Source of the DNA: Candidatus Saccharimonadota bacterium
GTDB lineage: Bacteria; Patescibacteriota; Gracilibacteria; UBA1369; 2-02-FULL-48-14
Assembly (NCBI GenBank): GCA_965230905.1
Contig: OZ246396.1
Location: 120,001-152,000 of the forward strand
DNA: 32,000 nt
Reading direction: 5' to 3'
In this document: piece by piece, positions 1-32,000 of the stretch
Numbering within the stretch: position 1 is the stretch's first letter
How the letters are laid out: the number at the start of each line of letters is the position of its first letter
Translations under genes and position numbers: made by a program
The notes under the pieces: model-generated
Database searches by the model: none
What the model was told of the DNA's origin: nothing
What the model saw: the letters and a program-made list of their open reading frames with translations, nothing else

Positions 1-2
1 CC

Positions 3-3000
3 TCCATCAGCCGCATGAATAAAACCGGACTGAACAACTTGTATTCCGAAACGAACTTCAGCTCGTCCCTCAGCGGTGAATTGGTTTCTATTAGTGGTAG
101 TCCTTATGGGGACTATGGCGCCAAAGTCGAGAGTGGAGCTTATTTGGACTATGTCTTCAATTCCTCAGATGATTCGTGGACGGTCACCGATAAATCCGGC
201 ACGGTCTACACCTTTGGTTCAACGGCGGACAGCCGCCAAGACAATCCCTCGGATTCCACTGAAATCTATAAATGGATGCTGGAAGAAATTCGTGACACGA
301 ACGACAACTATCTGCGCTATGAGTACTTTAAAGAAAATGGCCAAATCTATCCCGAGAGCATCAGCTACACTGGGAACGGCGCCACCGATGGCATCTTCCT
401 CGTTGAATTCGGTCTGGAAAGTCGGAGTGATCCCAGTAGTTTTTACAGCACGGGTTTTGAAGTTCAAACCGATTATCGCGTCAGTGGCATTGAGGTTTCA
501 ATCGATGGGACTTTGCGAAAAAGTTATGGGCTCACTTATACAACTCCGGACAATACCACACGTTCACTCCTGAAGTCCGTCACCGAATCGGGGGTGAGTG
601 AAACGGGTGTTACTACCACCTTACCGGCCACTACTTTTGATTATGCTCAATCGAGTAAGGGCTGGAGCAGTGTCAACGGGTACACTATCCCCGTATATTT
701 TTACTTTTCTGGTGACCATTCCGATAAAGGAAATGATGTTGCAGATGTGAATGGCGATGGACTTTTGGATATTATAGACAGCGGTCTCTACTCAGGCTCT
801 ACCGGCGTTGACAGCGTTTACCTCAACAACGGCGATGGAAGTGGCTGGAGTGAAGACAGCAGCTATACAGTGGGAGTTCGTTTTTGGGACAACGGCAAAA
901 ATCAAATGCGAAACACTCGCATGACGGATATCAATGGAGACGGCTTTAGCGATATCCTTTATGGAGCCATGGACTCCACCACCGACGCGAGAAAAACTTA
1001 TATTTTTGATGAAGACACTTCCACCTGGGTTGAGGACAGCGCTTACTCACTGCCGATTCGCTTCAACGATGGATACCTTGATGATTTGGGCGTTCGTCTT
1101 TTGGATGTAAACGGTGATGGCTATTCAGATTATGTGCAATCGCTCATCGACAGTAGCGGCGCTCAGCAAAGCTTGTATCTTTTTGACCCAGAAACCCAAA
1201 CTTGGAACGTCGAGACCAGTTATTCCATTCCTGTCGCATTCAATGACCGGTCCAGTAATACTGACGAAGGAGTGAGTTTGGGAGAAGTGAATGGAGATGG
1301 CTTGGTGGATATCATCAAGTCCAGATACGATGGAAGCACTCAGCAAGCGGTTTATCTAAACAACGGCGATGGAACCGGTTGGACTCAAGATACCGGGTAT
1401 TCCATTCCCGTTTATTTCTGGGAAAGTAGTGGAATCCTGTCTACCGTCGCTCAACTGATGGACGTGGACGGTGATCGTTTGGCAGATATTGTGCACTCCG
1501 ATGCGAGCCATTCGGATGTTTACATAAACCGAGGGAATGGAACCGGATGGGCCAAAGATACCGCTTATACGGTACCTGTTGATTTTGCGCTCTCTTATGG
1601 CAGCCCTGAGGGGGTTCAAAGCATGGACGTGGATGGAGATAATTTTGTAGATTTTGTGCAATCTAAACAGAGTGGAGGCACCACTACTCAGCGGGTTTAT
1701 GTGAGCAATGCAAGTCCTGAGCTTTTGGAAACCGTACACTCTTACAAAGGTTCCACGACCACGGTCAGCTATTCCCCCTCTACCGAGTTCGATAATCCCA
1801 ATCTTCCCTTTGCCATGAACTTGGTGGACTCTATTACCGTAGACGACGGCCTGGGCGATAGTAGCACCACTACATTTGACTACGAAGGCGGCGCGTATCT
1901 TTATGAAGATGAGCTCAACCGACAATTCGCCGGCTTTTCTAGCATCACTAAGACGGAAGATGGTCGAGAGACCGAGACTTTTTATGAGCAAGACGATTTG
2001 GCTTTGCTCGGCCACGCTTATCAAAGCGATGTTTATGACGAGTCGGGGAATTTGTATACGCGCAGCATAGATACCTGGGCCAGCTCGGATCTGGGTTACG
2101 ACAATGATTTTGTATATAAAAGCAAAAGCGCCACCCTCACCTACGACGGCGGAAGCAGTCATCGCGACACCGGCACCGCTTATACCTACGATTCCAATGG
2201 GAACGTTAAGACCGTGATTAATTACGGAGAGGTCACCGCTAGTTTAGATGGAACTTTCACGGACGACACTACTCTCGACGAAAAAACCACGCTCACTTAC
2301 ACCTATGCGACTGATGGTAGCGGGGGTGAAATCCGTAATAAAGTAGCAGAAGAAAAAGTTACCAACAGCGCCGGCACCGTGATTAAAAAAACGCGCTACT
2401 TTTACGACAGCAATTCTTCTTACGCCACGGTGAGCACCGGGAATCTTTTCCGTCAGGCCGATTGGTACGACGCGACCAATGGCTGGTACAACAGCTACTA
2501 CACCTACAATAGTTACGGCCTTGTGGCCACCGCCAAAAACCGGCGCTGGTATACCACCAGTTTCACCTACGATGCCTACAATCTTTACCCGGCTGTAACG
2601 ACCAATCCAAAAACTTACACCGTGAGTACGGAGTATGACTATGCGACCGGCCAAATGACCAGCCGTACCGATGAAAATGGCATCACCAGTGAGTCTACTT
2701 ACGATGGCCTCGGGCGAGTGCTCACCGTTTCGGTTCCCGATCCCACCACGGGAGTTCTGACCACCCTTTCCACCACTAGCTACGATGACACTTCTGTGCC
2801 TAGCTCTGTGAGCACCACCAGCACGGTGGGCGGCGTCACCAGCGAAAGCGTGACTTACATCGATGGCTACGGCCGAACGGTTCAAAGCAATACTTTGGCG
2901 GAGGACGGACTCTACACCACGGTGGACACTTGGTACGATTCGCTTGGAAATGTGCAAACACAAAGCCTTCCCTACTCCACGTCCAGCAGTGCGTATGGCC

Positions 3001-5333
3001 GGGACGATTCTCAATATGGCGTCAGCACTAGTTACGATCCACTCAACCGCCCTCTCACGGTCACGGCGCCCACCGGCAGCACCAGCTACGACTATTCACA
3101 GTGGGAAAACACCGTCACGGATGCGAATGGAATTTCCAAAGTTTATAACTACGATGCGGCGGGACGTCTTCTCGAAGTTGAAGAGCAAAACGACGGCGCC
3201 ACTTACAACAGTGCGTACGAATACGATCCCCTCGGACAGCTTCTCACGCTCACCGATTCGCAAGGCAATGAACGCAATTTTGATTACGATTCCTTGGGCC
3301 GAAAAATCAGCCAGGAAGATCTGCACGATCCCACCGAAACTACGTTTGGAACGTGGAGATATACTTACGATGCCAACAATAATCTCCTCACTCAAACCGA
3401 CCCCAAGGGTCAAGTGATTACCTGGGCCTACGACCTTCTTGACCGTGTGTCTTACGAAGACTGGGACATGAGTACAACCGCACGGGATTTCAATTATCTC
3501 TACGACAGTGGAACTCGCGGCCGTATGAAAATTTACCGAGTAAATTCCAACAATCAAGACATCAGCGTCTACTACAATAGCTACGATTTCTTAGGAAATC
3601 CCACCAAGGAAAGTCATTCCTATAAGAATCCCGGACTCGCCACCTATTCAAACTACATTTTTTTGAAGACCTATGATTTGCTGAGCCGTGAGACCAAGGT
3701 CACCTACCCTTTCTCCGTGCTCACGGTGAACACCACCTACAACGCCACCGGAGCCATTGAAAAAATCACCCGCGGCACCAGCACGCTCAGCAATGTGATC
3801 AGCGATATTGATTACACGCCCGCCGGCCAAGTGAGCTCAATGACCTACGCGAACGGTGTGGTGACGACCAATAGCTACGACCCTGCCGAGTCTTACCGGC
3901 TCACCAACAAAACTACCACCGGCAGTTACGGTGGCGTGTCCGGAAACATTCAAAACCTCGCCTACAGCTACGACGCTGTCGGCAATATCACGGGCATCGC
4001 CGATACGTCCATCACGCCCACGGCTAAAACCATCACGTATACCTACGATGATTTGAACCGCTTGCTCAGCAGCGCGACCAGCGGCCTTTCCGCGGGCGAT
4101 TACACCGAGACTTATACTTACGACAGCGTCGGCAATCTGACTTACAAATCGAATGTGGGTACGCTTACGTATGCGGGTACAGGCGCCGCGGCCAATCCGC
4201 ATGCCGTGACCGACGTGGCGGGAACCGCTTACACCTACGATGCCAACGGAAACATGACCTCGGATGGTACGAACAGCTACACATGGGACAAACGGAATCG
4301 TATGACGGGTAGCGGAAGCTTGGCCTTCAGCTACAACGCGGACGGCAGTCGTTACCGCACCGCCGATTCCAGCAGCGGAACTACCGTGTACAACTATTAT
4401 CTTTCACCGTACGAAGAAATCCGTAACGGCGTAAAAACTTATTACATCTTCGCCGGCAGCCAACGTGTGGCTTCCTTGGTCGGCACCACCTACACCTACT
4501 ACCACAATGACCACCTAGGCGGCACGGCTTTAACAACAGACAGCACGGGTGCCGTTACCCAAGTCTACGATTACTACCCTTACGGCAGTGAGCTTATTAA
4601 TAATCAAATAGGAACCAGTGAAATCCACCACTCCTTCACGGACAAAGAACTCGAAGACGCCCTGGGCCTCTATTACTTCGAAGCGAGGTGGTACGACGGC
4701 GACATTGGACGCTTTGGCAGTCTGGATCCGGCGCAGTTAGATAACCGTGTGTTTAAACTCATCACCGATCCCCAGAGTTTGAATTTCTATGCGTATTCTA
4801 GGAATAATCCGATTAATCTTGTGGATCCGAGTGGGGAAGTGCCAGAATGGTTAAAAAATGCAGGCCAAAATGTTTTAAGAACTCTTGATACTGTTCCAGT
4901 GACAGGAGATATATCTGATGTTTATAGTGCCATTACTGGGACCACTTTATTTTCTCAAGAAGAATTAACACCTGAAGAAAGAGCCATGACTGCAATAGCA
5001 GGTTTGGTCATTGGAGCGACTGGAGGCCAAATAAGATTAGCTGATGATATAATCGAAACGGTTGAGAGTGCAGGGACGAAAGTGGGGACAAGAAATATAG
5101 ATGGAGGAACTACAAATGCGGATGAGATACTAAATGGAGCTGAAAATTGGCTAGGAAACGGGTATAAAGAAATAGATGAAGGAGTTTTCCGATCCGCGGA
5201 CGATAGTAGGCAGTTTAGAATGACGGACAACGATTTGACTGACCCAAAGCAAGGGCCTCATACTCACTTTGAATCAGTGGGACAAGGGGGTAGCGGAAGT
5301 GTAGAAAATTCACACGTTTATCTAGAAGACTAA
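3..5333 (+). CDS. RHS/YD-repeat polymorphic toxin, 5' end outside window (SpvB-like segment, FG-GAP-type repeats, TcdB-mid-like segment, YD repeats, RHS core, variable C-terminal toxin)
   Basis: The ORF is open to the window edge (no stop between nt 3 and the first ATG at 15). The translation has about seven D[VI]NGDG[LFY]xD FG-GAP-like units and dozens of YD-repeat units (e.g. YTYDANGNMTS, YEYDPLGQLLT). It also has the RHS core (YYHNDHLGGT, LYYFEARWYDGDIGRFGSLDP) and the boundary motif NPINLVDPSGE at nt 4806-4838. Confidence 0.92.
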   Translation, partial: SISRMNKTGLNNLYSETNFSSSLSGELVSISGSPYGDYGAKVESGAYLDYVFNSSDDSWTVTDKSGTVYTFGSTADSRQDNPSDSTEIYKWMLEEIRDTNDNYLRYEYFKENGQIYPESISYTGNGATDGIFLVEFGLESRSDPSSFYSTGFEVQTDYRVSGIEVSIDGTLRKSYGLTYTTPDNTTRSLLKSVTESGVSETGVTTTLPATTFDYAQSSKGWSSVNGYTIPVYFYFSGDHSDKGNDVADVNGDGLLDIIDSGLYSGSTGVDSVYLNNGDGSGWSEDSSYTVGVRFWDNGKNQMRNTRMTDINGDGFSDILYGAMDSTTDARKTYIFDEDTSTWVEDSAYSLPIRFNDGYLDDLGVRLLDVNGDGYSDYVQSLIDSSGAQQSLYLFDPETQTWNVETSYSIPVAFNDRSSNTDEGVSLGEVNGDGLVDIIKSRYDGSTQQAVYLNNGDGTGWTQDTGYSIPVYFWESSGILSTVAQLMDVDGDRLADIVHSDASHSDVYINRGNGTGWAKDTAYTVPVDFALSYGSPEGVQSMDVDGDNFVDFVQSKQSGGTTTQRVYVSNASPELLETVHSYKGSTTTVSYSPSTEFDNPNLPFAMNLVDSITVDDGLGDSSTTTFDYEGGAYLYEDELNRQFAGFSSITKTEDGRETETFYEQDDLALLGHAYQSDVYDESGNLYTRSIDTWASSDLGYDNDFVYKSKSATLTYDGGSSHRDTGTAYTYDSNGNVKTVINYGEVTASLDGTFTDDTTLDEKTTLTYTYATDGSGGEIRNKVAEEKVTNSAGTVIKKTRYFYDSNSSYATVSTGNLFRQADWYDATNGWYNSYYTYNSYGLVATAKNRRWYTTSFTYDAYNLYPAVTTNPKTYTVSTEYDYATGQMTSRTDENGITSESTYDGLGRVLTVSVPDPTTGVLTTLSTTSYDDTSVPSSVSTTSTVGGVTSESVTYIDGYGRTVQSNTLAEDGLYTTVDTWYDSLGNVQTQSLPYSTSSSAYGRDDSQYGVSTSYDPLNRPLTVTAPTGSTSYDYSQWENTVTDANGISKVYNYDAAGRLLEVEEQNDGATYNSAYEYDPLGQLLTLTDSQGNERNFDYDSLGRKISQEDLHDPTETTFGTWRYTYDANNNLLTQTDPKGQVITWAYDLLDRVSYEDWDMSTTARDFNYLYDSGTRGRMKIYRVNSNNQDISVYYNSYDFLGNPTKESHSYKNPGLATYSNYIFLKTYDLLSRETKVTYPFSVLTVNTTYNATGAIEKITRGTSTLSNVISDIDYTPAGQVSSMTYANGVVTTNSYDPAESYRLTNKTTTGSYGGVSGNIQNLAYSYDAVGNITGIADTSITPTAKTITYTYDDLNRLLSSATSGLSAGDYTETYTYDSVGNLTYKSNVGTLTYAGTGAAANPHAVTDVAGTAYTYDANGNMTSDGTNSYTWDKRNRMTGSGSLAFSYNADGSRYRTADSSSGTTVYNYYLSPYEEIRNGVKTYYIFAGSQRVASLVGTTYTYYHNDHLGGTALTTDSTGAVTQVYDYYPYGSELINNQIGTSEIHHSFTDKELEDALGLYYFEARWYDGDIGRFGSLDPAQLDNRVFKLITDPQSLNFYAYSRNNPINLVDPSGEVPEWLKNAGQNVLRTLDTVPVTGDISDVYSAITGTTLFSQEELTPEERAMTAIAGLVIGATGGQIRLADDIIETVESAGTKVGTRNIDGGTTNADEILNGAENWLGNGYKEIDEGVFRSADDSRQFRMTDNDLTDPKQGPHTHFESVGQGGSGSVENSHVYLED
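4839..5333 (+). other. Variable C-terminal toxin module of the RHS protein: PT-TG-like pre-toxin segment plus an unclassified toxin domain of about 100 aa
   Basis: The module starts right after DPSGE. LDTVPVTGDISDVYSAITGTTLFSQEELTPEERAMTAIAGLVIG resembles the pre-toxin TG module of polymorphic toxins. The tail (NADEILNGAENWLGNGYKEIDEGVFRSADDSRQFRMTDNDLTDPKQGPHTHFESVG) is not a family I can name. GC drops from about 57% (nt 4441-4500) to about 38% (nt 4861-4920) at this boundary. Confidence 0.7.
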
Positions 5334-5338
5334 TCCAT

Positions 5339-5695
5339 ATGAAGAAATATTTATTTACCGGGATCTCTAGAAGAAAAATTGTCCCCGTAAGACATTTTAT
5401 TGGTTTTCCACCTCAACTTAATAAATCATCTAAGAATGATGAAAGGAAAATGCTCCCCCTACCAAGCATTTTAATTATCGAGTGGGATGGAAAGAGGGCT
5501 TTTCTTTACCGTTTTTTGGATGAAGAAACTGCATGCGGAGACACGTGGCATCAAACACTCGAAGATGCATTCTCTCAAGTAGATTTTGAGTATCCAGGTA
5601 TGGCGGAAGGAGATTGGGAGGAAATCCCTGGAGATTTTAGCAATTCAATTGTCGATGCTGTCGACTATATCTTTAAAAAAAGATCCGATGAATAA
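5339..5695 (+). CDS. Putative cognate immunity protein (small acidic cytosolic protein)
   Basis: The ATG lies 5 nt after the toxin stop, in the same low-GC block. This is the canonical immunity position 3' of an RHS tip. Sequence includes ILIIEWDGKRAFLYRFLDEETACGDTWHQTLEDAFSQVDFEYPGMAEGDWEEIP. An alternative start is the Met at nt 5450. Confidence 0.6.
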   Translation: MKKYLFTGISRRKIVPVRHFIGFPPQLNKSSKNDERKMLPLPSILIIEWDGKRAFLYRFLDEETACGDTWHQTLEDAFSQVDFEYPGMAEGDWEEIPGDFSNSIVDAVDYIFKKRSDE

Positions 5696-6062
5696 AAAAC
5701 TCGATCTAATAGTCATAATTGCCATCACCTTTCTCATTTCGATTGCTGCAATAGTGGCGTTCAATATGGAGTTTGGTCCAACAAAAATAGCGGCACAACT
5801 CTCAAGGCTTGTCCTATTGGTTATATTTTCCTATTTTCTTTATCAAGAAAAGCAATGGGCCAGGTGGATCTTTGTGGTTATTAGTCTTTTAGCTGGAGCA
5901 GCCAGTAGTCTAGCTGTTTTAAGTCTGGTCGGTCTGGGTGGACCTGACTTCGGAGTCGCAATGCTTACTATTGGCACAATGGCTTTGTTTTATCTAAGTG
6001 CAGGAATCTACCTTGGCTTTATAAGAAAATGGAAGAAACCACAAACTGTCATCCAACGCTGA
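5688..6062 (+). CDS. Small integral membrane protein (about 4 TM helices), part of the toxin-tip cassette
   Basis: The ATG at 5688 overlaps the upstream stop by 8 nt (ATGAATAA), suggesting coupling. The hydrophobic segments are LIVIIAITFLISIAAIVAF, LVLLVIFSYFLY, WIFVVISLLAGAASSLAVLSLV and AMLTIGTMALFYLSAGIYLGF. The track ORF start at 5586 lies inside the upstream gene and is unlikely. Confidence 0.6.
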   Translation: MNKKLDLIVIIAITFLISIAAIVAFNMEFGPTKIAAQLSRLVLLVIFSYFLYQEKQWARWIFVVISLLAGAASSLAVLSLVGLGGPDFGVAMLTIGTMALFYLSAGIYLGFIRKWKKPQTVIQR

Positions 6063-6085
6063 CGACAGTAAATTCGTCCGGCGTG

Positions 6086-6114
6086 TAGACAAAAAGGCCT
6101 TTCGATCGTAGAAT
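6086..6114 (+). promoter_or_regulatory. Candidate sigma70-type promoter for the SLH protein gene
   Basis: TAGACA (6086-6091), then a 17-nt spacer, then TAGAAT (6109-6114), located 27 nt upstream of the ATG at 6141. Confidence 0.35.
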
Positions 6115-6140
6115 ATGCTCTTAATTAGCAATCACACACC

Positions 6141-8009
6141 ATGAAAGCACTCACCCGTTTTATACTGCTAGCGTTTGTTTCTGTCCTTTCAATGCCAAGT
6201 ACATTCGCGGCGCAAAATGAGCTTACGGATGATGAACTGGCGGAATATTTAATCTTCGAAGCGGGCACCTGGTGGGACTATGTGAATTCCGTGGAATATG
6301 CGAAGGACTTCGATACATCCAGTATCAATTTTGCGGAAACTGAAGAGGAGGCAACGACCCGTATGGAGAGTCTGTCTTGCAATATCTTCCGTTGCTACAC
6401 CCTGAGTGCCGGGGAAATTTACATCGATTATTTCATCGATAACGGCAGTGTCTACATGAATAAGTACGATGGCTACGATACGAATGATTTGGAAGTGCTT
6501 TCACTGGAGGGCCTGAGCGTGAATCCCATCGGTGAAATACGGGGAGCACTTTTGGGCTATGAAAGCATGAGTGGTTACGCCAGCGATCTACAATGTGAAG
6601 TGGACGTGGGAACGTATGAATACAAGGGTTACCAAAACGACGCGCTCCAACATCTTTGCACCTACCTTATAGAGGATGTCCAGGGTGAGGAAACTCGGTT
6701 CGTAAATGTAGAATATTATTTAAAAAATTTGGGAAAGGTTTATACCGAAACCGAGTACTATCTCAACGGTGAATGGCAGGCGACCTACTCGGTTAGCTTA
6801 ACAGACACCAGTATCGACGTGGACGATTTAACGGATGACCAGAGTGGAAAAAATCTTGCTGAAACAAATTTGGATGAAGACGTTGAGCTCGCCTCCGACA
6901 ATGACGAACTTTTGGCTCAAAACATCGAAGATTATGTTGATTTTGACGACCATACCTGGTGGGAATATGAACTGAACACAACCAATTATTACGACGGAAG
7001 TTCCAGCGTCAGCCGAATGGTTGAGGGGAGTGAAAATGGCCTCGGCTTGGAAGGTTATGTAGAGGACAATATTTACTACTTGAGCGGCTACGACGGTGAG
7101 GGATTCGACGAACCCTACATTGGTTTTGATTTGAACGGCTATTCTCAAGATATTCGTGAGGATGCCTACCTCGCCCTTAGCATTGATGAAGAAACCTGGG
7201 GCGATGTGGAAAATGTAAGTATGGAGTGCGAGTATTCCCTGGATGAAAGCCGTGAAGTAGAAATGGACAACGGTGAAGCTTATGAAGACATGGCTATTTT
7301 TGAAGAGTGCAGCATGGAGTTTGAATTGGTGGAAAGCGGCGTGGTTATGGAGATGACTATAGAAAGCTACTACCTAAAGGGTCTTGGAAACACGTCGTTT
7401 GAAGCACGCGTCTACGCCAGCGGGTCTTTGCTCCTCCAAATAAGCCGTGAACTCATCAGCACCAGCTTGCTCGAAGACGCAACGTTCTCTGACGTAGACG
7501 TTGAGAACAAGAATTTTCCTGCCATCGATTACCTTTATGATGAAGAGGTGCTCGCGGGTTACGAAGACGGAAGCTTTAAACCGGAAAATACCGTGAACCG
7601 CGCCGAGCTCTTGAAGATTTTAGTGGAGGGCCAGGGCATCACCCCAGATGAAAACACCTATAAAAACTGCTTCCCGGACGTCACCACCGAGTGGTACGCC
7701 AAGTACGTTTGTTACGCTAAAGAAGAAGGTTGGGTGGGCGGTTATCCCGACGGCACTTTCCGTCCTGCCGATTCCGTGAACAAAGTGGAAGCTCTCAAAA
7801 TGCTCCTCAATTCGCAAGAAATCGCCACCGAGACCCCCGACGAAAAACCCTTCACCGATGTGGCCGTGGACGACTGGTTCGCTCCTTACGTGACCACCGC
7901 TCAAAAGCTCGAACTTCTCGAGGAAACTGGCTACTCCTTCAGCCCTGACTCCGACCGCAGCCGCGCCGGAATCGCGGAGGAGCTTTACCGCCTTTTGACG
8001 AGCCTGTAG
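6141..8009 (+). CDS. Secreted acidic cell-surface protein with duplicated N-terminal module and three C-terminal SLH domains
   Basis: Signal peptide MKALTRFILLAFVSVLSMPSTFA. There are three S-layer-homology units from about nt 7479 (FSDVDVENKNFPAIDYLYDEEVLAGYEDGSFKPENTVNRAELLKIL; FPDVTTEWYAKYVCYAKEEGWVGGYPDGTFRPADSVNKVEALKML; FTDVAVDDWFAPYVTTAQKLELL). The two N-terminal modules share TWW[DE]Y and YYLK[NG]LG motifs. Confidence 0.85.
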   Translation: MKALTRFILLAFVSVLSMPSTFAAQNELTDDELAEYLIFEAGTWWDYVNSVEYAKDFDTSSINFAETEEEATTRMESLSCNIFRCYTLSAGEIYIDYFIDNGSVYMNKYDGYDTNDLEVLSLEGLSVNPIGEIRGALLGYESMSGYASDLQCEVDVGTYEYKGYQNDALQHLCTYLIEDVQGEETRFVNVEYYLKNLGKVYTETEYYLNGEWQATYSVSLTDTSIDVDDLTDDQSGKNLAETNLDEDVELASDNDELLAQNIEDYVDFDDHTWWEYELNTTNYYDGSSSVSRMVEGSENGLGLEGYVEDNIYYLSGYDGEGFDEPYIGFDLNGYSQDIREDAYLALSIDEETWGDVENVSMECEYSLDESREVEMDNGEAYEDMAIFEECSMEFELVESGVVMEMTIESYYLKGLGNTSFEARVYASGSLLLQISRELISTSLLEDATFSDVDVENKNFPAIDYLYDEEVLAGYEDGSFKPENTVNRAELLKILVEGQGITPDENTYKNCFPDVTTEWYAKYVCYAKEEGWVGGYPDGTFRPADSVNKVEALKMLLNSQEIATETPDEKPFTDVAVDDWFAPYVTTAQKLELLEETGYSFSPDSDRSRAGIAEELYRLLTSL

Positions 8010-8018
8010 AGTAGGCAC

Positions 8019-9152
8019 ATGCAGCCACGCCAACCTGCCTACTCCCTGATCTTCGCTTTTCTGATCATGACCGTGATCATGATTATTGCGACGACCACCA
8101 TTGAAAACACCAACGAAAAGCTGGCTTATTTCACCGAAATGGAGGGCAGCACCGAGGCCGCTCTGGCCGCCCAATCCGCCGCCGAACAGGCTGTTTTGGC
8201 CATGAAGGACTACGAAGCCGGCTATTCCCTAGGGCTGGATGAGCAAGTTTTCCAAGTGGACGAAAACGGCGACGGCGACTTCGAAACCTGGGGTGATTAC
8301 ACCGTTTACTCCACCGCCCAACAGAACTCCACCGACGGCGCCACCGGCTACTACTACACCCCCATCCCCGGCACCGGCTCCGCCGCCGATGACGACGACT
8401 GCACCGTCCGCGACTCCAACCACGACGGTGACTTCGACGATGATGAAGGCGTCGACCACCCCTGCAACTGGAACAAACTCATGTACGGCCAAAGCGTCAC
8501 CATTCCTTTATACGTCTCCGACGGCAGCGAAACGGGCGTTTTGACGCCGGCCGATCTCGGCCTTAGTGCACTTTACCTTAAGGTCAGAACTCCTTGTGCT
8601 GACAACGTGGGTCAACCTGATGAAGCTGATTGTAGCAGTAGGTTTGAATTGGATACCGGAGACGGCTCTCTAGAAGAAGATAATTCTGCAATTCTTTGGC
8701 AGATTATTGTGGAAAAAACAGATGGAACGAGCGTGAGTGTGATTCCGGATGATACCTCCGCATACGACCTCTACTCTCGTAGCTATAAAAGAAATTCAAG
8801 TCTTAATACAGAAATATATGAAGATTTGATCAATTCTGCTACAGGAAACATTGTTCTTGAGATAAGCAGTTTCACCAATCCTGAAACTTATGCAATCTGC
8901 TCTAACACCGACGTCGAGACCTTATCACTTCAACTGGATATCGTAACACCCCTAATAGACAGTAGTGCTAGGTCCATACCTTATCTTGAATGGCAATTGT
9001 CTACTTCGTCCACTTCCCCCTTCGCTGATACTAAGGCCGTGATTAGTGGTGAAGGCTATCACCAGGGGAAAACGGGCATTTACTACTACCCTTTTGTGAT
9101 TACTCGCTCTACAACAGGTGAAAGTACAAGTATCTATACCTTGTCCAACTAA
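8019..9152 (+). CDS. Membrane-anchored surface protein with PilX-N-like (pseudopilin-like) N-terminus and acidic Asp-rich region
   Basis: The N-terminus QPRQPAYSLIFAFLIMTVIMIIATTTIENTNEKLAYFTEMEGSTEAALAAQSAAEQAV resembles the hydrophobic helix plus AE-rich segment of PilX_N-type minor pilins. There is no classical G/FTLIE cleavage motif. An acidic DxDxDG-like segment is present (DENGDGDFETWGD, DSNHDGDFDDDEGVD). Confidence 0.55.
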   Translation: MQPRQPAYSLIFAFLIMTVIMIIATTTIENTNEKLAYFTEMEGSTEAALAAQSAAEQAVLAMKDYEAGYSLGLDEQVFQVDENGDGDFETWGDYTVYSTAQQNSTDGATGYYYTPIPGTGSAADDDDCTVRDSNHDGDFDDDEGVDHPCNWNKLMYGQSVTIPLYVSDGSETGVLTPADLGLSALYLKVRTPCADNVGQPDEADCSSRFELDTGDGSLEEDNSAILWQIIVEKTDGTSVSVIPDDTSAYDLYSRSYKRNSSLNTEIYEDLINSATGNIVLEISSFTNPETYAICSNTDVETLSLQLDIVTPLIDSSARSIPYLEWQLSTSSTSPFADTKAVISGEGYHQGKTGIYYYPFVITRSTTGESTSIYTLSN

Positions 9153-9210
9153 AGCAGCTTGACTTTTAACAGGTTTTAGGGCATTTTTATAGTGAGTTAA
9201 CAATATAGCT

Positions 9211-11184
9211 ATGAATACCCCAAAACATAGCAATCAGCCCGGTAATCAACCTTCAGTAGCTCCTTCAGCAGTACCCCCTAGAAAAACTAGTGGAACTTCT
9301 CTTTTAAGTGGGGCGGTAGGGCTCGCAGCTTTAGCAGCTGTATCGGGTTACTCCCCTGTTGGACGTGCGGAAGATTGGCAAGATCAGGGGACTACAAATA
9401 ATGCAAATGCAGATGGTGAATATACGTGGTGTTTTGGTGGAGACCCAGATGGAGTGCATGTAAGACAAATTTGGGACTCTGTTGATAGTAAGTACGTTAG
9501 TCAGTTGCATGACGGGACATCCTCAGGAACACACATGGAGGGTATTGACGATGCCGTTGAGGCATATGATAGCTCTATAGTGATGTCGGGAGGAACTTGT
9601 GTGGAGGATGTCGACCCCGTTTTGGATCAAATTAAATTTCAAAATATTGCTGAAGGAACTAGCTTTATTGTTAATGGATATATAAATAGCGGTGCAGTTT
9701 CTAGTATTTCTTATTTAACTGGTGGAGAGTTTTATACTGGAAATCTCTATAATGGTAGGGCTTTTGGTGCGGTGGACGATGGCGACATTGGAGCTTTTGA
9801 ACAAACTGCTACAAGCAATAGTGAATACTATATGCATCCAACGGCAGATTTGGTAAGTATTGTCGTTAATCCAGATACCGATCAAGTTTTTGCTTCAAAA
9901 GACTTTCTTACAGGTCAAGTCTACAAATATAACAACGCTTCTCTCAATACAGGCTCTGACTCAACTGAAGCTGCGCTTACAGGAATAAGTGGCGAACCTC
10001 GCTCATGGAAAGATGCTGCAGACTCTTCTACCGGTTACAATAGTATTGCTGTTTTAAGAGATGGCGTAACTCATATTGTCTCGGATTTAGATTCAGGTGC
10101 AGCAGTCGATCCCGACGCAGATGGTGACGGAGAAGTCGCTAGCGTTGACTGTGACGATACTGATGCTGCCGTCAACTCTTCTGCAACTGAAGTTTGTGAC
10201 GGGGTAGACAACAACTGTGATAGTTCTGCGGATGGAGTGGATTCTGCAGATGTTTCAACCTGGTACCGAGATGCAGATAGCGACGGTGTGGGTAATTCAG
10301 CTTCAACCCAAGAGACCTGTGACGCTCCTGTTGGATATGTAGCGACTCCTGGTGACTGGGATGACAATGATGCTTCTATACAAACGGAACCTGTAGATAC
10401 CGGCGACACTGGAGAAGAAACGGATACGGACACAGATACCGACAGTGACACTGATTCTGATACGGATACTGACACTGATACCGACACGGACACCGGCACA
10501 GATTGTGTAGAGAACCTCGATTCTGAGGACCCTTATGAAGTTGGCGAAGAAATTTGTTTGGAGGCAGGAACCTTTGAAGTAAAAGGAGGAACTGCGGAGG
10601 TTAAAGATGGAGAAATCGTTTTAAATGAGGATGCGGATGAAGGCACTGGGGACGGAAATGGTTTGGTTGTTAATGTAAAAGGCTACAGTGGAGTGTTTGT
10701 AGCAATCAACGGACAAACAGGTATTGAGCTTGGAGTTGAAGATAATCTGAAGGCAGGGCCTCCAGATAGTGAAAACACCAACGATACCCCAAGCAACTCA
10801 GTGAATGTAGATGTGATCTCTGGGTCTGCTACGATTTCTGGAGAGGGATGGGAACGAACATTGAATGAAGGTCAAAAAGGATCTTTCTCAGATTTAGAAG
10901 GTAGCGAAGGAGATTCAGATACCGACTCAGATGCTGACACCGATTCCGATGCGGATGCTGATTCAGATACCGACTCAGACTCAGATTCTGACACAGACGC
11001 TGACGCGGACTCGGATGCTGATTCAGATACCGATAAGGCCGAAACTCCAACTCCAGAAGATCCAACTGGCTGTGCTACTGGTTCCACTCCTTTGAGTGAG
11101 AGTGGCGTTGCTACGGGTATGGTCTTGGCCACCGCTGCTGCTGGTCTAGCACGACGACGACGAAAAGACGGACTTCAGGCTTAA
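9211..11184 (+). CDS. Secreted surface protein with MopE-like Cys-rich putative metal-binding motifs, two D-[ST] repeat tracts and a Cys-containing C-terminal sorting signal (MYXO-CTERM-like)
   Basis: Signal/anchor segment LLSGAVGLAALAAVSG. CDDTDAAVNSSATEVCDGVDNNCD and WYRDADSDGVGN..CDAPVGYVATPGDWDDNDASI match the DCDDxD..CDGxDNDCD motif class. The C-terminus is PTGCATGSTPLSESGVATGMVLATAAAGLARRRRKD, giving Cys, a hydrophobic stretch and an Arg cluster. Confidence 0.75.
   Translation: MNTPKHSNQPGNQPSVAPSAVPPRKTSGTSLLSGAVGLAALAAVSGYSPVGRAEDWQDQGTTNNANADGEYTWCFGGDPDGVHVRQIWDSVDSKYVSQLHDGTSSGTHMEGIDDAVEAYDSSIVMSGGTCVEDVDPVLDQIKFQNIAEGTSFIVNGYINSGAVSSISYLTGGEFYTGNLYNGRAFGAVDDGDIGAFEQTATSNSEYYMHPTADLVSIVVNPDTDQVFASKDFLTGQVYKYNNASLNTGSDSTEAALTGISGEPRSWKDAADSSTGYNSIAVLRDGVTHIVSDLDSGAAVDPDADGDGEVASVDCDDTDAAVNSSATEVCDGVDNNCDSSADGVDSADVSTWYRDADSDGVGNSASTQETCDAPVGYVATPGDWDDNDASIQTEPVDTGDTGEETDTDTDTDSDTDSDTDTDTDTDTDTGTDCVENLDSEDPYEVGEEICLEAGTFEVKGGTAEVKDGEIVLNEDADEGTGDGNGLVVNVKGYSGVFVAINGQTGIELGVEDNLKAGPPDSENTNDTPSNSVNVDVISGSATISGEGWERTLNEGQKGSFSDLEGSEGDSDTDSDADTDSDADADSDTDSDSDSDTDADADSDADSDTDKAETPTPEDPTGCATGSTPLSESGVATGMVLATAAAGLARRRRKDGLQA
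10420..10500 (+). repeat. Coding D-[TS] dipeptide repeat tract 1 (TDTDTDTDSDTDSDTDTDTDTDTDTGTD)
   Basis: Imperfect hexanucleotide periodicity (ACN GAY / AGY GAY) read directly from the sequence. Confidence 0.9.
10912..11034 (+). repeat. Coding D-[STA] dipeptide repeat tract 2 (DSDTDSDADTDSDADADSDTDSDSDSDTDADADSDADSDTD)
   Basis: Imperfect GAY-NCN hexanucleotide repeats read directly from the sequence. The antisense shadow ORFs here are a by-product. Confidence 0.9.
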
Positions 11185-11244
11185 TAATCTCAGGTTCAAG
11201 TTGTGGATTTAGAGGCTTTTTTATGGTATAATAAACAGATTTAA

Positions 11245-13389
11245 TTGTGCCTGTTGAAACAAAGCAAAAAAATCGGTTTTGGACTGAGTGTGACACTCCT
11301 GATTTCCCTGCTCATGACAGGTGTGAATGCCATGGAGTTTTTGAAGCTGGAGGACACAGAGAGAAATTTCAGTGCTCACCTGTATCAGGAGCGGGAACTT
11401 TCGGATGAAATTGTGATCGTAGCTATTGATGAAAAAAGTATTTCTACACCTGAAACGGGTGGACTCGACCGCTACAGTAGTTGGAATCGAGGGTATTACG
11501 CGCAAGCATTAGAAAATATTCAGAAAGAGGCCCCTACTGCAGTTTTTTTTGATGTACTTTTCTCAACGGAGACCGACGGGTTAAGTTCCGAGGAAATTTA
11601 TGCCATCGCTAAAGAATACCCCAAGATTGAGGATTTTACGGAAAAGATATTAAATTATCTGGACCCGCCCCACCCCATTGATCAGACATTTGCAGATGTG
11701 CTTTCGCGCTATGAGAACGTTTACTTTTTAAAAAGTATGCAAGCAGAACAGGGTTGGGACAATGAATCCCAGGCTATGATTTATAGCGGTTCTGTAGAAC
11801 CAGCTTCTATTTTTGCCGACCAGGTGAAAACAGCACTAGCGAGGGTGACCGTGAGCGAAGAAAGCACCAATTCTTCCATGATTTTTTCTATTCCCCGCTA
11901 TTATCGAGAGAGTGCTTCCAGTGATCGTGAGCAACAGATAGATTTCCAGCTGACAGAAGAACATTTGGGGCGTCCTTTGAGTGACGAGGAAATTCCTCTA
12001 AAGGACGGTCAGATGCTTATAAATTACGCTGGTAAACCTTATAGTTTTCCATCTTTTTCTTTTTCGGATGTGTACTATGGCAGGGTGGATCCGAGTGAGT
12101 TTGAGGGAAAAATTGTTTTAATTGGAGCCACGGCGGCTATCATGCAGGACCGTCATTTTACCCCGATTGATGCAACTGCACCGATGCCTGGAGTTGAAAT
12201 CCATGCGAATGCCCTACAAACTCTTTTGGAGGAAAGTTACCTAAAAGACCAAGGTAGCTCGGATTTCTTTGTGCAGACTTTTATTAGCCTGAGTCTGGCT
12301 TCTTTTGTGGCCTTATTCACCCCACTATGGATTGGTATGGGCGCTGTTTTTCTACTGATCCTCGCCTTCCCTTTCTATGCTCAAATGCGTTTTGATCAAG
12401 GGACCATCGTTAGTTTGATTTTACCACCGCTGAGTTTGATTGCGGCTTATGTAGCTGTGCTGGTGTACCGTAACGTGACGGAGTTTGCGGAGAAACGGAA
12501 ACTGAAGATGGCGTTTTCGCGTTATGTGTCGCCGGAATTGGCGGAGGAGATTACGGAGAAGCCGGATATGCTGAAACTGGGAGGAGAGCGCAAGAATATT
12601 ACGGCGCTGTTTCTGGATGTGGAGAACTTTACGACGCTTAGTGAAGGACTGGAACCGCAGGAAGTGGTGCGCGTTATCAACGTGTATTTTGACGGGCTGG
12701 CACAGGTGATTATGGGTCATGGAGGCAGCGTAGATAAATACGAAGGCGATGCCATTATGGCTCTGTTTGGGGCTCCGGTTCCGAGCACGGATCACGCGGT
12801 GAAAGCATGTTTTGCGGCCATGGCGATTCAAGCACGGATGAAAGAGTTGAACGCGCAGATGGGCTATAACTTAAACATTCGTATTGGGCTCGCAACGGGT
12901 GACGCGATTGTGGGAAACATGGGTTCCAGCCAACGTTTTGATTACACGGCCATGGGAGACACGGTGAACACGGCGTCGCGATTGGAGGGAGCGAATAAAT
13001 TTTATAAGACCGGCATTCTGGTGAATCCAGGGACATTTGAAGCGGCACAGGACCAGATTTTCTTCCGTAAAATCGATACGGTTTGTTTAAAGGGGAAGGA
13101 AAACGCGATTGGCATTTACCAGGTTCTGGGCACGCAAGAAGGCGCTACGCCGGATGGCAAGGCGGTGCTTGCGGAGTGGCAAAGTGCGCTGGAAGATTAC
13201 AAAGCGGCGAACTGGGATGAGGCGGAAAAAAAGATCCGCAGTGTGCTGACCAAGCTGCCGGAGGACGGACCTGCGAAAACGTTCTTGGGACGAATTGCGG
13301 AACTCAAGCTCCTGTATAAGCAAGAACAGACAGGGACACCTGGTCTTCGACCAGTATGGGATGGAATATGGCGATTCGAATCCAAATAA
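11245..13389 (+). CDS. CHASE2 sensor domain - transmembrane - class III adenylate cyclase
   Basis: N-terminal TM helix followed by a periplasmic CHASE2-like region (VIVAIDEKSI). TM helices lie near aa 340-400. The cyclase core is ITALFLDVENFTTLSE, KYEGDAIMALFGAP, RIGLATGDAIVGNMGS and YTAMGDTVNTASRLEG, and the Lys/Asp specificity pair suggests ATP. The only start that retains the N-terminal TM helix is a non-ATG codon (TTG at 11245), so the start is uncertain. Confidence 0.85.
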   Translation: MCLLKQSKKIGFGLSVTLLISLLMTGVNAMEFLKLEDTERNFSAHLYQERELSDEIVIVAIDEKSISTPETGGLDRYSSWNRGYYAQALENIQKEAPTAVFFDVLFSTETDGLSSEEIYAIAKEYPKIEDFTEKILNYLDPPHPIDQTFADVLSRYENVYFLKSMQAEQGWDNESQAMIYSGSVEPASIFADQVKTALARVTVSEESTNSSMIFSIPRYYRESASSDREQQIDFQLTEEHLGRPLSDEEIPLKDGQMLINYAGKPYSFPSFSFSDVYYGRVDPSEFEGKIVLIGATAAIMQDRHFTPIDATAPMPGVEIHANALQTLLEESYLKDQGSSDFFVQTFISLSLASFVALFTPLWIGMGAVFLLILAFPFYAQMRFDQGTIVSLILPPLSLIAAYVAVLVYRNVTEFAEKRKLKMAFSRYVSPELAEEITEKPDMLKLGGERKNITALFLDVENFTTLSEGLEPQEVVRVINVYFDGLAQVIMGHGGSVDKYEGDAIMALFGAPVPSTDHAVKACFAAMAIQARMKELNAQMGYNLNIRIGLATGDAIVGNMGSSQRFDYTAMGDTVNTASRLEGANKFYKTGILVNPGTFEAAQDQIFFRKIDTVCLKGKENAIGIYQVLGTQEGATPDGKAVLAEWQSALEDYKAANWDEAEKKIRSVLTKLPEDGPAKTFLGRIAELKLLYKQEQTGTPGLRPVWDGIWRFESK

Positions 13390-14325
13390 TTACTCGGCTT
13401 TCTTCTCTTTGATCAGGCCCTGCTTTTTGGCTTGGTCGAGATTGATCACCGCAACGAGCAGGCTGATGAGCGTGCCCATGAGGAAGAAGCCTGGGAGGCT
13501 GAAGGCGGCCAAAACGATGCTCACGAGCGTGCTGAGCGAAAAGGCGTAGAAACCGATTTTGTAGCCGGCAGCGTAGTCGTAAGGCAGTTTCATGACGCTG
13601 AATACAATCATCATGAAGACTGCGAAGATGAGCAGGTAGACCAGGCGGGCGATTATGAACCCGAGGAAAGCAAAAATGAAGAGGAGGGCGACGGCAAATG
13701 GAATGAAGTTTTTGATACCTCCCCATACGGTGTCCATGCCAGCGTCGACGAAGGCTTTGTTGACAATAGTGTCTTCGGATTCAGCGAGGGGAAAGGCTTC
13801 GGTTCCATTGTTTTCGGAAACTACATAAATCGCATCCTGAGTGAGCCACACCGCGGTGTGATAGGCCTGGAATTGCTCCAAAGAAAAGGGCGTGACGGTG
13901 TCGATGACCACCAAGTTGAGTTCCTCTAAAGAAACGTCGTCCCCTTCCATTGCCAGCTCATCTTCAAAACCTTCCTTAAAGCTCGCGCTCCAGGATTCGG
14001 TTGGAACCACCTCGTTGAATTTAATGAAGTAAGGCTCCTGCACATTGCTGCTCGCCTTTCCATCCTGAATGGTGATGACCAATTCTTCCGGATAGGAATG
14101 CAGCACTTGATCGATGGTTTCATTGATTTGGTCCCGGTGGCTCAAATAAGGTCCCACAAAAAGCACCAAGGCACCCACGATCATGCTGAGAAAGGTGAAG
14201 CCGGCCAGGAACCAAAACCCCTTCCAAAAAGATCGTCCAGCGATGCCGGCGTAGAAGGAAGGTGAATAAATAGAGGCAGGGATGGATTTGAAGAATCCAG
14301 GAGCGGCGGCGGTTTTGGTAGCCAT
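13390..14325 (-). CDS. DUF1189-like polytopic membrane protein
   Basis: The N-terminus FFKSIPASIYSPSFYAGIAGRSFWKGFWFLAGFTFLSMIVGAL resembles the DUF1189 family start. There are several TM helices at both ends. It is the last gene of a minus-strand operon. Confidence 0.5.
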   Translation of the reverse strand: MATKTAAAPGFFKSIPASIYSPSFYAGIAGRSFWKGFWFLAGFTFLSMIVGALVLFVGPYLSHRDQINETIDQVLHSYPEELVITIQDGKASSNVQEPYFIKFNEVVPTESWSASFKEGFEDELAMEGDDVSLEELNLVVIDTVTPFSLEQFQAYHTAVWLTQDAIYVVSENNGTEAFPLAESEDTIVNKAFVDAGMDTVWGGIKNFIPFAVALLFIFAFLGFIIARLVYLLIFAVFMMIVFSVMKLPYDYAAGYKIGFYAFSLSTLVSIVLAAFSLPGFFLMGTLISLLVAVINLDQAKKQGLIKEKKAE

Positions 14326-14349
14326 GGGTTGATGTAAGATGGCCGTAGT

Positions 14350-15027
14350 TTACCACTTAAAATTGGCTGGTGCCAAGATAAGTACCATCTCCCCTTTTAG
14401 AGGCTGTTTTTTGCAGAGTTCGTGGAGCTCGGCGAGGGTGCCGCGGTGAAAGGTTTCGTGCATTTTGGTGAGTTCGCGGGCGATGACCATCACACGGTCG
14501 GGGCCGAGGAATTCGAGCATTTGGCTGACGGTTTTTAGGATGCGGTGGGGCGATTCGTAGAGCACCGTGGTTTGCGTGACTTCGCGCAGGGATTCGAACA
14601 AAGTCTGGCGGCCTTTTTTTGCCGGCACAAAGCCAAGGTACACGAATTCGTTCATGGGAAGTCCGCTGCCCATCAGCGCCGTGAGGAAGGCGGCGGCACC
14701 CGGGATGGGGATCACCGGAATATTGGCGGCGAGGGTGGCTTTTACCAGCGCCCAAGCGGGGTCGGAAATGCCGGGCGTGCCGGCGTCGGTGATGAGCGCG
14801 ATGTTTTTACCGCTTTGCATTTCTTCAACCAGCGCGTTGGTTTTAGCATCGGTGCTGTAACTGTGAAAACTGGTGCACGGGGTTTGAATTCCGTAATGCT
14901 TGAGGAGCACTTGGGAATGGCGCGTGTCTTCGGCGGCGATGAGGTCCACTTCCTTTAAAGTGCGCACCGCGCGAAACGTGATGTCTTCTAAATTTCCGAT
15001 GGGTGTGGCGACTAAATAGAGACTCAT
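14350..15027 (-). CDS. rsmI: 16S rRNA (cytidine1402-2'-O)-methyltransferase
   Basis: MSLYLVATPIGNLEDITFRAVRTLKEVDLIAAEDTRHSQVLLKHYGI is the typical RsmI/tetrapyrrole-methylase-fold N-terminus. There is a 4-nt ATGA overlap with the upstream tsaB. Confidence 0.9.
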   Translation of the reverse strand: MSLYLVATPIGNLEDITFRAVRTLKEVDLIAAEDTRHSQVLLKHYGIQTPCTSFHSYSTDAKTNALVEEMQSGKNIALITDAGTPGISDPAWALVKATLAANIPVIPIPGAAAFLTALMGSGLPMNEFVYLGFVPAKKGRQTLFESLREVTQTTVLYESPHRILKTVSQMLEFLGPDRVMVIARELTKMHETFHRGTLAELHELCKKQPLKGEMVLILAPANFKW

Positions 15028-15695
15028 TTTTTCCAGGGGTCAGTGGATACGGTGATGTGCGGACCGCGCAGGTAGGCCGGTTCCACGGTTTCCACGGCTT
15101 CCAAGTCGGTGAGTCCAAAAGTCATGATCATTTCGGCGAGACTTTGCAGCTCGTGACCTTGCACACGGGTCCAGTTTTTTTCGAGCACAATGGAACTCAG
15201 TTCGTCGTTCAGCGCTTCGGGCAGGTCGGCGATCACGTGGATATTTTGGTGTGGGTAGTCTTTGAGCAGCGCGGCGAGGGAGCCCACTTTCACGGCTTCA
15301 TCTTCAAATTTAACGCCCACGTCCATGCGGCCGGCGTGCAAAATAATGAGGGTTGGCGCGGTGACGGCAGCCTTGCGGCGGAGCATGGTGAAGGTGTTCA
15401 GGGCGTAGATTTTCGCACCCAGTCCGTAGGCCAGGGCATTGGCAAAAGCCACTCCAGTGCGGAGGGACGTGAAGGAAGCGGGGCCTTGAGCCACCACCAC
15501 ATCGGTGATCTCGGCTTTGCTGAGTCCGGCTCCGTCCAAAAGCTCCTGTAAAAAAGGCGCCAGGGTGTCTACGTCGCGGCGTTCGTCGGGCCAGGTTTTT
15601 TCGGCAATGAGTTCAAACTCGCCGGGGTTAGCGGGGTTCGCACGTAAAAGTGCGAGTTCGTGCATGGGCTCAGCCGTGTTGAGGGCAAGTATCAT
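15024..15695 (-). CDS. tsaB: tRNA threonylcarbamoyladenosine (t6A) biosynthesis protein TsaB
   Basis: Carries VVAQGPASFTSLRTGVAFANALAYGLGAKIY (the GPGSFTGLRIG motif class). At 223 aa it has the size of the YeaZ family. Confidence 0.8.
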   Translation of the reverse strand: MILALNTAEPMHELALLRANPANPGEFELIAEKTWPDERRDVDTLAPFLQELLDGAGLSKAEITDVVVAQGPASFTSLRTGVAFANALAYGLGAKIYALNTFTMLRRKAAVTAPTLIILHAGRMDVGVKFEDEAVKVGSLAALLKDYPHQNIHVIADLPEALNDELSSIVLEKNWTRVQGHELQSLAEMIMTFGLTDLEAVETVEPAYLRGPHITVSTDPWKK

Positions 15696-15704
15696 AGAGA
15701 AGCA

Positions 15705-18548
15705 TTACTCGATTTCATCGAGTTCCACCCCAGTGTAGTAGTACTTGATGATTTTCTCAAATGACCAACCCTTTTCCGCCAGCGCTTTGGCACCACAACC
15801 CGAGAGTCCCACCCCGTGGCCCGCAAAGGCCGTGGAGCTGCAGTAGGTGTCGGGAACGGAAACGAGATAAGGAGTGTTGGTCCAGCCCCAGACGTCTTTG
15901 GCGTTCTTGGTGGCCTTTCCATCGGACTTGCTGAAGTACGGAGTTTTGATGACGACGCCTTTGTAGCTGACCACGGTTCCTTCGGTGGACTGTGCGGCGG
16001 CTACCACATTGGGGTGGCGCAGTTCATAGCCGTAACCGAGGTATTTTTGAAAGGTGTTGGGATCGTCTTCGCCATCGTAGGGCATGCCGGGGAATTTATC
16101 GGCCTGCGTGAGGTAATAGTAGGCGTAGCTGCGGGCCAAAATAGACATGGCCTTGAGTTTTTCGGTGGGCGTGTCGTTGGTTTCTTCCGCCATACCAATC
16201 AAATAATCTTCCAGCGGAAGTTCGTTGATGAGGATGGGCGTGCCGCTCATATCGCGGACTTCGATGGTGCCGCGGAACTGGTTGTCGTTGATGCTTGTAT
16301 CCCAGCTGGCTTTTTGTTCCATGGTGGCAATTTTCATAATTCCACCGGTTTCGGGAACGAAGCGAATGGGGTTCGTGGCGGTCCATTTCTTGGACCCGGA
16401 AGTAACGGTGTAGGTTCCTTTGTCGTCCTTCACGCGCACGCGGCTGTTGGCTGAAAAGCTGCTGAGCAGCGTGGTGCCATCGTAGACATTGAAGGTGCTG
16501 GAAGAGCTTATAATAGGTTCACCCACGGCGTTATCGGGCGTGAGTTTAATGCGGATGGGATTTTCATACGCTTCGGTTTCCACCGCGGCTTCCTCACCCA
16601 CGGTGATGGTGAGCGCATAGGCGGAGCTAGTCAAATTGCTGCTGCCGAGCCGTGGACGAATAGAAAGCTCGTGTTCGCCTTCCGTGGTGGGCGCTGTGAG
16701 ATTGAAATAAATGCGGCTGCTGGAACCCGCTTTGAGACTCTTAAAGGACATGAAGGGCGTTCCCGTTTCCATGCCTTGCGGCTTAGTGAATGCCAAAGAA
16801 AAGGCATTGGACCCCGTGGTGCTCCACGTGGAAGTGGAGGTGTTTTTTACTTGAACCCAAATGTATTTTTTCTCTCCGGGATCAAAAGTCAGGTCCGTGT
16901 AGGCACTGGTGATCACCGTCTGGCTGGAACTGCTGGAGCTGCTAGACGAGCTGGAGGAACTGCTGGTGGATTTCTTTTCTTCCACTTCCACATAAAAGCC
17001 CAGGTCCATGACTTGGTCTGATTTGCTTGAACCGTTGAAGACTGGCACAGCTTCAAAATGCACGAGTCCGCCGACTTGCGTTGCGGTGGCCGTGAACGTG
17101 AAGGTCGCGGTTTTGCCGGGCGCCACGGACGTTTCGGTCATTGTAGCGGTTCGCTTTTGAGAATCTTTGGGGAGGCTGATGACTTTGTCGGCGTTGGTGT
17201 CGGCGTTGACCACCAAGTACGTGGACTTGTCCCAGGTTTTGCTACCGGTGTTTTTAATTTTAATAGACACGCCCACTTTCTTTCCTGGATCCACCACTAA
17301 GAGGTCGCGGTCTCCCACTTCTTCGTAAGCGTAAGAACCACTGCTATCTTCTTCGTTGTCCAAAGAGGCGGCCACAATGCTGCGGATGTCGGCCAAATAA
17401 TCGTAGGTGTAGCCTCCGGGACAGGTGGTGGCGTCCACATCGCGGTGGCCCAAAAGATTGGCCATGGTTTTACCGCGGTACTTGCCGGTTCCATCTATAT
17501 CGATGTCGTGGAGTTCAGCTTTTTCGTAAACCAGGGCTGTGAGCGATTGCATCATGTCACCGGGCAACTGGTCTTCTTCATAATTTCCAAGCAGAGCTAT
17601 TCCAATGGTTCCGGTGTTGTAGCCGGACGCGTGCCCTGCCACCACTCCTTCCTCTCCGGCACGGCCTTGGTACACGGTTCCGTCGGGGGCAATGATGTAG
17701 TTGTAACCAATGTCTCCCCATCCGCGGGTCGCGGCGTGGTAGTAATAAATCGCGCGGATCGCTTCATCGGGATTCTTTAAATTGGAGGTCGTGGCCGTAT
17801 GGTGCACGATGATTTTTTTGATATCTTTTGGATATTCCTGAGGCCATAAATAAGGATTCCCATCTTCGTCGGTGGTGATGCTATCCACAATTTTTAGATC
17901 GGGATCGGTTTCCGTATACGTGTCTACATTTTCATCGCTCATTTCTACATCGTAGTAACGGCTGAGGAGCAGTTCTTCGTTCGCTTCCCAATCGTCACGA
18001 GTTTGTATTTCGTTATCGTCTTTAAAAATCAGCTTTTGGAATTGGCTGAGCATGGACGATTTTCCGCCATCCACCGCATCAAAAGAAACCTTGCTGAGCT
18101 TGGGGGTAATCGACGTATCTTCGGTCGCCAAAAACACTCGGTATTGGAAGGCCTCGCTTTCATTCGTAATCACATAGGTCCACAAATCGTCGTTGGCGCT
18201 GTCGGGCTGATCATTGTCTTGTTCCAAAACTTGCCAGTCGGTCCAGGTTCCTTTGGCGTCGCGGAAACGGATTTCCAGCGCAGCGGACGTGCCCTGGGGC
18301 AAAGCTTCTTGCCAGTTCAGACCCAAGAGTTCAAAGGAGTGCTCGGCTTCGTAAACATTGGACACAAAACGACGCTCGGTTTGGTAGTGCGCGCCCAATT
18401 CCATAATGGAAGCGGAGGGCTCAAGAGGGAGCGTCAAAGACTGGTCGCCTTGAATGTGCGTGCTGCTGGAGGGTGTGCTGTGAGTCAGCACCGCCAGGAG
18501 TGGGAGCAGAAGGAGAACGCCTAAGCCGGTTTTCTTGAAAAGAGTCAT
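15705..18548 (-). CDS. Secreted cell-wall hydrolase fusion: N-acetylmuramoyl-L-alanine amidase (Amidase_2/PGRP) domain + Ig-like/linker region + SpoIID/LytB domain
   Basis: Signal peptide LGVLLLLPLLAVLTHS. The amidase core is KKIIVHHTATTS..GWGDIGYNYIIAPDGTVYQGR..GHASGYNTGTIGIALLGNY..LLGHRDVDATTCPG. The SpoIID-like C-terminus is YLIGMAEETNDTPTEKLKAMSILARSYAYYY..PYFSKSDGKATKNAKDVWG..PYLVSVPD. Confidence 0.85.
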   Translation of the reverse strand: MTLFKKTGLGVLLLLPLLAVLTHSTPSSSTHIQGDQSLTLPLEPSASIMELGAHYQTERRFVSNVYEAEHSFELLGLNWQEALPQGTSAALEIRFRDAKGTWTDWQVLEQDNDQPDSANDDLWTYVITNESEAFQYRVFLATEDTSITPKLSKVSFDAVDGGKSSMLSQFQKLIFKDDNEIQTRDDWEANEELLLSRYYDVEMSDENVDTYTETDPDLKIVDSITTDEDGNPYLWPQEYPKDIKKIIVHHTATTSNLKNPDEAIRAIYYYHAATRGWGDIGYNYIIAPDGTVYQGRAGEEGVVAGHASGYNTGTIGIALLGNYEEDQLPGDMMQSLTALVYEKAELHDIDIDGTGKYRGKTMANLLGHRDVDATTCPGGYTYDYLADIRSIVAASLDNEEDSSGSYAYEEVGDRDLLVVDPGKKVGVSIKIKNTGSKTWDKSTYLVVNADTNADKVISLPKDSQKRTATMTETSVAPGKTATFTFTATATQVGGLVHFEAVPVFNGSSKSDQVMDLGFYVEVEEKKSTSSSSSSSSSSSSSSQTVITSAYTDLTFDPGEKKYIWVQVKNTSTSTWSTTGSNAFSLAFTKPQGMETGTPFMSFKSLKAGSSSRIYFNLTAPTTEGEHELSIRPRLGSSNLTSSAYALTITVGEEAAVETEAYENPIRIKLTPDNAVGEPIISSSSTFNVYDGTTLLSSFSANSRVRVKDDKGTYTVTSGSKKWTATNPIRFVPETGGIMKIATMEQKASWDTSINDNQFRGTIEVRDMSGTPILINELPLEDYLIGMAEETNDTPTEKLKAMSILARSYAYYYLTQADKFPGMPYDGEDDPNTFQKYLGYGYELRHPNVVAAAQSTEGTVVSYKGVVIKTPYFSKSDGKATKNAKDVWGWTNTPYLVSVPDTYCSSTAFAGHGVGLSGCGAKALAEKGWSFEKIIKYYYTGVELDEIE
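16923..16970 (-). repeat. Poly-Ser linker tract (S-T-S14) inside the amidase-SpoIID gene
   Basis: The plus strand reads GCTGGA-type repeats. The minus-strand frame gives TCC ACC followed by 14 Ser codons. Confidence 0.85.
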
Positions 18549-18636
18549 CTAATAATTATAGCATTTTTTAAGGCTTTTCTCAACGTGGGAAAGCGTGGTA
18601 AACTTCTCATACTTTTTCCCTAATTACAACTCCACT

Positions 18637-18954
18637 ATGGCTACCGTTGTTACCGACCAAAATTTTGCTGACGAAGTCTTAAAATCCAAGCTGCCTGTGT
18701 TGGTGGATTTTTATGCGGAGTGGTGTGGGCCTTGCAAAATGATCGCGCCTTTGGTGGAGGAATTGGCCAAGGAAATGGGCGAAAAGGCTCTGATCGTGAA
18801 GCTGGATGTGGATGCGAGCATGGACACCGCGCAAACCTATGGCGTAATGAGCATCCCTACTTTGATTTTCTTTAAGGACGGTAAAGAAGTGGACCGCATG
18901 GTGGGCGCTATGCCAAAAGACACTATGGAAGAGACGCTGAAGCGGTTTATGTAA
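18637..18954 (+). CDS. trxA: Thioredoxin
   Basis: WCGPCK active site and MSIPTLIFFKDG. It is 105 aa from the ATG at 18637. The GTG at 18595 in the track would add an implausible 14-aa extension. Confidence 0.92.
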   Translation: MATVVTDQNFADEVLKSKLPVLVDFYAEWCGPCKMIAPLVEELAKEMGEKALIVKLDVDASMDTAQTYGVMSIPTLIFFKDGKEVDRMVGAMPKDTMEETLKRFM

Positions 18955-18961
18955 ATCAGCC

Positions 18962-21208
18962 CTAGCGTGAGAATCCAAAGTTTTCTTTTGCTGCACTGAG
19001 TCCTTCTATTTCCTCGATGAAGTTGAGGTAGGTGGATTTTAGTATCTCCACACAAGTGCTTGCAGCGACTTCACCCGAGTCGTTGACTCGTTTGAGTACG
19101 AGCTTCTTGATTCGCAAAGGAATTTTTTTGAGAGCCCGTGCAAAGAACAAACTTTCTGAGGTCTTGTTCATGAGTGCATCTGAAACGGTAAGAACGGCTT
19201 GTTCATCGTTCAGTTGCATTAAGGTGAGTGCCGCCATCTGTTTAATGAGTGGATCGCTGCTCAACAAGTGTTTTTGTGCATAGGCTTTCTCCCACGTAAA
19301 CCCTAAAGAGCCGATGACATTGAGGGTTGCTAAAACATTTTCGCGTGAGCTTCCTGACATGATTTGTACAAAATACTTCATGAGCAGAGGTTTTAATTCC
19401 GCGAACTGCCAAATGGAAATTATAGCAGCGGCCTGGACTTTTGGGTCGGTGCTGTCTAGATGAGGCCTCACATAAGCCACTATCCCCCTATCATGGAAAA
19501 ACCGCATGGCTGAAATGGCTCGCGTGCTCACTTCCGGATTCTTGTCATTTACAGTATTGCGCAAAAAGGTAATAACCTTATCTGGATCAAAATCACCCAG
19601 CTGATCCAAAATAAGTAATTTCAGTTCGGTGTCTTCTTCTTCCAAAAATATTTTCTCGTAGGCTTCAATAAGATTCAACCGAGTGAAGGGGAAAGCTTCG
19701 AGTTGTTTGTTTAAATCTTTGAAGGAATGAATGGCTTCCACGATGGAATATTTTACGGTTGAGTTGTGCTTCTTAAACATCTCTAGCAGGTTTGGTAGCA
19801 CTTCAATGTTATTGATTTTTCCCAAAGCAAAAACAATTTTTCGCACCGTTTCTTCGTCCAAGTTTCTCCAAGAAATAAGCTTCATCAATTCCTGAACTCC
19901 CACTTCGTGGTAGGCTTCTTCGGCGAGATTTTCAATGGCTCCATGCATGTCCACTTGATTGGTGCTTCCCAAATTTAATAATACCTGGTGGAGATAAATC
20001 TGCCTGATGTAGGCAAAGAGACCTGCATTTATGAGGAGCAGAACACAGGAGACTCCCAAGATCCATATGTTAGCCAGATACTCGGTGAGTATGGCAAGCC
20101 CCGCCCCAGCCACCAACATGGCAGTGGCATCTGAATTCCCACTAATAAAAGTGGCTACTCGATTCCGTATAGAATTGGGCAGCGCCGTGTAGGCTTCCAT
20201 GCTTGAATTCGAGAAAATGGAGTAGCCCACAACAGAGGTCACCAGACATACGACGAAAGCAAACAGTGGCGTTGGGAATAAAAAGAGCAGAAGAAAAGGA
20301 ATGAACACTAAAACAGGAGAAAGGAGCAGCGAGTTGAGTACTCCGGCTTTCTTTGTGATTTTATTTTGGACTAAAAGGGCGAGACCCAACAAAAGACTGG
20401 TGGCTATATTCAAGTACCCTGAAATTTTTACATATTCTTCCTCAGAGAGCTGTTCTTCTGCAATTTTCTGGAACTCGAAATCGCTGATCCACCACACCAC
20501 ATTGAAGATGGTCAGCGCAACGAAGAGCGTCTTAGCCAAGTTCGTTTTTCTAAAATCCACAAATTCTTTCTTGAGCACATTCCATTCAGAAACTTTAGGC
20601 CCCTCCTCGGGCACGGGCGCCAGTTGTTTTTCATAGCAGCTCTGAAGGAAGATGAGGTTGATGGCTGCCAAAACAAGACTTCCACAAACCAAGAGGATCA
20701 AATCCTCCAAATCCAAAACTTCTTCGAGCAAGCTAGAAGCTAAACCCGCAAGCACTCCACCCAAACTGTAAGCGGAGGCATAGTGTACAAAGTTAGCCTT
20801 GGACTCAAATAAGGTACTCAAACTTCCTGCCAAGCGCCAAATCACCGTTCCCCCTAAAATGAGATAGAAAAAAGTACTGACTACCAGGAAAACTGTGTAA
20901 ACCCAGGTGTTCCCGGATTTCATCAGCAGATAATTAGCAAAAAATAGCGCTGCCCCGATCCAAGAAAAGATCTGCAAGAGCTTCGCCAAACTTATTTTTT
21001 TCATCATAGCTGCGATGAAAATTGTCAGTAGAGAGCCACAAGCTGCGCACACTATGTAAATGTAGGGTAGGTAGTCCGCCCCCACCCGTTCCACAAAAAG
21101 CACCCGCCCCACAATGCCGGAGAGGGCTGCCCCAAAGGTGTAAGCCACAAAAATGGGCAGTAGCAAAAGCAGTTTCTTCCATTTTTCTTTTTGCTCCCTG
21201 GACGCCAT
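18962..21208 (-). CDS. Polytopic transporter-like membrane domain (MFS / ADP-ATP-carrier-like, about 12 TM) fused to C-terminal HEAT-repeat domain
   Basis: The N-terminal 400 aa consist of successive hydrophobic helices. The C-terminal 330 aa have HEAT/PBS-lyase-like repeats (ALGKINNIEVLPNLLEMFKKHNSTVKYSIVEAI; NDKNPEVSTRAISAMRFF; DSTDPKVQAAAIISIWQF; SSDPLIKQMAALTLMQL). Confidence 0.65.
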   Translation of the reverse strand: MASREQKEKWKKLLLLLPIFVAYTFGAALSGIVGRVLFVERVGADYLPYIYIVCAACGSLLTIFIAAMMKKISLAKLLQIFSWIGAALFFANYLLMKSGNTWVYTVFLVVSTFFYLILGGTVIWRLAGSLSTLFESKANFVHYASAYSLGGVLAGLASSLLEEVLDLEDLILLVCGSLVLAAINLIFLQSCYEKQLAPVPEEGPKVSEWNVLKKEFVDFRKTNLAKTLFVALTIFNVVWWISDFEFQKIAEEQLSEEEYVKISGYLNIATSLLLGLALLVQNKITKKAGVLNSLLLSPVLVFIPFLLLFLFPTPLFAFVVCLVTSVVGYSIFSNSSMEAYTALPNSIRNRVATFISGNSDATAMLVAGAGLAILTEYLANIWILGVSCVLLLINAGLFAYIRQIYLHQVLLNLGSTNQVDMHGAIENLAEEAYHEVGVQELMKLISWRNLDEETVRKIVFALGKINNIEVLPNLLEMFKKHNSTVKYSIVEAIHSFKDLNKQLEAFPFTRLNLIEAYEKIFLEEEDTELKLLILDQLGDFDPDKVITFLRNTVNDKNPEVSTRAISAMRFFHDRGIVAYVRPHLDSTDPKVQAAAIISIWQFAELKPLLMKYFVQIMSGSSRENVLATLNVIGSLGFTWEKAYAQKHLLSSDPLIKQMAALTLMQLNDEQAVLTVSDALMNKTSESLFFARALKKIPLRIKKLVLKRVNDSGEVAASTCVEILKSTYLNFIEEIEGLSAAKENFGFSR

Positions 21209-21254
21209 ACGTTTTATTTTTTATTTCAATCTCTTAATTATACCAGAAAATGGC

Positions 21255-21731
21255 CTAAAAGAGAACTGGATCTTCCCCTGGCAGGTGTAGCTCGCGGGCG
21301 TCCATTTTTTGATAGACTTTGTTCTGACGCTGGGCCTCTGCCTGGGCACGCACATCGCAATCTTCGTTTTCTTTATGGCCGTTGTGGCCGCGCACCCAAT
21401 TCCAGGTGATTTTTTTGTCGAATAAATAGGGCGTTAGCAGTTCCCACAGATCGAGGTTTTTCTTACGTTTCCAGTTTTTGGTGAGCGTGCTGATGACCCA
21501 GGTGGAATCGCTATAAACCTCAAAATTTCGCTGGTCCGGGTGCTGCTCAGTGGCGTATTTCAGGGCTTCAATCACCGCCATAAGCTCCATACGGTTGTTG
21601 GTAGTATAAGGTTCACCATCCTGTTTTCGGACCTCTTTCCCCTCCACGCGGAGTAGAAAGGCCCAGGCACCGGGGCCGGGGTTCCCGAGGCAACTTCCAT
21701 CGGTATAGATTTGAATGCTCATGGCCAGCAT
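21255..21731 (-). CDS. rnhA: Ribonuclease HI
   Basis: IYTDGSCLGNPGPGAWAF, TNNRMELMAVIEAL, VYSDSTWV and WVRGHNGHKENEDCD match the DEDD RNase H pattern. The start may be the Met at 21722. Confidence 0.9.
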   Translation of the reverse strand: MLAMSIQIYTDGSCLGNPGPGAWAFLLRVEGKEVRKQDGEPYTTNNRMELMAVIEALKYATEQHPDQRNFEVYSDSTWVISTLTKNWKRKKNLDLWELLTPYLFDKKITWNWVRGHNGHKENEDCDVRAQAEAQRQNKVYQKMDARELHLPGEDPVLF

Positions 21732-21764
21732 TGTAGCAAAGTTTTTTAGAATGCCAGAATAGAC

Positions 21765-21793
21765 TTGAAAAAAGACACCCTAGCCACTAAGAT
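21765..21793 (+). promoter_or_regulatory. Candidate promoter for tRNA-Gly
   Basis: TTGAAA (21765-21770), then a 17-nt spacer, then TAAGAT (21788-21793), located 20 nt upstream of the tRNA 5' end. Confidence 0.35.
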
Positions 21794-21813
21794 AAGCCCG
21801 CTCTAGAACATGT

Positions 21814-21888
21814 GCGGGTGTCGTATAGTGGCTATTACCACAGCCTTCCAAGCTGTTGAGAGGGGTTCGATTCCCCTCACCCGCTCCA
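21814..21888 (+). tRNA. tRNA-Gly (anticodon UCC), CCA encoded
   Basis: Folded by hand. Acceptor stem GCGGGTG/CACCCGC. D stem GTAT/TTAC with an AGTGGCTA loop. Anticodon stem ACAGC/GCTGT with loop CT-TCC-AA. T stem AGGGG/CCCCT with loop TTCGATT. Discriminator T, then CCA. Confidence 0.9.
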
Positions 21889-21890
21889 TT

Positions 21891-21924
21891 AAAAAACGGT
21901 GGCCCAAAGTGGCCAGCGGTTTTT
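21891..21924 (+). terminator. Imperfect hairpin with T-run after tRNA-Gly
   Basis: AAAAAACGGTGGCC-CAAAGT-GGCCAGCGGTTTTT. The core is a 5-bp GC stem, with an extended imperfect stem that ends in T5. Confidence 0.35.
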
Positions 21925-21931
21925 AACCGTA

Positions 21932-22080
21932 GTTGAAGGAGGGGAAGAGAACCCTCTCGCGCAAGCGAGTGGGTTCAGAAGCTCGAGCGAAGTGAGTGAA
22001 ATCTGTGCACGTGCACAGATTTCCGAACGTGCGATGAGCGCATTCAAGCGAAGCGCAGAATATTCCCCTCACCCGCTCCA
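21932..22080 (+). repeat. Partial second copy of the tRNA-Gly 3' portion, interrupted in the T loop by a 117-nt hairpin-rich insert
   Basis: GTTGAAGGAGGGG (21932-21944) matches tRNA GTTGAGAGGGG. ATTCCCCTCACCCGCTCCA (22062-22080) is a 19/19 match to tRNA nt 21870-21888. Between them (21945-22061) the TTCG of the T loop is replaced by 117 nt. Confidence 0.8.
21998..22023. promoter_or_regulatory. 26-nt perfect palindrome GAAATCTGTGCAC|GTGCACAGATTTC (CACGTG centre), 144 nt upstream of the first Cys/His-motif paralogue
   Basis: Read directly from the sequence. It is related to the palindrome at 24908-24929. Confidence 0.6.
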
Positions 22081-22110
22081 AAGAAAACTAAGATACCCCG
22101 AATGTTTTTT

Positions 22111-22139
22111 TTGACTGTTTCTGTTTTTTATTGTTAAAT
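22111..22139 (+). promoter_or_regulatory. Candidate promoter for ORF 22167-22721
   Basis: TTGACT (22111-22116), then a 17-nt spacer, then TTAAAT (22134-22139), located 28 nt upstream of the ATG. Confidence 0.4.
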
Positions 22140-22166
22140 GTTAAACTGATCTTTTGAAGCTCACTT

Positions 22167-22721
22167 ATGCAAGTCCCTCGTGAACTTAGCCATTTCCGCC
22201 CCTACTTTGGAGAAAAATGCACAGGCGAAGAGCGGCATCTCGTTTCTTTGCTAGGAAGTACATTTTCAGACCTCCAAGCTTTTATGGATCATCTAAGAAA
22301 AATTGATGTCCATCCTTGCGCTAAAATGCATGAGAACCCAAACGGGGAAATTCACCAAAATCGTTGCCCTGTTCGTGCTATGAACGCTTGCTGTGCGCAT
22401 CAGCAAGAATGGCAATTGGAGGGCGATCGTGCAGTATGGCATTTGCTGGATGGGGCTATCGTACTTGCTTATCATTTTCATCTGCTTTCTCTACAAGAAC
22501 GTCGCACCCTAGAAGTCAGAAAGTCTGTGGCTACGGGCACTCTTGTAGCAACAGATCTGAAAGCTTCGATTCATTATTTCAATGTTAGTGGACCAAATGA
22601 AGCTCCCGTGACTAACGCATCTATAAGAACTACAGAGCTAGCGGCAGGTCGAGAACTTTTAGCCATTCGAGATGAACTGCTGGTGTTATTTGAGGGTGAA
22701 GTCTCAAAATATAGACTCTAG
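22167..22721 (+). CDS. Uncharacterised protein, paralogue 1 of a Cys/His-motif family (CxKxHE ... CPx5ACxH) with conserved C-terminal LAIRDEL helix
   Basis: Motifs PCAKMHEN, RCPVRAMNACCAH and IRTTELAAGRELLAIRDELLVLFEG align with SCGKAHEA, ECPRWSNNAACGH and IRAQETALGKQVLAIRDELVGLLE of ORF 25219-25689. Confidence 0.7.
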   Translation: MQVPRELSHFRPYFGEKCTGEERHLVSLLGSTFSDLQAFMDHLRKIDVHPCAKMHENPNGEIHQNRCPVRAMNACCAHQQEWQLEGDRAVWHLLDGAIVLAYHFHLLSLQERRTLEVRKSVATGTLVATDLKASIHYFNVSGPNEAPVTNASIRTTELAAGRELLAIRDELLVLFEGEVSKYRL

Positions 22722-22756
22722 TTTTTCTTTTCCTTGGATTTTGACATAATAGGTTT

Positions 22757-22936
22757 ATGAAAACCTTTAACTTTTCAGCGGCGGTCTACAAAGATGGCAA
22801 GTTCTATGTAGCCGAGTGTCCACAAGTTGGCACGGTGAGCCAAGGGGAATCTGTTGAATTGGCTTTGGCTAATTTGAAAGAAGCTAGTGAATTGTATTTA
22901 GAAGAGTTCCCCGAATACACTAATAAGAGTTTATAA
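22757..22936 (+). CDS. HicB-like (UPF0150) small antitoxin-type protein, 59 aa, not in the ORF track
   Basis: Translated by hand as MKTFNFSAAVYKDGKFYVAECPQVGTVSQGESVELALANLKEASELYLEEFPEYTNKSL. The pattern Y.A..P...G..tQG.s.eEAl.N.keA..l.lEE is typical of the HicB N-terminal fold. Its stop overlaps the next start (TAATG). Confidence 0.65.
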   Translation: MKTFNFSAAVYKDGKFYVAECPQVGTVSQGESVELALANLKEASELYLEEFPEYTNKSL

Positions 22937-23946
22937 TGGATGAGCATCTAATTTCAAAAATTTGCGTGCTGTACGATTTAGGTGAACCTACAAGTGAGGT
23001 CCGTGCTGTTAAAGGTGGGCTCATCCATAAAATGTGGCGGCTTCAAACAACTAAAGGGGAATATGCGATCAAGGAGTTAAACCTTAGAATCCAAGACTTA
23101 GATTCAAACATTTCCTCTGAAAACAGTATTCAAAAAGCTCAGGAACTGACTGAATCCATTGCTCAAGCATTTTTGGAAAGGGGCGTCCCCGCTGTAACGG
23201 CACTTAAAGCTGGATCTGAATATGTTTCAAAAATTGCTGACACATTGCTGATTGTATTTGAATGGGTGGAGGGAACAAGCCTATCTGTACAAGCAGCTTC
23301 CAAGGAGCAGGCTTTTTTAATCGGAAAAACACTAGCGAAAATCCATGAAGTAAATTTGGCCATTCCTGGTCTAGACACGAATACTTTAACGCTATTTTCC
23401 AATGAACATTGGGAAGTTCTTTTTGGGAAATTTTTGGACAAGTTTCCTGAATCTGCTTCATGGCTTTCAAAGGAGCTTGTGCTCGACTGGAATCAAAAGG
23501 CCAAAGATATCATTCGTAACCTACAAGGCCACATGGTTATTAGTCACGGCGATATAGATCAAAAAAATGTGATTTGGAAAGATGCCGAGCACCCTTTTAT
23601 AATTGACTGGGAATCTGCAGGACAAGTGAATCCTGGCTTGGAATTGATGGATGCCGCCCTTAATTGGGGCGGATTGGTGAGCGGTGAAGTAGATGAAAAC
23701 AGCGTGAAGGCTCTTCTGGATGGCTATAAGAGTGAAGGGGCTGAGATTCTCGAAAGTGGAAACGAGCTCCTGAGCGCTTGCATTATAAAATGGCTTCCTT
23801 GGCTTGAATTCAATATGCAAAGGGCGGTCGATTCAGCGAAGGATTATGAGGAACAAAAACTAGGATTTTTCCAGACTCAAAATACCTTGCGAAATTTGGA
23901 TTTAATCACAAAGAACTTTAATACATGGGCAGACTTTTTGGGCTGA
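22936..23946 (+). CDS. APH/CotS-type phosphotransferase (protein-kinase-like fold)
   Basis: GGLIHKMWRLQT..YAIKEL gives the nucleotide-binding loop and Lys. VISHGDIDQKNVIW is the HGDxxxxN catalytic loop. FIIDWESAG is the metal-binding Asp. Confidence 0.8.
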   Translation: MDEHLISKICVLYDLGEPTSEVRAVKGGLIHKMWRLQTTKGEYAIKELNLRIQDLDSNISSENSIQKAQELTESIAQAFLERGVPAVTALKAGSEYVSKIADTLLIVFEWVEGTSLSVQAASKEQAFLIGKTLAKIHEVNLAIPGLDTNTLTLFSNEHWEVLFGKFLDKFPESASWLSKELVLDWNQKAKDIIRNLQGHMVISHGDIDQKNVIWKDAEHPFIIDWESAGQVNPGLELMDAALNWGGLVSGEVDENSVKALLDGYKSEGAEILESGNELLSACIIKWLPWLEFNMQRAVDSAKDYEEQKLGFFQTQNTLRNLDLITKNFNTWADFLG

Positions 23947-23965
23947 CTTTGACCTCTCCTCATTT

Positions 23966-24847
23966 CTAGTTCTTCTTTCTATAGCTCTGGATGAACACTC
24001 CCAACACAATAAATAATAATCCGATTATTGAAGAACTTAGGATAGGCTCCCCGACAAGAAAGTAGATGAAGATCAGGGATACAAAAGGCGTTAAAAAGAC
24101 CAAGTTGGAAACCTTGGCCGTCTCTCCAACTTCTAAAGCTTTGAACCAGAAAACAAAGGCGAGACCATTCGTGAAGAATCCAATCCAAGCCAACCCTGCT
24201 ACTTGCTTCATGTCTAGGCTGGGTATTTCTGAAAAGAATAGGACACTGAGCAGAACATAAATGAAGCCAAAAACATAATAGCAAAACATGGAAGAGAAAA
24301 CTTCATATTTTAACTTTTTACCGAGTACCGAGAAGAGACCGTAAACAAGAGCTCCTGAGGCTGCCATAAGGATTGCGGTGAGGTTTAGATTATCCAACGA
24401 CATAAGTTCTCCCTTGGAAACCACGATTGCGACTCCAACGAAGGAAAGTAGGATGGAAATGAATGTACGCCAAGTGAACTTCTCTTTTAAAAGAAGTACT
24501 CCAAAAATAACCACCATTACCGGCCACAAATAGTTAACCACAAAGGCTTCTTGTGCTGAGGTTCTTTCGATGGCTCCAAATAAAAATAAATAATACAAAA
24601 AGCATCCTAGAAAGCCCATTCCTGCCAGCTTCCCTATGTCTTCCTTTTTGTAGGTGGTGAGATTCTTTAACTTGCCTTGAAACAGCATAATCAAAAAAAG
24701 CCCAAAAATAGTAAAGGGGAAACTGTAAAAGATAAGCTGAATGCTTGATATGTCTTGCAGTATGAGCTTGCTTACTGAAGCTGTAGAACCCCACAGCAGA
24801 ATAGCGAGAGCCGTGTAGACGTAGGCGAGCTGGGACTTCTTAACCAT
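23966..24847 (-). CDS. EamA/DMT-family transporter (10 TM)
   Basis: LAYVYTALAILLWGSTASVSKLIL is a typical EamA start. There are two repeated 5-TM halves, and the length is 293 aa. Confidence 0.8.
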   Translation of the reverse strand: MVKKSQLAYVYTALAILLWGSTASVSKLILQDISSIQLIFYSFPFTIFGLFLIMLFQGKLKNLTTYKKEDIGKLAGMGFLGCFLYYLFLFGAIERTSAQEAFVVNYLWPVMVVIFGVLLLKEKFTWRTFISILLSFVGVAIVVSKGELMSLDNLNLTAILMAASGALVYGLFSVLGKKLKYEVFSSMFCYYVFGFIYVLLSVLFFSEIPSLDMKQVAGLAWIGFFTNGLAFVFWFKALEVGETAKVSNLVFLTPFVSLIFIYFLVGEPILSSSIIGLLFIVLGVFIQSYRKKN

Positions 24848-24907
24848 GCACCGATTATAATACTTTTATTTAAGTTTTTAACAGTTTTTTCTCTTCAATA
24901 TATTAGC

Positions 24908-24929
24908 AAAGTCTGCACGTGCAGACTTT
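24908..24929. promoter_or_regulatory. 22-nt perfect palindrome AAAGTCTGCAC|GTGCAGACTTT in the divergent eamA / paralogue-2 intergenic region
   Basis: Read directly from the sequence. It shares the TCTG(T)GCACGTGC(A)CAGA core with 21998-22023. Confidence 0.6.
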
Positions 24930-24936
24930 AGTTTTC

Positions 24937-25098
24937 CCGTGAATTTGACCGTTTTAATTCATATATTCACGGTATTTTTGCGAATAGGCGTGAATTTAAA
25001 ATTCAGCTCTGTGGGCCCCTTTAGCGTATTCCTGAATTTTGACCAACAAAGCGTAGTAAATCTTTTCGTGCTTGAACAAGGCGAGGTTTCACGGAATC
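24937..25098. repeat. Cluster of C[CG][GT]TGAAT boxes in both orientations (candidate operator/iteron set)
   Basis: CCGTGAATTTGACC at 24937-24950. ATTCACGG at 24965-24972 (inverted). CGTGAATTTAAAATTCAG at 24989-25006 (internal 7-1-7 palindrome). CCTGAATTTTGACC at 25031-25044. TTTCACGGAATC at 25087-25098 (inverted). Confidence 0.55.
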
Positions 25099-25218
25099 AC
25101 TAAATCATTGTCGGGCTCAGAATCTGCCCAGCTGCCGGGAGTGTTCATAAATTGGTAGCTGTGATTATTACACATTATGTTGTATGATGCTGGCTTAACT
25201 GATTAGTGAGCACTTTAA

Positions 25219-25689
25219 ATGGAAAGAAAAGACTCGGTATTAGAACAGGACGCCACGATGGATATTTTAGGCGAATTAAAATCGATCCGTGTAATCTCCT
25301 GTGGGAAAGCACATGAAGCAACGGAAACTTATATGAAATTTTACGAATGTCCACGCTGGAGCAATAACGCTGCCTGTGGACATCTATTTGAATACGATTC
25401 ACCGGTTCAGATCGTGCTCAGGCGGGCCGGTACTTTAGCTTTTTCTTTGGGCCGGCAAACAGAAGAGGATCGACAAGCTAAAGAGGCTAAGTTAAGTGAG
25501 CTGTATCATGCTTTACACGGTTTAGACAGCCAGGCGGCGGACTATTATCATATGTTGCGGTTGAATGGGGATGATGGTTTAACAGAAATCACCGTACAGC
25601 AGATTCGGGCCCAGGAAACAGCCCTTGGGAAACAAGTGCTCGCCATTCGGGACGAACTCGTTGGTTTATTGGAGATAGTTATCCAATAA
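25219..25689 (+). CDS. Uncharacterised protein, paralogue 2 of the Cys/His-motif family
   Basis: See 22167-22721 for the alignment. The start may be the ATG at 25258, which has AGGA 8 nt upstream. Confidence 0.7.
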   Translation: MERKDSVLEQDATMDILGELKSIRVISCGKAHEATETYMKFYECPRWSNNAACGHLFEYDSPVQIVLRRAGTLAFSLGRQTEEDRQAKEAKLSELYHALHGLDSQAADYYHMLRLNGDDGLTEITVQQIRAQETALGKQVLAIRDELVGLLEIVIQ

Positions 25690-25730
25690 GAGAGCTGGAC
25701 GAAGTGGCCTCCGCTGAGTAAGCTATCGCC

Positions 25731-26660
25731 ATGGATTGGTTTTCAATAATCATGATTGTCGGAGGCCTCACCTTGTTTGAAACGGTGAGCAGTATCGATA
25801 ATGCTATTATTAATGCTGAGGTGCTGAGCACAATGGGAGCTAAGGCTCGACGATGGTTTTTGCTCTGGGGAATATTGTTTGCGGTGTTTGTGGTTCGAGG
25901 AGTTTTGCCTTGGCTGATTGTATTTTTTACGGCGCCTGAACTTGGTTTCTTTGGTTCTCTCACGGCGACCTTTAGCAATGATCCAGCTGTAATCGAAGCC
26001 ATTGAATCTTCTGCCCCTATCCTACTGAATGGAGGCGGAGTCTTCCTCCTTTTCCTCTTCTTCCATTGGCTCTTTTTGGAACCAAAAAACTATGGACTGC
26101 GTGGCGAGAAATTCTTTCACGCTCAAGGAGTTTGGTTTTATGCCGTGGTGTCCATTCTACTCTGTCTCATCGTTTGGTACAGCCTACAGGTTGACCCAAA
26201 CATGGCCTTTGGGGCTGTAGTGGGTTCAACGGCCTTCTTCATCACCCACGGGTTTAAAGAGAATGCTGAAAAAGCCGAGGCGGATATGCTTAAGAAAGGA
26301 GGTATGTCGGATGTGAGCAAAATTTTGTACCTGGAAGCAATTGATACCACTTTCTCTATTGATGGAGTTTTGGGAGCTTTTGCCTTCACGCTTTCGGTTC
26401 CTCTCATTCTCATTGGGAATGGATTTGGAGCCATTGTAGTGCGTCAGCTCACCATTAGTAATATCGACCGCATTAAAAAATACATCTACCTTAAAAATGG
26501 TGCGATGTACTCCATATTGATTCTGGGAGGAGTGATGCTTGCTCACAGTTTTGGTGCCCATATCCCTGAATGGTTTTCTCCAGTAAGCACCGCCCTTGTG
26601 ATTTTGTTTTTCTTTATCAAATCAAAAAAGGCGATCCCGTTTTTACCTAAGACAGCCTGA
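25731..26660 (+). CDS. DUF475 / TerC-like integral membrane protein
   Basis: MDWFSIIMIVGGLTLFETVSSIDNAIINAEVL matches the LE.S.S.DNA..NA pattern of DUF475/TerC-type proteins. The protein is polytopic. Confidence 0.7.
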   Translation: MDWFSIIMIVGGLTLFETVSSIDNAIINAEVLSTMGAKARRWFLLWGILFAVFVVRGVLPWLIVFFTAPELGFFGSLTATFSNDPAVIEAIESSAPILLNGGGVFLLFLFFHWLFLEPKNYGLRGEKFFHAQGVWFYAVVSILLCLIVWYSLQVDPNMAFGAVVGSTAFFITHGFKENAEKAEADMLKKGGMSDVSKILYLEAIDTTFSIDGVLGAFAFTLSVPLILIGNGFGAIVVRQLTISNIDRIKKYIYLKNGAMYSILILGGVMLAHSFGAHIPEWFSPVSTALVILFFFIKSKKAIPFLPKTA

Positions 26661-26666
26661 TCACAG

Positions 26667-26771
26667 TTTTTAGTGGGACCTTTCTGAAATACATAAACTA
26701 AAAGGAAGCGGCGAAAAAGATCATGATCTTTTTCAGAGCGCTCCTGTGTTTCAGAAAGGTCCCACTAAAAA
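26667..26771. repeat. 105-bp nested inverted-repeat element: 23-bp perfect terminal arms enclosing a 22-bp perfect palindrome
   Basis: TTTTTAGTGGGACCTTTCTGAAA (26667-26689) is the exact reverse complement of 26749-26771. The inner palindrome GAAAAAGATCATGATCTTTTTC lies at 26713-26734. The element starts 7 nt after the DUF475 stop. Confidence 0.85.
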
Positions 26772-27274
26772 AATCGCCCTAAATGTTTCTAATCGTTGTT
26801 CAGCATCAGGTGAGAGCTTGGAGTAAAGGTGCAGAACATTGCTGTAACTGAGCTTTTACTTAATCTGTTGATCGTTTCCCGAGGGAAAGACCGGCCAGAA
26901 AAAGGTATCTGTCTATTCCTTCTTTCTGAGTACTTAAACCCACTGCAGAACGAGGTGATAGTGGCCAACATATCTTTGGGAAGATGATGTCCATCCAGGC
27001 TTACTAGGCGATTAGGAACTTAGGGCGCAGGAGGTGAAAAGTGGTGCTAACCTGATGGGTTGTCCGATTTTTGGGTACTTCGTGACCGAAAATCGGTTCG
27101 GGGGTTCCATCGTAGGGGCTTTATACCTTTTGTGCCGTAAGTTTCGCGCCGTGTTTTCAAAGATCATCATATTATTGTACCACGACTTGCTAGTTTTCGC
27201 AAGGGGCTTGAAATGAGCTTTGCATGGCAGTACAATGTTTATGACGATCCTAGCGATGAGAAACCATCTCGGAT
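26772..27274. other. ORF-poor region of about 0.5 kb with dense local hairpin potential (candidate structured ncRNA, strand unresolved)
   Basis: Only two 60-aa ORFs without a convincing RBS. Hairpins include CAGAAAAAGG..CCTTCTTTCTG (26896-26929), CCGATTTT..AAAATCGG (27063-27095) and ATTGTAC..GTACAAT (27174-27236). The region is bounded on the right by a bidirectional terminator-like hairpin. Confidence 0.3.
27242..27256. repeat. 15-nt exact direct repeat copy A (TGACGATCCTAGCGA)
   Basis: Identical to 27351-27365, which lies inside the tRNA-like gene (its central stem-loop). Confidence 0.9.
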
Positions 27275-27306
27275 AAAAGGCCCTCTTCGTGAGAGCCTTT
27301 TATTTT
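27275..27306. terminator. Bidirectional intrinsic-terminator-like hairpin
   Basis: AAAAGGCCCTC-TTCGT-GAGAGCCTTTTATTTT, a 7-bp stem with one mismatch flanked by an A-run and a T-run. The T-run is good on the plus strand and weaker (TTTTATCC) on the minus strand, 6-11 nt after the CCA of the tRNA-like gene. Confidence 0.5.
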
Positions 27307-27311
27307 GTCAG

Positions 27312-27385
27312 TGGTGGACCCGCGGGGAGTCGAACCCCGGTCGCTTAGGTTGACGATCCTAGCGACGGATGCCAATCCCGGGCCC
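27312..27385 (-). ncRNA. 74-nt tRNA-like element with tmRNA-TLD-like topology (acceptor stem with G3:U70, T arm, encoded ACCA; no cloverleaf, no tag region)
   Basis: The minus strand reads GGGCCCG-GGATTGGCATCC-GTCGCTAGG-ATCGTCAA-CCTAAGCGAC-CGGGG-TTCGACT-CCCCG-CGGGTCC-A-CCA. The acceptor stem (7 bp) and T arm (5 bp, 7-nt loop) are canonical. The D and anticodon arms are replaced by a 4-bp/4-nt mini-hairpin and one long hairpin. Confidence 0.6.
27351..27365. repeat. 15-nt exact direct repeat copy B (TGACGATCCTAGCGA) inside the tRNA-like gene
   Basis: Identical to 27242-27256. Confidence 0.9.
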
Positions 27386-27431
27386 ACAAAACACTGACTC
27401 ATCTGTTATAACTGACCGACCTTTATAAAAA

Positions 27432-27475
27432 CCTGAAATTTTCCTGAATTATTTCTGAATTAATCCTGACAAATC
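27432..27475. repeat. Four tandem 11-bp repeats (CCTGAAATTTT CCTGAATTATT TCTGAATTAAT CCTGACAAATC)
   Basis: Read directly from the sequence. The period matches one helical turn. The array lies 47-90 nt upstream (minus-strand sense) of the tRNA-like gene. Its CTGAAT core is shared with the boxes at 24937-25098. Confidence 0.8.
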
Positions 27476-27578
27476 GCGCAATTCTCACTGTGCAAATGTT
27501 CAAACCCCTCCGCCAAGTTTAACCTGAAAGTTCCGGACCGGTCCGGGATGCCAACCTGTAAAATCATTTCTAGGCAGT

Positions 27579-28160
27579 ATGACGAAAATGTGTAAAACTG
27601 AGTGCATGCTCCCCCACGGCCCCAACCCCTACTTCACCCTTTCATCTGAATTGCTGCATGAGCGAACGTATGTGCGTTTTTTGAAAGACAAAGTTCAAAT
27701 AGATGAGATTAAAAAAGACTACAGCTACATGGACGTGGACGACAGTGTGGGCATTGTGGCGCTGAATGAAAAAGGCGAGATCGCGTTGGTGGGTCAGTGG
27801 CGCTACCCCATTAAAGAATACAGGTGGGAAATTCCCGCAGGCATGAGTGAACCGGGCGAGACTCCGCTTGAGAACGCGCAGCGGGAACTTATGGAAGAGT
27901 CTGGCGTGAGTGCTTTGAAATGGACGGCGTTCGGGTCGTACCAAATGGACGGGTCTAAAATGAATCAACAAAATCACCTGTTTTTGGCGGAGCAGCTTAC
28001 GGTGGGTGACAACGCGCCGATGATAGACGAGAAATTAGAACGGCTGTGGATTCCGCTGGAAGAAGCCATCGCTTTAGTGGAAGCGGGCGAACTCCGGGAT
28101 GGACTCACCGTGATTGCCTTGTTTAGAGTTCAATCGTATCTCCAAAAGCAGGGACGATAA
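27579..28160 (+). CDS. Nudix hydrolase (ADP-ribose pyrophosphatase-like)
   Basis: Nudix box GMSEPGETPLENAQRELMEESGV (Gx5Ex7REuxEExGu). The start is uncertain (Met codons at 27579, 27588 and 27606). The 3' end overlaps the convergent beta-CASP gene by 38 nt. Confidence 0.85.
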   Translation: MTKMCKTECMLPHGPNPYFTLSSELLHERTYVRFLKDKVQIDEIKKDYSYMDVDDSVGIVALNEKGEIALVGQWRYPIKEYRWEIPAGMSEPGETPLENAQRELMEESGVSALKWTAFGSYQMDGSKMNQQNHLFLAEQLTVGDNAPMIDEKLERLWIPLEEAIALVEAGELRDGLTVIALFRVQSYLQKQGR

Positions 28161-29526
28161 CTTCTTTGATCCCATTCCCAAGCATCGCTGTTTTTAAGTC
28201 TTCTGCGGCGTCTTCTTCTCCATGAACGAGGATGAGTTTTTGTAGGCCTTGAATTTTGGTGGCGTAGTCCAGGAGGTCGCTGCGGTCGGCGTGGGCGGAG
28301 TACGCATTCATGATTTTTACTTCCATCTTCACATCGTGAGGCTTACCGAAAATGTTTACGGGACTCATTTTATCAACGATTTTACGTCCGAGTGTGTTCA
28401 CCGCTTGGTAACCCACGATCACGAGCGTGTTTCGGTGGTCTTCAATGGAGTTTTTAATGTGATGCAAAATGCGTCCGTGCTCGCACATACCTGAGGAGGA
28501 AATGATGATACAGGGGCCGTTATGATTATTTAGCGCCTTGGATTCTTCCACCGACTGAATGTAGTGGAGTTGTGAAAAATTGAAGGGATCGGTTTTGGAA
28601 TCGAGGAAGAGTTTTTGTGTTTCTTCATCGAGCACACCGAGGTTTTTCTTGAACACTTCCGTGAGGTTCACCGAAAGCGGTGAGTCTACATAAATGGGCA
28701 GTTCAGGAATTTTATGTTCGTTGGCGAGTTTGTGGAGAGAATAAATAATTTCTTGCGTGCGCCCGAGTGAGAAGGCCGGAATGAGGATTTTACCTCCACG
28801 CGCGGCCGTGGTTTTTACAATGGCAGCGAGCTTGTCTTCGGCTTCCAAAATGGATTCGTGCAGACGGTTACCATAAGTGGATTCCATGAGCAGATATTCC
28901 GTTTCTTCAACCTGGTATGGGTTGCGAATAAGCGGCATGTTGCGGCGACCCAAGTCTCCAGTGAAAACTAGGCGCTTAACTTTGCCGTCGTCATGGTCTT
29001 TGATGGTGAGCACGGTGATGGCGGACCCGAGAATGTGTCCCGCTTCGCGGAAGCACAGCATAATATCTGGATCGTCAAAAAGATTGATGCAAGAATCGTA
29101 AGGAATTCCCTTGGCCATTGGCAGGGTGTTTTCCACGTCCTCAGTTGTGTAAAGCGGTTCAATGAGAGCCTCACCCTCCTTAGCCTTTTTTTCATTGAGG
29201 TATTCGACTTCCCTTTCTTGGATGAAAGCGGAATCGCGGAGCATATAAGACAGCAAATCCACGGTGGGTTTGGTGCAATAAATAGGCCCGTTGAAACCTT
29301 GCTTAACCAGGTTTGGGAGGTTCCCGGAATGATCGATGTGCGCGTGCGAAAGAATCACCGCATCTACTTCTTTGGGATCGAATCCAAAGTTCTTGTTTTT
29401 ATCGCGTTCATCGGTACGGCGCCCTTGGAACATTCCACAGTCGAGCAGGATCTTTTTTCCGTTCACCTCCAAAAGGTGACGTGAACCCGTTACTTCGCGG
29501 TCGGCTCCAAAGAAGTGGATTTTCAT
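28123..29526 (-). CDS. MBL-fold beta-CASP ribonuclease (CPSF/RNase J-like family)
   Basis: MKIHFFGADREVTGSRHLLEVNGKKILLDCGMFQG and ILSHAHIDHSGNLP (HxHxDH motif), with beta-CASP and C-terminal RMMBL-like regions. Length 467 aa. Confidence 0.85.
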   Translation of the reverse strand: MKIHFFGADREVTGSRHLLEVNGKKILLDCGMFQGRRTDERDKNKNFGFDPKEVDAVILSHAHIDHSGNLPNLVKQGFNGPIYCTKPTVDLLSYMLRDSAFIQEREVEYLNEKKAKEGEALIEPLYTTEDVENTLPMAKGIPYDSCINLFDDPDIMLCFREAGHILGSAITVLTIKDHDDGKVKRLVFTGDLGRRNMPLIRNPYQVEETEYLLMESTYGNRLHESILEAEDKLAAIVKTTAARGGKILIPAFSLGRTQEIIYSLHKLANEHKIPELPIYVDSPLSVNLTEVFKKNLGVLDEETQKLFLDSKTDPFNFSQLHYIQSVEESKALNNHNGPCIIISSSGMCEHGRILHHIKNSIEDHRNTLVIVGYQAVNTLGRKIVDKMSPVNIFGKPHDVKMEVKIMNAYSAHADRSDLLDYATKIQGLQKLILVHGEEDAAEDLKTAMLGNGIKEVIVPAFGDTIEL

Positions 29527-29587
29527 ATTTTAGGTTGAAAAAATCTTTTAACTATAGCATATTTAGCCTCTTTAAACAAGATACGGC

Positions 29588-30349
29588 ATGGCGGAAAAGG
29601 CAAGCACTCTGGTCGAACTGATACAGGCGGAAAACCTTCGCCCTGTTAGTATAAGCAGCTCGTCCGCTTTAAAGCCAGGCGATAAAGTTCTATGGATTCC
29701 GGATGCTTCGGACCTCACCAGAGATATGGCTGAAATCAGCGATCGTGTGAGGATCTTGATTGTTAAAGAATCGGAAATGAATGGCTTGCCTTGCGTTGAA
29801 ATTCCTGAAGAAAAACGGACTGTGCAGCTCAGTCTTCTTAAAAGTACCGATCGTGTTTTTTACTTAAGTACGTGTAGGGACTCAAGTGCTCCCGCAGGAT
29901 GGGTCTACCGTAAGGAAGAGCCTGTTCAGCGATCTATGGTTTCAAGTTCGTCGAGTGGTGGAAGTGATTTAGACCTGCTTACCGCGTTGAGAGGGGGGAG
30001 TCAAAGACTGCCTCACGACACCGTGTCTCATCTAAAAAGTGTGCTTGGTTCGTATCCATTGGGAGCCAAGAAAGGAAACGGATACGTAATGATTGAGTCT
30101 TCAGTAGATTTTTATAATTTGATGTATACTCAACTCAAAATTTGCAATTTTTCTCTTACTCAGGAACCTAACGAAAGATACTCGATAGAAGATAGTCGGT
30201 TGGGACAAATTGCCGATATCCTTGGGGATGAGCTTATCAAAAAAGGTTATAGAGCGACACCTCCACTGAAGGACAAAACTGTGGCTTTCCACAAGGGCGC
30301 CTTATTTAAAGATGGACGGTTGTCTGGTTTGATACTTTATCATCAATAA
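29588..30349 (+). CDS. Hypothetical protein (no recognisable domain)
   Basis: 253-aa ORF with coding-like composition, no TM helix and no signal peptide. Ser-rich linker SMVSSSSSGGSD. Its 3' end overlaps the convergent capA-like gene by 7 nt. Confidence 0.5.
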   Translation: MAEKASTLVELIQAENLRPVSISSSSALKPGDKVLWIPDASDLTRDMAEISDRVRILIVKESEMNGLPCVEIPEEKRTVQLSLLKSTDRVFYLSTCRDSSAPAGWVYRKEEPVQRSMVSSSSSGGSDLDLLTALRGGSQRLPHDTVSHLKSVLGSYPLGAKKGNGYVMIESSVDFYNLMYTQLKICNFSLTQEPNERYSIEDSRLGQIADILGDELIKKGYRATPPLKDKTVAFHKGALFKDGRLSGLILYHQ

Positions 30350-31347
30350 GTGACTCTTGGTTTGGGCGCCGCGCCGTCCACCAAGTCTACGATTTGTTCC
30401 ACTACGGTTATTTCGCCGTTTTCAATTTTTAGGCCCAGCACGAGGCCTTCACGGACTTCGTTGCTGAAATATTGATCGAAAACGAAATTGCCGAGCGAGT
30501 AGTAGATTTGAACGCCGTTGTAGGTCTCGTGATTTTGGATGACGTGTGGGTGGTGGCCCCAAATAAAGTCGGCGCCGGAGTCTACAAAGGCGTGTGCCTT
30601 GGCGACCACGGATTCGCGAGCGGTGGCCTCGTACTCCCAGCCCCAGTGCACGCCAATGATTAGGTAGTCGACGAGCGGATCTACTTCTTTTATTTTGGCG
30701 AGAGCAGCATCGGTGTCGAGGCGAATCACGGCGTCGTTGAGGCCTAAAAAGCCAACGGTGGTGCCGGCAAAATCGTAAGTGATGAAACTGTAGGGGCCGC
30801 TGGGCGTGTCGGGGTGACCGAAGGAATCGATGCCAACAGCGGCGAGGTAGTCATGGGTTTGCTGGGGGCCGGTTTTGCCCATATCCAGCGTATGGTTGTT
30901 GGCCATGCTGAAGGTGGTGAAGCCGGCGCTTTTTAGGAGCTCGGCCACAGCTGGCTCAAAGTTGAAAATCATGGCCGTTCCGTTGTTGGTGTAGTTGCTG
31001 TCGGTGATGGGGCCTTCCAAGTTTCCAACGATGAGGTCGAGCTCAGGCGCGGCGAGTTTTTCTTGAATGGCGGTGATTATTTCCGGCATGTAGGTGAATG
31101 GAAAAGGCGGCGGCGTTTGTTGGCGCAGGGTTTTCACATAACGGTCGAGCATGATGTCACCCGTGAAGAGAATCGTGATGGTTTCGGAGCCTTCTTTTTT
31201 AGTCCATGCGGCTTCGTAAAATTTCGCCTGAATGGGCTCGGGCTGGTCTTTGAAAAAATGAGCGCCGGTTGTGAGCGCGGTTAAGAGGAGGGCGCTGAAG
31301 CACCAGAGAGCGTTTTTTTGAAGAGGCGTGAGAGTGGGCAGATTCAT
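30343..31347 (-). CDS. CapA/PGA_cap-family metallophosphoesterase (poly-gamma-glutamate synthesis-like), secreted or anchored
   Basis: N-terminal anchor ALWCFSALLLTALTTGA. Motifs ILFTGDIMLDR, MANNHTLDMG, IIGVHWGWEY and WGHHPHVIQ..YSLGNFVFDQ. Confidence 0.8.
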   Translation of the reverse strand: MNLPTLTPLQKNALWCFSALLLTALTTGAHFFKDQPEPIQAKFYEAAWTKKEGSETITILFTGDIMLDRYVKTLRQQTPPPFPFTYMPEIITAIQEKLAAPELDLIVGNLEGPITDSNYTNNGTAMIFNFEPAVAELLKSAGFTTFSMANNHTLDMGKTGPQQTHDYLAAVGIDSFGHPDTPSGPYSFITYDFAGTTVGFLGLNDAVIRLDTDAALAKIKEVDPLVDYLIIGVHWGWEYEATARESVVAKAHAFVDSGADFIWGHHPHVIQNHETYNGVQIYYSLGNFVFDQYFSNEVREGLVLGLKIENGEITVVEQIVDLVDGAAPKPRVTY

Positions 31348-31352
31348 GTGGC

Positions 31353-31814
31353 CTATTTATGATACTTCTTACCAGCCAGCAAGGTGAAGGCGCGGTAGAC
31401 TTGCTCCTTTAAAAATACGCGCACCATCTCGTGAGTGAAAGTCATTTTTGAAAGGGCCAGAGTTTGGTGGGCGGCGGCGAGCACTTCGGGGTGAAGCCCG
31501 TGCGAGCCGCCGATGAGAAATTGGACCTTGCCGCTGCCGAAGTCGCGCTCTTTGAGAAGGAGGGCCGCGAACTCGGGCGTGGTGAGGTGTTTTCCGAGTT
31601 CATCCAGGGCGATGATGCGGCATGCGGGGTCGAGTTTTTCGAGGAAGGCTGCTTTTTCTTCGGCTTGAACTTGTTCACGGTCGTCGCGTTTGCTGGGGCT
31701 GAACGTGAGGTTTTCCAGTTTCGCAAAAGGCGTAAGACGTTTTTCGTATTCGGCTTCCAGGCTCGCGAGGGCGGCTTCTTTGGTCTTTCCGACTTGGAGG
31801 ATTTGGATCTTCAT
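31353..31814 (-). CDS. rlmH: 23S rRNA (pseudouridine1915-N3)-methyltransferase
   Basis: SPOUT/YbeA pattern with IALDELGKHLTTPEFAALL, FLIGGSHGLHPEVL, LSKMTFTHEMVRVFLKEQVYRAF and a terminal KYHK. Confidence 0.88.
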   Translation of the reverse strand: MKIQILQVGKTKEAALASLEAEYEKRLTPFAKLENLTFSPSKRDDREQVQAEEKAAFLEKLDPACRIIALDELGKHLTTPEFAALLLKERDFGSGKVQFLIGGSHGLHPEVLAAAHQTLALSKMTFTHEMVRVFLKEQVYRAFTLLAGKKYHK

Positions 31815-31845
31815 TTACGCTCATTCTAATGCTACAATCGCCGCT

Positions 31846-32000: not shown

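Follow-up and report, generated by a model that had tools for sequence, protein, structure and literature searches.

Directly 3' of the only tRNA gene in the window (the whole 32-kb stretch of DNA analysed here) lies a hairpin-rich unit that ends in a second copy of the tRNA 3' end. The unit is neither an artefact nor a plain scar. On balance, we favour its explanation as a diverged member of the RtT family, the repeats of the E. coli tyrT operon, that was inserted as DNA at the 3' end of tRNA-Gly. The sequence gives reasonable support for placing this unit, which is linked to tRNA-Gly and present once, as a diverged variant of the RtT kind from a groundwater bacterium that is uncultured, and the variant appears to be previously undescribed.

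ARAGORN and Rfam identify tRNA-Gly(UCC) as the sole tRNA in the 32-kb window. Its 3'-terminal 19 nt (ATTCCCCTCACCCGCTCCA) occur exactly twice in the 32 kb (repeat copies 1 and 2 in Table 1); in shuffled sequence the expected mean is 0.01 matches. The second copy consists of the 3 final T-loop nucleotides, the T-stem 3' strand, the acceptor 3' strand, the discriminator and CCA. An earlier reading, made from the letters alone (hereafter the sequence-only reading), had placed a fragment of a second tRNA copy just downstream of the intact gene, and the locus bears this out: 43 nt separate the tRNA end from position 21932, where that fragment was said to begin, and the claimed identity of its 3' part to tRNA-Gly, 19/19, was confirmed. 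The second copy was also correctly said to have no 5' half, as ARAGORN and Rfam detect only the intact tRNA-Gly. An intron-bearing, split or permuted tRNA is not indicated, given that the same two programs found no matching 5' half and no intron or ribozyme family match.

Table 1. Features of the tRNA-Gly locus and of the module downstream of it, in window coordinates.
Feature	Position	Strand	Basis
Intact tRNA-Gly(UCC), CCA encoded	21814-21888	+	ARAGORN; Rfam tRNA 59.4 bits
Repeat copy 1, the 3'-terminal 19 nt of tRNA-Gly	21870-21888	+	
Module of 192 bp: terminator, unit and 19-mer	21889-22080	+	missing from the empty site of relatives (alignment; L180-182 and L122 sequences)
Terminator-like hairpin with A run and T run, bidirectional type	21889-21926	+	inverted repeat; terminator scan matches both strands
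Inverted T-arm copy of tRNA-Gly, with some variable-region sequence and a single acceptor-stem base	21939-21958	+	
Hairpin of 11 pairs with one T-T mismatch and a GCAA loop	21949-21976	+	sequence; minimum-energy folds
Direct copy of the T-stem 5' strand and T-loop start, GGGTTCAGA (tRNA: GGGTTCGAT)	21971-21979	+	sequence
Core block TCGAGCGAAGTGAG, fitting the family motif GAGCG(N)AAGYGAG	21983-21996	+	
Perfect 26-nt palindrome (13+13), GAAATCTGTGCAC then GTGCACAGATTTC	21998-22023	.	
CCGAACG, then small hairpin TGCG-ATGAG-CGCA; equals the CCCGAAGGG region elsewhere	22023-22045	+	sequence; HMM alignment
3' core block AAGCGAAGCGCAGAAT, including the GCGAAGC mini-hairpin sequence; adjoins the tRNA-derived tail	22046-22061	+	
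Repeat copy 2, A58 to CCA	22062-22080	+	19/19 identity to tRNA-Gly
Native tRNA-Gly flank (flankA), AAGAAAACTAAGATACCCCGAATGTTTTTTTTG, apparently displaced by the insertion	22081-22112	+	first 14 nt identical in L122 and L180-182

The sequence-only reading described a T loop replaced by a 117-nt insert. The length holds (21945-22061), as do the GCAA-capped hairpin of 11 bp, which also has a T-T mismatch, the perfect palindrome of 26 nt and the three AGCGA[AG] motifs (21965-21970, 21986-21991 and 22047-22052), with GCGAAGC at 22048-22054. Its 5' piece, GTTGAAGGAGGGG, does not hold as a direct repeat of variable-loop and T-stem sequence, scoring 15 and thus within chance (shuffle mean 12, maximum 20). 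It is better seen as part of an inverted T arm, in which GAGGGGAAGAGAA-CCCTCTC matches the reverse complement of the tRNA, GAGGGGAATCGAACCCCTCTC, at 18/21 positions (score 25, above the shuffle maximum of 21). The reverse-complemented T loop within this arm reads AAGAGAA, not AATCGAA, and the same two T-loop changes (...GAGAA...) are present in the inverted arms of the window, of E. coli and of a further unit, L072. Judged from the sequence, the T loop is split, not replaced: its start is kept inside the insert as the direct copy GGGTTCAGA, the counterparts of which in other units are AAGGTTCGA or GGGTTCGA. In the outer part of the first hairpin, GAACCC of the inverted arm pairs with GGGTTC of the direct T-stem copy. 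The inverted arm is able to pair with both T-arm halves; these pairings form the closing stem and the first hairpin in all folds.

Between the T-arm pieces lies a core of ~ 80 nt with abundant GAA-loop mini-hairpins and the perfect palindrome, laid out as GAGCGAAGYGAG, a variable perfect palindrome, CCGAA, and GCGAAGCG..GAATA. Across the family the place of the palindrome is conserved and its sequence is variable. E. coli has CGTTGCC..GGCAACG, and the unit of the related contig L122 has GAAAGTCTGCCC followed by GGGCAGACTTTC at the same place, perfect despite many changes.

Comparison with relatives suggests how the unit came to be there. Related contigs were found via homologues of the upstream RNase HI, the nearest named relatives of which are from Candidatus Gracilibacteria and Peregrinibacteria; the downstream 184-aa ORF had no homologue besides itself. 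A chlamydial origin, suggested at first by an MFS+HEAT protein, was rejected in view of these RNase HI relatives. Contigs identical to that of the window come from Hainich groundwater samples. The tRNA-Gly gene is identical in L122, L124 and L180-182. In both L122 and L180-182 the native flank, AAGAAAACTAAGAT..., directly follows the tRNA, and in the window it follows the second CCA, at 22081. The comparison of tRNA-Gly loci that the sequence-only reading had proposed thus turned up an empty site: in L180-182 (RNase HI 75% identical), flankA, AAGAAAACTAAGATGCTCCGTCAAGGGTATTTTTG, comes immediately after the tRNA, toxin-antitoxin genes come next, and a second 19-mer is absent from the roughly 530 nt that follow the tRNA. 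Together with the position of flankA after the second CCA, the empty site gives reasonable support to 21889-22080 as inserted DNA delimited by the 19-mer repeat. The repeat leaves the boundaries ambiguous, with 21870-22061 an equally good choice. The terminator hairpin is the first part of the module, and the relatives carry flankA in its place.

The other relatives have different neighbors. In L122 (RNase HI 81% identical), the tRNA is followed by flankA and then by a diverged RtT-like unit that ends in the same 19-mer. The interior of this unit is homologous to that of the window unit (z = 4.7; 0/2000 shuffles reach the score), although our covariance model of whole units, CM R1, did not detect it. 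Since the L122 unit comes after flankA, the two loci need different events or a lost tandem array. In L124 (RNase HI 79% identical) a large serine recombinase gene adjoins the tRNA. Downstream of tRNA-Gly, each relative has different content (Fic, ParE/MazE or a serine recombinase), and the 3' side of tRNA-Gly has turned over repeatedly. Among the 20 largest ORFs of the window, Pfam scans detected no integrase, transposase or recombinase.

Among known systems, the RtT repeat of the tyrT operon in E. coli (Rfam RF00391) is closest to the unit. Egan and Landy in 1978, Rossi and colleagues in 1981, and Bosl and Kersten in 1991 reportedly described the classical 178-bp tyrT repeats. Our literature search on RtT, rttR, the tyrT 178-bp repeats and GAGCGAAGCGAG returned one passing mention of rttR. 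The lead came from a permissive Rfam scan, in which RF00391 was the only non-tRNA family of interest. It aligns model positions 1-130 to 21924-22080 at 19.6 bits, below the gathering threshold of 45, with E = 0.11 in a search of 211 nt and E = 1 in 2 kb. GAGAACC at the insert 5' end and GCGAAGCG..GA.UA.UCC at the 3' end are common to both. The four RtT copies of the E. coli K-12 tyrT-tyrV locus score 133-137 bits, and each (4/4) ends in the 19-nt tRNA-Tyr segment from A58 to CCA, AATCCTTCCCCCACCACCA.

RtT and the window unit both lie 3' of a tRNA gene on the same strand, both have an exact 19-nt A58-CCA tail, and both form a helix between the 5' strand and the T-stem 3' strand plus initial acceptor bases. 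By eye, both then appear to have, in order, (R)WGAGAAYC, a hairpin closed by GGTTC (within GGTTC(G)A), TCGAGCG(A)AAGYGAG, a variable perfect hairpin, CCGAA, and GCGAAGCGNNGAATA abutting the tail. Global alignment to the E. coli core is only modestly above shuffles (z = 3.2). Block by block, TCGAGCGAAGTGAG is colinear with TCGAGCGAAAGCGAG of E. coli, and AAGCGAAGCGCAGAAT matches GAGCGAAGCGACGAAT of E. coli and the Rfam RtT consensus.

There are also clear differences. The host tRNA is Gly rather than Tyr and the host organism, unlike E. coli, is not a proteobacterium. RtT occurs in tandem, whereas the window has a single unit: a search for further copies, as proposed in the sequence-only reading, found within the 32 kb no additional copy of either the 19-mer or the palindrome. 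Unlike RtT, the window unit is separated from its tRNA by a terminator. It has a GCAA-capped extension of the first hairpin and ~ 12 nt more before the last block, and its 26-nt palindrome stands where RtT has a 7-bp stem. In E. coli, Tpr starts at the ATGAGAA of the unit, whereas the window unit lacks an ATG or a Tpr-like reading frame. Peptide coding was accordingly rejected; there is no ATG at the unit start, and a 71-codon GTG ORF lies in another frame.

How widespread are such units? A pattern combining two of the shared blocks, run against one genome for each GTDB species, gave 60 loci, many of which are chance matches in GC-rich coding DNA or other small repeats. Of the 60, nine are located immediately 3' of a tRNA gene and on its strand, where far less than one would be expected by chance. 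These units follow tRNA-Ser(GCU, GGA) in Oceanospirillaceae and an Osedax symbiont, tRNA-Ser(CGA) in Ectothiorhodospiraceae, tRNA-Ser(UGA) and tRNA-Leu(GAG) in Chitinophagaceae, and tRNA-Pro(CGG) in an unclassified genome bin. Similar units thus occur after tRNA-Ser, Leu, Pro and Tyr genes in Gammaproteobacteria and Bacteroidota. In all nine tRNA-linked loci the tail of the unit is the 3' end of the neighboring tRNA. The two are usually separated by a terminator, and at several loci the unit, together with the terminator, is present in 2-3 tandem copies. The Rfam RtT model scores these units along a gradient, from E. coli through L072 (77.5 bits) and L068 (47.3), both above the threshold, to L098 (36-39), which is below it, and then the window. 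Four units were examined for an inverted T arm, and it is present in all of them: the window, L072, L068 (17/18) and E. coli (19/22).

Two profiles place the window in this family. A core-only HMM of 9 other members, with the tRNA-derived columns and the window itself excluded, gives one match in the 32-kb window, 21971-22061 (E = 0.0029), which aligns best over the core block at 21983-21996; in a 1.2-Mb search the match is non-significant. CM R1, also trained with the window excluded, matches 21937-22080 at full length with 18.8 bits (E = 0.008 in 148 kb), its only match in the window. Both results carry some bias towards the window, because the training members were found with a pattern partly derived from it. 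All profile scores for the window are weak but concordant, and taken together with the exact positional and architectural match they make it quite probable that the unit belongs to the RtT-like family.

The tails are informative about how units are made. Several were copied from genes and not from mature tRNA: the L069 tail contains the CGA found after the discriminator base, and the tails of Chitinophagaceae lack CCA, like their tRNA genes. L094, L095 and L109 have a common variant tail across species and tRNA-Ser isoacceptors, which suggests that unit and tail travel together. In L109, a truncated integrase ORF, the only integrase seen, lies 3 kb from an orphan unit, but a candidate island there was rejected as neither a left end nor a tRNA was found. 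Integrases related to that of L109 are missing from the other unit-bearing loci, and no recombinase was identified near any tRNA-linked unit. Searching plasmids and phages with the unit by blastn gave only chance matches of 20-30 nt. Viral contigs include 45 loci with the 19-mer, and the core HMM, run over all fetched loci, found an RtT-like core in none of the 45.

The insertion mechanism and any function we infer as follows. The module would have entered as DNA, through recombination within the 19-bp tRNA segment that starts at T-loop A58, in a manner resembling that of tRNA-targeting integrative elements. The incoming 19-mer and terminator would now complete the working tRNA gene, and the original 19-mer with its flank would have been pushed 192 bp downstream. 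Because a recombinase is absent among the 20 largest ORFs of the window, the enzyme may act in trans, or host recombination may do the work. Exchange between repeats could then lead to gain, loss and tandem amplification of units, and by analogy with E. coli, read-through transcripts could give a stable multi-hairpin RNA of the RtT type that ends at its own CCA. DNA-level insertion is favored by the gene-copied tails, the travelling of the tail with the unit, the empty site and the module-borne terminator.

Two further points count against this reading. The terminator between tRNA and unit makes transcription of the unit uncertain. A simple integrase model leaves the inverted T arm and the cross-phylum conservation of the core unaccounted for.

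So, is the unit kept for its RNA? The unit might be transcribed with the tRNA or by read-through, be trimmed at its own CCA by the enzymes that process tRNA 3' ends, and then act as a structured RNA of the RtT type, in which case DNA turnover would be secondary. We consider this analysis-based reading fairly unlikely, but several findings fit it. A 171-nt small RNA, RttR, is annotated over one of the E. coli units, and a preprint summary describes its release by processing of the tyrT transcript, with a possible tie to the stringent response. Unit and tRNA always share a strand. The predicted RNA fold of the region is very stable (-66.8 kcal/mol, z = -6.0 versus shuffles) and leaves the acceptor strand and CCA of the tail single-stranded, and the minimum-energy folds of the window, E. 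coli and L072 have an 8-bp closing stem and agree in how their branches are arranged. In four lineages the inverted arm is the complement of sequence in its neighboring tRNA, and the palindrome stays perfect in the window and L122 although the sequences differ. A possible variant is that the 5' region, antisense to the cognate T arm and acceptor strand, binds or mimics the tRNA as a decoy, sponge or sensor.

Against an RNA product, tRNA and unit are separated by an intrinsic terminator, both at this locus and in most members outside the enterics, and a promoter-like site before the window unit was not found. As DNA the region folds with z = -5.7 and the opposite strand nearly equally, with z = -5.1. 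Both strands thus fold alike, which indicates that the structure consists of near-perfect palindromes and points to neither strand. RNAalifold on 9 members shows hardly any covariation beyond the closing stem. MAFFT set the inner hairpins in differing registers, and CM R1 therefore models the closing stem only. The conserved motifs GCGAAGC, GCGAAAGC and CCGAAGG are much stabler as DNA than as RNA (PMC13037366). Tails decay in some lineages: that of L072 ends in TCA and that of L094 has an insertion. The sequence-only reading had entertained a small mobile or RNA element that targets T loops, and had proposed a scan for small ribozymes or introns. The occurrence of the family beside many tRNA genes fits a T-loop-associated element. 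Rfam scans of region and window gave zero matches to ribozyme or intron models.

A miniature transposable element is a very unlikely source of the unit. Moving through single-stranded DNA in the manner of IS200/IS605 or REP-like elements, it would have nested in the loop of a T-arm hairpin, so that both target arms ended up flanking it. The direct T-arm halves, GGGTTC.GA and ATTCCCC, do flank the core, and the core has similar end motifs, GAGCGAAGYGAG and GCGAAGCG, and CCGAA-type DNA mini-hairpins. GCGAAGC, GCGAAAGC and CCGAAGG constitute "mini-hairpin DNA", known from single-strand priming sites (PMC13037366). Sequences of this type occur in the complementary-strand origin of phage G4, in RSF1010 ssiA and in the core, a resemblance by motif only. 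The core clusters about three hairpins in roughly 100 nt and holds GCGAAGC twice in many members. It differs from the single-strand initiation signals, which are known priming sites, in being chromosomal and located at tRNA genes. In many unrelated genomes and viral contigs there are short hairpins of arbitrary stem with the loop GAGCGAAGCGAG (L054, L056, L059, L060, L081 and L116), and some units are not beside tRNAs (L104, L110 and L061/L084/L111 of Kofleriaceae), as might be expected of a transposable element. However, neither an HUH transposase nor any partner gene was found, there is no second copy in the 32-kb window, and the junction of the empty site is at the tRNA 3' end, not inside a second tRNA copy. 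The travelling terminator and the inverted T arm are left without explanation.

These units resemble REP/BIME, ERIC and Correia elements and MITEs in being short, non-coding and rich in hairpins, in their occasional tandem arrangement, and in the dispersal of related motifs over many genomes. Unlike those, they are tied to tRNA 3' ends and have tRNA-specific flanks. They lack the usual terminal inverted repeat and target-site duplication, and dispersed copies are absent from the window. As for MITE features, the unit ends do pair, in the closing stem, but the pairing is tRNA-derived, and the unit is single copy in the 32-kb window.

Prophages and genomic islands also use tRNA genes, and integrase-less, cis-mobilisable remnants of integrated elements are termed CIMEs. 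The unit could be a one-off att scar, in which an element in tRNA-Gly was nearly all lost to leave attL, 173 bp of junk and attR; we regard this as very doubtful indeed. The T loop is a known crossover sublocation for tRNA-targeting islands, as described in the source of the tRNA-fragment criterion applied here (PMC4383910), and the 19-bp direct repeat of the tRNA 3' end starts in it. Like attL/attR island fragments, the window has a tRNA 3' direct repeat from the T-loop sublocation in the same orientation, a tRNA restored by incoming DNA with its own terminator, and an empty site in relatives. The region downstream of the tRNA also differs in each relative. Plain, core-less duplications of the same tRNA-Gly end do occur: a metagenome scan with GGGTTC N{70,100} followed by the 19-mer gave 51 matches, nearly all of them a neighboring tRNA followed by an intact tRNA-Gly, and a few were plain 3'-end duplications (L129, L136, L164 and L170). 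None of the 51 was RtT-like, the pattern being poorly suited to such units.

Unlike in islands, only 173 bp lie between the repeats, and the Pfam scans of the 20 largest ORFs brought up no integrase remnant. Island interiors are arbitrary DNA, whereas the 173 bp are non-random: they match a cross-phylum family at other tRNAs and hold inverted and direct T-arm pieces derived from the tRNA. A homologous unit is present at the same tRNA in L122. The sequence-only reading had suggested an att scar with a tiny residual element, of which the direct repeats from T-loop A58 and the insertion stand and the plain scar does not. Its fallback of a unique, neutral scar is likewise contradicted by the apparent membership of the insert in a family found beside many tRNA genes.

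A decayed tandem tRNA-Gly duplicate that lost its 5' half and gained an unrelated insertion can scarcely be credited: tandem tRNA genes are common and there may be a faint anticodon-stem and variable-region trace (CAAGC..GAG.GGGTTC) before the direct T-arm piece, but this already disfavored idea leaves the inverted T arm and family resemblance unaccounted for, and the native flank follows the second copy with a new terminator after the first.

Should the favored reading of a diverged RtT-family member extend further, RtT-like units as a whole might be cross-phylum miniature mobile modules that home to tRNA T loops and rebuild the tRNA 3' end. We consider this quite unlikely. The antisense T-arm copy, as RNA or folded single-stranded DNA, would together with the mini-hairpin core direct insertion, which would amount to guided or structure-templated targeting without a recombinase gene of its own.

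Until now, RtT has been an oddity of a single E. coli operon that lacked an explanation. The findings suggest that one design recurs after genes for tRNA-Tyr, Ser, Leu, Pro and Gly, in members of Gammaproteobacteria and Bacteroidota as well as in a bacterium from groundwater for which candidate-phyla lineages are the nearest named relatives. They also suggest that each unit carries the tail of its own tRNA, with a matching inverted T arm in the four units examined, and that gain and loss of units take place at the DNA level, at the tRNA 3' end. What is RtT? This becomes a testable comparative question about which parts vary with the tRNA, which stay constant, and what agent carries out the insertion. 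The units also represent a class of tRNA-gene fragment that island-finding and tRNA-annotation tools could misread. If true, homing to T loops would also explain the 45-year-old tyrT repeats of E. coli.

The 3' side of tRNA-Gly is a hot spot of gene turnover: the first gene beyond the tRNA is a different one in the window and in each relative carrying an identical tRNA (L122, L124 and L180-L182; see the table). In the window this position is held by an orphan ORF of 184 aa, for which no homologue was found among 5.8 billion proteins. At loci L124 and L125, what looks like a prophage or element sits exactly at the tRNA-Gly end, without a long direct repeat; a LexA-like repressor is encoded close by. 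In several short-read assemblies of relatives (L120, L121, L123, L178 and L179), the contig ends within or just past tRNA-Gly, which fits repeat- or strain-level heterogeneity there.

Elsewhere in the window, the 1772-aa protein and the 118-aa ORF, which has no match in Pfam, look like a polymorphic toxin followed by a candidate immunity gene.

Positions of features in the window and comparison loci
Feature	Locus	Position	Strand	Remark
1772-aa protein	window	15-5333	+	domains SpvB, FG-GAP, RHS-repeat, PT-TG (pre-toxin)
118-aa ORF	window	5339-5695	+	follows the 1772-aa protein gene
Gene 3' of tRNA-Gly	window	22167-22721	+	orphan 184-aa ORF
Gene 3' of tRNA-Gly	L122			Fic
Gene 3' of tRNA-Gly	L180-L182			ParE/MazE
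Gene 3' of tRNA-Gly	L124			serine-recombinase element
Gene at tRNA-Gly	L124/L125	1456-2928	+	serine recombinase (per L124)
tRNA-Gly	L124/L125	2917-2991	-
Orphan RtT-like unit	L109	3013-3148	-	tail of tRNA-Ser type
Truncated tyrosine-integrase ORF	L109	6394-7131	+
RtT-like unit	L110 (Luteimonas)	6005-6097	+	3' of terminator of protein-coding gene

Four metagenome contigs (L129, L136, L164 and L170) have a simple duplicate of the 3' end of this same tRNA-Gly, the copy of 19-25 nt starting in the T loop or slightly before and lying 50-70 nt downstream of the tRNA. They have no RtT-like core and represent either ordinary att-type scars or remnants of very small size.

RtT-like units also occur away from tRNA genes, and in two cases no tRNA lies within 8 kb. 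The orphan unit of L109, which has no inverted T-arm copy, adjoins ~3 kb of AT-rich DNA and the truncated integrase ORF; this unit may mark the distal end of an island that has decayed. The tail of the Luteimonas unit resembles a tRNA 3' end with CCA (AAAGCCGCGGCCGTGCCA).

A near-invariant motif, GAGCG(A/T/C)AGCGAG, often followed by GAATA, recurs across unrelated phyla and viral contigs within short hairpins or within tandem units, the stems of which are arbitrary (viral contigs L054, L056 and L059; genomes L060, L081, L086, L088, L100 and L116). Such hairpins and tandem units may make up a superfamily that includes the RtT core.

Follow-up and report, generated by a model that had tools for sequence, protein, structure and literature searches.

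Zinc-binding anti-sigma factors (ZAS), among them RsrA, ChrR and RslA, are small cytoplasmic four-helix proteins in which Cys and His residues hold zinc and which can sense the redox state. Mixed Cys/His ligands within a short segment are also found in the 3Cys-1His and 2Cys-2His Fe-S sites of the CDGSH/mitoNEET, IscR and Rieske types, and CDGSH domains carry the pattern C-x8-C-D-G-S-H. In tRNA-linked islets and at integrase att sites, the variable DNA takes over right where the tRNA ends on its 3' side, and the tRNA segment from the T-loop to CCA recurs nearby as a direct repeat. In Escherichia coli, the trailer repeats of tyrT/tyrV comprise the RtT RNA (rttR), which directly follows the tRNA and ends with a copy of its 3' 19 nt, including CCA. 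The rtT RNA is processed out of the tyrT transcript and has been tied to the stringent response (bioRxiv 10.1101/2024.07.17.603846).

The locus described here lies in a 32,000-nt stretch of contig OZ246396.1 (the window, to which all positions refer). A previous sequence-only reading had described two diverged Cys/His-motif paralogues, each downstream of a related CACGTG-centred palindrome, and had proposed that the palindromes are either operators of the paralogues or hairpin-type ends of a mobile cassette. Both genes are members of a real, previously unnamed family that is almost restricted to Peribacteria, and the palindromes are strain-specific hairpins, neither a conserved control site nor the ends of a mobile cassette. 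The joint account, in which a rare unnamed family of probably metal-binding proteins and, separately, strain-specific intergenic hairpin palindromes meet at one locus, is given a probability of about 0.6.

The protein family

Paralogue 1 (22167..22721, plus strand, 184 aa, NCBI AAB383_04885) and paralogue 2 (25219..25689, plus strand, 156 aa, NCBI AAB383_04865) are 30% identical over 141 residues (BLASTP E 1e-14), which bears out their description as paralogues, and both belong to one Cys3His2 helical-bundle family. In an exhaustive profile search of 1.84 billion representatives, 23 matched, of which 21 come from outside the source genome; at 23 clusters, the family is rare. Among the sources that give an organism name, all are Candidatus Peribacteria or Peribacteraceae, apart from one Uhrbacteria. 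Peribacteria are tiny groundwater bacteria.

The family alignment (22-24 members) contains six invariant residues, C51, H55, C67, C76, H78 and D130 in the numbering of paralogue 1, with the overall pattern C-x3-H ... C-x8-C-x-H, and N73 is conserved in at least 90% of the family. Two of the motifs originally read from the paralogues, C-x-K-x-H-E and a C-terminal helix motif, recur across the family, the latter in the form I-R-x2-E..G..RD-x-L; the third, C-P-x5-A-C-x-H, was mis-registered and reads C-P-x4-N-x2-C-x-H family-wide (C67, N73, C76 and H78). Three members carry just the three invariant Cys. Conservation is highest in the loop that contains the Cys and His residues, where pairwise identity averages 0.37, compared with 0.16-0.23 for the helices. 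Most of the proteins are acidic (pI below 7 in 21 of 24), and conserved basic residues (K53, R70, R154 and R168) lie beside the candidate ligands.

For both paralogues, the best Pfam matches are at chance level (E 0.09-0.24). Searches of the 22-24 members against Pfam-A, NCBIfam, PADLOC and PHROGs gave nothing above the curated thresholds, any single model being matched by at most one member (best E 0.007-0.05), and no PDB sequence matched the family. With no named family and no known fold, and with the Cys/His positions invariant in every aligned member, the original description as an uncharacterised small metal-binding module stands. Since the Cys/His set is conserved, the proteins are probably small metal-binding proteins, and we infer from the alignment that the invariant residues together hold a single metal centre, which could be Zn2+ or a small Fe-S cluster.

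Predicted structure and comparison with known metal-binding proteins

AlphaFold2 models of the two paralogues (pLDDT 87.5 and 90.6, pTM 0.84 and 0.86, with the Cys/His loop mostly above 90) predict a bundle of long helices and a Cys/His loop in which only isolated beta bridges occur. In the models, the loop comprises about 40 residues and joins the first and second long helices, and the invariant Asp is placed in helix 3. Foldseek searches with these models gave no fold match, and neither Pfam nor Foldseek detected a helix-turn-helix (HTH), RHH or other DNA-binding fold in the family proteins.

The likeness to ZAS proteins consists in a cytoplasmic helical protein with Cys/His ligand candidates and in the gene of one family member (P0011) that is directly followed by a gene for an ECF sigma factor; such a neighbour is, however, found in just one of eight family contexts. 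Assignment to the ZAS proteins was rejected: their H-x3-C-x2-C motif is absent from the family alignment, which has its own pattern, no Pfam zf-HC2 match was obtained and no anti-sigma structure is among the Foldseek matches. The C-x8-C spacing with a nearby His recalls CDGSH domains, which is at most a lead. The family has no sequence match to any CDGSH, IscR or Rieske family, and its predicted structure is helical throughout apart from a loop, whereas NEET and Rieske proteins are beta-rich. The arrangement H55..N73..H78 superficially resembles HNH or His-Me finger nucleases, but CxxC pairs and a Pfam match are both missing, and the isolated beta bridges of the models do not form a beta-beta-alpha-metal fold.

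The variable segment flanked by tRNA-Gly and DUF475

Both genes lie in a segment (21889..25714) that is variable relative to L009, a related locus in another genome, as judged from blastn, protein identities and GC content. DNA similarity to L009 in blastn ends at 21888, the last nucleotide of tRNA-Gly(TCC) (21814..21888, plus strand; ARAGORN; Rfam tRNA, 59.4 bits), and returns at 25715, ahead of a DUF475/TerC membrane protein gene (25731..26660, plus strand; a solid Pfam call) that forms the conserved right-hand flank. In these flanks the tRNA is 100% and DUF475 80% identical by blastn, and DUF475/TerC is 90% identical to its L009 orthologue. The segment is 3.8 kb long here and 590 bp in L009, and within it blastn finds no similarity to L009 except for a repeat of the tRNA 3' end at 22062-22082. 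GC content is 0.39-0.43 across 22-25 kb, compared with 0.45-0.52 in most nearby flanks.

The tRNA-Gly(TCC) at the left edge is 100% identical in L009 and in two further loci, L006 and L020, and it stands directly upstream of the family gene in the window, L006 and L009. Paralogue 2 is the positional match of the L009 family gene, DUF475 lying directly downstream in both. Between genomes, the family gene is 28-31% identical, against 54-92% for neighbouring genes, and the genes downstream of it differ in every lineage (DUF475, Methyltransf_21, ECF sigma, FolP, HhH-GPD and Na_Ca_ex). Because a family gene of about 30% identity sits beside neighbours of 80-92% identity, the preferred reading of the two copies is that they are alleles or paralogues of old divergence, kept at a hotspot linked to the tRNA and separated by the hicB-like ORF, the kinase gene and eamA. 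The family gene need not have evolved fast in place, since distant paralogues could have replaced it and so produced the hyperdivergence.

Of the three intervening genes, the kinase (APH-family phosphotransferase, 22936..23946, plus strand; PF01636, E 1.9e-16) and the EamA-family transporter (23966..24847, minus strand; PF00892, E 1.2e-40) had been correctly named. The hicB-like label of the 59-aa ORF (22757..22936, plus strand) is weak: similarity to HicB/UPF0150 reaches Pfam E 0.015-0.043 and 14-16 bits, below cut-offs near 27. The stop of this ORF overlaps the kinase start (22936), and the ORF list contains no adjoining HicA-like ORF.

As in tRNA-linked islets and at att sites, the variable DNA begins exactly at the tRNA 3' end, with a direct repeat of the T-loop-to-CCA segment nearby. 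Unlike at an integrase att site, this repeat bounds just a 173-nt trailer and not the 3.8-kb segment; there is no second tRNA 3'-end repeat at the far end of the segment and no further remnant in 22091-25740. No integrase, transposase, TnpB or Y1 transposase is found among the genes called at window coordinates 11.2-41.8 kb.

The tRNA-Gly trailer

The element directly following the tRNA (21889..22080, plus strand) is an RtT-like trailer. The 3' 19 nt of tRNA-Gly, ATTCCCCTCACCCGCTCCA, occur at 21870-21888 and again at 22062-22080, with palindrome 1 between the copies. The trailer runs from a terminator-like hairpin (21900-21915) through GGGAAGAGAACCC, a hairpin tip, GGGTTCAGA and a variable long hairpin to the 19-nt repeat, and its computed RNA fold is strong (-83.6 kcal/mol, z -6.3). 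The framework is common to L006 and L020, although L020 has a different hairpin and L006 lacks palindrome 1. A promoter-like TTGACT-17-TTAAAT (22111..22139, plus strand) downstream of the trailer, recognised by eye, may serve paralogue 1; the promoter scan accepts only -10 hexamers with A in second place and thus did not list this site.

A tRNA followed by a trailer that ends in a repeat of the tRNA 3' end is found in L006, L020 and E. coli tyrV/rttR, and the placement characteristic of RtT, directly 3' of a tRNA and ending with an approximately 19-nt copy of the tRNA 3' terminus, is that of the trailer in the window. The strings GGGGAAG..GAGAA, GGTTCGA, CTCGAGCG and GCGAAGCGC..AG are common to the E. 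coli RtT and this trailer, and the E. coli unit carries a palindromic hairpin, CGTTGCCGCAGGCAACG, at the position equivalent to palindrome 1, both being central. The systems differ in that E. coli has 3.14 tandem repeats behind tRNA-Tyr, whereas a single unit follows tRNA-Gly here, in a CPR host.

The Rfam RtT model (RF00391) aligns with the trailer end to end at 19.6 bits (E 0.19-1.9), against a gathering threshold of 45, and assignment to RtT at the Rfam threshold was accordingly rejected; the covariance model gave no match to the short L006 copy. In a direct comparison with the E. coli RtT unit, the L006 trailer scored 31, against a mean of 15 and a maximum of 25 for shuffled sequences (z 7.5), whereas the window trailer reached z 2.7 and that of L020 z 1.0; part of the match is T-loop consensus. 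The RtT comparison bears on palindrome 1 only.

The palindromes

Palindrome 1, GAAATCTGTGCACGTGCACAGATTTC (26 nt, 21998..22023), and palindrome 2, AAAGTCTGCACGTGCAGACTTT (22 nt, 24908..24929), are both perfect and located as originally reported, 143 and 289 nt upstream of the start codons of paralogues 1 and 2; from one to the other they take in 2932 bp. Shuffling the window 100 times never produced a palindrome with arms of at least 11 nt, and those with arms of at least 10 nt occurred at a mean of 0.04. The proposed common core is also upheld: the half-sites agree at 8 of 11 positions ungapped (binomial p 1.2e-3), and the core extends beyond CACGTG to the 10-mer TGCACGTGCA. CACGTG by itself is not enriched (5 found, 5.6 expected).

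The variable hairpin of the trailer has palindrome 1 at its tip. This palindrome falls inside a 60-nt segment (21976-22035) that is missing from L006 and that ends in a 7-nt second copy of the AGCGAAG directly preceding the segment. Palindrome 2 is situated in the divergent intergenic region between eamA and paralogue 2; relative to a promoter-like TTAAAA-16-TATAAT on the minus strand (24881-24854), which faces eamA, it is 27 nt upstream. No trailer-like sequence lies beside it, and its region has no homologous counterpart for comparison. The same region contains a 7-1-7 palindrome, TGAATTTAAAATTCA (24991..25005), amid several GTGAAT/ATTCAC repeats. Beyond DUF475, a third perfect palindrome, GAAAAAGATCATGATCTTTTTC (22 nt, 26713..26734), is the tip of a near-perfect 105-nt hairpin (26667..26771; z -9.7) with 23-nt terminal inverted repeats, which is absent from L009 and L006; its sequence is unrelated to palindromes 1 and 2. 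Related palindromes number two in the 42 kb surveyed of the 1.3-Mb genome, both within one variable segment, and the remaining ~37 kb sampled contain no other long palindromes. The tRNA-Gly(TCC), its 3' repeat, palindrome 3 and the 7-1-7 palindrome had not figured in the sequence-only reading.

Alternative explanations

The agreement of the half-sites (8/11, p ~1e-3) is unexplained by independent hairpins; one protein may bind both palindromes, and in this strain it might even be a paralogue. It is unlikely, if conceivable, that palindromes 1 and 2 are operators of one dimeric DNA-binding protein of this strain other than the family protein; acting at palindrome 2, this factor would regulate eamA, paralogue 2 or both, the trailer site being a second target or a decoy. 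Perfect dyad symmetry is a typical operator trait and the 10-mer TGCACGTGCA is common to both sites; palindrome 2 lies in a divergent promoter region, centred ~70 nt upstream of the eamA start beside a good -35/-10 match and near the 7-1-7 palindrome and its accompanying repeats. However, no transcription factor gene adjoins the palindromes, which are not conserved in other genomes; the arms are offset by 2-nt indels on either side of the core, next to TCTG, which would alter the half-site spacing by 4 bp, and ~95 nt separate palindrome 1, itself within a structured RNA element, from the nearest promoter-like -35 downstream.

An origin of the palindromes as copies of some small REP- or MITE-like repeat, dispersed by insertion into intergenic hairpins, is quite improbable. 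All three palindromes are intergenic, and relative to related loci two of them lie in extra DNA, palindrome 1 in the 60-nt segment with its terminal AGCGAAG repeat and palindrome 3 in the 105-nt hairpin with its inverted repeats. Yet only two related copies occur in 42 kb, both in one variable segment, palindrome 3 is unrelated in sequence, and the different hairpin of L020 at the position of palindrome 1 suggests that there may be no more than a variable stem there.

Autoregulation by the Cys/His paralogues, one operator per gene, is very unlikely. Two related palindromes each upstream of one of two paralogues, together with the conserved K53, R70, R154 and R168 beside the ligands, would agree with it. 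Of eight homologue loci checked, six could be read over 150-400 nt upstream of the gene, the syntenic L006 and L009 among them. No CACGTG-centred or comparable palindrome was found in up to 400 nt upstream of the family gene in L005, L006, L007, L009, L013, L014 and L016, the sequence available for L011 being 32 nt; none of the six readable loci, positional orthologues among them, carries one. The sequence-only reading had itself named absence of the palindromes from homologous loci as a refutation. The proteins are acidic and lack any detected DNA-binding domain, palindrome 1 is part of a tRNA trailer, and the palindromes stand 143 and 289 nt from the start codons, palindrome 2 being nearer to eamA.

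The remaining proposal, that the palindromes are recombination or transposition ends (IS200/IS605, attC) of a mobile 2.9-kb cassette, is barely credible and was rejected: the low GC content of the block, its absence from L009 and, in the genome of L007, the presence of a Y1 transposase gene at 1.5 kb from a family gene are in its favour, but the boundaries relative to L009 lie at 21888/21889 and 25714/25715 and not at the palindromes, palindrome 1 is no cassette end because the trailer is contiguous on both of its sides (L006 lacking only 21976-22035), nothing trailer-like adjoins palindrome 2, no further remnant of the tRNA 3' end occurs in 22091-25740, no recombinase gene was called at 11.2-41.8 kb, and no GTTRRRY/RYYYAAC attC cores were seen on reading the sequences.

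Proposed mechanism and implications

In the account favoured here, the family protein would be a cytoplasmic bundle of long helices onto which one metal centre would staple the Cys/His loop. It might act alone through protein contacts, for instance by responding to metals or to the redox state, and would not be an autoregulator that binds DNA; its gene would be kept at the variable hotspot linked to tRNA-Gly(TCC). The palindromes would not be a feature of the family but hairpin-forming intergenic DNA of one strain. Palindrome 1 sits at the tip of a variable hairpin in an RtT-like trailer co-located with tRNA-Gly, palindrome 3 tops a strain-specific 105-nt hairpin, and palindrome 2, because the core is shared, may be a copy of palindrome 1 or a second site for whatever factor binds there.

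A bolder combination, which we consider unlikely, is that the family is a new kind of metal-dependent factor that diversifying selection or exchange between lineages maintains at a CPR tRNA-Gly hotspot, that the trailer is a true RtT homologue and that in this strain the paralogues could recognise the TGCACGTGCA palindromes. If this were true, the family might, for instance, serve in conflicts between the cell and its hosts, phages or competitors; and if the trailer is truly homologous to E. coli RtT, RtT-like tRNA trailers would be an ancient and widespread class of RNA and not an enterobacterial curiosity.

A rare family of Cys/His proteins in CPR bacteria

The window derives from a groundwater MAG (Hainich samples) and lies on a 1.3 Mb contig that is labeled "Patescibacteria group bacterium" at NCBI; related contigs carry the label Candidatus Peribacteria. 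A sequence-only reading of this DNA had proposed that two of its ORFs, 22167-22721 (paralogue 1, 184 aa) and 25219-25689 (paralogue 2, 156 aa), are diverged paralogues that fit no named family, and both proposals are borne out. The two proteins are related to each other (BLASTP E 1e-14, 30% identity), neither matches Pfam, and word-indexed protein searches with each paralogue as the query returned the query alone. The word-indexed search with a 22-sequence family alignment recovered just three members, and, among 1.84 billion representatives, an exhaustive profile search identified 23 proteins at E ≤1e-3, 21 of them encoded outside the source genome. Above the level expected by chance, none of the family members has a match in NCBIfam, PADLOC, PHROGs, Pfam or the PDB sequences.

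The Cys and His positions are conserved throughout: C51, H55, C67, C76, H78 and D130 (paralogue 1 numbering) are invariant across the members of two family alignments (22 and 24 sequences), and N73 is nearly so. The family pattern is C-x-[K]-x-H-[E/D] ... C-[P]-x4-N-x2-C-x-H; the second Cys/His motif, as originally read from the two ORFs, was right in idea and one residue out of register with the family alignment. Three members contain just the three invariant cysteines. The Cys/His loop is the best-conserved part of the protein, with a mean pairwise identity of 0.37 versus 0.16-0.23 in the helices.

The organism names given by the sources are Peribacteria and Peribacteraceae, plus a single Uhrbacteria. 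Scanning genome contigs with the back-translated motif pattern retrieved two Peribacteria contigs and no others; two matches to this pattern on viral contigs are full of stop codons and were discarded as chance hits. Viral contigs scanned with alignment A1 contained no relatives of the family. Together, the profile-search, taxonomic and viral-contig results indicate that the family is real, rare, uncharacterized and apparently restricted to CPR bacteria, and that it is a new family, not a member of a known one.

Predicted structure and putative role

AlphaFold2 models built on the family alignments are confident for both paralogue 1 (pLDDT 87.5, pTM 0.84) and paralogue 2 (pLDDT 90.6, pTM 0.86), and consist of long helices packed in a bundle with a ligand-bearing loop of about 40 residues. 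The conserved Cys3His2 set, with the additional Asp and Asn, sits in this confidently modelled loop. Foldseek matched neither model to a known fold: searches of PDB with both models, and of BFVD, the database of predicted viral protein structures, with paralogue 1, returned generic helical bundles at best (E ≥0.4, TM ≤0.41).

Because of this ligand set, the family protein is likely to bind metal. A single metal centre, Zn or Fe-S, would staple the Cys/His loop onto the helical bundle. The family proteins are acidic and, as judged by eye, lack a signal peptide, and the family gene is standalone; the protein may act via protein contacts rather than DNA binding, perhaps to sense metal or redox state. 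The closest parallel in working is with the ZAS anti-sigma factors, which are likewise small zinc-stapled helical regulators; however, the motif that defines ZAS proteins is absent from the family, for which no match by sequence or by fold was obtained.

The family gene occupies a tRNA-linked variable segment

The family gene is directly preceded by tRNA-Gly(TCC) (21814-21888 in the window) in three genomes, namely those of the window and of the comparison loci L006 and L009, which are both syntenic with the window on both sides. Between L009 and the window, amino acid identity reaches 90% for DUF475, 92% for the beta-CASP RNase and 80% for the NUDIX protein versus 28-30% for the family gene; between L006 and the window, the corresponding values are 54-76% for the neighbouring genes and 31% for the family gene. 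At the DNA level, the window and L009 are 100% identical through the tRNA to position 21888, after which identity is lost until position 25715, 16 nt short of the start of DUF475; the sole DNA similarity inside this interval is a repeat of the tRNA 3' end (22062-22082). The distance from the tRNA to DUF475 is 590 bp in L009 versus 3.8 kb in the window, and the GC content of the variable interval (0.39-0.43) is lower than that of most nearby flanks. This drop of protein and DNA identity between conserved flanks shows that the family gene is hyperdivergent and seated in a tRNA-linked variable segment. The hyperdivergence results either from rapid evolution in place or from replacement by distant alleles.

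By position, paralogue 1, which follows the tRNA trailer, is the counterpart of the L006 gene, and paralogue 2, which precedes DUF475, that of the L009 gene. The downstream partners of the family gene differ in every lineage and include DUF475, Methyltransf_21, an ECF sigma factor, an unknown protein with DUF4153, FolP, a Na/Ca exchanger and an HhH-GPD glycosylase; no conserved operon that would hint at the function of the family was found among the compared lineages. Two divergent members of the family also occur in another genome, GCA_964645935.1, where they occupy separate loci (L005 and L007): one is directly upstream of genes for an ECF sigma factor and a DUF5667 protein, and a Y1 (IS200-type) transposase gene lies 1.5 kb from the other.

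Among the neighbouring genes in the window, the calls of an APH kinase, EamA and DUF475/TerC were upheld. The gene described as hicB-like is present as an ORF of 59 aa, and its match to HicB/UPF0150 is weak. This ORF and the APH-family kinase gene together span 22757-23946, and the stop codon of the former overlaps the start of the latter (ATAATG), an overlap suggestive of translational coupling; a HicA-like partner was not observed. On the other side of the tRNA, the minus strand encodes a 748-aa protein (18962-21208) with weak Pfam marks of an MFS transporter-like N-terminal half and of HEAT repeats, an unusual fusion that is missing from the syntenic L006 locus.

Palindrome 1 and the RtT-like trailer of tRNA-Gly

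Perfect palindromes are present at 21998-22023 (palindrome 1, 26 nt) and 24908-24929 (palindrome 2, 22 nt), exactly where they had been reported. Palindromes of such length are beyond chance expectation: none with arms of at least 11 nt appeared in 100 shuffles.

Palindrome 1 has tRNA-Gly on one side and, on the other, a perfect repeat of the last 19 nt of this tRNA (22062-22080); it is part of a structured trailer that directly follows the tRNA, ends in this repeat and is common to three Peribacteria genomes (window 21889-22080, 192 nt; L006 7768-7883; L020 230-14, minus strand). A scan of metagenomes for the 3' junction of the trailer produced one true match, L020; two further matches, inside a coding gene, were due to chance. 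The hairpins of the trailer vary, and the framework common to the three loci consists of GGGAAGAGAACCC, a hairpin tip, GGGTTC(G)A, a variable hairpin and AT-ATTCCCCTCACCCGCTCCA. The first hairpin retains its GAACCC/GGGTTC base and has a different tip in each of the three genomes. The second hairpin position is minimal in L006; in L020 it is filled by another hairpin, roughly 100 nt long, and in the window by palindrome 1, which is part of a 60-nt segment (21976-22035) the last 7 nt of which repeat the preceding AGCGAAG. The trailer folds much more stably than its shuffles, with z -6.3 in the window and z -4.8 in L020.

In architecture and in several non-tRNA strings, the trailer is similar to the repeat unit of E. 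coli RtT (rttR). The Rfam model of RtT derives from the tyrT trailer repeat of E. coli, which ends in 19 nt of tRNA-Tyr; the model aligns with the window trailer end to end, below the Rfam threshold (19.6 bits; gathering score 45). The E. coli tyrV-rttR sequence and the tRNA-Gly trailer both contain the strings GGGGAAG..GAGAA, GGTTCGA, CTCGAGCG and GCGAAGCGC..AG, as well as a palindromic hairpin at an equivalent position. The short L006 trailer aligns to the E. coli RtT unit with z 7.5, and the window and L020 trailers do so weakly. Given the common framework, the folding and the RtT comparison, palindrome 1 is best interpreted as topping one of the variable hairpins of this RtT-like tRNA trailer. 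In our own reading of the sequence, a promoter-like TTGACT-17-TTAAAT for paralogue 1 is located downstream of the trailer.

Palindrome 2 and alternative readings of the palindromes

Palindrome 2 lies in the divergent region between eamA and paralogue 2, 27 nt upstream of an eamA-facing TTAAAA-16-TATAAT on the minus strand, and a homologous region for comparison was not found in other genomes. The adjacent stretch (24937-25045) is rich in short repeats, including CCGTGAAT-N20-ATTCACGG, the direct repeats GTGAATTTGACC / CTGAATTTTGACC and, at 24991-25005, the 7-1-7 palindrome TGAATTTAAAATTCA; this density suggests a regulatory region of its own. GTGAAT/ATTCAC repeats are likewise found near palindrome 2. 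Although the 3' flank of palindrome 2 is U-rich on the plus strand, no plus-strand gene ends there, so it is not a canonical terminator. The rest of the window and the 10 kb to its right contain no other long palindromes apart from the one described below.

Palindromes 1 and 2 are related: their half-sites agree at 8 of 11 positions ungapped, the common core is the 10-mer TGCACGTGCA (p ~1.2e-3), and the CACGTG hexamer on its own is not enriched. Either a copy event or a shared binding protein may account for the common core. The palindromes could act as RNA or DNA hairpins, or as sites for some other factor.

The proposal that they are operators through which the paralogues regulate their own genes is not supported: among eight homologous loci checked, the six with 150-400 nt of readable upstream sequence all lack a CACGTG-centred or similar palindrome. 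A LexA box was also considered and dropped, palindrome 1 fitting CTGT-N8-ACAG and palindrome 2 (CTG-N6-CAG) not. The weakest alternative made the palindromes hairpin-type recombination ends of a mobile cassette; the limits of the variable segment are the tRNA end and 25714 rather than the palindromes, and the trailer runs on uninterrupted to either side of palindrome 1. The upstream regions of the two paralogues share nothing but the palindromes (local alignment scores 27 and 21 versus 24 on average for shuffles), no further or decayed copy of the tRNA 3' end is present at the far side of the segment, and no recombinase is found among the genes called between 11.2 kb and 41.8 kb in window coordinates. 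The palindromes bracket the intervening block by position alone.

Structured elements to the right of DUF475

Just after the DUF475 stop, a near-perfect hairpin of 105 nt (26667-26771, z -9.7) with 23-nt outer arms TTTTTAGTGGGACCTTTCTGAAA bears palindrome 3 (26713-26734) at its tip, a perfect 22-nt palindrome whose TCATGA core is unrelated to palindromes 1 and 2. Since the hairpin is missing from both L009 and L006, it is a strain-specific insertion. It is not a canonical terminator, because in both orientations the U-run precedes and the A-run follows the stem.

The adjoining non-coding DNA (window 26769-27209; L009 1638-2056; parts of L006 9165-9608) has 84% identity between the window and L009 versus 80-82% for the flanking coding genes, and in all three genomes it includes an inverted repeat, each arm of which is about 28 nt long (GAAACTTAGGGCGCAGGAGG ... 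CCTTTTGTGCC.TAAGTTTC). It has no match in Rfam and is a candidate for an undescribed ncRNA.

Further on, a 74-nt tRNA-like gene overlooked by ARAGORN occupies 27312-27385 on the minus strand, followed by a terminator (27273-27300). Its acceptor stem, GGGCCCG/CGGGUCC, contains a G3:U70 pair, the discriminator is A and CCA is encoded; the T arm is normal, and the anticodon arm is replaced by a 6-bp stem that carries a 15-nt loop. The gene aligns to the two ends of the Rfam tmRNA model (38.3 bits, gathering 47, E 1.4e-13), and just 25 nt stand where the model has its ~300-nt body. At the corresponding stretch, L009 has instead a 180-aa ORF, no remnant of which is detected in window 26600-27650.

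Significance

The outcome is a clean new CPR family with striking divergence and an unexpected RtT-like tRNA trailer; the function of the family is putative. The analysis also dispels an attractive but unsupported regulatory model that makes the palindrome the operator of the family. The E. coli rtT RNA is poorly understood; if the tRNA-Gly trailer is homologous to it, these trailers would be the first relatives of rtT outside enterobacteria. Many genes of CPR bacteria have no assignable function, and this family isolates one compact case, with an odd evolution in which the family gene retains ~30% identity where its neighbours reach 80-92%. The combination of compactness, a sharp ligand set, a confident predicted structure and this odd divergence makes the family tractable for biochemistry (Zn or Fe-S) and for population genomics.

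Follow-up and report, generated by a model that had tools for sequence, protein, structure and literature searches.

What fills the long gap between the DUF475 gene and the Nudix gene in this window, a stretch of 32,000 nucleotides, and is it one structured RNA? The DUF475 gene stops at 26660 and the Nudix gene most likely starts at the ATG at 27606, according to an alignment with three relatives. A preliminary description of this DNA gave the gap as about 920 bp, called it unusually long and treated the interval 26772-27274 as a candidate for a large structured RNA. The gap is real and measures about 945 bp, but it is a composite of four elements: a palindrome, an RNA gene, the promoter of this gene and a cassette with a tmRNA-like TLD gene. 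The interval 26772-27274 likewise comprises the RNA, its promoter and a part of the cassette, and the RNA itself occupies 26767-27170. Our reading, which we consider probable, is that the RNA is the product of a stand-alone structured ncRNA gene and represents a new, lineage-restricted family, in which a 5' strand, A, and a 3' strand, C, compete for one internal strand, B. The elements of the gap are as follows (G000 denotes the source genome; G003, G005, G006, G011, G017 and G042 are genomes compared with it).

26667-26771, no strand assigned: MITE-like palindrome of 105 bp, self-complementary, with related copies elsewhere in G000 and in relatives.
26767-27170, minus strand: the whole ncRNA, about 400 nt, found through its BLAST homologues, with ends taken from the conservation limits, the promoter and the U-run.
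27174-27202, minus strand: sigma-70-type promoter from a pattern scan, with boxes conserved in relatives.
27202-27197, minus strand: predicted -35 box TTGCGA, from the pattern scan.
27179-27174, minus strand: TACAAT of the predicted extended -10 box TGgTACAAT, after a 17-nt spacer from the -35 box.
About 27221-27585, minus strand: inserted tmRNA-TLD cassette of about 365 bp, absent here in relatives, with paralogous copies in G000.
27242-27256 and 27351-27365: 15-nt direct repeat in the cassette.
27275-27306: hairpin of the TLD gene, after the CCA end of this minus-strand gene.
27312-27385, minus strand: tmRNA-like TLD gene of 74 nt (RF00023, 38.3 bits), with the mRNA-like domain deleted.

The two outer elements do not belong to the RNA. 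The palindrome, which is perfect over its 105 bp and separates the 3' end of the RNA from the DUF475 stop in G000, is missing at the corresponding position in the homologues and lies outside the RNA proper. The cassette, which also carries a repeated promoter-like region, is not part of the RNA either: it recurs at two other places in G000, and G003, G006 and G042 do not have it at the corresponding site; in these genomes no more than about 30 nt separate the -35 box of the RNA promoter from the Nudix start. Because the cassette is missing in these three genomes, the mini-tmRNA-like gene is read, by sequence comparison, as an insertion whose place beside the RNA is incidental. The analogy with GOLLD and ROOL that the tRNA-like neighbour had suggested is lost with it. 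The hairpin at 27275-27306, proposed earlier as a plus-strand terminator ending the RNA, cannot have that function because it is upstream of the minus-strand RNA promoter.

The RNA is conserved well beyond its source genome. BLAST homologues with 70-92% identity occur in 13 of the 27 genomes of the host family, the conserved parts being 26767-27040 and 27120-27210; G000 itself has one copy, as found with nhmmer. Two covariance models, both of which match the 3' domain of the RNA over its full length, extend the family further. R1, built from 15 units of this domain, has full-length matches in 44/150 genomes of the order, one of them on a cut contig, with E values from 1e-15 to 1e-71. These include 19 of 21 genomes of the host family and members of eleven other families; outside the order, R1 matches only in two further families of the class. 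R2, built from 39 sequences, matches in 45/150 genomes of the order, with E values far below 1e-9 (most below 1e-31) or with no match. The search of related genomes proposed in the preliminary description thus gave a positive answer at the level of both the family and the order.

The RNA promoter is predicted to be near-consensus, with an extended -10 box. All homologues read have it on the minus strand, with TTGCGA or TTGCAA as the -35 box, a 17-nt spacer and an extended -10 box of the form TGnTACAAT, TATCAT or TATAAT; the hexamers and the 17-nt spacing are kept while the sequence of the spacer varies. Members from the whole order show TTGACT/TTGCTT-17-TGgTATtAT. From this promoter, transcription would start near 27168 +/- 3. 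At the other end, conservation stops exactly at UUAGGGCG, which is followed by the U-run within which the 3' end is placed, and in nearly all units that are single or last C is directly followed by a T-run. The start site and both ends of the RNA are therefore predictions, as is the promoter. The ATTGTAC/GTACAAT pairing with its nested TTGC/GCAA helices at 27174-27236, previously described as a closing stem, does exist in the sequence but is not an RNA stem: ATTGTAC corresponds to the -10 box and TTGCGA is the -35 box.

Comparison of the homologues gives the following architecture: the promoter, a leader, the helix A:B stacked on the hairpin P1a, the 3' domain, the helix B:C of about 18-20 bp, and the U-run. 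In the order of transcription the parts of the RNA are:

27146-27170, minus strand: 5' leader with a largely conserved yUUGAAAA motif, present in most alignment rows.
27131-27145, minus strand: strand A (GAAACUUACGGCACA), complementary to B; A:B covaries.
27030-27130, minus strand: hairpin P1a, with an expanded variable apex that includes the 27063-27095 stem; its basal helix covaries.
27007-27029, minus strand: strand B (UGCGCCCUAAGUUCC plus UAAUCGCC), partner of both A and C by covariation.
26773-27030, minus strand: 3' domain, a multi-helix junction closed by B:C, with hairpins hp1-hp4, defined by R1/R2 and covariation.
26973-26984, minus strand: apex of hp1, with the near-invariant loop UUCCCAAAG and a strongly covarying stem, from the alignments.
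26775-26795, minus strand: strand C (CGAUUAGAAACAUUUAGGGCG), the 3' strand of the closing helix B:C, from covariation.
26767-26774, minus strand: U-run directly after B:C, the two together forming a predicted intrinsic terminator.

The 5' hairpin (A:B and P1a) was evaluated in a MAFFT alignment that was not fitted to a structure. Its pairs are formed in 88.6% of the alignment cells, against 29-47% when the structure is slid along the alignment; 14/25 pairs show compensatory changes, and the covariation score is 0.31 against at most 0.11 for slid structures. Of the 10 pairs at the base of P1a, 8 have changed on both strands. The apical part of this hairpin is expanded in the host family, which accounts for the greater length of the RNA there, about 340-400 nt compared with about 300 nt elsewhere; the spacing from A to B is about 25-37 nt outside the host family and 37-180 nt or more within it. 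The 8-bp stem at 27063-27095 that was singled out earlier is present in the sequence of this apex, but the stretch around it, about 27040-27120, is much shorter or different in most aligned relatives, and only G005 and G011 have a related sequence in the alignment.

The 3' domain, about 225-255 nt long, contains four hairpins, of which two are capped by GNRA-type loops. RNAalifold applied to 15 units of the domain gave 51 pairs, 24 of them with compensatory changes. For 39 sequences, in an alignment fitted to the covariance model and hence leaning towards its structure, 94.6% of the cells are paired (35-46% when slid), 38 of the 51 pairs are compensatory and the covariation score is 0.43 (at most 0.10 when slid). 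With 75 distinct sequences, metagenomes included, and the same lean of a model-fitted alignment, the corresponding values are 94.2% (36-45% when slid), 31/45 pairs and 0.43 (at most 0.11). Compensatory changes, counted against slid structures, thus occur in both parts of the molecule, in an alignment fitted to a model (31/45 pairs, 3' domain) and in one made by MAFFT (14/25 pairs, 5' hairpin). The hairpins hp3 and hp4 are variable and carry mostly GNRA-type caps in the sequences read. A long-range helix of 3 bp joins the AGC in GUAAGCCUGG (27004-26995) to the GCU in CCUGAUGCUGAA (26810-26799); the consensus of its two sides is AGC in (A/G)UAAGCCUGG and GCU in CUGAUGCUGAA, and the helix covaries, with C:G replaced by U:A in 17 sequences and A:U by G:C in 5. 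The loop of hp1 and the invariant GGG of the hp2 loop could make a CCC:GGG loop-loop contact, which we only infer, because both sides are invariant. An all-against-all column scan for further pseudoknots was swamped by G:U-compatible column pairs and yielded none that was usable. The 10-bp stem at 26896-26929, also named in the preliminary description, can be found in the sequence, but its conservation ends at the genus, and its competitor is a conserved, covarying helix, the 3' strand of which it overlaps. Three of the four structural landmarks cited at first are promoter boxes, lineage-limited sequence or neighbouring cassette.

The most unusual property of the consensus structure is that B has two partners. 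A:B and B:C overlap over about 15 nt of B, where they are mutually exclusive, and B:C has about 8 further pairs that are beyond the reach of A. Both helices are under compensatory evolution: in A:B 6/15 pairs change on both sides, and in the two helices of B:C, with 89-95% of the cells paired, 9-10/15 pairs do so. Where B has changed across the order, A and C have changed with it. B reads CCUCAAG where A is CUUGGAG and C is CUUGGGG, and it reads UUCCCAAG where A is GGGGGAAG and C is CUUGGGA. The calculated duplex energies are nearly equal (A:B -11 to -24 kcal/mol, B:C -15.5 to -24.5 kcal/mol), and the minimum free energy fold contains B:C in three members and A:B in two. The two exclusive helices are therefore both maintained by compensatory changes and are of similar stability. 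C ends directly before the U-run; B:C, which closes the 3' domain, is predicted to be at the same time the stem of an intrinsic terminator.

Tandem units under one promoter are found in four separate lineages, and the first unit lacks the U-run in all four pairs examined. This arrangement suggests selection for a transcript of two units and hints at a dimeric working form.

These features can be combined into a folding pathway. A:B would form first during transcription. Once the 3' domain has been made, C would nucleate on the part of B left free by A and displace A by branch migration, and the completed B:C would then lock the junction fold and serve as the terminator stem. The mature RNA might switch between two states, one of which leaves the 5' arm free and the other the 3' tail. 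The order of folding, the strand displacement and the switching are suggested by the pairing pattern, and one of the two helices could be relevant only transiently. We suggest, tentatively, that its most likely mode of action is in trans, in the form of a folded RNA or RNP. It is possibly a dimer, an idea taken only from the tandem gene arrangements, since two units are co-transcribed and the upstream one is without a U-run in the four lineages. Pairing of B with targets elsewhere was set aside as a function: sites resembling B, A or C are not enriched in the genome, which speaks against a trans-acting antisense RNA with B-like targets. A bolder version of the trans-acting model, in which the RNA is an autonomous switch or catalyst of an undescribed kind, possibly multimeric, with the exchange of A and C on B driven by a ligand, a protein or another RNA, is on balance unlikely. 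If it were true, strand exchange would couple sensing to the exposure of a single-stranded arm, or to the termination or stability of the RNA itself, and the hosts would be bacteria from which much of the usual machinery made of proteins has disappeared.

The same three strands also admit a cis-acting explanation, which we regard as improbable although it is the best of the alternatives to a stand-alone gene. The element would be an attenuator or be riboswitch-like, with A:B as the antiterminator, B:C and the U-run as the terminator, and the 3' domain as the sensor of a ligand or factor; this domain would set the level of read-through into the DNA beyond, in many cases in antisense to a convergent gene, for instance DUF475. 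The layout is indeed that of exclusive terminator and antiterminator helices, with a shared B, covariation of both helices and a U-run after B:C, and the near-equal energies of the three-strand design and the tandem units, which are typical of riboswitches too, agree with it. The next gene is convergent and near in about 25 of 34 loci, and DUF475 is the convergent neighbour in 12 loci of the host family, although these counts come from related genomes and are not independent. The downstream genes, however, are unrelated between lineages (FkbM methyltransferase, AbiEii, ABC-F, VTT/PAP2 and unknowns), and several loci have no same-strand gene within 270-560 nt. The RNA is therefore not a leader, because the genes downstream of it differ between lineages. 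The connection with DUF475 is loose as well: both occur in 21 genomes, the RNA without DUF475 in 24 and DUF475 without the RNA in 17, and outside the host family the two are on different contigs. A metal-sensing leader and an antisense RNA of DUF475 were rejected for the same weak co-occurrence and separate contigs. In G000, moreover, the 105-bp perfect palindrome stands between the end of the RNA and DUF475.

The distribution of the stand-alone gene calls for a second comparison. The RNA is present in about 30% of the genomes of the order, and since R2 matches are either very strong or absent, the patchiness is real and not an artefact of sensitivity; such a distribution speaks against a housekeeping function that is essential. 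Genomes with the RNA have 1-2 copies of it. A search of 185,579 species genomes with a 24-base gapped pattern yielded 28 stretches. Apart from one contig binned as Oceanicoccus, which has exactly the score of the G017 copy and was probably put into the wrong bin, they all carry the label Peribacteria, Peregrinibacteria, Gracilibacteria or Patescibacteria. The same pattern found 31 metagenome stretches, almost all with the same four labels and several on contigs of 100-283 kb, and it had no match in 2.9 million viral contigs. Judged by these searches, the family, for which Rfam 15 has no entry that matches, appears to be confined to the ultra-small Peribacteria/Peregrinibacteria.

A hit-or-nothing occurrence in some 30% of the order, the low copy number with tandem duplications in four lineages, and a genomic context that differs between families are also what would be expected if the RNA belonged to a mobile or selfish element, or were an accessory RNA, for example one related to defence, that spreads horizontally; two other inserted elements flank the RNA in G000. 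This is less probable still than attenuation. No viral contig carries the RNA, no recombinase, reverse transcriptase or other conserved protein gene accompanies it, and several of the metagenome matches are on contigs of chromosomal size (100-283 kb). The only protein genes that recur beside it, RNase J, Nudix and DUF475, reflect synteny within a lineage, and this synteny is stable across several genera of the host family. Flanking repeats were not noticed in an unsystematic look.

The evidence for the direction of the gene is comparative. In the minus sense, G:U pairs greatly exceed A.C combinations in the helices: the 3' domain has 171 of the former and 33 of the latter, the 5' hairpin 102 and 21. 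Among loops of four bases closed by a stem of 4 bp or more, 34 are of the GNRA type in the sense and 14 in the antisense orientation, and 7 and 1, respectively, are of the UNCG type; on the variable stems, UUCG, GAAA or GCAA caps are seen when the minus strand is read and not otherwise. Single-sequence folding points the other way. The G000 sequence is unexceptional on the minus strand when compared with shuffled sequences (z = -1.29) and folds more stably than shuffles on the plus strand (z = -3.46). The stems listed when the region was first called hairpin-dense exist, but hairpin density on the minus strand is within chance; the case for the RNA rests on conservation and covariation. On sequence grounds, the comparative evidence appears decisive for the minus strand despite the better plus-strand fold. 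It is very improbable that the conserved element works on the plus strand, for instance as a structured 3' UTR of the DUF475 gene, which is immediately upstream in the host family. The more stable plus-strand fold of G000 would favour this, but a plus-strand RNA would have to carry conserved C.A mismatches where the minus sense has G:U, which is about five times as frequent as A.C there; one position is U:G in 58 of 75 sequences. The conserved promoter and U-run make sense only on the minus strand, the UUCG and GNRA caps are seen only in that sense, and outside the host family the RNA is not beside DUF475.

That the region is what is left of a protein-coding gene, or spacer DNA that is conserved but does not function as RNA, is the least credible explanation, because the short ORFs that might suggest it (52 aa at 27012-27170, 60 aa at 26789-26971) have no counterpart kept in position, frame or strand among 36 homologues, the substitutions are compensatory in helices and not codon-patterned, and promoter and terminator signals are conserved. 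The longest ORFs of these homologues are 24-92 aa, on varying strands and in varying frames; none is conserved, which bears out the earlier remark that the region has no convincing ORF, and a leaderless 52-aa ORF starting at the 5' end of the RNA was rejected for the same lack of conservation. The locus has a predicted promoter, a predicted terminator, conservation beyond its genome, covariation and no conserved ORF, as an independent ncRNA gene does.

None of the known families accounts for the RNA. A cmscan of the window at gathering thresholds against 4227 Rfam families (Rfam 15) reported only tRNA-Gly, a scan of 26600-27700 with a permissive limit of E = 10 had no match within 26772-27274, and seven diverse members of the family gave no match in Rfam with E up to 1. 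The proposed comparison with Rfam, including RNase P, tmRNA, 6S, SRP, ROOL and GOLLD, thus matched none of them to the RNA, and the covariance models of GOLLD, ROOL, OLE, raiA and HEARO matched neither the locus nor the seven members. A full-text literature search found no description of the RNA. The claim of a large structured RNA outside the known families consequently stands: it is conserved across an order of CPR bacteria, covaries strongly and matches no Rfam family.

Individual candidates were rejected as follows. RNase P RNA (RF00010/RF00011) has no match in the region, and the copy of this genome is at G000 758330-758727 (133.7 bits). The plus strand contains a CCAGGCUUAC-like string, which had prompted the RNase P RNA idea. 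For tmRNA (RF00023 and the permuted RF04321) the sole match is the 74-nt TLD at 27312-27385, outside the RNA. A full tmRNA is present at G000 523805-524238 (122 bits), the TLD is inserted and the RNA has a promoter of its own, so that the region is not the missing mRNA-like part of a two-piece or interrupted tmRNA. A siting like that of GOLLD or ROOL, beside a tRNA or in a prophage, was discarded because the tRNA-like gene is in an insertion and no viral contig matched. 6S RNA (RF00013) matches neither the region nor G000; 6S RNA forms a rod of some 185 nt whose 5' and 3' ends pair and whose centre opens into a large bubble, and the consensus fold found here, a 5' hairpin and a multi-branch 3' domain, is not a rod.

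SRP RNA (RF00169, RF01854) matches neither the region nor G000, and RF00169 was found in 0/150 genomes of the order. The M domain of Ffh was likewise found in 0/150 genomes, and searches of G000 for the SRP54 GTPase domain and for ffh had no match. A candidate SRP RNA obtained with a regular expression near G000 394400 was not confirmed by cmscan and is withdrawn. The lineage of G000 is thus without detectable 4.5S RNA, Ffh and SRP54-type GTPase, in agreement with the reported absence of SRP subunits from many CPR bacteria (PMC8080830). The RNA was dismissed as the missing SRP RNA, because the order has no detectable Ffh and only about 30% of its genomes carry the RNA.

For the stand-alone gene that we favour, a strand, predicted ends, a consensus structure and models for searching are now available. 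Peribacteria and other CPR bacteria have not been cultured; their genomes are tiny, and many standard systems are missing from them. A strongly conserved RNA of 300-400 nt, sometimes present in two copies and preceded by a near-consensus promoter, is likely to be important for them. The competition of 5' and 3' strands for one strand, with one of the helices doubling as a terminator, offers a model for co-transcriptional folding and RNA switching.

Several known systems resemble this RNA in part. Attenuators and riboswitch platforms, such as the T-box and the purine riboswitches, have three strands that form two exclusive helices, one of them before a U-run; in these too the switch involves the helix that closes a complex folded domain, and tandem arrangements occur. 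The present RNA differs in having no conserved downstream gene, in holding its whole folded domain inside the terminator loop and in having the competitor strand upstream of the domain instead of downstream, and it matches no riboswitch or T-box model of Rfam. The mRNAs of the hok type have long-range pairing between the 5' and 3' ends and metastable co-transcriptional hairpins. The similarity is that a local hairpin initially sequesters a 5' element, which later competes with a 3'-terminal one, and that the fold depends on completion of the 3' end. The present RNA, however, has no toxin ORF or antisense partner, and its ends compete for an internal strand instead of pairing directly with each other.

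In general character the RNA resembles OLE, ROOL, GOLLD and the raiA motif RNA. These are also several hundred nucleotides long, with a multi-helix junction, GNRA caps and conserved joining strands, and they have their own promoter and terminator and are lineage-restricted, patchy and sometimes multi-copy. The present RNA does not reach the size of GOLLD and ROOL, had no match on viral contigs and corresponds to none of the four in sequence or structure (E up to 10 for the locus, up to 1 for the members). To our knowledge, competition of 5' and 3' strands for one internal strand is not a described feature of these classes. We group the RNA with the orphan "ornate" RNAs of bacteria, in which it constitutes a new family; its design, built on an exchange of 5' and 3' strands, is unusual.

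The gap between the DUF475 and Nudix genes, in which the structured RNA gene lies, also holds the following features.

Window 26667-26771: palindrome of 105 bp, between the DUF475 stop and the 3' end of the RNA
Window 27208-27236 (+): promoter-like site, TTGAAA-17-TACAAT
Window 27221-27585: cassette of about 365 bp carrying the tmRNA-TLD (tRNA-like domain) mini-gene, an insertion at this site
Window 27406-27504: copy of a promoter-like repeat

The cassette is missing at the homologous site in three relatives (G003, G006 and G042). The source genome, G000, contains three tmRNA-TLD mini-genes, the one in the cassette and two others at 173606-173853 and at about 41000-41190. Each has its own variable hairpin located after the CCA end and, immediately past this hairpin, a 14-15-nt repeat that copies the hairpin's 5' strand and loop. 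The repeat agrees with the hairpin within a copy and differs from copy to copy. The promoter-like repeat, with the pattern TTTGTCAG..AATTCAG..TTTCAGG..TATAAAGGTCGG, is found upstream of TLD genes and likewise precedes several protein-coding genes; in addition to the copy in the window, it occurs in G000 at 942517-942603, 1189951-1190019, 41108-41184, 412193-412237 and 753040-753082, and it is common in relatives. The TTGAAA-17-TACAAT site stands back to back with the promoter of the RNA and faces into the TLD cassette, towards the hairpin and its downstream repeat.

The palindrome looks like a MITE-like insertion. Partial copies are present in G000 at 17135-17199 and 624637-624696 and in large number in related genomes, and homologous loci lack the palindrome at the corresponding site.

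Judged from sequence, the start of the Nudix gene is most likely the ATG at 27606 (MLPHGPNPYF...), which three relatives match; the upstream ATG at 27579, the start of the longest ORF, is disfavoured on the same comparison.

Four lineages have the RNA as a tandem of two units, at the following loci.

L045, 1501-2104
L051, 1130-1748
L056, 43-722
L117, 7736-8249

In all four, the terminator U-run is missing from the first, upstream unit, which continues directly into the second unit's leader. The sole match to the RNA outside CPR-labelled records is on a 12-kb contig, JBLIGW010000027.1, labelled Oceanicoccus sp., which is probably mis-binned because its copy has exactly the same score as that of a relative, G017.

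The SRP pathway seems to be absent from the lineage. Neither SRP RNA (RF00169) nor the Ffh M domain was matched in any of the 150 genomes of the order, and no SRP54-type GTPase domain was found in G000, a closed genome that is 99.45% complete, while the control genomes all scored. This apparent absence agrees with a published remark that many CPR bacteria lack SRP subunits (PMC8080830).

Follow-up and report, generated by a model that had tools for sequence, protein, structure and literature searches.

The window, by which we mean the whole 32,000-nucleotide stretch of DNA that was analysed, contains a compact intergenic cassette beside a NUDIX gene (Table 1). Its minus strand carries a 74-nt RNA with the form of the tRNA-like domain (TLD) of tmRNA, and its plus strand carries a predicted antisense small RNA (sRNA). 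The two RNAs are predicted to be convergently transcribed and to share a bidirectional terminator. Its stem is flanked by an A run and, on the opposite side, by a T run, so that either strand reads a hairpin and then a U run. A conserved protein-coding gene in the cassette was considered and rejected, the sole open reading frame (50 aa, 27402–27250) having lost its start codon and shifted its frame in L195, one of two other Peribacteria/Gracilibacteria MAGs (L194 and L195) that contain the cassette. An alternative code with UGA as Gly, suggested by the Gracilibacteria label, was likewise rejected, since real genes end in TGA. The downstream half copy, the opposite-strand promoter and the insertion polymorphism described below are features beyond those noted in a sequence-only reading of the locus.

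Table 1. Features of the cassette, with coordinates in the window.
Feature	Coordinates	Strand	Basis or detail
74-nt TLD-type tRNA-like RNA	27312..27385	-	sequence, MFE fold equal to centroid fold, Rfam match, conservation, covariation
5' leader GUCAGUG	27392..27398	-	can pair with 3' trailer CACUGAC (27313-27307)
Conserved upstream region	27386..27546	-	three-cassette alignment, BLAST extents
Bidirectional intrinsic terminator (predicted)	27273..27306	both	stem GGCUCUC/GAGGGCC, 27297-27291 with 27285-27279
Half copy, CCGAGAUGGUUUCUCAUCGCUAGGAUCGUC	27243..27272	-	diverged duplicate of TLD nt ~5-34
Predicted ~64-nt antisense sRNA, GACGAUCCUAGCGAUGAGAAACCAUCUCGGAUAAAAGGCCCUCUUCGUGAGAGCCUUUUAUUUU	27243..27306	+	promoter register, consensus fold, duplex energy
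Sigma-70-like promoter TTGAAA-17-TACAAT	27208..27236	+	sigma-70 scan; predicted sRNA promoter
Protein-free cassette, about 370-400 bp	~27205..27575	both	between NUDIX gene start (27606) and promoter of neighbouring ~400-nt RNA

Read from 27385 to 27312, the RNA consists of GGGCCCG, GGAU-UGGC-AUCC, GUCGCUAGG-AUCGUCAA-CCU-A-AGCGAC, CGGGG-UUCGACU-CCCCG, CGGGUCC and ACCA. Its MFE and centroid folds both give the same four-helix structure (-37.3 kcal/mol, z = -2.6), and only 5 of 200 shuffled 74-nt sequences fold as well. Specifically, the structure opens with a 7-bp acceptor stem (GGGCCCG/CGGGUCC) that has a G3:U70 pair, discriminator A73 and an encoded CCA. At the place of the tRNA D arm it has a mini hairpin of 4 bp with UGGC as its loop; next comes the long hairpin, whose 9 bp are interrupted by one bulge and whose loop has 8 nt. 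The last helix is a T arm of 5 bp (CGGGG-UUCGACU-CCCCG), which is aligned with GGGUUCGAuUCCC of the tmRNA model RF00023. The fold and the alanine identity set of G3:U70, A73 and CCA are as the sequence-only reading had described them. The same is true of the terminator-like hairpin (27297–27279, followed by a U run) and of the AT-rich phased repeats upstream, which are four TCAG(G) motifs 11 nt apart (C at 27468, 27457, 27446 and 27435). The conserved upstream region also contains the block TTCAGGTTTTTATAAAGGTCGGT, a TTGCACA-type direct repeat and the palindrome CCGGACCGGTCCGG (27546–27533), which in L194 is replaced by another palindrome, TTATTCCCAGGAATAA. Pairing of the 5' leader with the 3' trailer would lengthen the acceptor helix in a precursor transcript, and all 7 pairs of this helix are kept in the three-cassette consensus fold, with a single change of A-U to G-U in L195.

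With respect to family assignment, ARAGORN called neither a tRNA nor a tmRNA at 27385..27312 and gave only ill-formed calls at relaxed thresholds (70–90%); an Rfam scan at gathering thresholds also returned nothing at this position. In a permissive Rfam scan the best family was tmRNA (RF00023), with 38.3 bits against a cut-off of 47 and an alignment that runs over model positions 1–374 via the two ends only, the central ~300 positions being deleted. In the competition within Rfam clan CL00001 this tmRNA match outscored any tRNA match. An ordinary tRNA is accordingly rejected, as the earlier reading had proposed, by the ARAGORN result, the clan competition and the fold itself, which has neither the cloverleaf nor the 7-nt anticodon loop of tRNA (RF00005). 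The proposed topology, a TLD with a loop capping its P2 helix, was likewise upheld, with tmRNA the family that Rfam retains among the competing members of the tRNA clan.

The comparison with canonical tmRNA (ssrA, RF00023) is close at both ends of the molecule, which match the ends of the model and share with it the alanine identity set, the T-loop consensus GGUUCGAnUCC, a GG-bearing segment 3' of the acceptor stem, and a helix that emerges between this segment and the T arm. By contrast, some 300 model positions are absent, corresponding to P2 past its base, the four pseudoknots, the resume codon and the tag ORF, and with them the whole of the mRNA-like domain. The earlier suggestion that the RNA is one half of a split tmRNA does not fit: no conserved sequence follows the cassette when its three copies are compared, and the adjacent large RNA is present in relatives that have no TLD. 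A split or permuted tmRNA formed with this ~400-nt RNA was rejected on the same ground, the RNA occurring without the TLD and the TLD, in L194 and L195, without the RNA. A further difference from canonical TLDs lies at the base of P2, where the present RNA has Watson–Crick GUC/GAC pairs instead of the UCGAC/GGAC junction; the GAC...GGAC positions of RF00023 are gapped, and UGG lies in the loop of the 4-bp hairpin. This junction and the D-loop analogue at the base of P2 form the region that SmpB contacts, and SmpB binding of the TLD, which lacks the junction, is not assured.

Two other families resemble the RNA in part. Like tRNA-Ala and alanine-accepting minihelices it has G1-C72, G2-C71, G3:U70, A73, CCA and a normal T arm; unlike tRNA-Ala it has no cloverleaf, no 7-nt anticodon loop, no variable region and no linker nucleotides 8–9 or 26. 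Phage tRNA-Ala genes were found with the acceptor GGGCC.../...GGUCCACCA, as in the TLD. The likeness to mascRNA/MEN-beta (RF01684) is one of a compact fold with acceptor, short D-like, anticodon-like and T helices, but members of that family are nuclear RNAs of eukaryotes, and the match of 33.4 bits, below the cut-off of 42.5, reflects generic tRNA-likeness. An acceptor minihelix with G3:U70, A73 and CCA, joined to a T arm and kept out of decoding by its lack of an anticodon, might be dedicated to carrying alanine for some purpose away from the ribosome, such as cell-wall cross-bridges or lipid aminoacylation. Acceptor/T-arm minihelices are AlaRS substrates, and Staphylococcus has specialised non-proteinogenic tRNAs. 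This reading nevertheless strikes us as very unlikely, as the neighbourhoods of the three cassettes share nothing and contain no gene for Fem/MurM, MprF or another aminoacyl-transferase, and as it leaves the antisense partner and the relocation of the cassette unexplained.

The tRNA-like domain alone, with a capped P2 and no tag ORF, is what defines the TLD-only (DS6A type) tmRNA, and the 74-nt RNA has this form. Published work on such molecules places them, at 65–85 nt, in mycobacteriophage DS6A, jakobid mitochondria and Mallomonadaceae plastids (PMC4131195, PMC11915505), which overturns the claim that no described gene class takes this shape. The same papers describe a DS6A-like TLD-only molecule that strongly inhibits tmRNA in E. 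coli, perhaps via SmpB titration (Mao et al. 2009; PMC4131195, PMC11915505). The present RNA is alike in being short, in its acceptor with G3:U70, A73 and CCA, in its T arm, and in having neither pseudoknots nor a tag ORF. It differs in being chromosomal, in belonging to Peribacteria/Gracilibacteria of the candidate phyla radiation, in scoring below the Rfam cut-off, and in coming with a dedicated predicted antisense sRNA, a bidirectional terminator and a relocating cassette. The novelty appears to lie in the packaging, that is, in the half copy, the antisense promoter register, the predicted sRNA and the cassette that changes position.

The closest structural relatives of the cassette TLD are in viral contigs. 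One of them, L172, has the same four helices and the same MFE architecture; it shows many compensatory changes, and its score on the Rfam tmRNA model, 47.9 bits, lies at the cut-off of 47. Two other TLD-only genes from viral contigs, L183 and L317, keep the UCGAC/GGAC junction and score 59.8 bits. No repeat of the gene was found near the viral-contig examples.

Conservation of the TLD among the cassettes is nearly complete. Of the copies in L194 and L195, one is 73/74 and the other 74/74 identical to that of the window, that is 99–100%, as against 72% for the terminator and 63–67% for the upstream region of the same cassettes; the divergence of the hosts is illustrated by RecF (84% identical) and by a 170-aa neighbour protein (75%). 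This comparison indicates that the TLD is under very strong purifying selection. As the TLD does not vary among the three cassettes, the case for covariation depends on three viral sequences (L172, L150 and L156). They were found by a pattern in which GGG, UGGC, UCCACCA and the T loop were fixed, and were aligned to fit the model. In the resulting alignment 96.7% of cells pair, compared with 48–57% in slid-alignment controls, and 15 of 25 pairs are changed on both sides across the five distinct sequences, a number reached by 0 of 500 shuffles. The G3:U pair is invariant in all five. The search of relatives for conserved and covarying homologues that the sequence-only reading had called for came out in favour of the RNA, and we conclude that the locus is a genuine RNA gene under selection, of the same kind as the TLD-only tmRNAs.

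In its distribution the element is rare. Exact-motif pattern scans of 185,579 species-representative genomes and of JGI contig data found the TLD in 2 of these genomes and in one JGI contig, and diverged orthologues may have been missed because exact motifs were demanded. The known set consists of three cassettes and one remnant. Among the matches listed for a first, broad 3'-end pattern were ordinary tRNAs and tmRNAs, and BLAST of E. coli genomes and of a phage collection gave no match to the element.

Such sporadic occurrence bears on whether the RNA might be its host's only tmRNA, a minimal tag-less rescuer that would add alanine to stalled chains and leave another factor to finish release. 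The very strong purifying selection on the TLD would suit this role, tmRNAs that lack a CDS are conserved, together with SmpB, in some organelles (cf. jakobid mitochondria), and the 2025 tmRNA database lists 'Standard, no CDS' entries, three of them in Patescibacteria, where 9FT-COMBO-53-11 sp001772805 is given as a 'no CDS' species. Moreover, neither a canonical tmRNA nor an SmpB gene is present in the 52.5 kb examined of the 1.307-Mb contig. Set against this are the exact-motif count of 2 in 185,579 genomes plus one contig, the cassette's absence from the corresponding intergenic sites of close relatives, a decayed fragment in L349, and the standard tmRNA call in about 78% of Patescibacteria genomes in the same database. 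On balance, a sole tmRNA seems to us quite unlikely.

Downstream of the TLD lies the half copy, in which a mini hairpin GAGA-UGGUU-UCUC replaces GGAU-UGGC-AUCC, and in which the 14 nt 3' of this hairpin are identical to the 5' arm and loop of the TLD long hairpin. The two segments share an exact 15-mer (27365–27351 and 27256–27242; 0.06 expected by chance), placed 109 nt downstream of its counterpart in the TLD. The half copy is 93–100% identical among the three cassettes, and the similarity ends sharply at 27243. The stem of the adjoining terminator reads GACCCUC/GAGGGUC in L195, where a double change (G-C to A-U) and the replacement of U-G by C-G leave the pairing intact.

Read on the plus strand, this block corresponds to the predicted sRNA, whose consensus fold shows a single-stranded 5' seed, a small hairpin and the terminator, the last with two compensatory pairs. 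The first 14 nt of the sRNA are perfectly complementary to TLD nt 21–34, a match kept in all three cassettes, and the computed duplex energy of sRNA and TLD is -51.3 kcal/mol, compared with -30.5 +/- 4.3 for shuffles. The duplication by itself may account for this complementarity, and selection for an interaction need not lie behind it. A conserved peptide within the sRNA was rejected, as start codons and frames are not kept.

The promoter assigned to the sRNA has the same register in every cassette. Its -10 hexamer ends 6 nt ahead of the first conserved base, 27243, in the window; in L194 the promoter TTGAAA-17-TATAAT ends at 4999 and the conserved block runs from 5006, and in L195 TGGACA-17-TAAAAT ends at 2900 and the conserved block ends at 2893. 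The conserved block begins at the predicted transcription start, and the promoter-like sites match 10–11 of 12 consensus positions in identical register in 3/3 genomes. In L194 the promoter lies within the inserted DNA and is the only site found in the region; in the window and the L195 region it is one of two. The sigma-70 scan of all three regions gave no promoter on the TLD strand. By sequence prediction, then, the TLD has beside it an adjacent gene with a perfectly complementary stretch and with a promoter and terminator of its own, as in an antisense pair.

An alternative that starts from the same features makes the plus-strand sRNA the main effector, acting on mRNAs elsewhere, with the TLD as a sponge or a stable decoy that sets its level. 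The sRNA has the modelled build of a trans-acting regulator (5' seed, small hairpin and intrinsic terminator), and the best-scoring promoter-like sites of the cassette are its own. tRNA-precursor spacers, moreover, act as sRNA sponges. Nonetheless, we assign this alternative a low probability, given that all 74 nt of the TLD are conserved and not just the 14-nt target, that the alanine identity, T loop and CCA are kept although a sponge would not need them, and that the target of the seed is matched nowhere else in the window.

Comparison of occupied and empty sites shows that the cassette is an accessory element, found at a different intergenic site in each genome and absent or decayed there in relatives. 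BLAST similarity extends over 27243–27546 against L195 and 27243–27504 against L194. The NUDIX site, occupied in the window, is empty in L002, and the cassette is missing from this intergenic space in L002, L003 and L005–L007, all five of which keep the order TerC, large RNA, NUDIX, beta-CASP. Non-conservation at the syntenic site was set aside as a refutation of the RNA, copies having been found at other loci. The ThrRS/RecF site, occupied in L194, is empty in L346 (RecF 93% identical) and L345, and the S18/170-aa site, occupied in L195, is empty in the window's own genome (L347) and holds only a truncated remnant in L349. The cassette can therefore be lost, as its absence from the same sites in close relatives and the fragment in L349 indicate. 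The three neighbourhoods have no gene content in common and contain no integrase or recombinase gene, and ORFs at the variable spots of relatives show no homology to genes beside the other cassettes.

Inspection by eye of the three occupied/empty comparisons revealed neither consistent terminal repeats nor a target-site duplication, and nothing consistent with IS200/605-style ends after TTAC. A repeat, TCGTCATA...CTGCC, flanks the window's copy and has no counterpart at the other two sites. The 14-mer TCGCTAGGATCGTC was tried as an att core in viral contigs and rejected, as those listed among at least 120 matches were chance matches without extended similarity. No copy of the cassette was found in the viral contig collection.

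These observations bear on the proposal that the locus is a leftover of mobile DNA, whether an attachment site, an integration scar or an ssrA deletion pseudogene, with no function as RNA. tmRNA genes are common integration targets, part of the gene is directly repeated 109 nt downstream, and the cassette is an insertion polymorphism. The repeat, however, covers the 5' half of the gene, unlike the 3' end involved in classical tRNA/tmRNA integration, and is conserved with a putative promoter of its own; at 109 nt distance and with no integrase gene in the three neighbourhoods, a tRNA/tmRNA island was rejected. A scar or pseudogene, as the sequence-only reading had offered among its options, is also unfit because the TLD is 99–100% conserved beside flanks that have diverged to 63–72%. 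The four helices are intact, with compensatory change in relatives, and a truly decayed copy, that of L349, looks quite different. We therefore regard a leftover as very unlikely indeed. Of the sequence-only reading, the TLD topology, the alanine identity and the terminator stand, and the undescribed class, the scar or pseudogene and the split tmRNA are not supported.

A further possibility is that the tRNA-like RNA serves propagation, as a primer or recognition handle for a phage, plasmid or reverse transcriptase acting in trans, with the cassette comparable to a bacterial SINE or MITE. The cassette is protein-free, occurs as one copy per locus set examined and at a different intergenic site in each genome, and its TLD has relatives in viral contigs. 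This we hold to be improbable, since neither terminal inverted repeats nor target-site duplications could be defined in the three insertion/empty-site comparisons, the viral contig collection contains no copy, and no partner enzyme was identified.

Taken together, these observations lead us to favour, tentatively and as a possibility short of probable, a cassette that carries an accessory tmRNA decoy of phage type, kept in check by an antisense RNA of its own; a decoy is our best functional guess for the TLD. Under this explanation the locus would be expressed and its precursor cut to release the TLD, which AlaRS would charge via G3:U70. The charged TLD would compete with host tmRNA for SmpB, to which it may bind, for EF-Tu and for stalled ribosomes, and would damp or block trans-translation, because without a resume codon or tag ORF it could not finish rescue. 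The antisense sRNA would pair with the loop of the long hairpin and invade its stem, and we infer that the interaction would run in this direction and leave the TLD inactivated or destabilised. TLD and sRNA together would then constitute a self-contained regulator or an addiction-type pair.

In this respect the cassette invites comparison with type I and type VIII antisense toxin–antitoxin pairs, which it resembles in having two small genes side by side with a short perfect complementarity, and in being compact, accessory and scattered among related genomes. In type VIII systems the toxin is itself an RNA. The present pair differs in that its toxin, the toxicity of which is presumed, would be a tRNA-like decoy of ribosome rescue, and in that its antisense gene corresponds to a partial, diverged duplicate read in reverse, and not to the target gene itself so read. 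To our knowledge, a tRNA-like decoy of ribosome rescue is not among the known RNA toxins. Extending the decoy explanation, one could picture a protein-free, RNA-only selfish or defence module, in which a stable TLD toxin stops ribosome rescue, a labile antisense sRNA acts as antitoxin, and the unit moves between intergenic sites of the candidate phyla radiation without an enzyme of its own; we consider this extension unlikely.

Until now TLD-only tmRNAs were oddities, known from a single mycobacteriophage and a handful of organelles; the TLD described here is a strongly selected form in bacterial chromosomes of the candidate phyla radiation, with a predicted built-in antisense partner. The ability of a unit of about 400 bp with no protein gene to change its genome position raises the question of what mobilises the cassette. 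If the sole-tmRNA reading were true, the element would provide a bacterial case of tag-less ribosome rescue. If the decoy model is true, bacteria or their mobile elements have a switchable RNA with which to inhibit trans-translation, a process that is essential in many species and an antibiotic target, and a tRNA-like RNA would join the very short list of RNA toxins.

The minimum free energy fold of the 74-nt TLD RNA (TLD, the tRNA-like domain of tmRNA) coincides with its centroid (-37.3 kcal/mol, z = -2.6) and matches the stand-alone domain drawn in the sequence-only reading. ARAGORN made no call at the locus with default settings, its sole call in the window being a tRNA-Gly elsewhere, and relaxed thresholds yielded only malformed calls there; the Rfam gathering scan also gave no match at the locus. 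In a permissive Rfam scan the best family was tmRNA (RF00023), at 38.3 bits against a cut-off of 47, with both ends of the 374-position model matched and the middle ~300 positions deleted. Taken together, these results bear out the structural observation, and the overall interpretation offered with it is partly supported. At the base of the long helix, the TLD RNA carries Watson-Crick GUC/GAC pairs, whereas canonical TLDs, as well as those of viral-contig loci L183 and L317, have UCGAC...GGAC. This difference would matter functionally, as the altered junction renders predicted SmpB binding doubtful.

Location and properties of the TLD RNA, its cassette and neighboring or related features
Feature	Locus	Position	Details
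TLD RNA	window	27385..27312, minus strand	GGGCCCGGGAUUGGCAUCCGUCGCUAGGAUCGUCAACCUAAGCGACCGGGGUUCGACUCCCCGCGGGUCCACCA; pairwise identity in shared block 99-100%
Acceptor stem	window		7 bp; G:U as third pair, unpaired A, CCA end
Mini hairpin	window		4 bp, GGAU-UGGC-AUCC; flush against acceptor stem
Long hairpin	window		9 bp; single bulged A, 8-nt loop
T arm	window		5 bp, loop UUCGACU; flush against long hairpin and acceptor stem
Spacer and terminator			identity 72% (window or L194 vs L195), 100% (window vs L194)
Half copy, 30 nt past terminator	window	27272-27243	CCGAGAUGGUUUCUCAUCGCUAGGAUCGUC; identity 93-100%
Upstream region			identity 63-67%
Antisense promoter	window	27208-27236	TTGAAA-17-TACAAT
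Antisense promoter	L194	4971-4999	TTGAAA-17-TATAAT
Antisense promoter	L195	2928-2900	TGGACA-17-TAAAAT
Predicted antisense sRNA	window	27243-27306, plus strand	~64 nt
Site NUDIX / large RNA	window (occupied)		empty: L002; other ORFs instead: L003, L005-L007
Site ThrRS / RecF	L194 (occupied)		empty: L346 (RecF 93% identical), L345; spacers 97-142 nt
Site S18 / 170-aa gene	L195 (occupied)		empty: L347; truncated remnant: L349
Cassette remnant	L349	534-578	S18 / 170-aa site; last ~30 nt of RNA, GGUUCGAUUCCCCACAGGUCCACCA
Far-end palindrome	window (also L195)	27533-27546	CCGGACCGGTCCGG
Far-end palindrome	L194	~5275-5290	TTATTCCCAGGAATAA, perfect
Flanking direct repeat	window	27572-27584; 27222-27249	TCGTCATACTGCC; TCGTCATA[aacattgta]CTGCC
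Large non-coding RNA	window	26768-27168, minus strand	~400 nt, U-run end
Its promoter	window	27202-27174	TTGCGA-17-TACAAT
Inverted repeat	window	26664-26774	AGTGGGACCTTTCTGAAA ... TTTCAGAAAGGTCCCACT
Part similar to L344 9029-9093	window	26685-26748	82%
Paralogous ORFs	window	22167-22721; 25219-25689	30% identity, 141 aa
Viral-contig TLD-only gene	L183	9368-9450
Viral-contig TLD-only gene	L317	263-337
Viral-contig TLD-only gene	L172	907-978
Viral-contig TLD-only gene	L168 (also L186, L191)	4373-4442
Viral-contig TLD-only gene	L158	3848-3925

A pattern scan of one genome per bacterial species, with the T arm, UCCACCA and AUUGGCAUC as the query, found the TLD RNA in two metagenome-assembled genomes: an uncultured Candidatus Peribacteria (L194; 73/74 identical, the sole change, C6 to U, retaining a wobble pair) and a Candidatus Gracilibacteria (L195; 74/74 identical). 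Scanning JGI metagenomes yielded nothing more than another copy of the L195 locus; only three cassettes and one remnant are known. As judged by RecF (84% identity, L194 against the L195 population) and the 170-aa neighbor (75% between L195 and the genome of the window), the three hosts are related but distinct. Within the terminator stem, a double change has turned a G-C pair into A-U, and a U-G pair has become C-G, with pairing retained in both cases. Together with the segment identities (see table), this compensation has the pattern of a selected RNA. A scar, as the sequence-only reading had entertained, or a pseudogene is consequently highly improbable, given a near-invariant TLD RNA set against a far more divergent upstream region.

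The three copies are too similar for covariation. When they were used to build a covariance model, its search picked up three identically arranged RNAs from viral contigs: L172 (52 bits), L150 and L156. In an alignment of five distinct sequences, fitted to the model's own structure and with the viral members retrieved by a pattern fixing GGG, UGGC, the T loop and UCCACCA, 96.7% of cells pair, versus 71% in shuffles and 48-57% with partners slid 1-3 columns. In this alignment 15 of the 25 pairs change on both sides, a level reached by 0/500 shuffles, and the acceptor G:U pair is invariant. Folded alone, L172 adopts the same four helices as the TLD RNA, and on the Rfam tmRNA model it scores 47.9 bits, at the cut-off.

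Past the terminator lies a feature overlooked in the sequence-only reading, a predicted second, antisense gene. The last 14 nt of the half copy are an exact repeat of the long hairpin's 5′ arm and loop, and what precedes them is a diverged copy of the mini hairpin (GAGA-UGGUU-UCUC). Across the three genomes, similarity ends abruptly after the ...GTC of this half copy, and 3/3 have on the opposite strand a sigma-70-like promoter whose -10 hexamer ends exactly 6 nt before that boundary (0.3-0.7 promoter-like sites are expected per 500-nt region scanned). The terminator has a symmetric build, an A run bordering it on one flank and a T run on the other. The predicted sRNA would start with a free seed (GACGAUCCUAGCGA) at its 5′ end, followed by a small hairpin and then the terminator. 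This seed is a perfect complement of TLD RNA nt 21-34, with weaker pairing over the whole 5′ half of the TLD RNA (-51 kcal/mol versus -30.5 +/- 4.3 for shuffles, one shuffle equalling it). A rival reading, a system centered on the sRNA with the TLD RNA as a sponge, we consider unlikely. No conserved ORF was found across the cassette, nor did scans of the three cassette regions find a sigma-70-like promoter for the TLD RNA strand. A conserved leader, GUCAGUG, is able to pair with the trailer CACUGAC, which suggests that the TLD RNA may be processed from a precursor.

Comparison of insertion sites reveals that each occupied site is empty in another cassette-bearing genome, and that the element can be lost. 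The L194 insertion measures ~395 nt, antisense promoter included; L347 covers 20.5 kb of the genome to which the window belongs, and the 78,171-nt contig of L345 is presumably the one bearing the L195-type cassette. At L349 (neighbor 86% identical), the remnant of the RNA has three substitutions and is fused to the region of the upstream palindrome, apparently by a deletion from the T loop to one of the AACCTGAAA repeats. On the 3′ side of its acceptor the remnant reads CAGGUCC, which would fit the GGGCCUG variant of L194. Neither ssrA nor smpB occurs within the 52.5 kb read of the host's 1.307-Mb contig. That the TLD RNA is the sole, tag-less tmRNA of these cells is nonetheless unlikely, being weakened by its sporadic distribution and by the L349 remnant. 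No terminal repeats or target duplications were definable at the cassette sites, no recombinase gene lies near the cassettes, and no cassette copy was found in the viral collection; a part for the TLD RNA in the cassette's own mobilization appears quite unlikely. Both far-end palindromes, different in sequence and equivalent in place, are followed by a (T/A)(T/A)CAGGTT motif, and what is conserved seems to be the hairpin or dyad symmetry and not the sequence itself. The direct repeat flanking the window cassette has no equivalent at L194 or L195, and thus may be chance or a trace of that copy's arrival.

With respect to its surroundings, the window (48% G+C, TGA as a stop codon) holds housekeeping genes and lacks an integrase and SmpB. 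Homologues of the flanking NUDIX, RecF and 170-aa proteins carry the labels Candidatus Gracilibacteria, Candidatus Peregrinibacteria or 'Patescibacteria group', and the host belongs to a candidate-phyla-radiation lineage with small genomes. Five relatives (NUDIX identity 71-91%) retain the order TerC/DUF475, ~400-nt non-coding RNA, NUDIX, beta-CASP nuclease, and all five lack the TLD RNA gene at this locus, in agreement with the covariance-model search. The ~400-nt RNA directly adjoins the cassette and has its own promoter; it is found in L002, L003 and L005-L007, each time beside TerC/DUF475. It has no Rfam match, even in a permissive scan, and its consensus fold from four sequences has compensatory changes in 25/94 predicted pairs; this RNA may represent a structured class of the lineage that has not been described before. 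Between it and the TerC gene is a long, nearly perfect inverted repeat whose Rfam matches are only plant microRNA hairpin models, all far under their cut-offs, and whose similarity to L344 suggests that it may be another small repeated element common to these genomes. Two ORFs of the window, mutual paralogues, have no Pfam match. At the cassette's spot, relatives have ORFs unrelated to one another (170-266 aa), which marks the region as a hot spot for small lineage-specific genes.

In terms of function, sequence comparison shows an accessory, relocating, protein-free cassette whose nearest structural relatives are phage-borne TLD-only tmRNAs. It carries a selected RNA that has a T arm and the set of alanine identity elements (G3:U70, A73, CCA), lacking an anticodon or message, and a predicted antisense partner gene that conserves its promoter register, its terminator structure and its complementarity. 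Minihelices with G3:U70 are charged by AlaRS, and the tmRNA TLD enters stalled ribosomes with SmpB. PMC4131195 notes that a molecule similar to the TLD-only RNA of mycobacteriophage DS6A strongly inhibits tmRNA, perhaps via SmpB titration. From these three points we infer, tentatively and at somewhat less than even confidence, that the TLD RNA would compete with host tmRNA, that for want of a resume codon or stop it would leave rescue unfinished, and that the antisense RNA would hold it in check by opening or destroying its long hairpin. Service as an alanine donor in a non-ribosomal reaction is a very unlikely alternative use of the same identity set.

The TLD RNA belongs to a kind already known, the TLD-only tmRNA. 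DS6A is listed as 'TLD only' by Hudson, Lau and Williams (PMC4131195). The 2025 tmRNA database paper (PMC11915505) extends the list with plastid forms of ~65 bp and tag-less mitochondrial forms, and counts 9 sequences as 'Standard, no CDS' along with two groups of bacteria possibly without a tag frame; its supplementary table has 3 'Standard, no CDS' entries in Patescibacteria and standard tmRNA calls in ~78% of Patescibacteria genomes. L183, inside a phage tRNA array, and L317 are further short TLD-only genes (59.8 bits each on Rfam tmRNA). The claim of an undescribed class is therefore incorrect. What appears new is the occurrence of a TLD-only tmRNA in candidate-phyla-radiation chromosomes, its unusual D-region hairpin, and its pairing with a predicted dedicated antisense sRNA on a small protein-free, location-changing cassette. 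Viral and metagenome contigs contain many short tmRNA-like genes of the TLD-only form (70-83 nt; ACCA; acceptor of 7 bp with G3:U70), with one in a phage tRNA array, several directly upstream of an ORF start, and three at or above the Rfam tmRNA cut-off. DS6A-type TLD-only genes may thus be much commoner in phages than the literature suggests.
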